DNA of 64,000 nt from Eledone cirrhosa (lineage: Eukaryota). Shown one piece after another: positions 1 through 64,000 of the stretch. Under the pieces are notes generated by a model that saw only the letters and a program-made list of their open reading frames with translations, was not told the origin of the DNA and did not search any database. A program made the position numbers and the translations under genes. Numbering within the stretch: position 1 is the stretch's first letter; every line of letters begins with the position of its first letter. Location of the stretch: positions 410,998,001-411,062,000 of the forward strand of contig OZ024740.1 in assembly GCA_964016885.1 (NCBI GenBank), read 5' to 3'.

Positions 1-738
1 TTACAGACTTCTGGTTTGTTGTTGCGAGCTATACCTTTTAACAGTCTCTCCTAATTGCACAGTTTTCGCTTAAAGTTCTGATATTTAGCCCTTTTCTGAT
101 AGTTATGAGACCTGACACGTATAAAGAGGACCATTTGAGATATTTATCGAGATTATATGAACGTAAGATCCGGGAGTCATGATTTAATGTCAATGTAGAT
201 ATTTAGGTATCTATAAATCTAAAATTTATTCGATAAAGTACACAAAACATCTACTGTAAATCAGTTGCGACCAAAATGACATAATAAAAAGACATTATTC
301 AAAGTTGTTCGAAATGTCGAAACTTTACTGAATATTGAGTAAATATCTGTTATATCGATTATGAAGGGACGTGTTCATAGAATAAAATACTGCATTAAAC
401 GAGGAGTGATTTGCATATGAAAACCAATTCACACACTTATATCTAATTTCCGTTCTATAGACATCTATTAATGAAAAGTATCCTAGGTTTTCCAAGTATT
501 GTGTTAAAGCAAATTATGGGCTGCAGGTCTATCGCTTGTTTGATAATAAGGAAATGTATACCAAACAATTTACAAATGTTAGGTAGCAAATACATTCTTT
601 AGATTTGAAGAGCAATGATCGGAACCATACGAAACACATATACTCATACGCGCACATACGGACATTCACACACGCAGTAATGTATGTGCACACACACACA
701 TATATATATAGCCATATAAATATCTACCTATCTTCCTG

Positions 739-773
<35 letters not shown>

Positions 774-817
774 CTTGTCCCCTTTTCTTGTGCGCCCTTG
801 TGGCTAATAAAGAAATA

Positions 818-875
<58 letters not shown>

Positions 876-879
876 ACAG

Positions 880-1402
880 CCGATTAAATTGACCGCCGAG
901 TCCGTGATGACAATCAAACCGCCTCCCCTCTTCACAAAGGAAGCAAAGGCGGTTTTTCTGTGCGTAATAGCCATGTTGAAAGAGGTTGTTTGGTGGACAC
1001 GATTGAAAGGTCTGAGGTCAGGCAACTTCCTCTCTGGCCATAGTCTGGTCTACTTCTTCCGATATCACTTCGGAAGAAGGATAAGAATGGAAAGAGAGGT
1101 GCTTGGCCACAGGCAGTTTTATGAAAGGTGGGTGATAGCAGCGAGAATGGCTCGTGTAAATGGGCCTTCTCTGTATACCATCCTGTAGGTAAAGAAGTAA
1201 AGGAGAAGGGAGCACCTTCTCCATGTGCTCCCCGGGCAAAGGATTGCACACTTTTTCGGGGGTGTGTGCAACCCCCATCACGTCCCCTCCCTTTTGAGGT
1301 TATTTTCGATTATTTTCATGTTACACCCTTTTTACTCGATTATATGTAAACTACCCCTTTGTATTTGTCCCTTCTTTTTATGCCTTTATGGTAAATAAAG
1401 AA

Positions 1403-1403
<1 letters not shown>
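880..1403 (+). mobile_element. Tx1/L1-type LINE 3' fragment with (ATCT)n tail
   Basis: ORF 889-1188 (AESV..KPPP.F..E..AVFLC..A..KEVVWWTRLKGL) matches the C-terminus of ORF 34769-36466. Ends in AATAAAGAAAT then (ATCT)n. A second 3'-end stub lies at about 773-815. Confidence 0.85.
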
Positions 1404-1441
<38 letters not shown>

Positions 1442-1485
1442 GTTTATGTAGATGTAATTGTTAGCGTCTTAATTGCCTTAAATAA

Positions 1486-1660
1486 TTGTTTCTACTTTTG
1501 CCACAAGGCCAGAAATTACACAGTACATTACTGGTACTTTATTTTATCGACCCCGCAAGGATGAAAGGCAAGGTTAACCTCGACGGGATTTGAACTCAGA
1601 CCTTAAAGGGATGTAATTATGCTAGAAAGCATGACCAACCCTCTACCGATACTGCCAATT
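1486..1660 (-). mobile_element. tRNA-derived SINE, family 1 (Meta-domain-like centre)
   Basis: Reverse complement of TGAGTTCAAATCCCG..GCCTTTCATCCTT..GGGGTCGATAAAATAAAGTACCAG; many copies in the window. Confidence 0.8.
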
Positions 1661-3404
1661 GCCTTAAATAATGGCACGCTCCTTCGTGGTTATGATGGTC
1701 GGCTCACAATCATAAGGTCGTAGTTTCGATATCTGGATCGAGCAAGACATTATATTCCACGCTACTTCAATCGACTGAACTGAGAAGTGAAAATCAACAG
1801 CTTACTCCCATCAGCAGCTGAGGATTAACTCAGCATCAGACAGGCATCCTGTGCTCCTCTCGGTTAACGCCTCTCGGTTATACGCTCCCCCAATGGTCAT
1901 TTGGCGTGACAGAAATGTTTAACAGTTTGTTAAATGTATTAATATAGTATTAAAACGGAATTAGAAAAATTGGGTTATTGCTAAATTGTGGATATATGTG
2001 TGTCTGGGTGTAACTGTGTATTTAGGTATATGTGTATGTGTACGAAAGTGAATAATAAATCTAAACATATCTATTCAAATGCCAAAAATATCCCCTGAAA
2101 TTTACTTCAAATGTATCCTTTGGCCCCTGCATCGATTGAAGCCTCGACATAGAAATAGACCCCCCCAAAAAAATCCCAAGAAAGAAAATTTGCATATTCT
2201 ACAAAATTCAGCTGAAATTGTTACTCATTTTTAACGTTCAACCAGTTGCCTTATATATTTGATGTGTAAATTTCAATACGAGCTGACTCAACGCATTTCT
2301 TAAGTAACATTTCCCTTGAAATGTAGTTGTTATTGATGACGATAAGTGCATAGGTAACGGTGCCGTTAAGGAGCGGTGGAACTGAATAATTGAATTCACG
2401 AGAGAAAATAATGCAAACGGTAATTGATTAGTGGAAGAATAAAAGCTAAAAGGATTAAGGGATGGTGGGTAGTGTATCGGTATTTAACAGCAATAATCTC
2501 TACCTGCAATTAAATAGCAACTTTTAAAACATTAAAATGCTTTGTCATTTCTAGGAAATGAACATCTGCATTACTTCCACGCTTAACTGCGGGAATAAAT
2601 TCGACACAGATTCTGAAAACTGTGACATAACCGAATGAAACTTTCACAAGCACAGGAAATACTATATAGCAATTATAGTTACACGAAATACAAGAAATAA
2701 CAGTTAAGTGACTAACGTACATTATATATATATATAGAGAGAAATTATGTGTGAAAAAAGGAATTGTAACATTTTAATCATAGATAGATCTGCTCTGGTT
2801 GACCTCTGTTTTTAACAAAAACATCGCTACACTGTCAGTGAATTGTTTTAAAGCAAACAGTTCCGTAACTAAAATCAATAAAACAGTAAACACTTTTTCA
2901 AGATAAATTTATAAGATTTTACATTCATGAAATGAATGTTAATACAGTCTGCATGCATATTTTGCACTTTCTCTCGACTGGCCTCTTCCTCGAACTTCCA
3001 CTCACACACTCTCTGCTTCTCCCCTTCTCACTTCCTCCCGTTTGGCCTGTAGTGGGGTCTTTTCCTGCTCACATCTCACTCGCGACGGACGGTCTGTAGT
3101 CTCTCGCTCATGAAATCCACACAGCTAAAGCTGATCGGACTCCCATGTGCTTGTTTTTTCCTATCCTTGCGTTGATATCCTTCTATGTGTGTTTACTGTC
3201 TCGCTAGTTTTACGCAATTTACTTCTCCCAATAGCTTTATTTAGCTATTGCTCGCACCAACTGGAGGTATATGATTTTTAAAGCGATGAAATACCAATAA
3301 AGGTTGGAAAATCACTGATGAAGGAGTATTTTTATCATATGTAACCCATATGCAACCACGCAGTATTCTTTCTTCTCATGTTTTTTTATATATATATATA
3401 TATA

Positions 3405-3505
3405 TTTTAATAAATATTTGCTCAATGGTTCTTATATATTTGATATATATTTATCCTTATCGAGCCCTCTTTGGATTTTACACTTCAAATTTATTATTAT
3501 TACTA
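3405..3505 (+). repeat. Isolated copy of the Naiad pLTR 3' end
   Basis: Closely similar to 6404-6500; embedded in TA repeats. Confidence 0.75.
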
Positions 3506-3523
3506 TGTATATATATATGTGAG

Positions 3524-3662
3524 AAAAACCACAGACCCTCCATCTCAACTCACCTTTTGAAAAGCAGAAGAACTGCGAAACCGGTAAAGGAACCAAATAA
3601 ATATATATATTTAAAAAAAAAATAAGACTTCAGTTGCATTTTCGATTTCATCTCTTTATACT

Positions 3663-3665
<3 letters not shown>
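3524..3665 (+). mobile_element. Short non-coding HHR-bearing element (PLE pLTR-like) in (TA)n
   Basis: Near-identical copies on the minus strand at 15346-15548 and 40346-40550. Confidence 0.8.
3553..3590 (+). ncRNA. Minimal type I hammerhead ribozyme, U3-A8 variant core
   Basis: cctt-TTGAAAA-gcag(aagaa)ctgc-GAAAC-cg-GTA-aagg; palindromic stem III ACCGGT. Confidence 0.75.
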
Positions 3666-3714
<49 letters not shown>

Positions 3715-4312
3715 TATGAAGAGAGAAGAAACATTTAGATATAATTAGTAATAAAATGTATCATACCTAAACTGCTCCTAAATTCCTCGACTACGTAGTT
3801 TCGTGGCATAAACAAAAACAATATATCATAAAGATATAGAGTCCTTGCGAGGTCTGCCGACTTATCAAGAGGATACCTCATTTTACTAGTCTCAAGAACG
3901 CGTCTACACGACGTGAGAAAGAATCCCAAAAGGCGGAGGGGGAGATAGTCACGCGATATAACGGTCGAGAAACAGAGCTAAGCCTCTTATAACCCCGAAG
4001 AAAATACCACGGAGGCGGAGGGGGTATTTATATCAAGGCCGTAGAAGAGGTGGTGAAGAAGGCGAGAAGTATGAGTAATGGAAGCTTTCCAGCTGTCCCC
4101 ACACTTCAAAGATTGCTCGACCAGAGGGAGTTATTAACAATATATTTATAAACACACAGATACATGCGGACACACACATATATACATGAATGCATCCGCA
4201 CCCAACTGTGAGTTAAGGGTGCCAACTTCACCGATGTTGCTCAATGAATGACTGGGACAGACCAATTCAGTTGAACTAGACTGAACCAGTCTGAACTATA
4301 TATATATATGTG

Positions 4313-4530
4313 AAGGCGTGTGGCTGAGTGGTTAGAGAATTGGATTCGCAATCGTAAGGTTGTGAGTTCGATTCCTGGACCAGGCGATGCGTTATGTCCT
4401 TGAGCAAGACACTTTATTTCACGTTGCTCCTTCTACCTGGAGTTGCGACCGATAGATAGTATTAGCAATTGGAAAGACCAACGGAAACATTGTTCCCTCG
4501 GTCCGATTTGACGAAAGTCGATCGTCTTCC
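4313..4530 (+). mobile_element. tRNA-derived CORE-type SINE, family 2
   Basis: A box TGGCTGAGTGG, B box GTTCGATTCC, CORE-like GTCCTTGAGCAAGACACTT; the 3' part recurs at 28163-28312. Confidence 0.8.
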
Positions 4531-4568
4531 TATATATAAATGTATATGTATATATATATATATATCTT

Positions 4569-4600
<32 letters not shown>

Positions 4601-4703
4601 CGTGTGTGAATATATATATATTTTTATATATATATATGTGTATGTATATATATATATATGTGTGTATATATATATATGTATATATATATGTATGTATATA
4701 TAT

Positions 4704-4777
<74 letters not shown>

Positions 4778-4821
4778 ATATATGAATTATAAGAATCAAA
4801 GAACTGTTCAAAACATTTTTA

Positions 4822-4868
4822 TGCTTACAACTGTTTCCTCCAATCCGAGGTTTGGATTCTTCGGACCA
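4822..4868 (-). ncRNA. Type I hammerhead-like motif, CCGAAGA core, in a PLE pLTR relic (about 4785-5500)
   Basis: rc: tggt-CCGAAGA-atccaa..ttggag-GAAAC-agtt-GTA-agca; homologous to 20517-20563 including the downstream flank; one stem I mismatch. Confidence 0.6.
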
Positions 4869-5746
4869 ATTTATTATTGAATGAACACTTATATGACCTC
4901 CTTTTCACCCAAGAGACATACAGACACATATGCAAATATTGTGGGTCAACATTCATTAAGCATTTAGTGTGGCAGCACACACTTAGAGATCACATTCATA
5001 TTAAAATTAAAAGATACAATAAAAAATACAGGTTAAAATACAACATGAAATTAAGCGGTTATAGAGTGCAATGGTTATATGTGTGGCAAGCACGTGCGTC
5101 TTGTTTATATAGTGTGGCAGAGAGTTAGGTGTAATAGAAGCACTTAAGCAGGTAATCAAGAGTGTTAAGAGGGTTGATCTGGTAATGAAATCTTTATATG
5201 ATTGTTATAGCCTGTGTGTGGAGAAATAATATAAGTATTAAAAATAATGTAAGCATTTAAAATATTGGAAATGCGTAGCGAAGCGATGATATGGATTTCA
5301 TGCACTGCGACATTTTCATAGTCTGGGGAGCGTACTTTTCAGATTATATGCCCCTCACATAATCCACGACGATTCGATATTGGGCGTTTGACAATCCAGT
5401 TAGAGAATCGTAGTCTAATGTTCTTTAGCTCAATACAGGAGGATGTTACGTTGCGAGAATCGACATCGAAATATTATCCGGAAGTGTGTGTGTGGCTAAG
5501 GGGAATTATTGCATGAGGGGAGGTAACTCAGTGGTTTCTATTACTAACTATTAAATTTTGCTCAAAACAGTCCCTAACCCATATGGTTATGCGCAGTTTC
5601 TAAAAAATTTCTAAAACCTAAAGTGCCCCAACTACAAAGTAGTCTATCAAGTTTATTACTGCCTACTACTGTTTAGGGTTTATAAAAATATATATAACTA
5701 CAAAAGGTTTTTGTATTTGCATAACCATAAATAGTATAATCAATAC

Positions 5747-5841
<95 letters not shown>

Positions 5842-5992
5842 TACATATATGGTAAGTGTTTTGCGTATGCTTGTGTATGTACGTATTTGTTTGCGTGTAT
5901 GTATTTATTTATTTCTATTACTTCTGTATTGTATTTATTAACTTTGTTCTTAACTCTGTAGCGGAGATTCATTCGGTCTCCTAATTAGAATT

Positions 5993-6252
5993 TTAGTCTA
6001 CGACTTCTGCTATACCACTTACGTGGTTTTGTCTTTGCGTGCTATTGTTCTCAACGCACCACATATGACGTATTATCTTCGTTTTTTTCGTTCATTGCCA
6101 GAGAACGTCTCTATGAACCACCTAAGAGAACATTAGTCTACGACCTCTTTTATACCATAAACGTGGTTCTGTCTTTGCGCGTAATTGTTTTTCACCGCTC
6201 CTATTAATGACGTATCTTATTCGTTTTTTCCCGTTCTTTGCCAGCGAACGTT
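5993..6252 (+). repeat. Two diverged ~140-bp tandem units in the pLTR
   Basis: TTAGTCTACGAC...GCCAG(A/C)GAACGT at 5993 and 6133. Confidence 0.8.
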
Positions 6253-6341
6253 TCCACAAACCAAAGTATCGTCTTCCTGTCTTCCTCCGGTTGCAACGCT
6301 TTTTAAAATATCCACTTCTGCGTTTACAGATTGACTTTGTT

Positions 6342-6392
6342 AGTTTCAGAAGATCCCATTAAGGGCGAAAGCAGCGATTCTTTGCTTAAACT
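6342..6392 (+). ncRNA. Type I hammerhead motif in the Naiad pLTR (U4A core change)
   Basis: agttt-CAGAAGA-tccc(attaa)gggc-GAAA-gcag..ttgc-TT-aaact, followed by AATAAA; partial minus-strand copy at 38881-38943. Confidence 0.65.
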
Positions 6393-6549
6393 TTAATCTG
6401 TTATTTTAATAAATATTTGCTCTACGGTTCTTATATATTTGATATATATTTATCCTTATCGAACCCTCTTTGGATTTTAGTCTTGAAATTTATTATTATT
6501 ATTAATATTTGGCTCCCTCGGTTGAGTACTCTACTGACTTATATTCATC

Positions 6550-8650
6550 ATGCAGAAACAACATCTGAATATTTCTACAAAGAACATATCCGTACCAAGC
6601 AGGAAAACATACCTAAAACTCCTGATACAGAAAACAGACGCGTTCATTAAAAGGTGGCGTTGGCGCGCCTTTTATTTCGATAACCCGCGAAAAGCAGACA
6701 ACAAACAGGATAAATTTGGATTCAAAACCTATAATAACCCCCCCGTGTAACCCAGCATTGCTACCCTTCGAAAATGATGTCTTGGAACTCATTCGGAGTA
6801 TCAAATTTCGGAATAGGAGCAATTCCTTCCAGCAAGACCTGAAGAATAGAATTCGTTCTATTAAGGATTCCAATGCCGTGCACGTCCATTCCGACAAAAC
6901 TGGCAACCTATATCAAGTGGAGCGCAGTACTTACCATCAACTACTACATAATGCTGTAACTAAGGATTACCGTAAAACTAATCGGTGTGTCATCAATGAA
7001 ATCAACGATGCTGGGTTTAAAATCACATCTGATCTCAACATCCTGGACCGGACCAAACCTCTGGACCCTATTTCTCCCCACTTTACCCTGAAGGATCACA
7101 AACCCAATTTTCCGAACAACCCCTCTATTCGGCTTATTAACCCTATGAAGTCCGATTTAGGTAGACTTAGTAAAACGATTCTTGATAGAATTATACCTGA
7201 AATTAGAAGTTTGGCCCCTCTTGCACTGTGGAACAATTCTTTCGCGGTGATTGATTGGTTGAACGGCATATGTAACAAGGAACATTGCCGTTTTATCCAA
7301 TTCGACATCAACAATTACTACTCCTCCATCACTTTACCACGTCTCCTTAGAGCTATCAATTTCGCTAAAACATTCACAGTGGTTAAGGATTTCGAAGTTG
7401 ATGTCATCCTCAATGCCCGAAAGTCGGTGATTAATTTCGACGACTCTATTTGGATTAAAAAATCCAATAGCACCCCATTCGACGTGAGCATGGGCGCTAG
7501 TGATTCTGCGGAGGTTACTGATCTTATTGGCCTTTTCCTTCTTTTCTCTATCAAGGACGAATTCCCCAACGCGGGCGGTGGTTTGTACCGTGACGATGGT
7601 CTATTGACCATGACTAAGTGCGGACCTCGTGCTTGCGACAGGTTCAGAAAAGAACTCACAGCCTTCTTTAAAGGCTTCAACCTCTCTATACAGGTTGAGG
7701 CCAATTTCTCGGTCGTTAATTACCTTGACGTTACCCTCAATTTATTGAATGGGTTGTATTACCCGTATAGAAAGCCGAATGATACGCTTAATTACATAAG
7801 TAAGCATTCCAACCATCCTGCCAGCATAACCAATAACCTGGTAAGAAACGTTTCATTGAGGCTTTCCCGTCTTTCCACCAACGAGCGTATTTTCAACGAC
7901 CATTCCACGTATTACAATGAAGCCCTTGCTCGAAGTGGATTTGTCGATAAGGTAGCATATACAGAGTACGAAAATAGACTTAGAAGAAATAGATCCCGTC
8001 GCATTTGTTGGTATAACCCACCATATAATATGGAGGTGGCCACACCATTAGCTAAGATCTTTCTTTCCCTTATTACGAAGCATTTTCCCCCTACACATAA
8101 ATATAGTAAAATTTTTAATAGAAATACTATTAAAATTTCTTACTCTACGACTCCTAACCTTGCACATAACATCACAGCTTCAAATTTAGCTAAACTACCT
8201 AGCCGTAGGAACACGTGCAACCCTGTAGTTAGTACTAACTGTAATTGTAGGAATCGGGCTGATTGCCCCCTATCCGGGAAATGCCTCTCTAGTAACATTG
8301 TCTACAAATGTAAGGTTGTAACACCCACGTCCCGTAGGGCCTACATAGGGTTAACCGCCAATAGATTCAAGCAGCGTCATTACACGCATACCCATTCTTT
8401 TCGTTACCCTCTAAGAAGGAATATGACGTCACTTTCAGCTTATATCTGGAGTCTAAAAGACAACCACACCCAATATAAGTTACACTGGGAGATCCTAGCT
8501 AGGGCTAGATCGTATAACGGAAATAAAAAACCTTGTGACCTCTGCGCCGCTGAGGCCCTGGAAATACTCTACGCCACAGACCACATCTTAAACAAAAAGT
8601 CTGAGGCAATTTCGGCTTGTAAACATAAATTGCACAAAACTTTCCTGTAA
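6550..8650 (+). CDS. Penelope-like (Naiad-type) reverse transcriptase + GIY-YIG endonuclease, one frameshift at about 6740
   Basis: N-terminal KNISVPS..YLK.LIQK..FIKRWRW (6550-6750) continues in ORF 6716-8650 with DKTGN, FDINNYY, MGASDSAE, YRDDGL, CNC..CPL..CL, IVY..YIG and C-terminal CxxC. Confidence 0.9.
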
Positions 8651-9111
8651 TACAGCCCCACGTTATACCCTAATGGATAGTACGATCTATACGTGGATAT
8701 TTTACGTCTTGATGTGGGCGCTAAGTATATATTTTGTTTATAACATTACTTATTTGCATAGGTAAGTATATTTACCCGTATGTTTCGTGAAGGTACGTAT
8801 ACCTTCTCGTATGTATATTTGATTGTTTATGTTATGGCGTATAAACATTTTTTCTTTTTTTATTCTGGTACATATGGTTCGGCTATGTGTATACGGGAGT
8901 TTTGCGTCTGTGTGAGTATGCAGGTTCGTACGTATGTAGGGTGTGTGTATATGTGTACGTCAGGTTTTGGTTGACTTTCGTCTCCGAACATTCGTGTATT
9001 TACATGTAGGTATGTGTGTGCGCTTGTTATTTACGTATTTATTTATTTATATACGTTTATATAATTATTTATTTATTTATTTGTATACACGCATACACAC
9101 ACACACATATA

Positions 9112-9149
<38 letters not shown>

Positions 9150-9173
9150 TATACATATATATATACATATATC

Positions 9174-9278
<105 letters not shown>

Positions 9279-9688
9279 ATGTATGTGTCTATATATTTAC
9301 AAAAAAAATGTGTACAGTGTATAATGTGCACAAGAAAATTAATACTAATCTATTTTCATTTCGTCGCAGTTATTTTGTTCTGTCACAAGAGAATTTTAGT
9401 ATTTGCATAAACATTCTTCATTTCTATTAAATACAAAGTATACAATGGAAAGTTTCACTGATAAAGAAAACTAAATTTAAATATGTAATAAATTGATTGA
9501 TCACTAAATGATTTCTGCAATTTATTCTAATGTAGGGGGGATAGTAGAGGCGGTGTTGTAGAGCATCGTGTCAGACTTAGTGCAGTAGTAAATGGGGTAA
9601 ACAATTCAATATGGAAATGAATGATTTTAAAACAAAATAAAAATAAATCTCAGAATAAATGTACATCTGCACAGTACTCATTAATCAT

Positions 9689-9735
<47 letters not shown>

Positions 9736-9755
9736 GATGCTACTACTACCGATAA

Positions 9756-10140
9756 TGGTTTCTGATTTAGGCAAAAAGGTCAACCATTTTGGGTGAGGGG
9801 AATGTCAATTAAATCGACCCCAATGCGTTACTGGTAGTTTATTTTATCAACCCCGTAAGGATGAAATTCAAAGCTATCCTCTGCGAAATATGAACTCAGA
9901 ACGTAACAATACCAATAATACCAATCCTCCACACTCTCCTATCACTATTACAAATAAGTATTTCTACTTTAGGCACAAGGTCAGCAATTTTTAGGGAAAG
10001 GAAAGTTGATTATATCGACCCGAGTACTTGATTGTTACATTATTTTATCGACTCCGGAAATATGATAAGTTAAGTTGAATTCGAAGATAAAAGCAGAATC
10101 AAATACCAAAATAAATATTTCTGCAGCACTAACGACCCAG
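9756..10140 (-). mobile_element. Two tandem diverged family-1 SINEs
   Basis: Each has GTTTCT..GGCACAAGG..TTTTATC(G/A)AC(C/T)CCG. Confidence 0.7.
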
Positions 10141-10899
10141 CACCCCAATATCATTTTTTGTATTCGTCGATAGCTTCAGCAAGGTTGTGCAAGGAATTAA
10201 ACAGATGTGTGTAAGTCACTTTAAATAGAGGCAAATTAACCAACACTGACAATATTCCACTAGACATAGACAGTGAAGTTACAGAATTAGATTACAATAA
10301 CACGTACTAATACCTAGTAGTATACGAAACTGTTAACATACAGAAGGAAATGAATGTCAGTATTACAAAATATTACAACAGCAGAATAATATTGAAATAT
10401 TGAACTCAATGTTGAAAATAAAATATTAATTAGAAGTATTCTGATCATATTAGATAAAATTACAGTTTTAGAAGCTAACTGAATAGAAATATTTAGATGA
10501 AAAAAAAACCCCCTGAACGAAACAGGAAATAACTGACAACATACCAAATCCACCACCCGAATACACACACACACAGTATATACATACGACACACACCAGA
10601 AGTGCTTGGCCTGACTCAAATAGAAAACTAATGTAAAATAACAACATTTAGGCAAGGAAATCATATAGAATCAACAGAGGAAGACTGGTAAATATAATAA
10701 AGAAACACGAATAGAACAAAACATTTTTTGACTACATACAAGTCAGACAAATAATAAAAATACGTTGAAACACTAGATTTAGATAAAAAAAAAATAGTTT
10801 GAAGAGACAAAAACAATTTAAAATGGAAATTCAAAACATACTAAAGGAAAATGGAATGAAAAATTACTCCACAGTCAATACCTTCTCGGGTTTCACGTC

Positions 10900-12720
10900 G
10901 AAGTAAACTAAAATCAAAAGTCAACATCGGTTGAAAAATTCCAGACGAAAACTCAAAACGGAAGGACTGAATCTTTTAGCTCAATAAAAATGTCTGACCA
11001 CAAACAATTATAAAAATATAATTATGAAAACGATTCCTAAATCAAAAACACAAAATGTGCAACTAGAATAGTGTGATGGCTTACTACATCCTCTCAGGCT
11101 GACCTACCGCTGCCAAGTCAGAACAGATACATAGACGTCATCAAGGACTGGTATAAACATGTATTAAATAAGGTAGATGACAACAAGCTTGTCTCCCCAA
11201 ACTGACTCGGAAATCAAGGGAAAACATCCAATCGTGGGTTGTATAAAACATATGCATATTAATAAACATCAATTCCTTCTGACCATAGTATTTCTAGAAG
11301 ATTGTCAAAATACAACGGTTTCAAATAAGAAATACATAAACTGGGAGATATGAAAGTAAAAACAATATGAATAATAATCGGATAATTAAATATGATTAAA
11401 AATCTGAAGGAAAACAGAAGTTATTACATACACGCTAAACAAAAATAACTCTTGTAGGAAAAGACTATATCATGCACAAGGAATTGCCGATTTAACATCA
11501 TAGCTCAAATCATGACAAACAACACGCGCCCTACACAATAAAAACCCAATAAAAAAGAAAAGCGCCCATGAAAGGTCTTGTAGTTGGAAATTATAGATCT
11601 ATTGCTAGGTGAAACCTGTTTTGGAAATAATTGGCTGGAATACTTTGTGAACAAGCGTATCATCAACTATTATCCAACAGAATCCTGCTTTATAGAACTA
11701 AAAGGTTGCAAGAAAAACTGTGTACAAATAATCATCTTGCCATATAGATGACAATGATGAAATTCTGAAAGTACCTATGGAAAAAATCTGAACATGGTAT
11801 GGATAGAATTAAACAAAAAAGCTTAGAATATAGTACATATTGCTAGATTCTTGAATCTATGAGCATTTTTAGGGAGGCAGATATTCTAAGCAAATTCATA
11901 GAATCTAGCATGAAGGATTGGAGCACTATTTTGTACACTTATAAGAGGATCCTCGGTAATGTGAACATAAATATATGAGATTTTCAGGACTAACCCTTTC
12001 CCAATATTGTTTTTATACAATTATCATTAGAAGTGAGTAAGGGTTACAAATTGGCGATAGATTTTGTTAACCCATCTATAAAGCACCAGTATTTATCGAC
12101 GATTTCAAACATTCTAACGTCTGCAATATAAGTATAGTCACTACAAAAGCCACTCCAAAGGTGTAGCCATGACATAGGCATATATTTGTTGTCGGAAAAT
12201 GTACAATTGTCAACGTGAAAAGAAAGAAAAAGTATCACGCAACTCTTATACAATTGCCACCTAGCGAAGAATTGAGTTATGGCTAGTACAACTATTTAGA
12301 AATCCGAGAGGCTAGCCAGTGAATGCTTGGCCGAATGAAGGACAATTAAAAAACCCATATTAATACAGTCTAAAACATGATACGCCCAAACTGCAAGAAA
12401 AATCCTGATTCTTGTTGGAAACACTTCGTCTGTGTTCGTGATATGGTAGAATGCTTTGATTCTCATGTCAACCAACGTTAAGATTGAGGAGATCTATCAC
12501 AGAATCAGAAAAATGGGCCAATAAATGAAAAAGTAGTGACTAAAAAAGATGTTAAGAGACAAGTATTTGCGAAGAAAAGAAAAGCAGTATTTGGAAGGAT
12601 ATTAAAAGACAATCGGCTGAGATAAAGCCTCAAATGTTTGGGAATTGGTTCTATCATAGTGATCTAAAATGGTAATCTGACACACAGCTGATCTCAGTCC
12701 AAGACTTAGCTTCCAGTACT
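10900..12720 (+). pseudogene. Highly decayed R4/Dong-like LINE RT region
   Basis: Remnants KGCKK, LNMVWI, ILESMSIF..FIESSMKDWST resemble the 55861-56337 product; many stops. Confidence 0.45.
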
Positions 12721-13207
12721 AAATCAATGACTCTAAGTGTTATATTATCTTGGCGAAATTGCACCGTGCTGCCTATTTGAAATGAATTCAAAACGTGTCG
12801 CCTACTTGTTGTGTGCACACAATTTCGAATTTTGAAATTAAAACTTTTCGAATGTTCTTTAACTCAAGTAGATGTTCTCACATGTAGCTATATAATTATA
12901 ATGTTAAACAAATGGTGATCAATTACCATGGCCACCTTAGCTTAAAGTTTAAAGCACATGGACAGTACCTGGGTTGGGTGTTTCAATAACACGATGGCAA
13001 GACTGTACAGGTTTTCAGGGTCCAGGATGTATTATAAGATTTATTCAACTACTATTTATGGTGAGCGCCTATTAGTATATCGCGGCAGAGCTATTGCATG
13101 TGGTGGATAGCGATACAATAATGGTTGGCTGTTCCTGTAGGACGAATAAGAAACCCAGACCAACATTGGTAAACTAAATGGTGAGAGGGAGCTAGGCGTG
13201 ACAGTGT

Positions 13208-13267
<60 letters not shown>

Positions 13268-13269
<2 letters not shown>

Positions 13270-13503
13270 TGAAAAAGAACAAAGGAACTATTATGTCATT
13301 ATAACAAGTTTATTGCCGACAGCCGTTTCGTCCGACCATATGGTGGGACTTTTCTAGGCATATAACAGGTGATTGTAAGTTCATTAATGAACTTACAATC
13401 ACCTGTTATATGCCTTGAAAAGTTCCACCATATGGTCGGACGAATCGGCTGTCGGCAATAAACTTGTTATAATGTCATAATAGTTCCTTTGTTCTTTTTC
13501 ATT
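13268..13503. repeat. 236-bp spacerless palindrome (inverted pLTR) with two hammerhead motifs
   Basis: Centre TCATT|AATGA at 13385/13386; 118-bp arms with a few mismatches; the element extends to about 13612 between (TA)n tracts. Confidence 0.9.
13411..13457 (+). ncRNA. Type I hammerhead motif, U3-A8 core (mirror copy 13314-13360, minus strand)
   Basis: Consensus of the arms: tgcc-TTGAAAA-gtcc(caccatatggtc)ggac-GAAAC-ggct-GTC-ggca; each arm has a different core lesion. Confidence 0.7.
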
Positions 13504-13610
13504 CATATTTCTGCTCTGCTTATACGCATAGAGCTTAACTAGCTACCGTCGCATATTTGGTAGGTCAGGCGTGATCATCGCGATTCACGTACGACCTACC
13601 ATACATCTTG

Positions 13611-13662
<52 letters not shown>

Positions 13663-13951
13663 CAAATAACGAAACGAAATTAAATTTCGTTTCGTTTGTA
13701 ACTCACTTTTGTATGACTGACGCTTAAAAAATTAAGTTAAAAATGTACATCTACATATGCATACTGAAATACTAGTGTGCATATGAATACACACACGTAT
13801 ACATATGTAGATGTAACAAGTCTTTCACTGGTTGCTTTACTGTGAGCAACCCAGCTATTATGTATGTAAACACACAGACAAACCGGTTTTTAGAGTCATA
13901 CTGGTTTTCGAGGAAACACCTTCCCTCTATTCTCCAGAAAGCCAGACAAGG

Positions 13952-13996
13952 AATATTGAACTAGTTTCGTTGTTGTTACAACTCATCAGCAATATT
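13952..13996 (-). ncRNA. Canonical type I hammerhead ribozyme
   Basis: rc: aatattg-CTGATGA-gttgt(aaca)acaac-GAAAC-ta-GTT-caatatt. Confidence 0.92.
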
Positions 13997-14055
13997 TACC
14001 TATCTACCGGCCTTTCTGGAGAATTGTAAAAGCACATATCGTTATATGCTTTTTC

Positions 14056-14089
14056 TATGAAAATTAGTAGTGGGCAGACTAATTTGCAT
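14056..14089 (-). promoter_or_regulatory. Octamer ATGCAAAT + TAATTTTCATA box (putative snRNA-type promoter)
   Basis: Same two motifs with near-identical spacing at 46505-46539, 47200-47234 and 51128-51162; function inferred. Confidence 0.5.
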
Positions 14090-14418
14090 AGAGTGTGAGT
14101 ACGCACCGGTTCAGCGGAGACGATAAAAACAAATAACGAAACGAAATTAAATTTCGTTTCGTTTGTAACTCACTTTTGTATGACTGACGCTTAAACAATT
14201 AAGTTAAAAATGTACATCTACATATGCATACTGAAATACTAGTGTGCATATGAATACACACACGTATACATATGTAGATGTAACAAGTCTTTCACTGGTT
14301 GCTTTACTGTGAGCAACCCAGCTATTCTGTATGTAAACACACAGACAAACCGGTTTTTAGAGTCATACTGGTTTTCGAGGAAACACCTTCCCTCTATTCT
14401 CCAGAAAGCCAGGCAAGG

Positions 14419-14463
14419 AATATTGAACTAGTTTCGTTGTTGTTACAACTCATCAGCAATATT
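14419..14463 (-). ncRNA. Canonical type I hammerhead ribozyme
   Basis: Identical to 13952-13996. Confidence 0.92.
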
Positions 14464-14883
14464 TACCTATCTACCGGCCTTGTAACAACAACGAAACTAG
14501 TTCAATATTCCTGTTGTTATTCCAATCATTTTTTCTGTTTAACTTTGGCTTTCTAGGGTCTATTTCGCTCTCTTCTCTGATTTGCCTACCTGTTGGGTCA
14601 ATTCTATAAATAAATAGATAAACTAAAAATGACGTAGACATTACAATACAATAGGGGGGGGGGGGCATGATCATAGTACCACTGATGATGTTGCAGATGT
14701 GTAACGTGAGAACTATCTGTATTTGTGACCGTTGGTCAGTCAATGATAAACATTGATGGCCAAATGAATTAACTATGGCGATATAAAAGATGCAGAAGCT
14801 AAAACCAACCAAACAGTGAGTGTGTTCAGTTATTATTTCTGGCAATAGTATTACAAAAATATGACCCTCCCCAAGTATAATAA

Positions 14884-15100
14884 TGGTTTCTTATATAGGC
14901 ACAAGGCCAGTAATTTAGGGGGAGGGAAAGTCGATTAAATCGACGCCAGTGCATGACTGGTACTTTATTTTATCGACCCCATAAGGATGAAAGGCAAAGT
15001 TAACCTCGGTGGGATTTGAGCTCAGATCATAAAGAGCCGTAACTCTATGCTGCAAAGCATGGCGTTCGACCCTCTACCGATACTGCCAATCCACCGCCCC
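14884..15100 (-). mobile_element. Family-1 SINE, full length
   Basis: rc begins GGCGGTGGATTGGCAGTATCGGTAGAG (A box), followed by the B-box region and central domain. Confidence 0.85.
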
Positions 15101-15154
15101 CAAAGTATAAAAATCATATATATATATATATACACATACATACACCCCTCCCCC

Positions 15155-15548
<394 letters not shown>

Positions 15549-15611
15549 TTTTCACATCTGGTTGGTCTCTAAATGTTACTTGTTTTATATGGAAAAAGTG
15601 GCTCGAAAGCC

Positions 15612-15672
<61 letters not shown>

Positions 15673-16008
15673 TATCGGATATTATTGTGACATTATGAAA
15701 TAATTTAAGGATGAATTGTGTTATAAACTTCCTATTAGCTGTTATGCAAAATGACAATATAGGAATACTCTGTTCTCTCTGACGGGGAACTTAAGGCAAT
15801 TCATTCAGTTATTATCTCAAAAGACCTTGAATAAAAGAAGCTAACCAATTCTAATGTACATCTATATATCTTTGAATAAACTAAAAAACACAAACACGAG
15901 GATAAAATATATATACAGTATGTGGGTATTAGGTAGATAACTATTCCATTAACAATACATACCTTAAGAAATGTTTATATATATATATTTATATTTATCT
16001 ATATATAT

Positions 16009-16122
<114 letters not shown>

Positions 16123-16749
16123 TGTGTGTGTATGTATGTGTTTCATAAGTCCTTAATGTTGATGTTATCTCAGAAAACAATTATTTGTGAGAGCACATGA
16201 CAAAAATAACAAACTTTCAAATTAGCAAATAACAAAAGAGATACTATAATTTTTACTTTATATGTGTTTGAAATATGAGGCTCAACTCTTGCAAAAAGTG
16301 TTTGTGTTTTTCTGAAGGACATAAACATAATTGTTTCTAGCTGAAATGGAAGATTCGATAAATTTTTTGAAGAATCTGGTATACACTAAAGTGTTTTCTT
16401 TTATTTCTCGTAGATAGAGTATATGCGTATCCTCCTAGAAGCTAACAAAACATTTTCTCCACGTGGCAAATTGGAAATGAATAACCGTGCCACATAAGGG
16501 AATTCTGAATGTTACCTTGCAGAAACAAGATAGGATATAACCCAGATTTGTTTGTCGTATTTAGTTGGTCGTGTGTCTAAATGCGTGGTATAGGGCTACT
16601 GAAATATAGGTGAGCTGGGACCGCTCGGATTAAATCAATGAATTTGACGTTCACCTTAATAGGGAAGAGACTTGAGTTACTTCACAATTGGTTAGGTTTG
16701 ATAGGTGAAGAAGATATTCCACTAGCTAACCCATTATATTAATTTTTAG

Positions 16750-16892
16750 TATTGGCAGTTACGGCCTTTTATGGTCTGAGTTCAAATCCCGCCGCGGTTA
16801 ATTTTGTCTTTCATCCTTACGGGGTCGATAAAATAAATTACCAGTAACACACTGGGATGATTGCTGGCCTTGGGCCAAAAGTAGAAACGATT
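16750..16892 (+). mobile_element. Family-1 SINE (internally deleted)
   Basis: TGAGTTCAAATCCCGCC..TTTCATCCTTACGGGGTCGATAAAATA. Confidence 0.8.
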
Positions 16893-18958
16893 ATATTATT
16901 GATAGTAGAGACGTTAAAACTGAATTAGGGCGTCTGAAATCAAACGTAGTAGCATGTAAGTGATATTTTGTCAGTCAGCTGAAAAAAAATAGTTTGCATG
17001 AATTGTATGATACTTTTCAAGATAGCAGTAAAAAATCTCCAAATAGGGGATTACTAGGACCTTGTAAATTTTCAGTAACTAATGACGTCTGATGTAGTTT
17101 CTGTCTCTGAGAATAAGACTATTTTTAAGAGGAGTTTTTTTCAATGTGAGGTGCTTCTAGTGGTTGTCGCTATGAAGGATTATTAGAGATTCCGAATTTG
17201 AAATGTATTTGAAATGTCTGGTTTTCATCATGTTTGGCGTGATTGAATTATGGTGCTGCTTAGTTGATCATATTGGAGTAAGTTTTCGAAGTTATTTCTC
17301 CTGAACGCTGTTCAAATATGGTAGGTGTCTAGATTGCCTGTAGATAGGCTAAACCGATTTTAAAGAAAGGCACATGACTTGTATAGTCCACATAGCAGTG
17401 TGTGTTTTATACAACAGCAAAGTAGCATTAATCAATAGATAGTAAAATGTGGAAGAAACTTTGGAGTAAACCGATTGAGAAATAGAACTTTGGGCTTTAG
17501 GTTATTAGTTTGAGAAACGAGTGTTTCTGCCCCCCCCCCCCCCGGAGATGAGTCGACAATAATTCTTTCCATTCGAAGTTAATGTCCCTACTCAGGTGTT
17601 ATCGAGAAAGTAATGATGGGAAACTTCATCTTCATACATTTTCTAAAACAATTAGCTTTGTGAATGACGAGAACCGCGTTCAGTAAGGAGCTGAACCTGC
17701 GATAATATATCAGTTTTTAATAACCTTCTTTAATCTATGCTATAGACGCTCTTGAAACCTACCACTGATAAATACATATAACAAGTAGCAAACTAGGAAT
17801 CTACAATGTTTAGATGTCTATAAAATGTTGAAGGAAGAAAAGGAGAATGGAACATGACAAATTATATGAAAAAGGAATAATTTTATTTCCGTACGTATAT
17901 TGTATAATTCTGCATGAAATATACTAATTTTAATTGCAAGAATTTCGTTACCACTGAGACATTATATGTAGTCTAAAATGCATTGTAAACTGATTGGAAA
18001 GCTAAGAATTTAAGGTTAAAATGCCGGGGTATTGGATATTGATTTTCTAATTTGAAATCTCGCCGAGATTGTTTTTGCATTTTGATACTTCAAAACCACT
18101 ACATTAATTACTAATGTAATAATGGGATCAATTTAATCACCTATTCTATTTCTACAGATGTATGTTATCGTGCTTATATACGAAGCTATTAACATCAGTA
18201 GAATGGCAAAAATGGTGGCTCGATAAACTAAATATCTTTCAGTAATTAGTAATCTTCCTTTATATGCAGGGTTCAAATAATAAATTTTCATTTTTCATTT
18301 CATTGTATCCTGTTGTGTGGCCTGGTTTATCAAAACCATTAAATACTCCAAAAGTGTTTGTTTTCGTCAAACATAAACATTATTGCTTTAAAATGATGAG
18401 CTAGCTGTTGCATACAAGATAATTCATCTTTTGATTGTGCTAGAACTGTATTCATATAGTAGCGTTTGATGACTCACAAATCTCTTGTTCAATAAAATAT
18501 TATTGTATAAGAAGAGATATAACTTTGTTAATCTTTACATCCAAAACTATTTTTCTGTCAACAGTCTATTTTAATCTCATGTGAGTACGCTGATGGCATG
18601 CAATATAGTAATAAATACATTACAAAGGATCTTTCATTATTATTTGCTATGTAATCTTAGTTCAAGAAAATAAAAGATTTCAGTAAAAATTAATTGCAGT
18701 TTATCGTGTTATGATCTCTAAAACTAACCGCTTAAAGTTTTTATTCGGAAATCTCTCATGATCAGATGACAATTCAGGTACTATCTAATTTAAAGTTATG
18801 TTTAGCAAGATAATAATTACCAAATCATGTTTTCATATTGAGCATGTAGATAATCTACGGAATTTTATTTTATATATCACTATAGATAGTGTATAATCGA
18901 TTAAAGATTTACTCTATAACTCTGGCTCTACATAGATAATCAGGGATATGAATGAGAA

Positions 18959-19087
<129 letters not shown>

Positions 19088-20549
19088 TCTTCCAAGCCTA
19101 GGCTTGGTGTCTTCGGAGCATTATTAGCAATGTCTATACATATAATCAGCCTCCTATTCCACTGAAGAATCATACAGATACATATTACGGACAACAGTGT
19201 GGGATGGATGCGACATATATTATGTTAAATTGTACAATAAGATTCAAAATTAAAATTAAAAGCTTTTGGTGGGGCACATGTGGCAGATAATACAACAGCG
19301 TCTAGTAAATAAATAAAATTAAAGAGACAGTACGTGCGTTATTCATATAAAGCAATTGAACAAGCAAACGTATCAAGCATATATGAGTGCTGGGTGTTGC
19401 ATATAAAATACAAGCACTTATAGCATGTGTGTTATTATATTATGGTGGTTTCAATGCGGAGATGTCTTCTGTGTAGATCAAATATGCGTGTGTGCAAAAT
19501 AAGAAAGTTCCAGGTTTCACATCCATTACATTTGTCACGACATATTTGTATTGAATGTTTGTTATAGTAATGGCTTGTAATGTAAAGTAACTTAATGTTA
19601 TTTAGTCCGTGTCGTATATTACATTTGTAGAGCTGGTAGAATCTTCTACTGTTTAATATCTGTTTGATATATTTTGGGAGAGTAGACTGTATCTAAGATT
19701 AAATTAATATATATATGTAACACTTTGTATGAGAAATTCAATTATGGCACTTTATAATATTTGATAGGCAACTTTCTATTAATACCTTAATGTATTAGGA
19801 GAGAGTAGATTGGGTTTATAATTAAATTAAATATAAATTTATAGTTTCTATATTAGGCTCTCAATTATAACACTATATCAAATCCCATAGAACAATGAGT
19901 TTAATTATTATTATAATGAGCTAGTTACCTCCCCTTACGCATTAGCTCCCCTTATTTCCATTCCCACTTCTGGATATTAAACAGTAGAAGATTCTACCAG
20001 CTCTACAAATGTAATATACGACCGGACTAAATAACATTAAGTTACTTTACATTACAAGCCATTACTATAACAAACATTCAATACAAATATGTCGTGACAA
20101 ATGTAATGGATGTGAAACCTGGAACTTTCTTATTTTGCACACACGCATATTTGATCTACACAGAAGACATCTCCGCATTGAAACCACCATAATATAATAA
20201 CACACATGCTATAAGTGCTTGCATTTTATATGCAACACCCAGCACTCATATATGCTTGATACTTTTGCTTGTTCAATTGCTTTATATGAATAACGCACGT
20301 ACTGCCTCTTTTCTTTAATTTTATTTATTTACTAGACGCTCTTGTATTATCTGCCTCATGTGCCCCACCAAAAGCTTTTAATTTTAATTTTGAATCTTAT
20401 TGTACAGTTTAACATAATATATGTCGCATCCATCCCACACTGTTGTCCACAATACATATCTGTATGATTCTTCAATGGAATAGGAGGCTGATTATATTTA
20501 TAGACATTGCTAATAATGCTCCGAAGACCCCAAGCCTAGGCTTGGAAGA
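19088..20549. repeat. ~575-bp inverted repeat (19088-19660 / 19973-20549): inverted PLE pLTR pair with no ORF
   Basis: Near-identical reverse-complement arms; the right arm continues through an HHR to about 20755. Confidence 0.9.
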
Positions 20550-20563
20550 CACAATTGTCAGCA
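20517..20563 (+). ncRNA. Type I hammerhead-like motif, CCGAAGA core
   Basis: tgct-CCGAAGA-cc-ccaagcctaggcttgg-aa-GA(C)AC-aatt-GTC-agca; the left arm keeps GAAA and the same CCGAAGA. Confidence 0.65.
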
Positions 20564-20799
20564 ATTAAATGTTCTAACATAGCTTTGATTCTTGTCTCTT
20601 CTATATTACTACTCTGTATAAAAATGTTGTTCTTACATTGAGCTATTTATCTTACTGGTAATAAGGTAGTAATAAATTAATGACCTTACCTCTTTATAGT
20701 TGTATATAGTATAATATATACATAACTATAAGTAGTATCCTTAATATTATATTAATATATATATATATAAGATCAAAAGATGGTTAAAAGAGTTCCATG

Positions 20800-20867
20800 T
20801 ATTTTATTATGCGCATTTCAAAAACAAATATCATGCAATAACATTTATGTTTTCATCAGATAACATA
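20800..20867 (-). ncRNA. Type I hammerhead ribozyme (inverted pLTR copy)
   Basis: rc: ttat-CTGATGA-long AU-rich stem II-GAAA-tgcgca-TA-ataa. Confidence 0.8.
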
Positions 20868-21324
20868 GGAAGACATGATATGAAGGTTAAAAAACACTTG
20901 TGAATAGTGCAGTTTTAAATCAACATATGAGAAGTAGTTTTAGTTTGATGTGTGATATTTGGGAAAACATTGGGGGGGGGGGGGTGTAAAGGATGAAAAA
21001 GAGGAGGAGATGAGAGTAACAAGTGGAGGGGGAGGAGTATAATGAGGAAGGATGAGATAGGAGGAGAGATGGGTGATAGAGAGAGAGGGATAGCTTTTAT
21101 AACTGAGAAAAATATATTGTTTTACATAGAGAGGTTGAAAAACCGTTGGAAGATAATGTATAATTTAAAAGAATTTGAAAATTAACGAAGAGAAAAATAA
21201 TGTTAAGTTAAGGATTGTATATTGAAGGGTTTAATAATATGTTATTAAGAAAAATATACGTAATCTCTTTAACCAACATAACTTAAAAAATGAATTTGAT
21301 AACAGCATCAAACTAGCTAACTTC

Positions 21325-22527
21325 TTGGATGTATCTCTTAATCTTGACACTGGCCTATATTACCCTTACCATAAAAACAATGAGAACCTAAATTATGTTA
21401 ATTTTAAATCTAACCACCCCACTAATATTAAGAATGCTATAGTTAGTAATATTGGAAAAAGAATATCTAACCTATCTTCTAATAAAAATATCTTTGATGC
21501 TAACGCCAATTACTATAATAACGCGCTTTCTAAAGCCGGCTATCCTGATAAAATCAAATATAGTAAAGAAACAAATTCTAGAAGATCTTACAGTAGAATA
21601 ATTAATCATGATCATTCCAATAACTTTAATAAAAGACCTAGATACAAAAACATAATCTGGTATAATGCTCCTTTCTCCATCTCTATTAATAATAATATTC
21701 CTAAATTATTCTTTAGTGCCTTAAATAAATGCGTCCCTCCCTCACATATCTATAGTAAAATATTTAACAAACACACTATAAAATTTTCCTATTCGACCTC
21801 CTCCAACATTTCCAACATTATCTCTAAACACAACAATAAAATACTAAATACTAAATCTCTTCCTTCCAACACTGAATATCATAATAATAGTAATAGTACT
21901 CCCGACGTCATTGTAAACTCTAGGATAATTTCTGCAAACTCAAATACAACGTCAAACACAAATTCGCTAAATGTTCTTAATCCCATTCTAAATCAAGAAA
22001 CTATTATTCCTATCGTAAATAACTTCTCCAATCCAATTCCTTCTATAGATAACACTAGGTCACTCGTTAATAACTCTGCTAATCTCTCTAATCGCAATTG
22101 CAATTGCCCTGTTAAAAATAAATGTCCTCTCAACAACCATTGTCTTGAAAAAAACTTAATCTACGAATGTAAAGTTATAACTGACACCAATTCCTTCACC
22201 TATTTTGGCTCCACTTCCACCTCCTTTAAAGCTCGTCTTTATAATCATCATTCATCTTTTAAATACCAACTTAAAAGAACCAACACGGCACTCTCAGAAC
22301 TCATATGGTCCTTGAAAGACAAAAATATTAAATATAACATCTCTTGGAAAAAGGTTTGTTCTGCTTCTTCAAACTTGAACAGTTCTTTATCCAAGACTTG
22401 CAATCTCTGTTTAAATGAAAAATTTACCATTATATCTAATTTAGATTCTATAATAAATAGACGCACTGACTTGTTTTCTCTCTGCTTGCATAAATTCCAC
22501 AGAACATTCCATAAAGTATACAGCTAA
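21325..22527 (+). CDS. PLE RT thumb + GIY-YIG endonuclease (5'-truncated)
   Basis: FLDV.L..G.YYPY.K, SNHP, WYNAPF, CNC..CPL..CL, LIY..YFG, CNLC. Confidence 0.88.
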   Translation: MDVSLNLDTGLYYPYHKNNENLNYVNFKSNHPTNIKNAIVSNIGKRISNLSSNKNIFDANANYYNNALSKAGYPDKIKYSKETNSRRSYSRIINHDHSNNFNKRPRYKNIIWYNAPFSISINNNIPKLFFSALNKCVPPSHIYSKIFNKHTIKFSYSTSSNISNIISKHNNKILNTKSLPSNTEYHNNSNSTPDVIVNSRIISANSNTTSNTNSLNVLNPILNQETIIPIVNNFSNPIPSIDNTRSLVNNSANLSNRNCNCPVKNKCPLNNHCLEKNLIYECKVITDTNSFTYFGSTSTSFKARLYNHHSSFKYQLKRTNTALSELIWSLKDKNIKYNISWKKVCSASSNLNSSLSKTCNLCLNEKFTIISNLDSIINRRTDLFSLCLHKFHRTFHKVYS

Positions 22528-22984
22528 TATCTAATACTTTATCAATTTAAAATCCTTTTCTCAAAGGCACATATATATATATATATATATATATTCTTCT
22601 TTAAAAATATACCCATCTTTCTACCTTATTTCAACGTTATTTATTATACATTATATAATACTAGTTACTCATTCTATATCACTCCTATTTATCACTTCCC
22701 TTTCTTCCTTTTCCTTTTCTTTTCCTTTTTCTTTTAATTTCTAACCCCTAATCTGTACATTTTCTCATTGTGCCTAACATATAAACAATTATTACACAGT
22801 ACAATATATTCTTACTTTATATCACCTTGAAAAAATCCTTCGTAAACATAAACACTTTTTTGACGTTAGATTATTCATCTTCATTCATTATTTTTTCTCC
22901 CTTTTCATGCTCATCTAACTTATTCATCCTATCTTCTACTTTTTTCACAATATATCCTTACTTACATTACTATTGCTTTTTTTT

Positions 22985-23215
22985 AATAATACATATCAAC
23001 ATTTTCTTTCCATCGCACATATTATTAAACCCTTAAATATTATTCTTAATACATATTAACATTTTCTTTCCATCGCACATATTGTTAAACCCTTAAATAT
23101 TATTCTTAATACATATTAACAATTTCTTTTCATCGCACATATTATTAAACCCTTAAATATTATTCTTAATACATATTAACAATTTCTTTTCATCGCACAT
23201 ATTATTAAACCCTTC
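22985..23215 (+). repeat. 60-bp tandem repeat, about 4 copies
   Basis: TAATACATATTAAC..CATCGCACATATTATTAAACCCTT repeated at period 60. Confidence 0.9.
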
Positions 23216-23564
23216 AATATACAAACCTTAACTTAACATTATTTTTCTCTTCGTTAATTTTCAAATTCTTTTAATTTATACATTATCTTCCAACGGTTTT
23301 TCAACCTCTCTATGTAAAACAATATATTTTTCTCAGTTATAAAAGCTATCTCTCTCTCTCTATCACCCATCTCTCCTCCTGTCTCATCCTTCCTCATTAT
23401 ACTCCTCCCCCTCCACTTTTTACTCTCATCTCCTCCTCTTTTTCACCCCCCCCCCCCTTGAAATTGTTTCCCAATATCACACATCAATCTAAAACTACTT
23501 TTCATATGTTGATTTAAAACTGCACTATTCACAAGTGTTTTTTCACCTTCATATCATGTCTTCC

Positions 23565-23635
23565 TATTTTATCTGATGAAAACACAAATGTTATTGCATG
23601 ATGATATTTGTTTTTGAAATGCTCATAATAAAATA
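23565..23635 (+). ncRNA. Type I hammerhead ribozyme in the 3' pLTR
   Basis: tattttat-CTGATGA-aaacacaaatg..tatttgtttt-GAAA-tgctca-TA-ataaaata. Confidence 0.82.
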
Positions 23636-23749
23636 CATGGAACTCTTTTAACCATCTTTTGATCTTATATATTATGTATACTCCAGTCCTACAAACTGTA
23701 GAGTGCTTCTTATCCGATATCTGCATTGCTTTATAATAAAACTCACCTC

Positions 23750-23784
<35 letters not shown>

Positions 23785-23949
23785 ATGTAGATGTCTATTT
23801 TAGAAATTTTAGTTTACAAGTAACAACTATTCATTAAAAGCTTTAGAGATGTTGGTGGATGCAGGTCTTGTAAAGAATGACATTTTGAAGCAACTTACCA
23901 AAAGCGGTGTGTGAATTCATTACACAATTGTTGGTGCAGATCTTACTGG

Positions 23950-24700
23950 AGAGAAAGTCAGTGTTCCGTTTATGTGTTTCAATATATTAAACAACTTTAT
24001 CGTATATTTGCCTTTGAGATTGATGTGTACGATCTGATTTTCTCGTATTTGCGATTGCATTCTTTCGGTCATTATCCGAGATTTAGGACTATAGGTAAGG
24101 GTTAGCACGAATACCCGATCTCCGGATACACATTCTATCGAGCAACGTTACTCCAAACACACTTCGAAGGAATCATATTTCGGCCACTTGTATTCGTGAC
24201 CGTGAACTTTCGGCCATTACCTAAGATTCATGACCATAGTTAATTGTTTACATGGATACCGAATTGAAGATAGAACGTTTGAATTTTACACCAACCTCAT
24301 TCTAATAGGCGAATGCTGAAGATGGCGTAGTATTAGGATGTGACTCAGTTTTAAGCACATCTATCGGAGCAGTGACCTCATTTAGGAAGAATCTGTATTC
24401 GGGTTATCTGGTGCATACACTTGCAGTCTCCACACAAACATTTCTTTCAGCATAACTTTCGAGAACCAAATCCCCACTCCCAATTGGATCCGGGTCTATA
24501 ACACATTCTGATAAGCGGGAACTGCCATGCAGCTATTTTAACCGCTCCACCTGAATAGAGGTGTTTCCATCTATCTCCAAATCTACAGTACCAGAACTCT
24601 GTTGAAGAAACCCCGAATTTGATTAGCCAGTAGCATCAAGCCTCCTCCACCAGTTCTCATTCTTTGCCTGTAAGAGTTGTAATATTCCAGTTACCGATTG
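23950..24700 (-). pseudogene. Decayed RTE-clade LINE, APE endonuclease N-terminus
   Basis: rc translates IGNWNITTLTGKE.ELVE..GVSST..SGTVDL..WKHLYSG. Confidence 0.6.
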
Positions 24701-26969
24701 TAAGGATATGCTTACTGGGTGTTCGGGATACGTAGTCCTTGTTCCTTCATGCCAGGCCTCTCAGAACAGGTCACATGTCCGTCAAGATTTCTTGCGGCGT
24801 TGGATGGAGACTGCAATATATTTTACGATCAGACCACTCTACCTAAGGTCCGAACGCGTCCCTTGCTGTCTCACACAAAGAAAGATACATTGTGATTGTC
24901 ATTTTTGTTTCGAGGCATATTGCAGTGTTTTGGTGGTCTCATTTTTGCCAGTCACCAATTTGGTACTTTTCCCAGACGAGGTAAGACTAAGGAATTTTAA
25001 AGGCAGTTGTTACTCGTTTCATCGTACCTACAGGCTGAGAGAGTTTTCTAGGGAGCTAACAGTATCAACCCTTGCTCCATCTCCTCTAGTAGTTTACCGC
25101 TGTTTGTCTGGGGATGCTAATTCTTCCTACAGGTTCCTGCTGAGAACTCATTAAAATTAGTTTCTTAAATAAAGGGCCCATCAACATATTTAAATAAAGC
25201 ATCTCCTTAACGTCTACGTTATCAATAGACATGCGAGAACACACAACGAAATCCACGAAATAAATTAAAGAACAAAATGGTATATGCTATAATGTTCTCC
25301 TACAGAAAAATGACACAGTAAATATTATTCAAATCCATTTGATCGTTGATCAATGATAGAGGTTCACTTTGCATTGAGCAACATTAAAAAAGCAACATGA
25401 AAAGAGACGATTCGATGTGATTATGCATTTTAGACAACATCGTGTTGCTAATAAATAAAACATCCTGATTTATATTACTAGGGCTGACCGATGGTTAAAT
25501 AAAAATGAAACATTTTACGAAAGAAAAATGGACCACATATTTTACAATATTCCATTCCGTTTCTACTTCTGAATTTCAAACTTGATTTACACGTTCTTGT
25601 CCTATAATTCATTTGACTTAATAAATGATCACACTTATTTGCGATATATTGACTTCTTACAAAGCATCAAGGCCATGAATTTGAGGACAGGGAACAATCG
25701 TTTAGATCGTCTCCTATACTTGACTGGTACTTTTGTATCGACCCAGAAGGGACTAAAGACAATCTAGTAATTCGGAGGGTTTGACCTTAGAACATAAAGA
25801 TCTGGAATAGATCCCATAAGAGGCTTTAACAGTTCTGGCAATCTGCTACTTTCAAAATATTAAATACATATTTGCTACAAATTAAAATAGAATTTATTGT
25901 GTAAATAATATACATTTTAAAGAAATTTTTGTTGATTTCTATATTTTAGTTTCGATATACAGTATTTATTAGTAAAATATATAAAAGTTTTGAAGTATTA
26001 TTTTTTAACTATTTTAGTATGAATACATGTCTTTATATTTTGAATGTATTTTTTATTAGATATTTGTCATCTGCTGAAATCTCATTGACTTTGCGCTACT
26101 GATTTCTTACCATTATCCATATCGGAATTCCTTATCTATTTTTCATTTATTGAATTTTCATTTCCAAACATCACAAGCAATTTTAATTATATCAACACTC
26201 GTCTTCTATCAATGAAATATTTACTGATGCTTTCAATGAAAATTCGACATCAAGGATTAACGATGAAAATAGTATGAATTCAAACAAGGTCGCTATATTT
26301 GAAAACAATATATCACACCACCATTCTATCAGAAGGAATTGTTTAACTTTGGAACAAGTATATATAGGTGACGCACACAGAAAATTATATTGCAGTAATC
26401 GATAATTTTGAATGGAATAAAATAAGTTTCTTCTCGTCCTTTATTCATTTACAATAGCCTCTCCTGCATAGACAGAACTCCAGCTAGCAGAAATACAGAA
26501 ATACTTAAATTATGCTACACTATATCTGGCATTACCTCAACATATTTTCAAAGCTTCTCTTTGTGTAAAGGCATCAAGATATATCACAATATATTTATCT
26601 ATTTATGTGTCTGTTGCTCATCCATATTACTCTTTTTTCTCTCTGTCTCTTCACACACGGGTCCCTCCCCCCTCCCCACACATACACCCATGCACAGACA
26701 CACACACATGCACACACATTCACTCCCCGTATATATATATATATATATATATATGATGATCAATTTTTAGAAATGTTAAGCAGCTAAGTATTGAGTGAAA
26801 ATTAACGTAGAGTTAGAAGCACGTATTCAAATAACAGAACTCACATTATTCTCTCTGAAAAGCTGCACTGTATTTGCTGATTCATGGCTAGTGTACGGAA
26901 ATGTAACGGCTTATACCTTTATACTTCCGGTCCAGTGTGATGTACGGATAGTGACGAAGTACTTGCTAA

Positions 26970-28160
26970 AACATGTTGCTAGATGATTACTCAGGGATAT
27001 ATGACGGACATTTGGGTGACTGATTTGCTGTCGGTGCACCCGTGCTCGTTCCGATAGTGCATTTCCAGTTTGACCGACATATAGTTCTTCACAATTCAGG
27101 CATTTAATGCAGTAAATTAGATTTCTGCTTTTGCAGTTCATATTTGCATTTGGGAATATTTTTCCAGTTTTTGTTTTCATATATTGACCTACGTGTATGG
27201 ATTGACATGTGCCACATCGACTATCATTGCATTTAGATACAGTGAATGATTGGTCTTTGTTCTTAAGGTCAAACTTTGTCTTTGTTAGTAATTGCTTCAA
27301 ATTTTTCGGCTGTCTTTTACTAAGAGAAAAACTCGGTCTGTGATTAAACCTTTTAATTCATTACTTTGAGCAATGATCGGTAGGTTTGCTTTGGCAGTGT
27401 TGAAGATATTCTGGTGACATGGTTTGTGTGTCATTATAAATGGTATGACCAGTTCTTGGTTTCTTCTTCCTTATGTTGTCCTAAGTTGTTGTATAGGTAT
27501 TTTTATATCCCACTGTATGCCATTTTCTATAAGTAGAGATGGGTATTTTTGTTTGAGCAAAAATTCTCTCAGTTCTGTTAGGCGTTTGTTCCTGGTATTC
27601 GTATCTTCTACAATGGTACAAATTCTTCTGGCTAGGCAGTATGGGATGTTGCGTTTTGTAAGAGGTGGATGGCACGACTAAAAATTCAGATATTGATGGG
27701 TGTCTGTGTGTTTATAGTATATATCCGTGGTAATGGTGGTGTCATTTTTGATTACCATTATATCTAGGAATGGTAATTTGGTACTACTCATCGCTTTTGT
27801 AAATTGGAGAGATGGATGTAGGTTATTCAGGAGGATATTGAACTCATCCAGAGTATCTAGAGATTCTGTCCAGATGATGAAACAGTCGTCAAGGTATCTC
27901 TTCCAAGACTTTTCAATGTACTTTCTAAATTCAGTGCTATATTTTTCCTCTATTTCTTGGTAGAACTGTTGTTCTAAGTATCCCATTGCAGAGTTCGCGT
28001 AAACGGGAGCAAACTTTGTCGGTCAAACTTGAAATGCTCTATCGGAACGTGCACGGGTTCACCGACAGCAAATCAGAGACCCAAATGTCTGTCAGATACC
28101 CCTGAGTAACCATCTAGCAACATGTGGTCAGAAAATATTTATAATATTTCCATTCTACAA
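26970..28160 (-). mobile_element. Neptune-type PLE fragment (RT + GIY-YIG) with 5' inversion
   Basis: TKFAPVYAN..MGYLE, WKRYLDDCF, LPFLDI, C..RCGTC, NLIYCIKCLNCEELYVGQTG; frameshifted; 28021-28115 is an inverted copy of 26970-27075. Confidence 0.88.
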
Positions 28161-28162
28161 TG

Positions 28163-28312
28163 GACCGCGTGATGCGTTATGTCCTTGAGCAAGACACTTT
28201 ATTTCATGTTGCTCCTTCTACCTGGAGTTGCGACCGATAGATAGCAATAGCAACTGGAAAGACCGACGTAAACATTGTTTCCTCGGTCCGATTTGACGAA
28301 AGTCAATCGATA
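28163..28312 (+). mobile_element. Family-2 CORE-type SINE, 5'-truncated
   Basis: Closely matches 4377-4522. Confidence 0.8.
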
Positions 28313-28379
28313 ACGAAAGATATATATAAATCCCGTGTATTTATGGATGTCTTTGTGCTGGAAGGTATTCATAATGGAG

Positions 28380-28900
28380 ACCATTGTTAAACAGAAGTCT
28401 AATAAGGCCTCTCCATTCCTATTTAGATCGGGATCGCTGTTCCTGCCTATTCCCCTGTTGAAGTCAGATGGACATAGCCAAAATGTGTATTGAAGTCTAC
28501 CATTAGGATATATGAATCACTTGCAACCACATCTCACTTTGCAGTTTCCCTATCAACGAATAATCCGTATTCAGATTCTCTCTTTGCTGCATAATCTTAC
28601 ACTACTGACAAAGACCTTTCAGTCATACTAAGCTTCAAGAGTTAAATCTCTCCCAATGGGATTCAGTTTTAACAGATTCTGACAACCACAGTCTCGTGCA
28701 TTTCCCATCCCCGCTTTTGCAATCATTTCTGTGACCCCAGCTGAACAGTAGAATTTCCGCTCTCCATCCAAACCTATTCTACCAGAGCCAGGAAACTTTA
28801 TGGAGGAAACTCCGACTATATCTAGTCGGTAGCATCTGGTCTCCTCTAATAGTTTTTGTTCCTTACCTGTAAAGTTTTAAGATTTCAGTTGCGAATTGTT
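28380..28900 (-). pseudogene. Second decayed RTE-clade APE fragment
   Basis: Colinear similarity to 24200-24700. Confidence 0.5.
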
Positions 28901-29449
28901 AATGTTTGCTTCCTTCTGGACTGTTGGGATATCAAGATAGGAAACATTTGAGCATCCACACAGCGCATTCCAGGACAAGTCATAAGCAATTCTCACAAAT
29001 ATGGAATAAACTTATCTAAACGAACCAGTTGTGAATCTCTAGGTAGTCGCTCGGAATGCAAAAAATAACATTATTGTCCTGTATTAAAGTGGATGGCATA
29101 TTAGATGACATATTACTAGATACATTAAAAAAAATAGGTTGTTACAGCTAGAATGACTTTCATCTTTGGTTTCGATTGTGGCTGATTGGGGTAATAACTT
29201 AGTAAATATCACGTTTGATTGACAATACAACGTCCTTAGAGTAAAATAAAAGACATAATCACTTAACAGATGCTATAGAAAAATATTCTGCTGATAACAG
29301 CTAAATTACGTAAGGCAATCAAGCCACCAACTGAAAGATACAATAAGATAGCTGCTGTTTGCAATATCTTCAATTCCTTTCGGAAATTTAAAACCAATTC
29401 TCTTCGACTACATTCATTCCTGTAACGTTTGTAACCATAGCATAATGCT

Positions 29450-30600
29450 AGGATCAATGATGGATTTAAAAGTAGATCAGTACTTTGCAACCCATTAGAC
29501 ATATGTATCGATCTTTCCACAGTAAGACAACGGTGTCCAAATCAGAATGATATAATTTAGACGATTAATAGTTTTTAAAACCTATTGAAATTTCAATGCT
29601 ACTGTAATGGTTGTTCACAAAGAAAATCAACAAAGAAATTCAACTGTTGAGAAGCTTCATATAAATCAGTCGTGTCGTCTTTTTTCTGGTGCAACCTAAG
29701 ATATAGGTCCTTATAGAATCAGCAACAACTTGCTACATGTGGATGGAACTATGATATTTTCGGGCTCAGAGGAGAAATATTTGTGATGAAGGGTTTCGTA
29801 TGCCTATGACGTGCATTCGCTAGTAGGTATTCTCAAGCGGTGGAGAGGCTTAATATTTTTATCCAACACGTGGCATCCAGGTGCCTATTCATCTTTAGTT
29901 GTAGATGGGATAATGTTTTGTTTTAGCAGGTTCCATACTAGATCAGTTGAACTAAAAGGACAGTTCAAAAGAAAATTGTTGATTATATGTTTAACGAATC
30001 ATATTAGATCTTATGCTAGTCACAATGTCACAATTTCAGCAATTAGTATAGACTAAATGGCCATAGTGACATGAGATGCTGAGCCCATTCCAGAGAGGTT
30101 TAAAGTTATAATGCACCTCAATACTGGAATCCTTCAACTTACCACTCTATAAATACAAATACGATCTTTCAATAACATATTCAGAGAACCGGTTTAATAA
30201 TAATGACAATGTTCCCATATAATACGTTATGTTTTCTCATTAAATGGACAAATCATAGGTGAGTTTGATAAATCTTCTCAAGTTTGCATGTTAGGAATAG
30301 TAACGTTTGACACTGATTGAGCGTCCAATGATTAGAAATTTAATTATGTACAGATATGACATTTTCTCTCAAGTTGACAAGTGGATCATAAAATGAATGA
30401 TCAGACACCGATTAAATTGAGTACTACTATGTTACTGGATTTTCACAATGCTTCGTGAAATTAACTGATAAGAGCTTTGATATTTTGGATCCATTCTTAT
30501 CTATAATCAATCTTTGTCATGATAATGTCACGAAAGAAGATTACTAGTCATTACTGCAATATAGTTTTGACAAATGAAATTCTTAATGTTCCTCCTCTTG
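29450..30600 (-). pseudogene. Very decayed PLE-type RT
   Basis: Colinear remnants SEYVI, LMSL..SLYTN, PL..LLANA, DDT; many stops and frameshifts. Confidence 0.3.
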
Positions 30601-31858
30601 AAGGTTTCAATCAATTACATATTAAAAAACACTTTCTTGCTAAAAGGCGTTATTCAAAAAAATAATTTAAAATGGTTTTTAATTCAGCATTTCTTGAATA
30701 GAGAGGCCTATAGGCCAATAGTTTGTGAGAATATGATTCGGAGTTCTGTCGTTCGTTTCCCACCATGAAGAGCTCTGTTCGTGATGAGAGTAATAAAATC
30801 TCAAATCTTCAATCCATTTCGTTTAATGTTCAACAGGTTGAAAAAGTAGATGGTTGTAAGCAATGACAGCGCGAACACCACATAAAACCAACGCGTGTGT
30901 TACTAGCTTAGAGAACTTAAATATCTTGTGTGAGTATTGTATCTTTGAAATGTTCACACTCGTAGATAATAAGAAAAAATCAATATCGCATTACATAACC
31001 TACGAAAATATCAAAGCATTTATTGACTAAAAGAAGACGCTGACAGATGATATTTATGATAATGATGATGGGGAGGATGATAAATATGAATATGGCGATG
31101 TTGAAGGGATGATGACGGTGAGGATGTGCGTGATGATGCTGTTGTTAGTGGTGGTGGTGACAACGATGATGATGGTGGCGATCTTTATATTGATAATGAT
31201 AGTGAATTTAAGAGCTATAGCATAACAGCAAATATTGAATTTCGAGGAAAATGGAACTTCACATATAATATATATCTGGTAAATGTTCCATGCTCATTTC
31301 CTAGAATAAATATACATTTTGTTATGTTGAATGTGAAAGCAATTCCATAGACACCCAATGATTCATTGAAATTGTGTTACAGAATAGTGCAGCATTCTAT
31401 ATAACACCGTAGATAGGTTTAGTTCCATTAGATCTCATATTAAAAGATTAATTCACCGCTTTTGAAAAATTCCAAAATTTCGAAACTTAATAACATAAGA
31501 TTCTAGACTGATGGTTTAATAATAAAACAATGGTTTCTTCCTGCATTAGTTCAACCTAATGTTTAATATATAGCTACCAAATGCTATGTATTCGCTATTA
31601 GTTTATTGATGTGACGTTTGTCAATCAAGATAGTCAATAAAAAAAACCCAGCACAGCAACTGTAGCTTTGTAAAATATATGCGGCAGCCAACGGTTTAAA
31701 GACAGCATTTAAAAATGACCTAGAAACGGTGCATGTCATTATGGCTTCCCTACGACTCTCTCAGAGGTTATGGGTTCATATATACAAACATATTGAAAAT
31801 CACTATATATTATATAAATATCGAGTTTGATACGCCAGTGTATTAGAATATTAGAATT

Positions 31859-32169
31859 CGTAGGAAAATGGGAAAACTCGGAGCAAGGAAGCTGTTAAAA
31901 CAGCAACAGTTTTAGCTCAAAAGGATAGAAATCAGTGGCTAGAAATGTATTGGTCCACAGAATTGATAGGAAGAAAGAAAGTTCTAAAAGCTGATGAGAA
32001 TATTTCGATCTTTGTGTGACTTTCTCTTGTCCATTTCCTTTTCTCCTTTCATCCTATCACTTCAAGCCGCTGAATTCTGTCCTTTGAGGTAAAGATTATA
32101 CCCAATGCTTTGACGGCATTTTGCTGTTTTAACAGCTTCCTTGCGCCGTGTTTTCCCGATTTTCCTACG
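31859..32169. mobile_element. MITE with ~50-bp TIRs
   Basis: CGTAGGAAAAT.GGAAAAC.CGG.GCAAGGAAGCTGTTAAAACAGCAA and its reverse complement at 32121-32169. Confidence 0.8.
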
Positions 32170-33405
32170 TAGAAACAATTATTATATGTTTTGTGAAATT
32201 ATCATGAAAGTATCAGGTAAACAAACCTTTTGCTATGTGCCTGAATCTTACTCCATGAGGATTAAGGTTTCTTGTTTAATTTTAGACGCTTATGCGACTA
32301 CGTTTCAACGGAAATATAGTGATATAAGAGTTATGAACAAAATACCTCCTACGTTTTCAAATACTCTTAGAATATGCTTTTAACATTGATATATTTCAAG
32401 GTAGTACTTTATATTCACCGCATAATAAAATATTGATAATTAAAAGAAGCAGTAAAGTATTTACAGCACACTTTCTTCTTAGTCATGTATTTTTTCCTTC
32501 AATAATTGATCTCTTGATATTGTTCACTGAATAACACCTTCATAAATTATTAAAGTTACTATAACGCAACACGAAAAACATTTGCGAAATATAGTGTTGT
32601 GAAAGCATAATATAAAAAAATGTCATATAAAATACTATATGATGTAATTAGTAATATGAAATAAATTATTTTCTTTTCATATATAAAGAAATATACATAT
32701 ATATGAAACTTCTGTCGTAAATAAAAAAATAAACAGTATATTTACACCTGCATAGTTACTTAGTTTAAATATTTATGGATTTGGTGAGGTTAATAAAGTT
32801 ATTTTTAATTGTTAAATACAGACCAAATTATTTAAAGAAGTATATTGATAGCTTTTTATTGTATTTTCCTTATACTACACAAAGATATTATCTTTGATGC
32901 GATTGACTGAATTAATTGTTTCCTAGACAGATGTGTGTTTCTAGTGTTTAAATGTCAATCCATCATTAGTTTCAACTAGAGAAAAATTAAGGTAAGAATA
33001 AAAGAACACCTTTTCTGAAAAGAATTTCTTCCAAACTGATACAGTTCTAAAGGAAAATGATTAGAAAAAATATATACAAGGAAGTTTATGGGCAAGATAT
33101 TTTTAATATGAGGCGATTGGGATAAACGAACTAAATTAACAGATATGTGTCATTAGAGTCAGGAGAATCAGTGGTAGAAGGGATAGAGAAACAAAAGTAA
33201 AACCGTGTAACATAATCTGTCATATATAAATGTTTTATTTTTAATATAATGTACAATCTGTGTGTATATATATATATATACACATATATATATATAAATA
33301 TATATATATATTTACAATATATTAACTCCAATAATTTGTTGAGTGCTTTATATCAGTTATACAAATATTTTGCTTGTTGTATCCCAACAAATTAAATATA
33401 ACCTC

Positions 33406-33476
<71 letters not shown>

Positions 33477-33939
33477 ATGTGAATACATATGTTTATGAGT
33501 GTGTGCATATATGGATGTATTTGTGTATGCAAGCATAGCCGTGTCTAGTACATATTAATACCATTATAGGTAGCGTACAGAAAAAAAGGTCATTTTACAT
33601 TTTTGAAATGCCATTTGCTGATCAGGGTTAACACATATTATGGTAATAACGCATGCTTTATATAATATACTTGATCATTTGAGAGACTATTGACATGTCA
33701 TATTACAGGAGATTAATAAGTTTTTCTTTCGTAGCAAAACATTACACATCATGATTTATGAAAATAACATCGTTGGCAACAGGTTTCCACTGGAATAATC
33801 ACTGGCACTTTCTATTCATGATAGAGAAATGACAAAAAAGGTGCCTGCAAATCAATGAAGAACCACAATCTCAATGAAATTATTTCGTAAAAAAAAAAAA
33901 AAAGGTTTTCTCTCACAGAAATTGAATCGATCAGTCTGT

Positions 33940-34515
33940 CTCGGAGTACTTTCAAGTCGGGGACTATGGACCACTTACATAAATCCCTGGATTAGCAATA
34001 CTACCGGAGGACACTGCCGGTTCGAGACAAACTCTACAGGTACGGAAATGTTAGAGTTGCGCTAAGAGCGAAGAAACCATTCTGCTTGTACTCGACCAGT
34101 GTCCGTGCATTATTGACATGTGGAGTTTTGCGAATAGCTGTTGTCACGTGTAGGACCGAGCCGACTATCGACCTAGTTCATCAACTATTGGTCGAGTCCC
34201 GCCGCCTTCCTTTGGCCAGGAAGGGCGGGCAGTTTTCCTTTACCTGTTGGCTGTGGCGAAAGAGTTTGTCCGGTGGAGTCTCCCCCTCAGTATATTTGTG
34301 AATAGGAGTGTGAATATAGCAAGGAAGGCCGGTGGGAATGAGCCTAATCAGACCATGTACTTGTTAGATGGATGGTTTGGAGAATTGGGGAATTTTCTTT
34401 GCTGCAATTTTACTCGTCACTTGTTACATATTTTTTAGACGATTTCTTGTAAACCCGCAATGTCCCTTGATTTGTTATTGTCCCCTACATGTCGGCTTTT
34501 GAGGCCAATAAAGTG
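33940..34515 (+). mobile_element. Decayed Tx1-type 3' fragment
   Basis: Colinear with 35680-36470; ends GGCCAATAAAG. Confidence 0.75.
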
Positions 34516-34521
34516 ATAATA

Positions 34522-34705
34522 ATTGTTTCTACTTTTGGCACAAGGCTAGCAATTAACCCAGTGTATTACTGGCACTTTATTCTATCGATCCCGTAAGGAT
34601 GAAAGGGAAAGTTAACCTCGGTGGGATTTGAACTCAGACCATAAAGGGCCTTAACTTTTTGCTGCAAAGCATGGCGTCCGACCCTCTACCGATACTGCCA
34701 ATCCT
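34522..34705 (-). mobile_element. Family-1 SINE
   Basis: Matches 14884-15100. Confidence 0.85.
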
Positions 34706-34768
34706 ATAATAATTATTATTAGTCCTTGTCTCCGTCAAAGGTGCCCTCTCTCCTTCCTTCTGTACGTA

Positions 34769-36466
34769 TTGACTCTCGAGCCTTTACTTCGGAATCTGGA
34801 GCTGTTGCAGGTTATCCCGCTCGAACCGGGACGCAGAAAGGCTGTGTCGGCTTATGCGGGCGACATCCCCGTGATGGTCTCGGATACCTCAGAAATCGAG
34901 GTGGTCGGCTACTTACTGGAGGAATATGAAAGGTTGACGGGAGCAAAACTCAACCCGGAAAAGTCGGTGGGCTTGCAACTCGGCGCCTGGAGAGGCAAGT
35001 CCATGCCGTCCAACAACGTCGTTAGGCGCTGGACGGACGGACTGGTAAAGTTGCTCGGGGTTCGGTTCGGGCCAGACTTCCAGGTGGATAAGAATTGGGA
35101 CGAGGTGACGGGCAGGGTAGCCAGTCTCACCCAGAAATGGGCTGCGAGAAAGCTATCACTGAAAGATCGTGCGGAGGTGGCGAACGCGTACATCGCGTCC
35201 GTCATCTACTACCACCTGACCGTCGTCCTTTGCCCCCGTTCGCGCCTCGCCATATTGGAGCGGCTCCTCTTCAAATTCTGGTGGAGGGGTCAGGTTCCGT
35301 TGGTGAGGCGGTCCATCCGCTGCCAGCACCCTCTACGTGGAGGGGTAGGCATGCCATGGCTAATGATGCGCAGACACGCGCTGAGGCTGCGGCATCTCCA
35401 GATATTCTGCCTAAACGGTGAACAGGTGTGGTCGCCGTTTGTCAGACGGGCCTTTTCACAGCTCGTCTCTTTGACTGAGCTGCAGTCCTGGGTCAAGAAG
35501 AGACCAAGACTGGGTGTTTGGCATCTGGAATGTTGCCAGGCACTCACTGCCCTCAACCAGGCGGGCAATGCGGTCAGTGGAACTTCCACTCTCGAGTTCT
35601 ATAGAGGATTAGTGGTGGGCAAATGCGACGACGCACTTGGAGAAGCTCTGGGAGTCGACGAAGTCGAACTAACCAGTATGTTCCGGAGGACTTTCGAGCC
35701 GTGGACGATGGATAATTTCCAAAAATCTCTCGCTTGGAAGTGCTACCGGGGGGCACTGCCGGTTCGAGATACACTCTACAGGCACGGAAGTGCTGTCAGA
35801 CGGACCTGCCCAAGATGCACGCAGAGCGAAGAAACCGTTCTGAACGCACTCGTCCAGTGTCCGTGCATTACTGACTTGTGGAGTTATATCGAACAGCTGT
35901 TCTCGCGTGTAGAACGGATCCGGCTATCGGCCGAGTCCATATTGAAGATCGACCCGCCGCCTTCTTTTGGCGAGGAAGGGCAGGCAATTTTCCTCTGTCT
36001 TGTGGCAGTAGCGAAAGAGGTTGTATGGTGGACGAGGTTGAAAGGACTGAAGACCGACACTTTTCTCTTCGGCCAATCCCTCATCAACTTTTTCAACTTT
36101 CACATGGAAAGGAAGGTGAGGGTGGAGATAGAAGTGCTGCCCCACAGTACATTTGCTGACAGGTGGGTGAATGTGGCGAGAATGGCCCGTGTGAGTGTGC
36201 CTACTGTGGTCATGCGCCTGTTGGTGGGTAAATTTGAGGAGGAGAGGGGTACCCTTCCAGGGTGCTCTCGAAGCGTCGGGTCGTTCAGGATTGGTGGGGT
36301 ACCTAAGCGAACCCCGGGTTGTCATCCCCCCTATTGGGGAATTTTTCTTGTATTTTTCTTGTTACTTTGTTATTGTTATTCATATTGTTTACTCGGTTTT
36401 TCTGTAGAACCCCACTGTCCCAGTCTTTTGTATTGTCTCCTATATATTGGCCCTCGTGGCCAATAA
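34769..36466 (+). pseudogene. Tx1/L1-type ORF2 3' half (RT C-terminus, zf-RVT), 5'-truncated
   Basis: AYAGD (YADD mutated), GAKLNPEKS, KLLGV.FG, GGVGMP, CPRC..EETV..AL..CP; the frame runs into the 3' UTR. Confidence 0.85.
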
Positions 36467-36555
36467 ATGAAATCATTAAAGTACCAGTAATACACTGGGA
36501 TAATTGCTGGCCTTGTGCCAAAAGTAGAAACAATTATTAGTCCATGCCGTTGTTT

Positions 36556-36556
<1 letters not shown>

Positions 36557-36617
<61 letters not shown>

Positions 36618-36645
36618 TTATTATTAGTAGTAGTAGTAGTAGTAC
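36557..36645. repeat. (AGT)n microsatellite
   Basis: Seen directly. Confidence 0.95.
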
Positions 36646-37532
36646 TTTCATGTGACGTTTGTATTTAGTTTTGCTAGAATAATATTCTGAGAAGGAGCAT
36701 CACTTAATTTCCTCGTGGTTTTCTCTCATGTATATATGATATTCTATTGGAAAACGAATGTTTTCTTTTTTAATAGAACTTGAAACCATTGAAAGTTGTG
36801 TTAAATCTACTTCCCAGTGGCGAGTCAAATATTAAATTGCAAATAATATACAATGTGAAAATATGAAAGATTTATTCATTTTTATTTTATAATGTACGCT
36901 AGACACAATTCATATGATATTAGTTATGTCCCTTAGGTTTTGTGATGGATTACGTCTATTGTATATACAATAAAAATCATTACAGCACTGGGCTCATTTA
37001 AATCAAGTTCTCTCCGCTTTGAAATGTCTGGCTCTTTGCCAGTATTTAAAATTTCTGTTCAATTGTTTGCAAGAAAGACACTTTACGAATTCTGTGAATT
37101 TCATGAATTGAAAGTATTTATGTAAAACTAATTTTATGAGATATATCCTTAGAACACCGAACGGAATAACTTGCGCAATTAATTGACACCCTCTGCGTTC
37201 TGATTCAAATCCCATCACGGTCAACTTTGCTTTTCATCCTTTCGGAGTCAATAAATATTATACGAAAACCTTCATGGCATAGATTCCGGTTCCGGTTCCG
37301 GTTTCGTAAATTGAGCGCTCTGATATCATCTCTGTCTAGATAGTCGATCCCACAAAATAAAATCATGGACAGTTGGGCTTACATAGATATGTCGGCAACA
37401 ATATGTTGAGGCTTCATTTTGCAACTGATCGGCAGAAGTTGAGTGAAAATGGATACTATTTTGAGAATATTTATTTCCGACTGCCATTATATCTCTGGTT
37501 TATTTTATATCTCTCAACTGCTTATGAAGATA

Positions 37533-37718
37533 ATTGTTTCTACTTTTGACCCAAGGCCAGCAATTACCCAGTGCATTACTGGTACTTTATTTTATCGACC
37601 CCGTAAGGATGAAAGGCAAAGTTAACCTTGGCGGGATATGAACTCAGAATGGAAAGTGCCGTAACTCTATTCGTCAAAGCATGGCGTCCGACCTTCTACC
37701 GATACTGCCAATCCACCA
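37533..37718 (-). mobile_element. Family-1 SINE
   Basis: Matches 14884-15100. Confidence 0.85.
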
Positions 37719-38532
37719 TGGTAATTGGTAATTGCTTCAGATTGATAGCGTATTTCGTTCAAAGGGGGAGTAGCAATGGCAAGGGAAGTTGATATTTCAA
37801 AAAGGTGTCAAATCAAACCAAATAAAAATTTCGATCATTGTGGTGAAGACAATCATACTGAAAATATCTCCACTTAATGATCTGAAATAACTTTTATTCC
37901 ATGCTAAGTGATAAGTAATGCTTTCACGTTTATGTATTGCCAAACCTGGATATTGATATAAGTGATATATTTCAACTGGAAGATAATATCCTAACCCCGC
38001 AGATAATGCGTCGCTGATTCCGCTAAACAGGAGATTATTCTTAGCCATTAAGTATCAAACACATTGTTGTTGGGTTAACACCACCTTTAGAACATCGGAA
38101 AAAATAACAGTGGTAAGTTTTCCGGCGTTTTATGATCTGGTTTCGAGTCTTGCCGGAATTGATTTTGGTTTCCTGGTTCGGAGGCTGATAAAATAAGGTA
38201 CTAGTCAATTACTGGGGTCGAAGTAATCCAATATTACTGGTATTTTGACTAAATTACTATTACTATCGACCCTTAGCTTGTTGAGACATGAAATTGTTCT
38301 CGTGCATCATGACACATCAAGGAACACTTGGAATTAAACAAATGCTTTTGGTATTGAAAGCATTCCATGTATTTATATTAAATATAAATTGCAATACACA
38401 ATGGTATCTCTAACATATATTACGTTGTAAAAGTGATACCAATGGAATAATGAGTGAATTGTACGTAATGGTAAAATTAACGCTCTCTCTATATATGTAT
38501 ATATGTATATATATACATATATAGAGAGAGCG

Positions 38533-38604
<72 letters not shown>

Positions 38605-38824
38605 CTGAAGACAGCATATATATGGGTAGGTATGTATATTCCCTCTGATAGTTTGTAAAATGTTTACATAGATCTATATGATATACATAACAAAGCACAC
38701 ATATATTACTCTTTTACTCTTTTACCTGTTTCAGCCATCCGGCTGAGGCCATGCTGGGGCACCAAAATGATGAATTTTTTAATATAAGGAAGTGTTTCTT
38801 AGTTTTTATTCATTGTTTTTATTA

Positions 38825-38884
<60 letters not shown>

Positions 38885-39000
38885 TAAAATAACAGTTTAA
38901 AGTTTAAGCAAAGAATCGCTGCTTTCACCCTTAACGGGATCTTATCGAGCCATCTTTGTTTTTTTTTATTATTATTACTATATATATATATATATATATA

Positions 39001-39319
39001 TGTAAGCGCCTGATTCAGTGCCTTGGGTCCTATTCCTCTCTTAGACTCAACTCATCTCCCCAATTTCTCTAATACCCCGTACATTATCACACCCCAAGAT
39101 TACTATCGCTTTCTCTTGATCATTAACATCTTCTCTTACAACTAATACAGGCCTACTATATATGCTCACTCGACTATTCCCGTCACTGCTCCATACACAC
39201 CCTTATATTAACATACTTTTGCTCATAGCTTCGTACTTACATGCACACACACTCATTTACTCACATATACACACATTTCTTAGCTTCGTACGGACGTATA
39301 ATAAGGCGCGCGCACACGC

Positions 39320-39388
<69 letters not shown>

Positions 39389-39720
39389 CTTACGCACGTG
39401 CACAATTATAGTACTTTTTACAAAACGGTTTTCTTTCCATTTCAGGTAGACCCGCGCCATCATCCACTTTTCTAAAAAATAAATCATACACAAAAGGCCA
39501 GAACCAACAGTTTTTCAAGAGATGTCTACATGAATGGACCTGCTATTTTTATCTAAAGACATTTCTTTCCAATTCCAACCCACCCTTACCCTCAATTTAT
39601 CTTATTTCTCATTCTTTCTTCTGATGAAGAACTAGTGTCCGAAACTTTAAGACCCTCTTCCTGCTATATCAAGCGTTAACCTAATATATCCCTTCCATAT
39701 ACTGTACCGATTGTGTTGTT
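39001..39720 (+). mobile_element. Neptune-type PLE 3' end/pLTR with decayed HHR (39617-39652)
   Basis: RLIQCLGSYSSLRLN resembles the LGT..P.GLN ORF end; tctt-CTGATGA-agaac(tagt)gtcc-GAAAC-tt-T-aaga. Confidence 0.6.
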
Positions 39721-40220
39721 ATTTCTGTTTACCTTTTACATACATACATGTCCCAAATTTCGAATTCACCGCCAAAACAGGGTTACCTCCCTTTGAGAAA
39801 ACCACGTGTCTATAGCGAAATTTACTGCTACAAAACACACCCGCCGAGGCTATAGAACGCAAGACTTGTTGACGAAGTAAATCCTTTGTTCTATTGTCAA
39901 AGGCCATTAACTTGCAGACCCCAGCAAGCGGAATTAGTCGATCTCGGTTTTACAGAAACCTAGCGTGGATGTTGTATGTTATATGTGATGTATACTGTAT
40001 GCTATGCGATATGCGTTGTGTGTTGCATTCGATGTCCATGTGATGGTCCAGGTCAGTCAAAATCTTTCCCTGAGTTCAGTTTTTTCGTTGCTATGGCAAT
40101 GCGGCTGAACTGCCGGTAGCTATATTTGATTTACAAAGCTGTCTAAACATATTGTTATAACTCTGGGGTAGCCGCAGCCTAAAGCTTCGTTAATGCTGTA
40201 CTAAAATTTGTATATATATA

Positions 40221-40314
<94 letters not shown>

Positions 40315-40345
40315 GTATATATATATGTATATATATATATATATA

Positions 40346-40549
40346 TTAGAAAGTGAGGTTTTTTTTACAAAATGAAAAATAACCGAGGTGTCCTACACGA
40401 GTGAAAGTATAAAGAAAAAGAGATGAAATCGAAAATGCAACTGAAGTCTTATTTTAAAAAAAAATATATATATTTATTTGGTTCCTTTACCGGTTTTGCA
40501 GTTCTTCTGCTTTTCAAAAGGTGAGTTGAGATGGAGGGTCTGTGGTTTT

Positions 40550-40550
<1 letters not shown>
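40346..40550 (-). mobile_element. Short HHR-bearing element (HHR at 40484-40521, G12A lesion)
   Basis: Near-identical to 15346-15548. Confidence 0.8.
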
Positions 40551-40591
<41 letters not shown>

Positions 40592-40962
40592 ATACATACG
40601 CAGGGAAGTAAATATGGGGGCCAGCATGTCCCGCCTACACTTCCTCTCCCCAACCAATATCAACAACACATTTTGACAAATGTTCCCAAGCTATCCTTCT
40701 TTTCTCTTTTCCTGTCATCCCATTCTTATCAAAAGACAGGTATCTTACACCTCATTAAAACCCAGACAAACACCTATATTCATCTTTGATATAGACATTT
40801 TTAGAAGATATTCTTTATGGATTTGGAAGAGTTGATTCAACTATGCCATTATATACTCATCAATGAAATGAAATAAAACCAGCAGGAGAGTATGTTTACG
40901 ACCACCTTCTCAAACACCCTTATCTTACAACCTCACCATTTTCTGAGTGTATATATATATGT

Positions 40963-41069
<107 letters not shown>

Positions 41070-41463
41070 TTAATTCCTCTGGGCCTTCATCATCATCAAC
41101 ACTCATTAACACCACACGCCACACCTCAGACAACCAAATCTCTCTTATATATATAGTCACACATTTCAACACAACCTTATCTCAGTTTGACAATCGCCAC
41201 AGACTGACGAATGCGAGAAAGTTCTCCAACCCAAGTTAACCAGGAATCTCTAAAATTCTACCCACTGACGTTAACAAAGAACTTACTGGATCTACCAACA
41301 AATAATATAATAATATTATAAAATTAAATAAAAAAATTTTAACACTACAAGGGAAGTCATTCTTTTCCTTTTTTTCATATATATATATATATATATATAT
41401 GTCCCAAGGCTCTGATACCATCAACACTATACACACAGAGCTGGCATATCTAAGAACTGACTA

Positions 41464-41519
41464 ACTGCCTGATGAGGTCATAGCCATTCAATGGCTATCA
41501 TCGAAATATATATAGCAGT
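41464..41519 (+). ncRNA. Canonical type I hammerhead ribozyme in a solo pLTR-like region (about 40590-41565)
   Basis: actgc-CTGATGA-ggtcatagcca(ttcaa)tggctatcatc-GAAA-tatata-TA-gcagt, followed by AATAAA. Confidence 0.88.
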
Positions 41520-41560
41520 AAATAAAGTATTATGAGTTCATGCAATTAACTTATGTTTCG

Positions 41561-41621
<61 letters not shown>

Positions 41622-41925
41622 TACACCTACGGTAGTAGGTGTATAATATTCTTAAGGTCCCATTTCGGTCACTCGCGACACCTTCAAAGCTTTGTCACTA
41701 ATTCAATTTTTGATAGAATTGGATGCGGTTTTTTGCACTTCATAGGACCACAGATAAGCTACTTTTTGACATAAAAATATTGAAATCTGGTTCAGGAGAA
41801 AAAAAGTTACATAAAAATAAGTGAGGACCAAAAGAGTGTAAGGAACTACATACATAAGTAACGCTTAGTTTGTTTCTAATTTCTAATACATTAAAATAGT
41901 GATAGATTGTGCAATAGCGAATTGT

Positions 41926-41998
41926 GGTCAGGTAGCTCAGTCGATAGAGCAGCGGACCGGCAATCCGAAGGTCGTGGGTTCGATTCCCACCCTGATTA
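41926..41998 (+). tRNA. tRNA-like gene/pseudogene, anticodon GGC (Ala-like)
   Basis: 73-nt cloverleaf: GGTCAGG/CCTGATT, GCTC/GAGC, CGGA/TCCG, GTGGG-TTCGATT-CCCAC. It has C33, no D-loop GG and no G3:U70, so it is probably not a translating tRNA. Confidence 0.6.
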
Positions 41999-42111
41999 CT
42001 TTTCCTATCTGCACTTCTTCCTATTCATTATTATTTATTTAACTTATTTGTTGATAAATATTTTTAATATTAATATAATATCCTTGCATTGCCTGGAAAA
42101 AAAGTGGATTA

Positions 42112-43315
42112 CAGGGAAAAACTGCGGGCGCATGTAAAGAAATATTCTTAAATTAATAAACCTAGAAAAGTAAAGGACAAGTTATTACACCTGGAAAAGT
42201 AAAGGACAAGAAAACTTTTTCTTAAAACTTCTTAAAATATTGCAGCTAAAGTCTAAATTTGAAAAAAATATTTAGATTATAAAACTAAAAATAAATAATT
42301 ATAAGTTAATTGTTAAAAAAATATCACTTTAAAGGACTGGAAAAATGACTGTCTTATAGGGAGAGTTGACTACTGTATACTTAATTTTTTTCTTGGTGTA
42401 TACAAATTAATCTTTTTAAAATAAAATTTGTACAATAATTTGTACAATAATTAATTAATAATAATAATAATAATTAATATGTACAATTTATTAATTTATG
42501 TTATAAGATATTTAAAAATGTTCACTCTTAATCAAATTACATTTTTAAAAATTTAGTTATAAAATAATGCAGTAAAATAAATCAAAAACAGTGCATCATA
42601 TAATTGCACTTTTTATGAGTATTACAGATTTTTTTTATAATATAGTAAAATTCAACATCTCAAGGGGCAAAATTAGGTAAAAGTCAATTCATCAATTATT
42701 CATTTATACTGAATAAATCAATTATAGTGAATTCATCAATTCATTAGATGAACTGTTGAATTAGACAATGTTTAATTTTTAATTGTAGTCTAATTTTACT
42801 CTACCTAAAAATGTAGATTGGTTATTTTGATCTCTGACAGGTCTTAAATTTCATTATTAAACAATTATAATTTGTTATTATTTATCATTACAGTTGGCTC
42901 CCTAATTAATTATTAATTAATTGTTAGTGTCATTTACACGCCAAAATTTTGTTATATTTAATGTTATAATTGTCACTCATTTTTTCAGTCCCATTTAGTA
43001 AAGTAAAATAAAGTATATTTATTTAATGACCCAACCACTATGGTGTAAATTAGGATCACAAAATTAAATAAATGATCATAAATTAGTATTATTATCAATT
43101 AGAGAGTCAACTGTATTATTAGAATTTATCACTCTCTATGTATAATTAAATCAAATATTTGTTATTATTCAAATTTATACTATAACTGCAATATTTTAAG
43201 AAGTTTTAAGAAGTTTTCTTGTCCTTTACTTTTCCAGGTGTAATAACTTGTCCTTTACTTTTCTAGGTTTATTAATTTAAGAATATTTCTTTACATGCGC
43301 CCGCATTTTTCCCTC
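42112..43315. mobile_element. Tc1/mariner-type non-autonomous element, ~130-bp TIRs, TA TSD
   Basis: TA-CAGGGAAAA..TGCAG (42112-42245) and its reverse complement (43186-43315)-TA; a 29-bp-period subrepeat lies in each TIR. Confidence 0.88.
42891..43113. mobile_element. Nested pogo/Tc1-like MITE
   Basis: TA-CAGTTGGCTCCCTAATT ... AATTAGAGAGTCAACTG-TA. Confidence 0.7.
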
Positions 43316-43539
43316 TAATATATATATGGATAACAAGTTATCGTTATAGGTAATCCAGTTAGAGGTTGTGAGTACTCTGTATTGTAGATAGTTTTAACGT
43401 ACGGCGTTTGACTCAACAAGAGCTTTCCTTAGTTAGGTAGCGAGTTTGCGAGAATTCCTATGCAGGTTAATCTTGGAGTAATAATAGTGAAAGATTGAAG
43501 AATATCATGGTCGGCTGTACTAAAAGGGTTTTATTTCAG

Positions 43540-43650
43540 GTATTAACAATTGTTTCATTGATCAGGTGAGTCTAAAGGCCGCTAATCACTCGAAGTTGCG
43601 TCACTCGACCTTAAATACAGTGTTTACCTCTGATCAAATCATCGGAATAC
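43540..43650 (-). ncRNA. Type I hammerhead-like motif, CCGATGA core, long stem II
   Basis: rc: gtatt-CCGATGA-tttgatcagaggt..acctgatcaat-GAAAC-aatt-GTT-aatac, then AATAAA; lies in the pLTR of the 44313-44850 PLE. Confidence 0.7.
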
Positions 43651-44312
43651 TAGAGTTTTTACCAATGGCATTGGTATATATAGAGATACAACGGTATATA
43701 TAGAGATACAGCAATAACATCAATAATAAAAGATAATGATAAAGAGGTAAAGAGGATAGAGTGAAGATGGTACAGATGTAAAAAATGAGTAACAAAAATA
43801 ATAAGTCCAAAATGCGATTGCTGATAATAGTGGTGGTGGTGAGTAAGTGTATGTGTAAATATAATACTAACATGAAAAGCAGCATCAAATACTTACATAT
43901 ATACGTGGTGGTCAAATCCCAGAGGGTTAGAGTAGAAAATAAAAATAGTAACAAATGACAGATAAAAGATAAAAAATAATAAATTAAAATTAAATGAGAG
44001 GGGAAGAGATAATGGGATGCGATATAAGGGGTAGGGCTAACGATGGGGAAGGAGTAGATAGGTAGATAGAGGATAAGAATTGAGATGGAGAGACTTGATA
44101 TATATGCGTGTAATTGTCTCGCGTACTGTTTGTCTTATCTTAATGGGGTTGATATGGCTTTAGGGAGAGAGAGTGAAAGAAAGGTTAGGAGATGTATGAT
44201 GTTGATCTAGTGACCAGTCGGTCAGTTGACAGCTAATAACAGTGGGGAGGTAAGTAGTTAGTATATTAAAATCCGGGTGGTTCAGTTCGAAATTTGGGAT
44301 TGCTGGATCGAA

Positions 44313-44850
44313 TCATGTTGGTTTGAAATTTGTGAACTTGGTAGCTGCTTTGTGCCTACAGAAAATTGAACTTTCTATTTTGCTGTTAAGCAGCACCTTA
44401 TACTTTAAAATATGGAACAGCTCCTTATTGCAAAGTCCGCAGTGGGAGATTACGTTTTTGTAGGCCCTTGCTCCCGATAATTTCGACCAGCTAATCCCAT
44501 ATTCTTGGCTTGTGTCCTTAAGCTGCCAGATTTTTGGGGGCAGCGTTGTTGAGTTCTCTAGTCTACGGTTCTCCATAGAGCGTCTGTGAACGTACCATCT
44601 TTTTTTTAATTCCCCAGCCGTGGACCCTATGTAGTGCCATTTTATGTTGCCCGAATATATAGTACACAGGTACACCATATTTGATTCCAGGCATCTATTT
44701 TGTAGTGGGCACTTATCCGGCAGGTGGCAGTTACATTTGAAGGCCTTCATGTGTTCAGACTCTCCGTTGCGGTTTTGTATGTTGTTATGGATGGTTGAGA
44801 TTTAGGCTTATTAATATTTTGTTGTGATGCGCCCTGATATGTGTGTGGTT
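44313..44850 (-). pseudogene. Naiad-type PLE GIY-YIG 3' fragment
   Basis: HNKIL..CNC..CPL..CL, MVY..YIG, CGLC, CRHK. Confidence 0.85.
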
Positions 44851-45644
44851 GTGATATATATATATATATATAATGTATAATTTATATATATATAGAACAT
44901 ATAGAACAGCACACCCCAGCCACGGTATCATGCCCCATGGCGACCGGGACGAGCGTACCCATGAATGTATACCCAGTCGGTTGTGACTAAATATTCTCCA
45001 CCTGTTCCACTTTGGAACAATGATTATTACTATCATTATTGTTCTATTATTGTTCTGTTACTGTTACCTGTTCCACACACGGACACAGGTTTGCACCTCA
45101 TACTACCTGTGTGTAGTATGTCACATGGACACACGCACCTTCTCCTGTGCATCCCCGCTCTTTTTTTATTTTTATTATTTTACCTGTTTTGTTTTATCTT
45201 ACGACCTTCTTTTATTCTACATATTTATGCAGTTACATACAGATTTTAATGTACCCTAAAATATTGTAAATTTATTTATTTATTTATTTTGCTTTATTAT
45301 TGTGTTTATATTCGCGTGTTTTTATGCGTGGACCTGTGCGTAGACACATGTATGTGTGTGTGTGTAGATATGTATATATATATATATATCTATATATACT
45401 TGGGTGGGTGCGGGGGGGGGGTGTATATGGTCATGGGTGCGTGTGTGCAAGAGCTTACATGCGCGTGTATGTGCAGACATGTGCATGTATGTACATAGGT
45501 GGCGAAATGTGTGTGTATGTGTGGATATGTATGTGTATATGTGAATATGTATATGTATGTCTATATATGTGTGCGTATGTACTTATAGCCACGTATGAGT
45601 AGCTGTCTGTGTGTGGGTGAGTAAGCGTGTGCATATGTGTATGC

Positions 45645-45700
<56 letters not shown>

Positions 45701-45962
45701 GTGTGCGGGTGTACGCATATGTGGGCCTATATATGTGTGTATGTGTATTTGTGCATACATGTAGGTGTTTATGTGCATCTACCATGAATGTGTGCGGATG
45801 AGTATATATGAAGTATATATGCTTTTTATTATTACTATTATTCTTGATGTATTACTTTATCACATATCCTTTGTATATATCCGTATATGTATGTATGTAT
45901 CTGTGTAAATATGTGTGTGGGTATGTATATGTATATGTATATGTATCTGGCAGAAGGGTATA

Positions 45963-46003
45963 CGGTGCTGATGATAGCTAAGAAGCTTGAAACTAGTACA
46001 TCG
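45963..46003 (+). ncRNA. Canonical minimal type I hammerhead ribozyme
   Basis: cggtg-CTGATGA-t-agc(taagaa)gct-t-GAAAC-ta-GTA-catcg. Confidence 0.88.
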
Positions 46004-46153
46004 TTCCTGTGTCAGTGTTGAACAAAAAGGTGACGTGGTTGCCTTAACACCGTACGGCATAAATCAGGCTGTCCGCTTGTTTACAAACGGACAAAGCGGG
46101 CGTTATAATAAACGTCCACTAAACTGATACGTACATATATATATGTGTACCTG

Positions 46154-46211
<58 letters not shown>

Positions 46212-46322
46212 TGCTACTGTACGTCTGTATACATATATGTATGTACGTATACATACATACTTACATTTAAGTAAGTGCCGTACTAAGAGTGAGAAATTAA
46301 ATTTCGTTTCATTATATTACAA

Positions 46323-46450
46323 ACGTCCCTTTACGATCTGAGTTCAAATCCCGCCGAGGTTGACTTTGCCTTCCATCCTTACGGGGTCGATAAAATAAAG
46401 TACCAGTAATGAACTGTGTAATTGCTGGCCTTGTGCCTAAAGTAGAAACA
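46323..46450 (+). mobile_element. 5'-truncated family-1 SINE with 12-bp TSD (duplicate at 47018-47145)
   Basis: ATTATATTACAA at 46311-46322 and 46451-46462; empty site at 51074-51085. Confidence 0.92.
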
Positions 46451-46504
46451 ATTATATTACAACTTATCGGTTTCGGTACGCCTGGCCGACTGAACTCACT
46501 CGAT

Positions 46505-46553
46505 ATGCAAATTAGGCTGCTCAGCCGTTAATTTTCATAAGGAAAGTATATAC
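46505..46553 (+). promoter_or_regulatory. Octamer + TAATTTTCATA box + TATA-like (putative snRNA-type promoter)
   Basis: Conserved with family B; lies 35-83 nt upstream of the HHR; function inferred. Confidence 0.5.
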
Positions 46554-46587
46554 TTTCGAACGTTCAACTATCTGACAGAAGGGTATA

Positions 46588-46628
46588 CGGTGCTGATGAT
46601 AGCTAAGAAGCTTGAAACTAGTACATCG
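46588..46628 (+). ncRNA. Canonical minimal type I hammerhead ribozyme
   Basis: Identical to 45963-46003. Confidence 0.88.
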
Positions 46629-46778
46629 TTCCTGTGTCAGTGTTGAACAAAAAGGTGACGTGGTTGCCTTAACACCGTACGGCATAAATCAGGCTGTCCG
46701 CTTGTTTACAAACGGACAAAGCGGGCGTTATAATAAACGTCCGCTAAACTGATACGTACATATATATATGTGTACCTG

Positions 46779-46906
<128 letters not shown>

Positions 46907-47282
46907 TGCTACTGTACGTCTGTATACATATATGTATGTACGTATACATACATACTTACATTTAAGTAAGTGCCGTACTAAGAGTGGGAAATTAAATTTC
47001 GTTTCATTATATTACAAACGTCCCTTTACGATCTGAGTTCAAATCCCGCCGAGGTTGACTTTGCCTTTCATCCTTACGGGGTCGATAAAATAAAGTACCA
47101 GTAATCAACTGTGTAATTGCTGGCCTTGTGCCTAAAGTAGAAACAATTATATTACAACTTATCGGTTTCGGTACGCCTGGCCGACTGAACTCACTCGATA
47201 TGCAAATTAGGCTGCTCAGCCGTTAATTTTCATAAGGAAAGTATATACTTTCGAACGTTCAACTATCTGGCAGAAGGGTATA

Positions 47283-47323
47283 CGGTGCAGATGATAGCTA
47301 AGAAGCTTGAAACTAGTACATCG
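47283..47323 (+). ncRNA. Hammerhead copy with U4A lesion (CAGATGA)
   Basis: Otherwise identical to 45963-46003. Confidence 0.75.
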
Positions 47324-47473
47324 TTCCTGTGTCAGTGCTGAACAGGTGACGTGGTTGCCTTAACACCGTACGGCATAAATCAGGCTGTCCGCTTGTTTAC
47401 AAACGGACAAAGTGGGCGTTATAATAAACGTCCGCTAAACTGATACGTACATATATATATATATGTGTACCTG

Positions 47474-47510
<37 letters not shown>

Positions 47511-48524
47511 GATATTAAATAAATGGAAACTATATTTATAAAACCATATTTATTTCATTATATATATTTCAGGGATATCATATTAAAAATATGTTATTTC
47601 TTCTTCAGACAAAATACAATATAAACAGTCTTATAAATAGATAGATTTGACATACCTTTCAACTTCATCTTCCATTTAAAAAGTTGATTTGGTAGTGAAA
47701 AATGTTAGGGACAGTTATAAAAAGAAAGAAAGAAAGAAAGAAAGAAAGAAAAAAAGAAGAAATGCATGCAACTAAATAGAGAGAGATAGATATAGAGAGA
47801 TAGATAGAGAGAGGAATTCATGTAAAGAAACAGAGAGAGATATATATAGAGAGGAAAAAACACAGAGGGAGATAGATAGAGAGAGAGAGAGAGAAAAAAA
47901 AAATAGAGAGAGAGAGATATAGATAGAGATAGAGAGAAAGAAAATAGGTAGTTGGGCATCAGTTGAATGACGTATCAATGATATATTTATTTATTTATTT
48001 ATTCATTTAGTTCTAGTATTAATATAGAGAGAGATATATGTGGTTAGGAGAGAAAACAGCCGTTACATAGAGAGAAAAGAAAAATATCCAGACATAAACG
48101 AGGCAGATTTAAAACACTATGTTTCATCAATGTAAAAATATAAATTCGTATGAATCAGGCATTATAATGTAAATATCAGTATTCATGAATGAGACACGTA
48201 TCAATAATGTGTGAAAAATAATGATCATATGTCTAGTTTAAAAATTCCTAGGTTTATATTAGAGTTGAGATAAAATAGAAGGTTATCCCAGATTCGATAC
48301 TATAGACATCCATGTGAATTTACGTGATCAACTCTGCAAATTCCTATTTCACACGAAAACATTCTCATTGTGCTATAAAATTCTAGTATACATATATGTG
48401 TACATACACACAAATATATATAGAGTCTACATTAATTATAACAATACTATTCTTGTCTTTACTCTACATGATTATCGTTCAAGCATAAATAAAGAACAGA
48501 TATCAATATATCAATAAAAATATC

Positions 48525-48554
48525 AGAAATAAAAATAAAAAAATATTAAAATAT

Positions 48555-48585
<31 letters not shown>

Positions 48586-48689
48586 AAATAAAAAATAAAA
48601 AATAAAAAATAAAAAATAAAAAATAAAAAATAAAAAATAAAAAATAAAAAATAAAAAATAAAAAATAAAAAAATAAAAAATAAAAAAAT

Positions 48690-48726
<37 letters not shown>

Positions 48727-48924
48727 AAATAAAAAATAAAAAATAAAAAATAAAAAATAAAAAAATAAAAAATAAAAAATAAAAAATAAAAAATAAAAAA
48801 TAAAAAATAAAAAATAAAAAATAAAAAATAAAAAATAAAAAATAAAAAATAAAAAATAAAAAATAAAAAATAAAAAATAAAAAATAAAAAATAAAAAATA
48901 AAAAATAAAAAATAAAAAATAAAA
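48525..48924. repeat. (TAAAAAA)n 7-bp tandem repeat
   Basis: Seen directly. Confidence 0.95.
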
Positions 48925-49273
48925 CATAGTATGCCCCGCAAATCAACCACAGAGATCAACCCTTCAAGGTTAATTGACAATATATTGCCAAGTTCGTTAT
49001 AAGCATCAGAATCAAAAGCAAACAAAACCAAAATTATTTACCAAATCCTGTCTAGCAGAAATCATTCCAAAAGTTTAGGATAGCCATTTGATCTACAGAT
49101 GGTCTTATATTTAATAGAGGTTTATCTAGTGTAAAATTTATTCGATATATTTGGAGCATCAGCTTTTAGGGTAGTTTAATTATTCATGAAGAATGTTTAA
49201 AATAAAAAAGAAATCGAAAGATTTATCGGCGAGTTTCATAAATAATTATAAATCAAGTTAAATATACTACATT

Positions 49274-50815
49274 TTAAATTTGTATTTATATTTAAAAGTT
49301 GAGTTCAATCTATGTCTGCAGCAACTGAATAAATTTGTCCGTAAATTAAGGGAATTTTTAGATTTTAGTATAAAGAATATCTCCTCCGCGCAGAGGTCAC
49401 ATGTCTCAGAGGATGAATTAAAAGGAATCCCTCTTGAGACTATATTCCAAGCCGTCGAATATCCAACGTTATCATGCTTAAGTTGCCAGAGTAGGCCTGA
49501 TAGTGATGTTGAAGATTTTTAGCTTGGATCTGTGAAAGAATACTTGTGGTTATTATAGCGAAGTTTAAATTCTGTCGAGGTGGAACCAACATAGTTAAAA
49601 GAATTTAAGTCCGTTTTAACATTACAGTTATATATTATATTTTTAACTAAGCAATTGTTATTTAACGGACATTTAGATCTATCTCTACAGTTACATTTGT
49701 TTACTTGGATATTATTTATGCTATTATCGGTATTTTGGCTAGGTTTTAAATTCCTATTATTTATTCTATTAATATTTTGTGCTAAATTTTTGGTGGATGA
49801 GTAAGTTAATTTTATAGTATGTCTATTGAAAATTGAGTGATACCTATGTGTTCTAGGGAAGCGATTATCAAGAGCGTTAAAAAATAGTTTAGCGATGTGG
49901 GTTTTAATGTTTAGTAAGAAAGGGGGGGCAAACCATATTATATTCCTAGTTCTATTTCTTTTTTGGCTTTTGGAATTATTGTAATGCTTTCTATTATAGT
50001 TGTTAAAGTTGTTGCCGTAATTAAAATTGTTGTTATTTTGGTTAGTTTGTCTATTATTTTCTATGTACATAATTTTATCACTATATCCTGCTCTAGCTAA
50101 CGCTTCATTGTAATACTGGGCTTTTTCGTCGAAAATCTTTTTATTAGATGAGATTCTAGAGATACGTTTTTGAACAGAGTTTACTATAGTATTTTTAACA
50201 GATCTGGGGTGGTTAGAATTAAAGCTGACATAGTTTAAGTTTTCATTCAACCTGTGAAATGGATAGTGAAGACATGTGTTGAGATTTAATGTTACATCTA
50301 GGAAATTGACTATTCTATGGTTATTCTCAATTTCTATTTTTAGATTAAAGTAATTAAAAATTGTGTAATTTGTTTTCTTTTTCTATTTAGTTCAGAGTTA
50401 TTATTTTCAATAAGGAAAAGCATGTCATCTCTATATAAACCTCCGGTAGCACCGGGTATTTTCCTATGCAGCGAATTGATTATAAAAAGGCCCACAAGGT
50501 CAGTTACCTGCGCTGAGTCGGATGATCCCATAGTAATGTCGAAATTGTTATGTCTATCTGCTCTGGTCCATAGTTGGTCATTAAATTCTATCAATGTTTT
50601 CCTAACCGATAATATAATGTGCATTTCATTGTTAGTTAGGTCTGTATGTTTGAATGCGTAATTTAGTGCCTTATTTAGTAGATTAGAGGTAATAGATGAA
50701 TAATAGTTAGCAATATCTAGTTGAATAAATTTATTATTATTGTTATATTTAATTTCTTTAAACCACTCAATAACCTCTCCAGTTCCCTTCCACAAGCTCA
50801 AGTTAGGTAAACAAT
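49274..50815 (-). pseudogene. 5'-truncated Naiad-type PLE (RT + GIY-YIG)
   Basis: FIQLDIANYY, MGSSDSAQ, YRDDML, SNHP, WFAPPF, CNC..CPL, YVG; frameshift at about 50350 and an in-frame TAA at 49519-49521. Confidence 0.9.
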
Positions 50816-50912
50816 TATTTAATATCGTAAATATACTCCAAATACTTGTTGAGTGCTTTTATATCAGTTATAAATATTTACTCGTTGTAACCCAACAATT
50901 TAAATAAAACTT

Positions 50913-50969
<57 letters not shown>

Positions 50970-50974
<5 letters not shown>

Positions 50975-51401
50975 TGCTACTGTACGTCTGTATACATATA
51001 TGTATGTACGTATACATACATACTTACATTTAAGTAAGTGCCGTACTAAGAGTGAGAAATGAAATTTCGTTTCATTATATTACAACTTATCGTTTTCGGT
51101 ACGCCCGGCCGACTGAACTCACTCGATATGCAAATTAGGCTGCTCAGCCGTTAATTTTCATAAGGAAAGTATATACTTTCGAACGTTCAACTATCTGACA
51201 GAAGGGTATACGGTGCTGATGATAGCTAAGAAGCTTGAAACTAGTACATCGTTCCTGTGTCAGTGTTGAACAAAAATGTGACGTGGTTGCCTTAACACCG
51301 TACGGCATAAATCAGGCTGTCCGCTTGTTTACAAACGGACAAAGTGGGGGTTATAATAAACGTCCGCTAAACTGATACGTACATATATATATGTGTACCT
51401 G

Positions 51402-51443
<42 letters not shown>

Positions 51444-51497
51444 TGCTACTCTACGTCTGTATACATATATGTATGTAGTACGTATACATACATACTT
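50970..51497 (+). mobile_element. Retrozyme-like family A monomer without the SINE (HHR at 51211-51251)
   Basis: Near-identical to the 45944-47478 units, with an intact HHR and an octamer at 51128. Confidence 0.88.
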
Positions 51498-52236
51498 ATA
51501 TATATATATATATATATATATATCATATTGTATATTATATTTTATATATTATATTCTATGTTACAGTAATGTACCGTTAGTTTATGGTATATTGTTTTTT
51601 ATTGTATAACGAACTTTTATTTACGGTTTTGTTTATATTTGTATATGTGGATGCACATATGTATGCGAGCAAATATGCATATGTGCAGGTGTATGCATGT
51701 GGCAGCACGTGTGCGTATGCATATATAGATGTATATATGTCGGCATATGCGTGGGTGTATATATATGTGTATATGTGTGGCTGTGCGTATGAATGTTAGG
51801 TTGTTGTTTTTGTGTGTATATATATATATATGTGTGTGTATGTAATATATAGATGTATATATGTCGGCATATGCGTGGGTGTGTATATATATATGTGTAT
51901 ATATGTGGCTGTTCCTACGCATGATAGGTTGTTGTTTCTTTTGTTTTTTGTTTGTTTGTATATATATATATATATGTGTGTGTGTATGTAATGTTTGTGT
52001 ACGTATGCGTATTTTGTATGTATGTGTGGGCATGTGTGCGTGTATATATATATATATATATGTGTATGTATGTATGTGTATGTATATATATATATATGTA
52101 CATACATGGTTGTGTGTGTATACGTATGTATGTGCATGTATGTGTGTATGCATATATGTGTGTGTATGAGTGTGTGTATATATAGATATATACATATATA
52201 TAAGATTGGGCGTATGTATGTGTGCGCGCGTATGTA

Positions 52237-52335
<99 letters not shown>

Positions 52336-52557
52336 ACGTATGCTTGAATAGGCAATGCTTATTCAAACCGGATACATGGCGCGAAGTAAGCAGCCGCCAC
52401 AAGGCTTGTGGCGATATGTATCTACATGTGGGTGTGACTGGGTCCGTGGAGGTGAGGGAGAGAGTGTGTGTGTATATATACATATATGTATGTGGGTGTG
52501 TGTGTCTGCGAATGTGGACGTACGTGTGTGTATGCATAAATCTGTCGGTGTCTGCAT

Positions 52558-52644
<87 letters not shown>

Positions 52645-52739
52645 TAGTATGTCTGGGTGCTTACTATGAAGTGTGAACAGACATGTGGGATGCTGAACCC
52701 AGCATGACTCCATCGAAATGTGTCGGACGGAAAATGGCT

Positions 52740-52954
52740 GATGACCGGTGTGGCAGTAGATACTGACCAGGACGTGTGATGACGTGGAGTAAAAACGGCC
52801 AATGGCAAGACAGGAGTCGAAGTAGGGGTTTTTTAGGGTGTTTTTTGATGACCCGTGTGGCAGTAGATACTGACCAGAACTTGTGATGAAGTGGAGTAAA
52901 AACAGCCAATGGCATGACAAGAGTGGAAGTAGGGGTTTTTTAGGGTGTTTTTTG
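52740..52954 (+). repeat. Two ~107-bp tandem units
   Basis: GATGACC(G/C)GTGTGGCAGTAGATACTGACCAG repeated. Confidence 0.85.
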
Positions 52955-52997
52955 AGGATAACACCCCAGTGATAAAATTTGCTCCTAACGAAATACT

Positions 52998-53088
52998 CGT
53001 GTCTGAATGAACCTGCAGCCATAGAATCAGCCAGATCCATACAGGGACCATGTCTCGAGCTACCTGCCGGGGAAACAATTGTAACACG
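52998..53088 (+). ncRNA. Type I hammerhead-like motif with expanded stem II
   Basis: cgtgt-CTGAATGA-acctg..~50 nt..cggg-GAAAC-aatt-GTA-acacg, then AATAAA; one extra core nucleotide. Confidence 0.65.
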
Positions 53089-53217
53089 CAATAAACTAAG
53101 TCCAGATGCATTACTGAGTTTTCGTTTTCTTTATAATATCTGCACTCTACTCTGATGAATATCGAGTGCTAATTTTGGCATACCGTCTATGGAAGAATCA
53201 TAGCTACCATTATACAC

Positions 53218-53325
<108 letters not shown>

Positions 53326-53359
53326 GAAAAATCAGTGATGCATCTTAACTCAAATTATT

Positions 53360-53447
53360 GTGTTACAATTGTTTCGCCGGCGGACAGCTCGAGACGTTAT
53401 CATTGTGTTGATCTGTCTGATTCTGGACCCACAGGTTCGACAGACAC
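53360..53447 (-). ncRNA. Diverged homolog of the 52998 hammerhead-like motif
   Basis: rc: gtgt-CTGTCGA-acctg..ccggc-GAAAC-aatt-GTA-acac. Confidence 0.6.
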
Positions 53448-54587
53448 GTCTAATGATTTTGGAGCATATTCGTCTCACTGGGTATTTGACCCTCTGGGCC
53501 AGTACCGTCACAAACTTCCTCCTCTTCGCGTGTCCTGTGTTTGGCCTCTGGCTGTCTACGTCATCATAAATCTGACAACAGGTATCAGTCCGCTGACGAT
53601 CTGGGCGATGTCTGTCCCATGTCTGCTACACTTCAATAAATTACGGCTGTGTTTGGTAGTTTACACATCCACGTGCGCACTCACACACACAGACACACAC
53701 ATACACACACAATCACATATATAAGGACAGACGCACGTATAAACTCCGGCTATGCACACACACTTAAGGAGAACATATAAACATATGCTCACTCGACATA
53801 CATGCATCGAGAGAGGCACGTACATACCCAGACACATGCCCACATGCCTATATACATCACCATACACACACATGTGCATACACATGCATACGCGCATATA
53901 TGCCCGTACCCACAAACACGTACAGACATATAGATAGACCCAACCCCCCCTCCACCCATGCACACACACATACACGCACGTACCAATATACATATATATA
54001 CGCACAGATACACACATATATATATGAATGTATAGTTATGGTCATAATGTTTTTTCGACGTCATTTTCCTAGTTTTGTTGTGTAGATTTGCCTGTCTGCT
54101 AACTTTTCTATAGAAATTGTTTTTTTGCCAAATTAGGGAAATACTCACTTGTGTTCCAATACCGAAGTGTCTAAAATATAGCTAATTAGTGCGTCCCCTG
54201 TGCCAAAGAATGATTTTGATGTAACCACAAGAGGCATAATCATGATTTTAAATGAAATGTGACATAAATCATATATATATATATATATATATATAACAAC
54301 GGAATTGTGGTAAGGAACCAAATGGACCATAACGCACCAGAGTACTCAATACTTAGGGGAGTAGAGTGGGAAATAGGTACAAGTATGACCCCAACCACCG
54401 CCACCACCATCACCACCACTACCTCATTATCACCTCCACCGCTATTCTCTCCCGCTACCCACTGCTACATCGTAGAACCCCCACTAAAAGATGAAGGCAT
54501 CAAAATATATAAATAGACTGAATTGATGACCCGGTCAAAATCAAAAAAACAAAAATCAAAATCAAAGCAGCACCCAACAAGTGCTCC

Positions 54588-57500
54588 ATGGCTCAGCAGC
54601 AGGGACCTGGCTGTCAACCAAATACTGCTGGTGTCGGAGGAAGAAGAAGAAGGAAAGGGACCAGAACCAACTGGACGAAAGAATTGAATAGAACTGTTAT
54701 GCAATGTTACCTGAAGAGTAACCCCAAGGAAAAAGGCTATAGGAAACGGATGCATAACATCTGGAACGAGATTGGTCTATTTAAATTAGATGAACAAAAA
54801 TTGGCCGGGCAGGCTCGAGTAATAAGAACTAATGGGTGGATAAGCGAGCTGGAACTGGAGGAACTGAGCAGAGAGATTAGGTTGGAAATGGAGAGTGGAG
54901 TATGCCAGGCAAACGAGCCAGTGGGAAATGAAAGTGAAGAGGCCGAGAGAACGGAGGAACCACCCGAAGCAGACAATGATCTGAATGTTCAGATAAATAA
55001 TACATGGAACAGAGATACGGCCACTGAGGAGATGAATGCTGATAGGCTAGGACAAGATTTGGTTGATATCCTAAACTTAGTGGTAGATGAATTGAACAAT
55101 GATAGTGGGAGACCTATGAACCTAAGATTTGTAGACAGGAAAAAGTTAAAAGAATCAACAGCTAAGGTAAACAAAGTCATCCCATACCTTGAGGCGAGGA
55201 GCCTTCACCAGTGCAACAATATCCTCAAAGCAACAGAAAATACGGTGAGGAAACTACTTGGTATAAAAGCGAGAGGAAACAACAGACAAGAAAGAGCAGA
55301 GCCTTGGTGGAAGAAACGACTGAGTGGTCAAATCAGGGAAATGAGAAATGACATTGGAAAGCTTGAGTCCCTACTGAATGGAACACTAAAAAACATAGAC
55401 ACTAAAAAATAAAGTACAAAACTAGGAGGAAAAAGCTAAATATTATCATAGAGGAACTGAAGCAACGCATTGTAGCAAAGAGTGCAAAAATCAGGCGATA
55501 CGAGAACAGAGTCAGCCAGTATAAACAGAACCGCATGTTCGACAACAACCAGAAGATGATGTTTGGACAGCTTGAAGGGAAAGAAAGAGGCAACGACTTG
55601 ATCCCTGAGGCGGAACAAACTAAGACATTCTGGAGAGGAATATGGGAGCAGGGTGTTGAACATAATGATCTGGCAGTGTGGATTGAGACAGTACAAAAGG
55701 AGATTAGTGAACAGGCACACCAACAAACTGATTTGAGTATCACAGTTGAAACTCTTAAGGGGCAGGCCAAAAAACTAACCAACTGGAAATCACCAGGCCA
55801 GATGGTGTGCAGGGGTATTAGATTAAAAATATAACATCCCTCCACCCGAAACTGACAACCATGTTCAATGACTGCTTGATGTCAGGTGAGGTACCAGAGT
55901 GGTTCACAGAAGGTACCACAGTTCTGGTAATGAAAGAGCAAACCAAGGGTAATGATGTTACCAAGTATAGACCTATCACATGTCTGTCCGTAATGTGGAA
56001 ACTGTTAACAAGCATTGTGTCTGAGGAAATCTACCATCACCTCCACATAAACAACTTGTTACCGGACGAACAGGAAGGATGCCGAAAGAAGTCACGTGGT
56101 ACAAAGTACCAGATACTTATTGATAAGATGGTAATGAGGAATTGTAGGAGGAGACACACTGGTCTTGCCATGGGATGTATAGACTACAAAAAGGCATTTG
56201 ACATGGTACCTCATTCTCGGATAACCAAAAGCCTAGAGATCTTCAAGGTGGCATATAACATCAGACAGTTGTTGGGCAAAAGTATGAAGTCCTGGGAAAC
56301 AGAGTTAACATCAGCGGAGAATCCTTGGGAGGCGTGAGGATCAAGAGAGGTATCTTCCAGGGAGATAGTTTGTCCCCTCTGTTGTTTGTCCTTGCCCTGA
56401 TCCCCCTGACCATTGTACTGCGAAAAGTGAGAGCCGGATACAAGTTGGGAAAGGGAGAGCTTACCATCAATCACCTACTCTTCATGGAAGATCTTAAGCT
56501 CTTCGGGAAGAGTGAGAGGGAGTTGGATGTGCTTGTTGACACTGTCCGTATTTTCAGCAACGATATATGTATGCAATTTGGTATTAGTAAGTGTGGAGTC
56601 CTTGTTATGAAGAGTGGTAAATTGAGCAGAAGCAACGGAATCCAGAAATTGATACTGAACAGGGATACAAGTATTTAGGTGTTCTGGAGGCTGATGACAT
56701 CAAGAACAAAAAAATGAAGGAATTGATAAGATCTGAATACATTCGGAGAGTAAGGAGCGTATTAAAGTCACATCTGAACAGTAGGAATGCTATAGGTGTA
56801 GTTAATTCCCGAACTGTGTCTATTATTAGGTATAGTGCGGGAATTCTGAGATGGAATGTTGCTGAACAAAAAGAAATGGATAGGAAGACTAGGAAGCTAT
56901 TGACTATCTACAACATGTTCCACAAGAGGAGTGATGTCGATTGACTCTACTTAAGGAGATCTGAAGGTGGAAATGTCTTATCAGCATAGAGGACTGTGTT
57001 CAGATGGAGTAAAACAACCTACACAAATACGTGACTGATAGTAGAGAGCCAATCCTCTGAATTGTACTGAAGGAGAGAACAATAGACCAGGGGATGTCCA
57101 GGGAGGAAATAACAAGAAGACAGAGCAACCTTCATGAAAAATCCCTTCATAGTGCCTTCTTTGAGCAAACTGAATTTAGAGATCCACATACATGGAACTG
57201 ATTGAAAAGAGGAGACCTTAAAAAGCTACAGAAGGAATGCTAATGGCTGCGCAAGAGCAGGCCCTCAAAACGAAGTGGCTGAAACACTATATTTACAAGG
57301 AGGAGGCTATCCCACTGTGCAGGATCTGTGGAGTGAGAGAGTAGACTGTGGCTCACATTGTATCCGAGTGTAAAGACCTAGCCCAGACTCACTATAAATC
57401 TGGAGACATGACGTGATGGGCAGGGTGATCCACTGGCACCCATGCAAAGTAAACAATTTACCACATTCTGAGAAGTGGTATGAGCATAAGCCAGAGTCGG

Positions 57501-57640
57501 TGATAGAAAATGATCAGGTGAAGGTGCTGTGGGATTTTAGGATACAGACGGACAAGAAACTGGAACACAATAGACCTGACCTGGTGGTTATGGACAAGGG
57601 AAAAATATCGTGCCTGATTGTGGATTTAGTCTACTCATTT
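54588..57640 (+). mobile_element. R4/Dong-type RLE non-LTR retrotransposon, decayed
   Basis: PWWKKRL, YRPITCL, DYKKAFD, GIFQGDSLSP, FMEDLK, CRIC..H..C, RHD, LWDF.IQTD..NRPDL; many stops and frameshifts. Confidence 0.88.
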
Positions 57641-57986
57641 ACACGAGAGTAAAGTCGAGAACGACAATAACAAAAATAACAGCGGTAAGGTCGAGAACGA
57701 CAATAACAATGACAATAACAACAGCCACAACAACAATAATAGTAGGAACAGTATCAACGAAAACAACAATAACAACAACAGCCACAATAACAGTAACAAC
57801 AGCAACAGTATCAACGAAAACAACAACAATAATACCAACAACTGTACCAACGAAAACAACAACAATGACACCGATACCTGTAATAGCGATCTCAGCACCA
57901 CCAGTAAGACCAGTAGCGGCAGCAATAGTGGTGCTGCTGAAAAAGGGACCACTTCTTTTGCAGGTGTCGCCCGAAATATCGAGACA

Positions 57987-59135
57987 GTGTTAGTCACAGA
58001 GGAGGAGATGGCAGTCGCAAGGGCCATGGTGACAAGATGCGCCAATAGAGTCTCCCTGAAACCTCCACCCGATCTTTTCAAGGACCAGCATCTGCGGACG
58101 GTGACTTACCGCACCGTAAGCAAAATCTCACATCGGGTGGAGAGAGCCACGGAGGCTCAAATCCAAAAGGCCTTGTGGTGCGTCTGGGCACGCAAAACCC
58201 ACATCACCCGAGGCAGAAAGTACGCCACAGTAGACGTACTTTTCGCCACCCCCCAGGAAGCAATGTCTCACTCTTTGGAAACCCTAAAGTGTGAGGAGAT
58301 AGTCTTGGTGCCCTCCTACTGCGGGCAGAAAATTGTGAGGGTCAAAGTGACCCAGGTCCCACCTGACGTGCTCATACCTTTGCTGGCCCCGTCTGTCTTT
58401 GCTGGAATCGAGAACAGGACGACCATGCTGCAAGTAGAAAAAATAGGGGGAGAGAACTGGTCAGGTATAGGCATGCAAATGCTTATACAAACTGACCAGG
58501 AATGTATCGACGCTATCCCCGATATCATAGACATCGAGGAAGGACTCCAACTCCCTATAAGTGTAGAAGGAAGACGGCCAAAATGTTATCTCTGTGGGTC
58601 GAAGGGTCACCTCAGGGCCTTTTGCCCGCAGAAGACAGCGAAGAAGGCCCCTCTCCTTCCAATACCTGGTCCGCTGCTACCAAGAGCAGGGCAGGCAACA
58701 AACGAAGAAGCCCCTTTCCCGGTGAGTAGGAGGGCAACGTCCGTAGCACCCGTACCAAGGCCACGGAAAACTAAAGCAGCATCATCAGTGGCGGCAACAC
58801 CAATAGCTATATTTAAAGTAGCTACACCAGCAACAAAATTGCCGAAGAGGGCTCCACTACCACCACCAACAGCCGTGAAGCACATACCCCTCCCAGACGC
58901 CACAGAATCCGACATGGAGTTTGAGGCGGGAGTGAAGTGGCAAACGGTCTGCCACAAAAAAGAAAAAAGAAAAAAACCCTTAGATTCACCCTCCAAAACC
59001 GAAGGCATACAAAGAGGGGTAAAGGCAGCAAGGAAACTTGCAGAAACGCCACCACCATCACCACCACAAGTACCCCTGACAACAACAACCACACCACCAC
59101 CAGCATCACCAAAAACACCAACAACGCAAACATAA
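57987..59135 (+). CDS. Tx1/L1-type ORF1 (gag-like, CCHC zinc knuckle)
   Basis: VEGRRPKCYLCGSKGHLRAFCP, Pro-rich tail, upstream of an APE-RT ORF2; true start uncertain. Confidence 0.8.
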   Translation: MLVTEEEMAVARAMVTRCANRVSLKPPPDLFKDQHLRTVTYRTVSKISHRVERATEAQIQKALWCVWARKTHITRGRKYATVDVLFATPQEAMSHSLETLKCEEIVLVPSYCGQKIVRVKVTQVPPDVLIPLLAPSVFAGIENRTTMLQVEKIGGENWSGIGMQMLIQTDQECIDAIPDIIDIEEGLQLPISVEGRRPKCYLCGSKGHLRAFCPQKTAKKAPLLPIPGPLLPRAGQATNEEAPFPVSRRATSVAPVPRPRKTKAASSVAATPIAIFKVATPATKLPKRAPLPPPTAVKHIPLPDATESDMEFEAGVKWQTVCHKKEKRKKPLDSPSKTEGIQRGVKAARKLAETPPPSPPQVPLTTTTTPPPASPKTPTTQT

Positions 59136-59516
59136 CACAACAAGAAGAAAACAGCAACAAAATCACCCCTCTCCCCAAAATGTACACAGCCATAAACATG
59201 GCAAAAAAAGAACTCATACAATATATAAAGCAGCACACAGAAATCACAGAACAAAACTACTACACCCCACCAACACCAAGAACTCTCCCATCCCGACAAA
59301 CATAAGTATCATCGAAATCTCAATAGAACAGTACAAACCTTTAAAACAAAAATTCCCCAACGCAGTTGGAGACTTCAGAGGGTCGGTTACCAAGAGGATA
59401 TACACTGACATCCCCTTAGAAACACCCATGACCAGCGAAAGGGACGGTTCTACTGTCCCTTCACCACACGAACAAGGTAAGTGACCCTTTCTCACTTGCC
59501 CCGTTTCTCATCCAAC

Positions 59517-61600
59517 ATGGCCGTACTCATAATAGGCAGTATAAATGCACGTGGCCTGGGGTCATCTTGGAAGCAGGGTCACCTGCTCAACGACCTCAGG
59601 TCACTAAACATAGATGTGGTGGCCATAAGTGAAATCAGAATCTCCGAAGCACAAGCCTTCGCACCGATCTTCGGCGGCTACGGTGTATACGCATCTCCCA
59701 GCTGTCCAGGATCGGGGGAGGGTTTGCCGTCCTTTTTCGGAGAGGCTTGGATCTCGCAATACGGGCCATCTTCCTAGACCCAGAAGGTAAGTCGGTGGTG
59801 CTGGACGTGACCGGCAGCGAAGGCAATGCTTTCAGGATAGTAGCCGTCTACGCCCCAACAGGGACATGACGGCCAGATTTCTTCAGACGTCTAGAGACCT
59901 TTCTTGGAACGTCCCGCTCTTTAGTGTTAGTGAGCGATTGGAACGGTATCTTGGATGCACGCTGGGATCGTGTGGGGCTAGTGGATAGGGGAGGAGGGTG
60001 CAAGAGCCTCACCAACCTGCTCAGACGTTTTGAACTGTCTGACAGGTATCGACTGGATCACCCGAATGTGCCAATGTGGACATGGACAAACCGCATCGGG
60101 TCATCCAGATGGTATCTCGATAGGGTATTCTGCAGAGAACTAGATAAGGCTAGTATAAGTTGTCCACAATTTAAAATAGTCGACTACACAGACCACAGAT
60201 TTCTGATCTGTGATATCGACATAGACAGACTTCATACTGGAAGCTGAACGCGTCTTTCCCGGCGCGCAAAGCCTACAGAGAACGGATTAGCGTATTAGTT
60301 AAGCGGGCGTTGACGAGAGCGGTCGTCAACGACAGGTGGTGGTTCGCCCTGAATAGGGCAATTAAAGTAGAGTCGATTATGTTTAGCAAAGGAGTAGTGA
60401 TAGAGGAAAATAGAGTAGAGGGAGAGATAGTCAGAAAACTAGAAGAGGCGTTTAGGACAGGCATCGCAACCGACGTGCTTGTGGCGAGATTGGCACTCGA
60501 CTAATTCTTCAACGCAAAACGCGAAGGCTGCGTTGTCAGAGCTAGAGCGCGTGCTCTGAAACACGAGGGGACAAAAGCCGTCCAATGGGCCCGGGTGGCA
60601 GAGGCGCGACGTGGCAAAAAAGCCACAATTCGGTCTTTGTCTGACCAAAACGGGTGCGTGATGCTCGAACCCGAGAGGATGTGTGAAGCTTTTCAGCAGC
60701 ACTTTGCTGAGCTGTTCGGGAGCGGCGGCGGCCCGGATCGGGGCATGGACTTCGGTGCATACCTCGACGGACTGCCTCGGCTCTCGACGACCGCAGCACA
60801 GTGTTGCGAAAAGCCAATAACATCTGGTGAAATACGGGAAGTGATGGCTAACTACACAAGGGGTAAATCGCCAGGTTTTGATGGTCTGCTCTACGAGCTT
60901 TATGCATTTATGCCAGACTTGTTCGGTGACCTCTTGGCAGACGTCTACTGCAACTGGCAGCAGAACGGGAGCATTCCCAGTTTTGTGAGCCGGGGACCAG
61001 TGGCACTGCTGAGGAAAGACCCGTACAAGAGGGATGTTATCGATAATTTCAGGCCCATAACCCTTCTAAACGCAGAGTTCAAGATTTTGGCCAAGGTGTT
61101 AGCAACGAGGTTGGCGCTTGTCGTCAAGGGTCTGGTGGGAGAGGCGCAGACATGCGCCATTCCGGATAGATCCATACACGACAACCTCCACCTCATGCGA
61201 TACATCATAGAGAGGGTGGTTAAGGAACATGCACGGATGGGGCCCTGATCAACTTGGATCAATCCAAAGTATTCGATATGGTAGACCATCGGTACCTGGC
61301 GGCGGTCCTCGAGGCAGCCGGTTTCGGGCCCGTTTTCAGGGGTTGAATCGCAGCAATCTACAGCGACATCTGCTCAGTTTTGAGGGTGAACGGTCACCTG
61401 TCGCAGCCGTTCAGCATCATGCGCTCAGTCCGCCAGGGTTGTCCCCTCTCGTCCCTCTTGTACGTATTGGCTCTCGAGCCGTTACTGCACAAACTGGGGG
61501 CGATGAGGGGCGTCCCACGCGAAATATGATGCGGGAAATCCGAATCGGCTTATGCTGACGACGTCACTGTGGTGGTGTCGAGCACCAGACACGTCCAGAC
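59517..61600 (+). pseudogene. Tx1/L1-type ORF2 (APE + RT), frameshifted, internally deleted after YADD
   Basis: SINARGL, VYAP, SDWN, YLDR, TDH, KSPGFDG, FRPITLLN, QGCPLS, YADD; jumps to the 3' UTR ending GGCCAATAAAGAA(ATT)n at about 61838. Confidence 0.88.
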
Positions 61601-61839
61601 CCTCGGAGGTTTCCCCCTTATTGGGGAATTTTTTATTGTTTCAATTTTCATTTTTATTGTTTATATATATATATATATATGTTTCTATGTCCTTTTTTTT
61701 CTTTTCTTATATAAATAATAAAAATATTTACACGCACAAAACCCACATCGTACTGTCCTGTACCGTCCTGTGCCGTCTGTAATGTTTTTCTTGATGTCAG
61801 CCCTTGTGGCCAATAAAGAAATTATTATTATTATTATTA

Positions 61840-64000
61840 CAGTTGCATTTATCTTGCTTTATGTTCATACGAGTTATCACCAAGTCACAACCAGTGATCT
61901 CAAGAGACAACAAGGTCCGCCATGTTCAAGAAAGAACATACATACTCACACATGCATCTTTAGTGTTTAGACTTGTGATGTACTTATATTGACAGAATCT
62001 TCCTTAGTATATGGGCAGTTCCCATTAGTACTATCTTTTGTATTTCTCCTATACGCGGGTTTCCTGGGATTTGCGATATGTAATCATTAGACCCCTTAGG
62101 TATCATTCCCAGAGCGCCTACAACCACTGGTATTGTTTTAGTTCTCAATTTCCACATTTTTCCAATTTCTATCTCCAGGTCCTTATACTTGCTCAATTTT
62201 TCAAATGTTTTTATAGATACATTCTTGTCTATTGGAACGGACATATCAATTAGCAGGCATACCCTCTTTTTAAAGTCCTTCAATATTATATCAGGTTTAT
62301 TTGCATCTATTTTTCAGTCTGTTTGGATGCTAAAGTTCCACAAGATTGAGATGTGATCTTTTTCAAGTATGGGAGGTGGTTGATGCTTCCACCAATTTTT
62401 TTGATGGGGCAGGTCAAAATGCTTACACATTATCCAATGTATGTATTGTGCAGCTCTGTCATGCCTGTTTAGGTATTCGGTTGGAGCTATAGGACTGCAC
62501 ATTGAAATTATATGGTCAATGGTCTCTGGTTGTTTTTTGCTTTCACGGCATAATGGGCTGCATCCATTTTTTATTATGTTGGCTTGGTAATTTCTTGTTG
62601 GCAGACACTGATCTTGTGCTGATATAATCAGTCCTTCAGTCTCCGATTTCAGTCCAGAGGATGCCAACCACTGATGGGTTAAAGTTTTGTCAACATCAGG
62701 ATTGTTAGCTCGTTCTGGGTATTTTCCATACAGAGGCTTTTCTTGCCATTTCTTAGCCAGTTTCTGTAGCAGTTCTTTCTTTGCAGTTACTTTTACCTGC
62801 TTTGCTTTTTCTGTGTTTTCCATTTCAGCAGTAAATGGGACTTCTGAAATTTGTAGTCCATTACTGTATCTTTGTGCATCTTTTGTAATGGAATATGATC
62901 TTTTGATGCTTTCGTGTTTCAAAACGAGTTTGATCATCCAATCATGTGATACCCTTAGATATGTAGATAATCCAATTGTTGCAGTTTTTAATGCAATGTC
63001 TAACTGGATTAACCCACGTCCTCCTTCTTTCCTAGGGAGATATATTCTATCTGTATATGCCTTAGGGTGATGCATTCTGTGCATGGTTAAGCATTTTCGA
63101 ATTTTTGTATCGAGCCTACGGATCTCTGTGCTTGACCAGTTGATGACATTGTAACTGTAGGTTACTACTGGTATGGCAAGCGTGTTTATGGCATCGATCC
63201 TATTCCTTGCATTCAATTCCGTTCTTAAGATTGCTCTTACTCTGCGGTAACATTCCTTCCTTATCCTTTCCCTCATTGTCGGGTGCTTGATTCCGTCTCC
63301 TTCACAAACACCTAGATATTTGTAAGTTTTTTCTTGATCAAGTTCTCTTATCACGTTCTCCCGATCAAGATTAATGTCTGAACTCTTCAGCAGCTTTCCT
63401 CTGGTGAACGTTGCTTTGGCGCATTTATCTAGTCCAAACGCCATGTTAAGGTCATCACTGAACTGCTCCACAGTGGATAATAGCCCTTTCAATTGTTCAT
63501 CATTTTTTGCAAATAGTTTCAGGTCATCCATGTAGAACAAGTGATTAATGGTTTTGTCATAGACTTTATATCCATGTTTTGTTTCATTGAGCATTTTACT
63601 TAATGGTATAAGCGCGATGCAGAATAAAAGCGGTGATAAAGAGTCACCCTGAAAAATTCCACAATTAATATTAACTTCTCCAGCTTCCAGTGATTTTGTT
63701 TCACTATTCAAAAGGAGTGTCGTTTTCCATGTCTTCATACTGAATGACAAAAACCTCCTGACAACGGGGGATATTTTGAAAATCTCTAAACATTTTTCAA
63801 TCCAACTGTGTGGCAAACTATCGAATGCTTTTTTATAATCTATCCAAGCAATCGATAGATTTTTGTGTCTATTATGACAATCTTCCAGTATCATTTTGTT
63901 AACCAAAAGCTGATCCTTACAGCCATATCAGCCTCGTTTACACCCTTTCTGCTCAATGGGAAATAGGTCATTTGTTATCAGGTGGTCATATGTGTATTCA
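61840..64000 (-). mobile_element. R4/Dong-type RLE non-LTR retrotransposon (runs off the window)
   Basis: ORF 62314-63906: WIDYKKAFD, GIFQGDSLSP, YMDDLK, RHD; ORF 61984-62283: PD..D..K RLE, VVGALG; (TAA)n tail. Confidence 0.92.

Follow-up and report, generated by a model that had tools for sequence, protein, structure and literature searches.

The window analysed here is a stretch of 64,000 nucleotides (G000:C1:410,998,001-411,062,000) of a 3.0 Gb genome, and it carries two families of dispersed short tandem repeats, A and B, which are non-coding type I hammerhead ribozyme (HHR) repeats that insert as Penelope-like elements (PLEs) do. Table 1 lists their features. The B unit is 467 nt long and the A unit about 470-540 nt, or 625-695 nt with a SINE piece, which is found with an 11-nt duplication in two A units of the window; the SINE fragment that interrupts the A tail of Table 1 is flanked by the direct repeat TTATATTACAA at 46312-46322 and 46452-46462. 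Copies are 96-97% alike within A1, and likewise within B. On its 5' side the B array carries a short piece of HHR in inverted orientation, and T5 runs lie in its 3' tail region (14210-14206 and 14129-14125); it adjoins a 123-nt inverted repeat (96%) with perfectly abutting arms at 13263-13508, between (TA)n runs, which probably represents one more inverted end of PLE type. B also forms long arrays, of about 31 units (G000:C1:5.738-5.752 Mb) and about 15 units (C1:14.044-14.051 Mb), which are consistent with rolling-circle copying or local amplification.

Four Penelope-like frames were observed in the window at 6626-8650 (+), 21238-22527 (+), 44313-44801 (-) and 49519-50858 (-), with an RT, a Cys-rich linker, a GIY-YIG-type end and a mutual identity of about 40% where compared. 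We take these frames to be PLEs from their RT and GIY-YIG motifs and their architecture; Pfam matched none of five proteins from PLE frames, and PDB sequences gave nothing for the longest frame. The frame at 21238 is accompanied by a sense HHR (23573) and by an inverted 5' copy that ends at a short end. An AATAAAA tract of 59 copies (48513-48928) lies in the 3' region of the PLE inserted into the A array. The window also contains a tRNA-like gene at 41926-41998 (Rfam E 1.8e-11) and then an AT-rich element at 42100-43320, which has terminal inverted repeats with 29-nt duplications inside.

Table 1. Features of the family A and family B arrays in the window (HHR, hammerhead ribozyme; positions relative to the start are predicted).
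Feature	Position	Strand	Remarks
Family A array, left part	45944..47510	+	two units with SINE and a third HHR; (TA)n run at end
Family A 3' tail	46263..46467	+	short end after 46269; palindrome 46293-46310; long end after 46467
Family A 12-mer TATGCAAATTAG	46504..46515	+	predicted -73; others 47199-47210, 51127-51138
Family A YCAG	46521..46524	+	predicted -56, register of host Pol II snRNA promoters; others 47216, 51144
Family A box 2	46529..46539	+	near reverse complement of 12-mer; 3' arm of predicted RNA hairpin; family-specific
Family A TATA box	46547..46552	+	predicted -30; 43 nt past 12-mer start; others 47242, 51170
Family A predicted transcription start	46577	+	A of CAG, start after the C; TATA+30; also 47272, 51200
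Family A type I HHR	46574..46638	+	core 46593; palindromic helix III ACTAGT; predicted cut after 46623 (GUA)
Other family A HHR cores	45968, 47288, 51216	+	variant core CAGATGA at 47288
PLE splitting the A array	47510..50915	-	antisense insertion in (TA)n run of A unit, outside A unit proper; broken frames at 49519-50858 (RT, GIY-YIG-type); carries its own HHR in sense (47608)
Family A array, right part	50916..51497	+	one HHR unit with candidate promoter, without SINE
Family B array	13656..14476	-	period 467 nt; ~1.75 units; long 3' end (13656) in (TA)n
Family B type I HHR	13931..14020	-	core 13989; helix III ACTAGT; predicted cut after 13959 (GUU)
Family B predicted transcription start	14017	-	
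Family B TATA-like box	14043..14048	-	predicted start 14017
Family B box 2 (CTAATTTTCATA)	14056..14067	-	11/12 complementary to 12-mer
Family B YCA	14071..14073	-	predicted -56
Family B 12-mer TATGCAAATTAG	14079..14090	-	predicted -73
Family B 3' tail	14123..14197	-	short ends 14197/14192; palindrome 14160-14138; long end 14123
Upstream family B HHR copy	core 14456	-	

The HHR core with helix III ACTAGT is common to A and B and gives 23,699 matches genome-wide (control 2). Rfam HH9 matched the B copies at E 3e-6 and 4e-5, under the gathering score, and the A copies had no match in the Rfam search; A has a U-U at the base of helix II, as does axolotl HHR_Amex2. A second HHR class, with helix III ATATAT, gives 40,871 matches (control 94), including 41469-41520 (+) and 47608-47559 (-) in the window. 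Many of its members have a common 3' end containing TTTCCATTTAT, and the 3' end of the window PLE belongs to this class; we call these HHRs PLE ends because they are like the window element. Unlike A and B, these HHR-bearing PLE ends are without the 12-mer described below (0 of 30 loci within 200 nt upstream, allowing up to 2 mismatches), and no upstream ORF was detected in the 1.5-kb flanks of the 30 loci.

The initial annotation had proposed that each unit has a built-in snRNA-type promoter, made of an octamer, a TAATTTTCATA box 15-16 nt further on and a TATA-like run, with ACTCAC upstream. All of these elements are in place: TAATTTTCATA follows the octamer by 16 nt in A and 15 nt in B, and the TATA-like runs lie at 46547, 47242, 51170 and 14048. 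The octamer is contained in a 12-mer, TATGCAAAT[T/G]AG. ATGCAAAT is found at 46505, 47200 and 51128 on the plus strand and at 14089 on the minus strand, and the 12-mer TATGCAAATTAG has exactly four sites in the window, the same as these, with a chance expectation of 0.03; the bare octamer occurs 13 times vs 4.5 expected. The two-box pattern has 8,863 + 8,391 = 17,254 exact matches genome-wide, and the reversed control has none. The main proposal is supported by the comparison with host snRNA genes and by conservation in at least seven families, although four of its details had to be given up.

The comparison set comprised snRNA-type genes fetched from the same genome. The 12-mer, as TATG[CG][AT]AAT[TG]AG, lies at -77 to -80 with a TATA box at -30/-31 in seven out of eight selected Pol III type-3 promoters, namely U6 (three independent promoters), U6atac, MRP and both tRNA-Sec genes; the exception is one weak 7SK match. 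Outside this count, 12 of 20 U6 loci have the 12-mer in place, six are array copies interrupted by a SINE and two are without it, and the 12-mer is also missing from nine of ten U6atac matches (all except the best) and from two of the four tRNA-Sec matches looked at (six weaker ones were left out), all pseudogene-like. In the U6 array on C19 the SINE sits between the TATA box and the U6 body in 6 of 16 fetched copies (L007, L008, L010-L013), scattered along the array. The 12-mer is absent from the vault and SRP genes and from all 15 representative Pol II promoters (U1, U2, U3, U5, U12). The octamer had been read as a distal element; in the host it stands at -78, and in Pol III type-3 genes only.

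The promoters of U1, U2, U3, U5 and U12 have YCA(GT) at -55 to -58 (TCAGT is the register motif) and TATA near -30, and mostly AATTAR near -90. Plant Pol II snRNA promoters likewise carry a TATA box, and vertebrate ones are not known to. All 15 host Pol II snRNA promoters have a YCA 25-28 nt before the TATA box; none of the eight Pol III promoters does, and six of these have CCT 31-33 nt before TATA. The first nucleotide is A in host Pol II snRNAs (start at YA) and G in Pol III RNAs, and host Pol III genes terminate in T5-T10. Two further marks of the host Pol II snRNA genes, AATTAR (about -90) and TTACYTCCCTT (about -260), are absent from A and B. TTACYTCCCTT is common to U1, U6 and the main U2 array at about -257 to -288 (L001-L003, L021-L031, L043), is absent from the U6atac, MRP and tRNA-Sec loci checked, and is a candidate distal element. 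No 12-mer of the U6 class is found at the RNase P RNA gene (L262, G000:C24:12936134), whose upstream region shows AAATCAGT and a TATA box as in U1/U2; this suggests a Pol II snRNA-type promoter, with the exact +1 uncertain.

A search for the 12-mer plus HHR without the A/B spacer gave 984 matches (control 0) and revealed families C to H, which have unrelated spacers; the 12-mer is kept in at least seven repeat families. Ten sequences were aligned (mean identity 53%). The columns without variation are those of the 12-mer and of the HHR core, both required by the search pattern, and those of CA at +18/19 and ATATA, which were not required. The distance from the 12-mer to TATA is 42-44 nt in A, B, C, D, F and G (A 43, B 42), and this short form has 29,111 sites genome-wide, in which overlapping matches may count twice (control 467). 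For families E and H, as for host Pol III genes, the offset is 47-49 nt (682 sites, control 66). No host gene with the exact short geometry was found among U1, U2, U3, U5, U12, U6, U6atac, MRP, RNase P, tRNA-Sec, 7SK, SRP and vault.

The repeats also share the register of the host Pol II promoters. A YCA 25-28 nt before TATA is present in 14 of 16 repeat representatives (background 10.6%), and among fetched sites with TATA, sorted into families by crude signatures, in 61/65 (A1), 11/12 (A2), 70/71 (B), 16/16 (C), 6/11 (D), 5/8 (E) and 3/3 (F). With the same sorting, CAG is found at TATA+29..31 in 65/65 (A1), 9/12 (A2), 52/71 (B), 15/16 (C), 6/11 (D), 0/8 (E) and 3/3 (F) against a background of 3.5%; these counts are for 3-nt motifs in windows picked after data inspection, in families related by ancestry. 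RNA structure could help to keep the CAG, which opens stem I, and the TATA, which lies in a hairpin.

Which polymerase would read such a module? The 12-mer argues for Pol III: it is a Pol III mark in the host, identical to the version in U6 (C9) and tRNA-Sec and confined to Pol III genes, and both host variants (TTAG and TGAG) are present in the repeats. The module may accordingly be viewed as a type-3, U6-like Pol III promoter with a shortened spacer, multimers being produced by leaky termination. Families E and H, with their host spacing of 48-49 nt and often a G at +1, agree with this, and human U6 is described as tolerating small spacer changes of -2/+3 nt, some Pol III loci being also read by Pol II (PMC11696126). 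Insect PSEA-TATA spacing is described as tightly kept (PMC1761439). However, the shift here is 4-6 nt, from 47-49 nt in the host to 42-44 nt in A, B, C, D, F and G, which exceeds the tolerance given for U6 (PMC11696126). Moreover, where host Pol III promoters (6/8) have CCT, the repeats have YCA at the Pol II register, and the T5 runs in B, as well as T6-8 runs just past the HHR in two of four E copies inspected, would halt Pol III before the next promoter. We regard a Pol III promoter as rather doubtful. Sense T runs in B amount to two T5 and two T4, and A has only T4. Pol II is favoured because of the short offset, the YCA register, the CAG at the predicted start, whose A falls at TATA+30/31, and the T5 runs in B. 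Against Pol II stand the 12-mer as a host Pol III mark, the missing -90 and -260 marks in A and B, and family E, which keeps the host U6 spacing and has no CAG in eight sites. The E copies L284 and L304 have T6-T8 runs right after the HHR despite their U6-type spacing, which would be unexplained if Pol III reads E. On balance the module is likely a hybrid snRNA-type external promoter for Pol II.

The second box had been proposed to be the PSE. It has no counterpart at the matching place in host promoters, differs in A2, is absent from C-H and pairs with the 12-mer as the 3' arm of a hairpin, so it was rejected as a PSE. The 12-mer and the TATA box are kept across families, but box 2 is not shared beyond A1 and B, and its conservation is accounted for by RNA pairing, an outcome that the initial annotation had named as counting against its reading. 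Two other roles were tried for this box: a T4 terminator is ruled out by TAATATGCATA in A2, and an antisense 12-mer promoter lacks a TATA at host distance on that strand (sequence read directly). Pairing of the 12-mer with downstream sequence exceeds shuffles in 10 of 18 repeat sequences vs 1 of 7 host promoters, and the hairpin covaries, with TTAG/CTAA in B and TGAG/CTCA in C. The 5' arm stays within the two host variants and the 3' arm is family-specific. Because the 3' arm varies and covaries and the 5' arm does not leave those variants, box 2 owes its conservation to RNA pairing and the 12-mer to its sequence. The pairing further implies that the promoter region belongs to the RNA, as a tandem or circular template needs.

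The same observations allow the motifs to be RNA structure, or protein sites on a (circular) RNA, with an incidental likeness to host promoters. Besides the pairing and covariation, the TATA box of both A and B falls within a palindrome or a hairpin, and the B monomer as a whole is highly self-paired (-162 kcal/mol when folded as a circle, vs -95 +/- 5.7 kcal/mol for 60 shuffles, z = -11.8). Pairing alone, however, would leave both arms free to drift, and only the 3' arm changes between families; the invariant CA falls in the hairpin loop in B, C and D, and a chance match to the host 12-mer has p of about 1e-3 per unit, with YCA, TATA and the CAG start also at host distances. A purely RNA-level role seems improbable to us, and we hold a working promoter in A and B to be quite probable.

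Insertion anatomy was mapped at loci chosen by promoter or HHR matches, and not as a random sample. Here 105 B arms begin all round the 467-nt unit. Of the 101 whose 3' end is visible, 51 finish at the long end (position 14123 of the window) and 38 at one of the short ends (14197-14192); the 3' flanks are nearly all (TA)n. Inverted B pairs typically have one long and one short 3' end, and loose ends at the same places were seen in independent contigs. Among 57 A ends within the scored segment, 28 are the long end. The two fixed 3' ends of A and B are the PLE tail, which is described as reflecting two internal RT start sites shown in vitro (PMC11167929). Inverted arms and a (TA)n bias are described for PLEs (PMC8557442); A and B have both, with inverted arms that are truncated at the 5' side and a preference for (TA)n targets, and they also form partial tandems with two fixed 3' ends. 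The GAAAT..AATTTCGTTTC palindrome, which the initial annotation had placed with the promoter, is indeed present in five places of the window; it lies outside the promoter, in the 3' tail, and its location between the two 3' ends makes it part of the integration signal.

Both window arrays start near an HHR, as had been noted, but this does not extend to the genome: B arms have their 5' ends at positions throughout the unit, and of 53 A starts just two are close to the predicted transcription start. Array starts as marks of transcription initiation were therefore abandoned: 9 of 105 B starts fall at 106-121 (3.6 expected, p 0.012, the interval having been picked post hoc), a further 11 fall at 172-185, positions 131-171 are empty, and no start cluster was seen in A. 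We did not count the B clusters as support because both flank the stem I hairpin and because the alignment can slip at inversion joints; the 5' ends of neither family show a clear step at a transcription start. In contigs from two other organisms, one single contig each, family B departs into unrelated sequence at window 14022, which is 5 nt before the predicted start.

The spread of 5' ends round the unit, and the frequent adjacency of copies to PLEs, would fit a promoter captured once from a host gene and now a passive relic, the repeats being transcribed by read-through from host genes or PLE promoters. Against this, the spacers of different families can hardly be aligned any more, yet four motifs and the distances between them have been retained, and the youngest families (96-97% identity among copies) keep all motifs, so that a relic is very improbable. 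Family A was also tried as the pLTR of the neighbouring PLE and rejected: that PLE runs antisense to A, is inserted in A's (TA)n run and possesses an HHR of its own. The sole sequence likeness to PLE ends that was seen is the 11-nt TTTCCATTTAT, common to the A2 long end and many PLE-type ends. At L207:4390-7150 an A2 fragment with the 12-mer module and HHR lies between two inverted arms of one PLE, possibly by a template switch of the PLE RT. No autonomous PLE with clear homology was found when the window frames were compared by tblastn with fetched loci, and there was no consistent sense junction.

Taken together, we lean, by a little over an even chance, towards host snRNA-gene promoter motifs upstream of the HHR that form an external promoter read by Pol II. 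Transcription would be initiated by SNAPc/TBP-type factors, some 16 nt ahead of the HHR core in A and some 28 nt ahead of it in B, with a POU factor or SNAPc as candidates for binding the 12-mer, and the RNA, reading through the tandem, would contain the promoter of the next unit. The palindromic helix III would let two HHRs cut as a dimer and free unit-length RNA, which may then circularise; dimeric cleavage is proposed by analogy with described hammerheads (PMC6765202, PMC6155905). The 12-mer would be sequestered in a hairpin with box 2 as its pairing arm because the promoter is also part of the RNA. A PLE RT-endonuclease would nick (TA)n and prime cDNA at two fixed internal sites around the palindrome, and a cDNA spanning more than one unit would restore the promoter before the HHR. 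In this way tens of thousands of HHR repeats would each likely switch on their own transcription.

Coats, Zhang and Epstein are said to have described in 1994 an octamer/PSE promoter in newt satellite 2. Newt satellite 2 has vertebrate promoter grammar, and the A/B 12-mer matches the host Pol III class, with TATA, in at least seven families. As described, this HHR tandem repeat is like A and B in its Pol II transcription from an snRNA-type promoter and its dimeric cleavage (PMC2220036, PMC6765202). In Schistosoma SM-alpha and Sj-alpha the promoter is described in the 3' part of the cleaved RNA, so a tandem is needed and one unit serves the next, as here, but that promoter is a SINE-like Pol III one and the A/B module is upstream and of snRNA-gene type (PMC6765202). 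Metazoan non-LTR retrozymes, described as PLE derivatives, share with A and B non-coding tandem units with a type I HHR each, low GC, a highly self-paired monomer (as folded for B), thousands of copies and a proposed PLE dependence (PMC7229834; bioRxiv 10.64898/2026.07.22.740005). Their units are given as about 170-400 nt, a descriptive range and not a mechanism, and those of A and B are longer. No promoter is discussed in the available text of these papers, where the word occurs only for T7 in PMC7229834 and is absent from bioRxiv 10.64898/2026.07.22.740005. The descriptions of PLEs and their non-autonomous derivatives give traits that A and B have as well: tandems that are partial, arms that are inverted and 5'-truncated, insertion at (TA)n, a tail delimited by two fixed 3' ends, and an HHR whose helix III is palindromic (PMC8557442, PMC11167929). 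A and B differ in being without an ORF, in their tail of 58-74 nt vs 30-40 nt in PLEs, and in that the PLE promoters described are internal and intron-overlapping (PMC8557442, PMC11167929). SINEU is, like A and B, a retroposon tied to snRNA genes (Kojima 2015, PMC4494074); as described it has an snRNA body and no recognisable promoter, and A and B have the upstream promoter and no snRNA body. No description of the promoter module, or of such repeats in cephalopods, was found in the full-text literature searched (most subscription journals and Repbase lie outside it). Promoter-bearing HHR repeats were thus already known from newt and schistosome, and the architecture seen here was not found in that literature.

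Metazoan retrozymes are reported as abundant circular RNAs, and what drives their transcription is not stated in the available text of the papers (PMC7229834; bioRxiv 10.64898/2026.07.22.740005). Retroposition normally loses an upstream promoter, and tandem or circular templates are one way of keeping one. The candidate promoter is defined to the nucleotide; no fewer than seven families share it, at about 29,000 sites, and it makes exact predictions of a start site, three motifs and a polymerase. As a by-product, the U6-class and U1/U2-class promoter motifs of this animal have been defined, with a use in guide-RNA expression vectors. The A/B repeats could titrate snRNA-gene transcription factors. 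We tentatively suggest, as a possibility we hold to be short of probable, that a retrozyme lineage captured the U6-class promoter of the host and made it Pol II by shortening the distance to TATA by half a helical turn and setting YCA at the U1/U2 register; E and H, as old families, would still have the U6 geometry. If true, the switch would have allowed read-through of T runs and copying of the element's own external promoter, and would be a natural polymerase-switch experiment in a transposon family.
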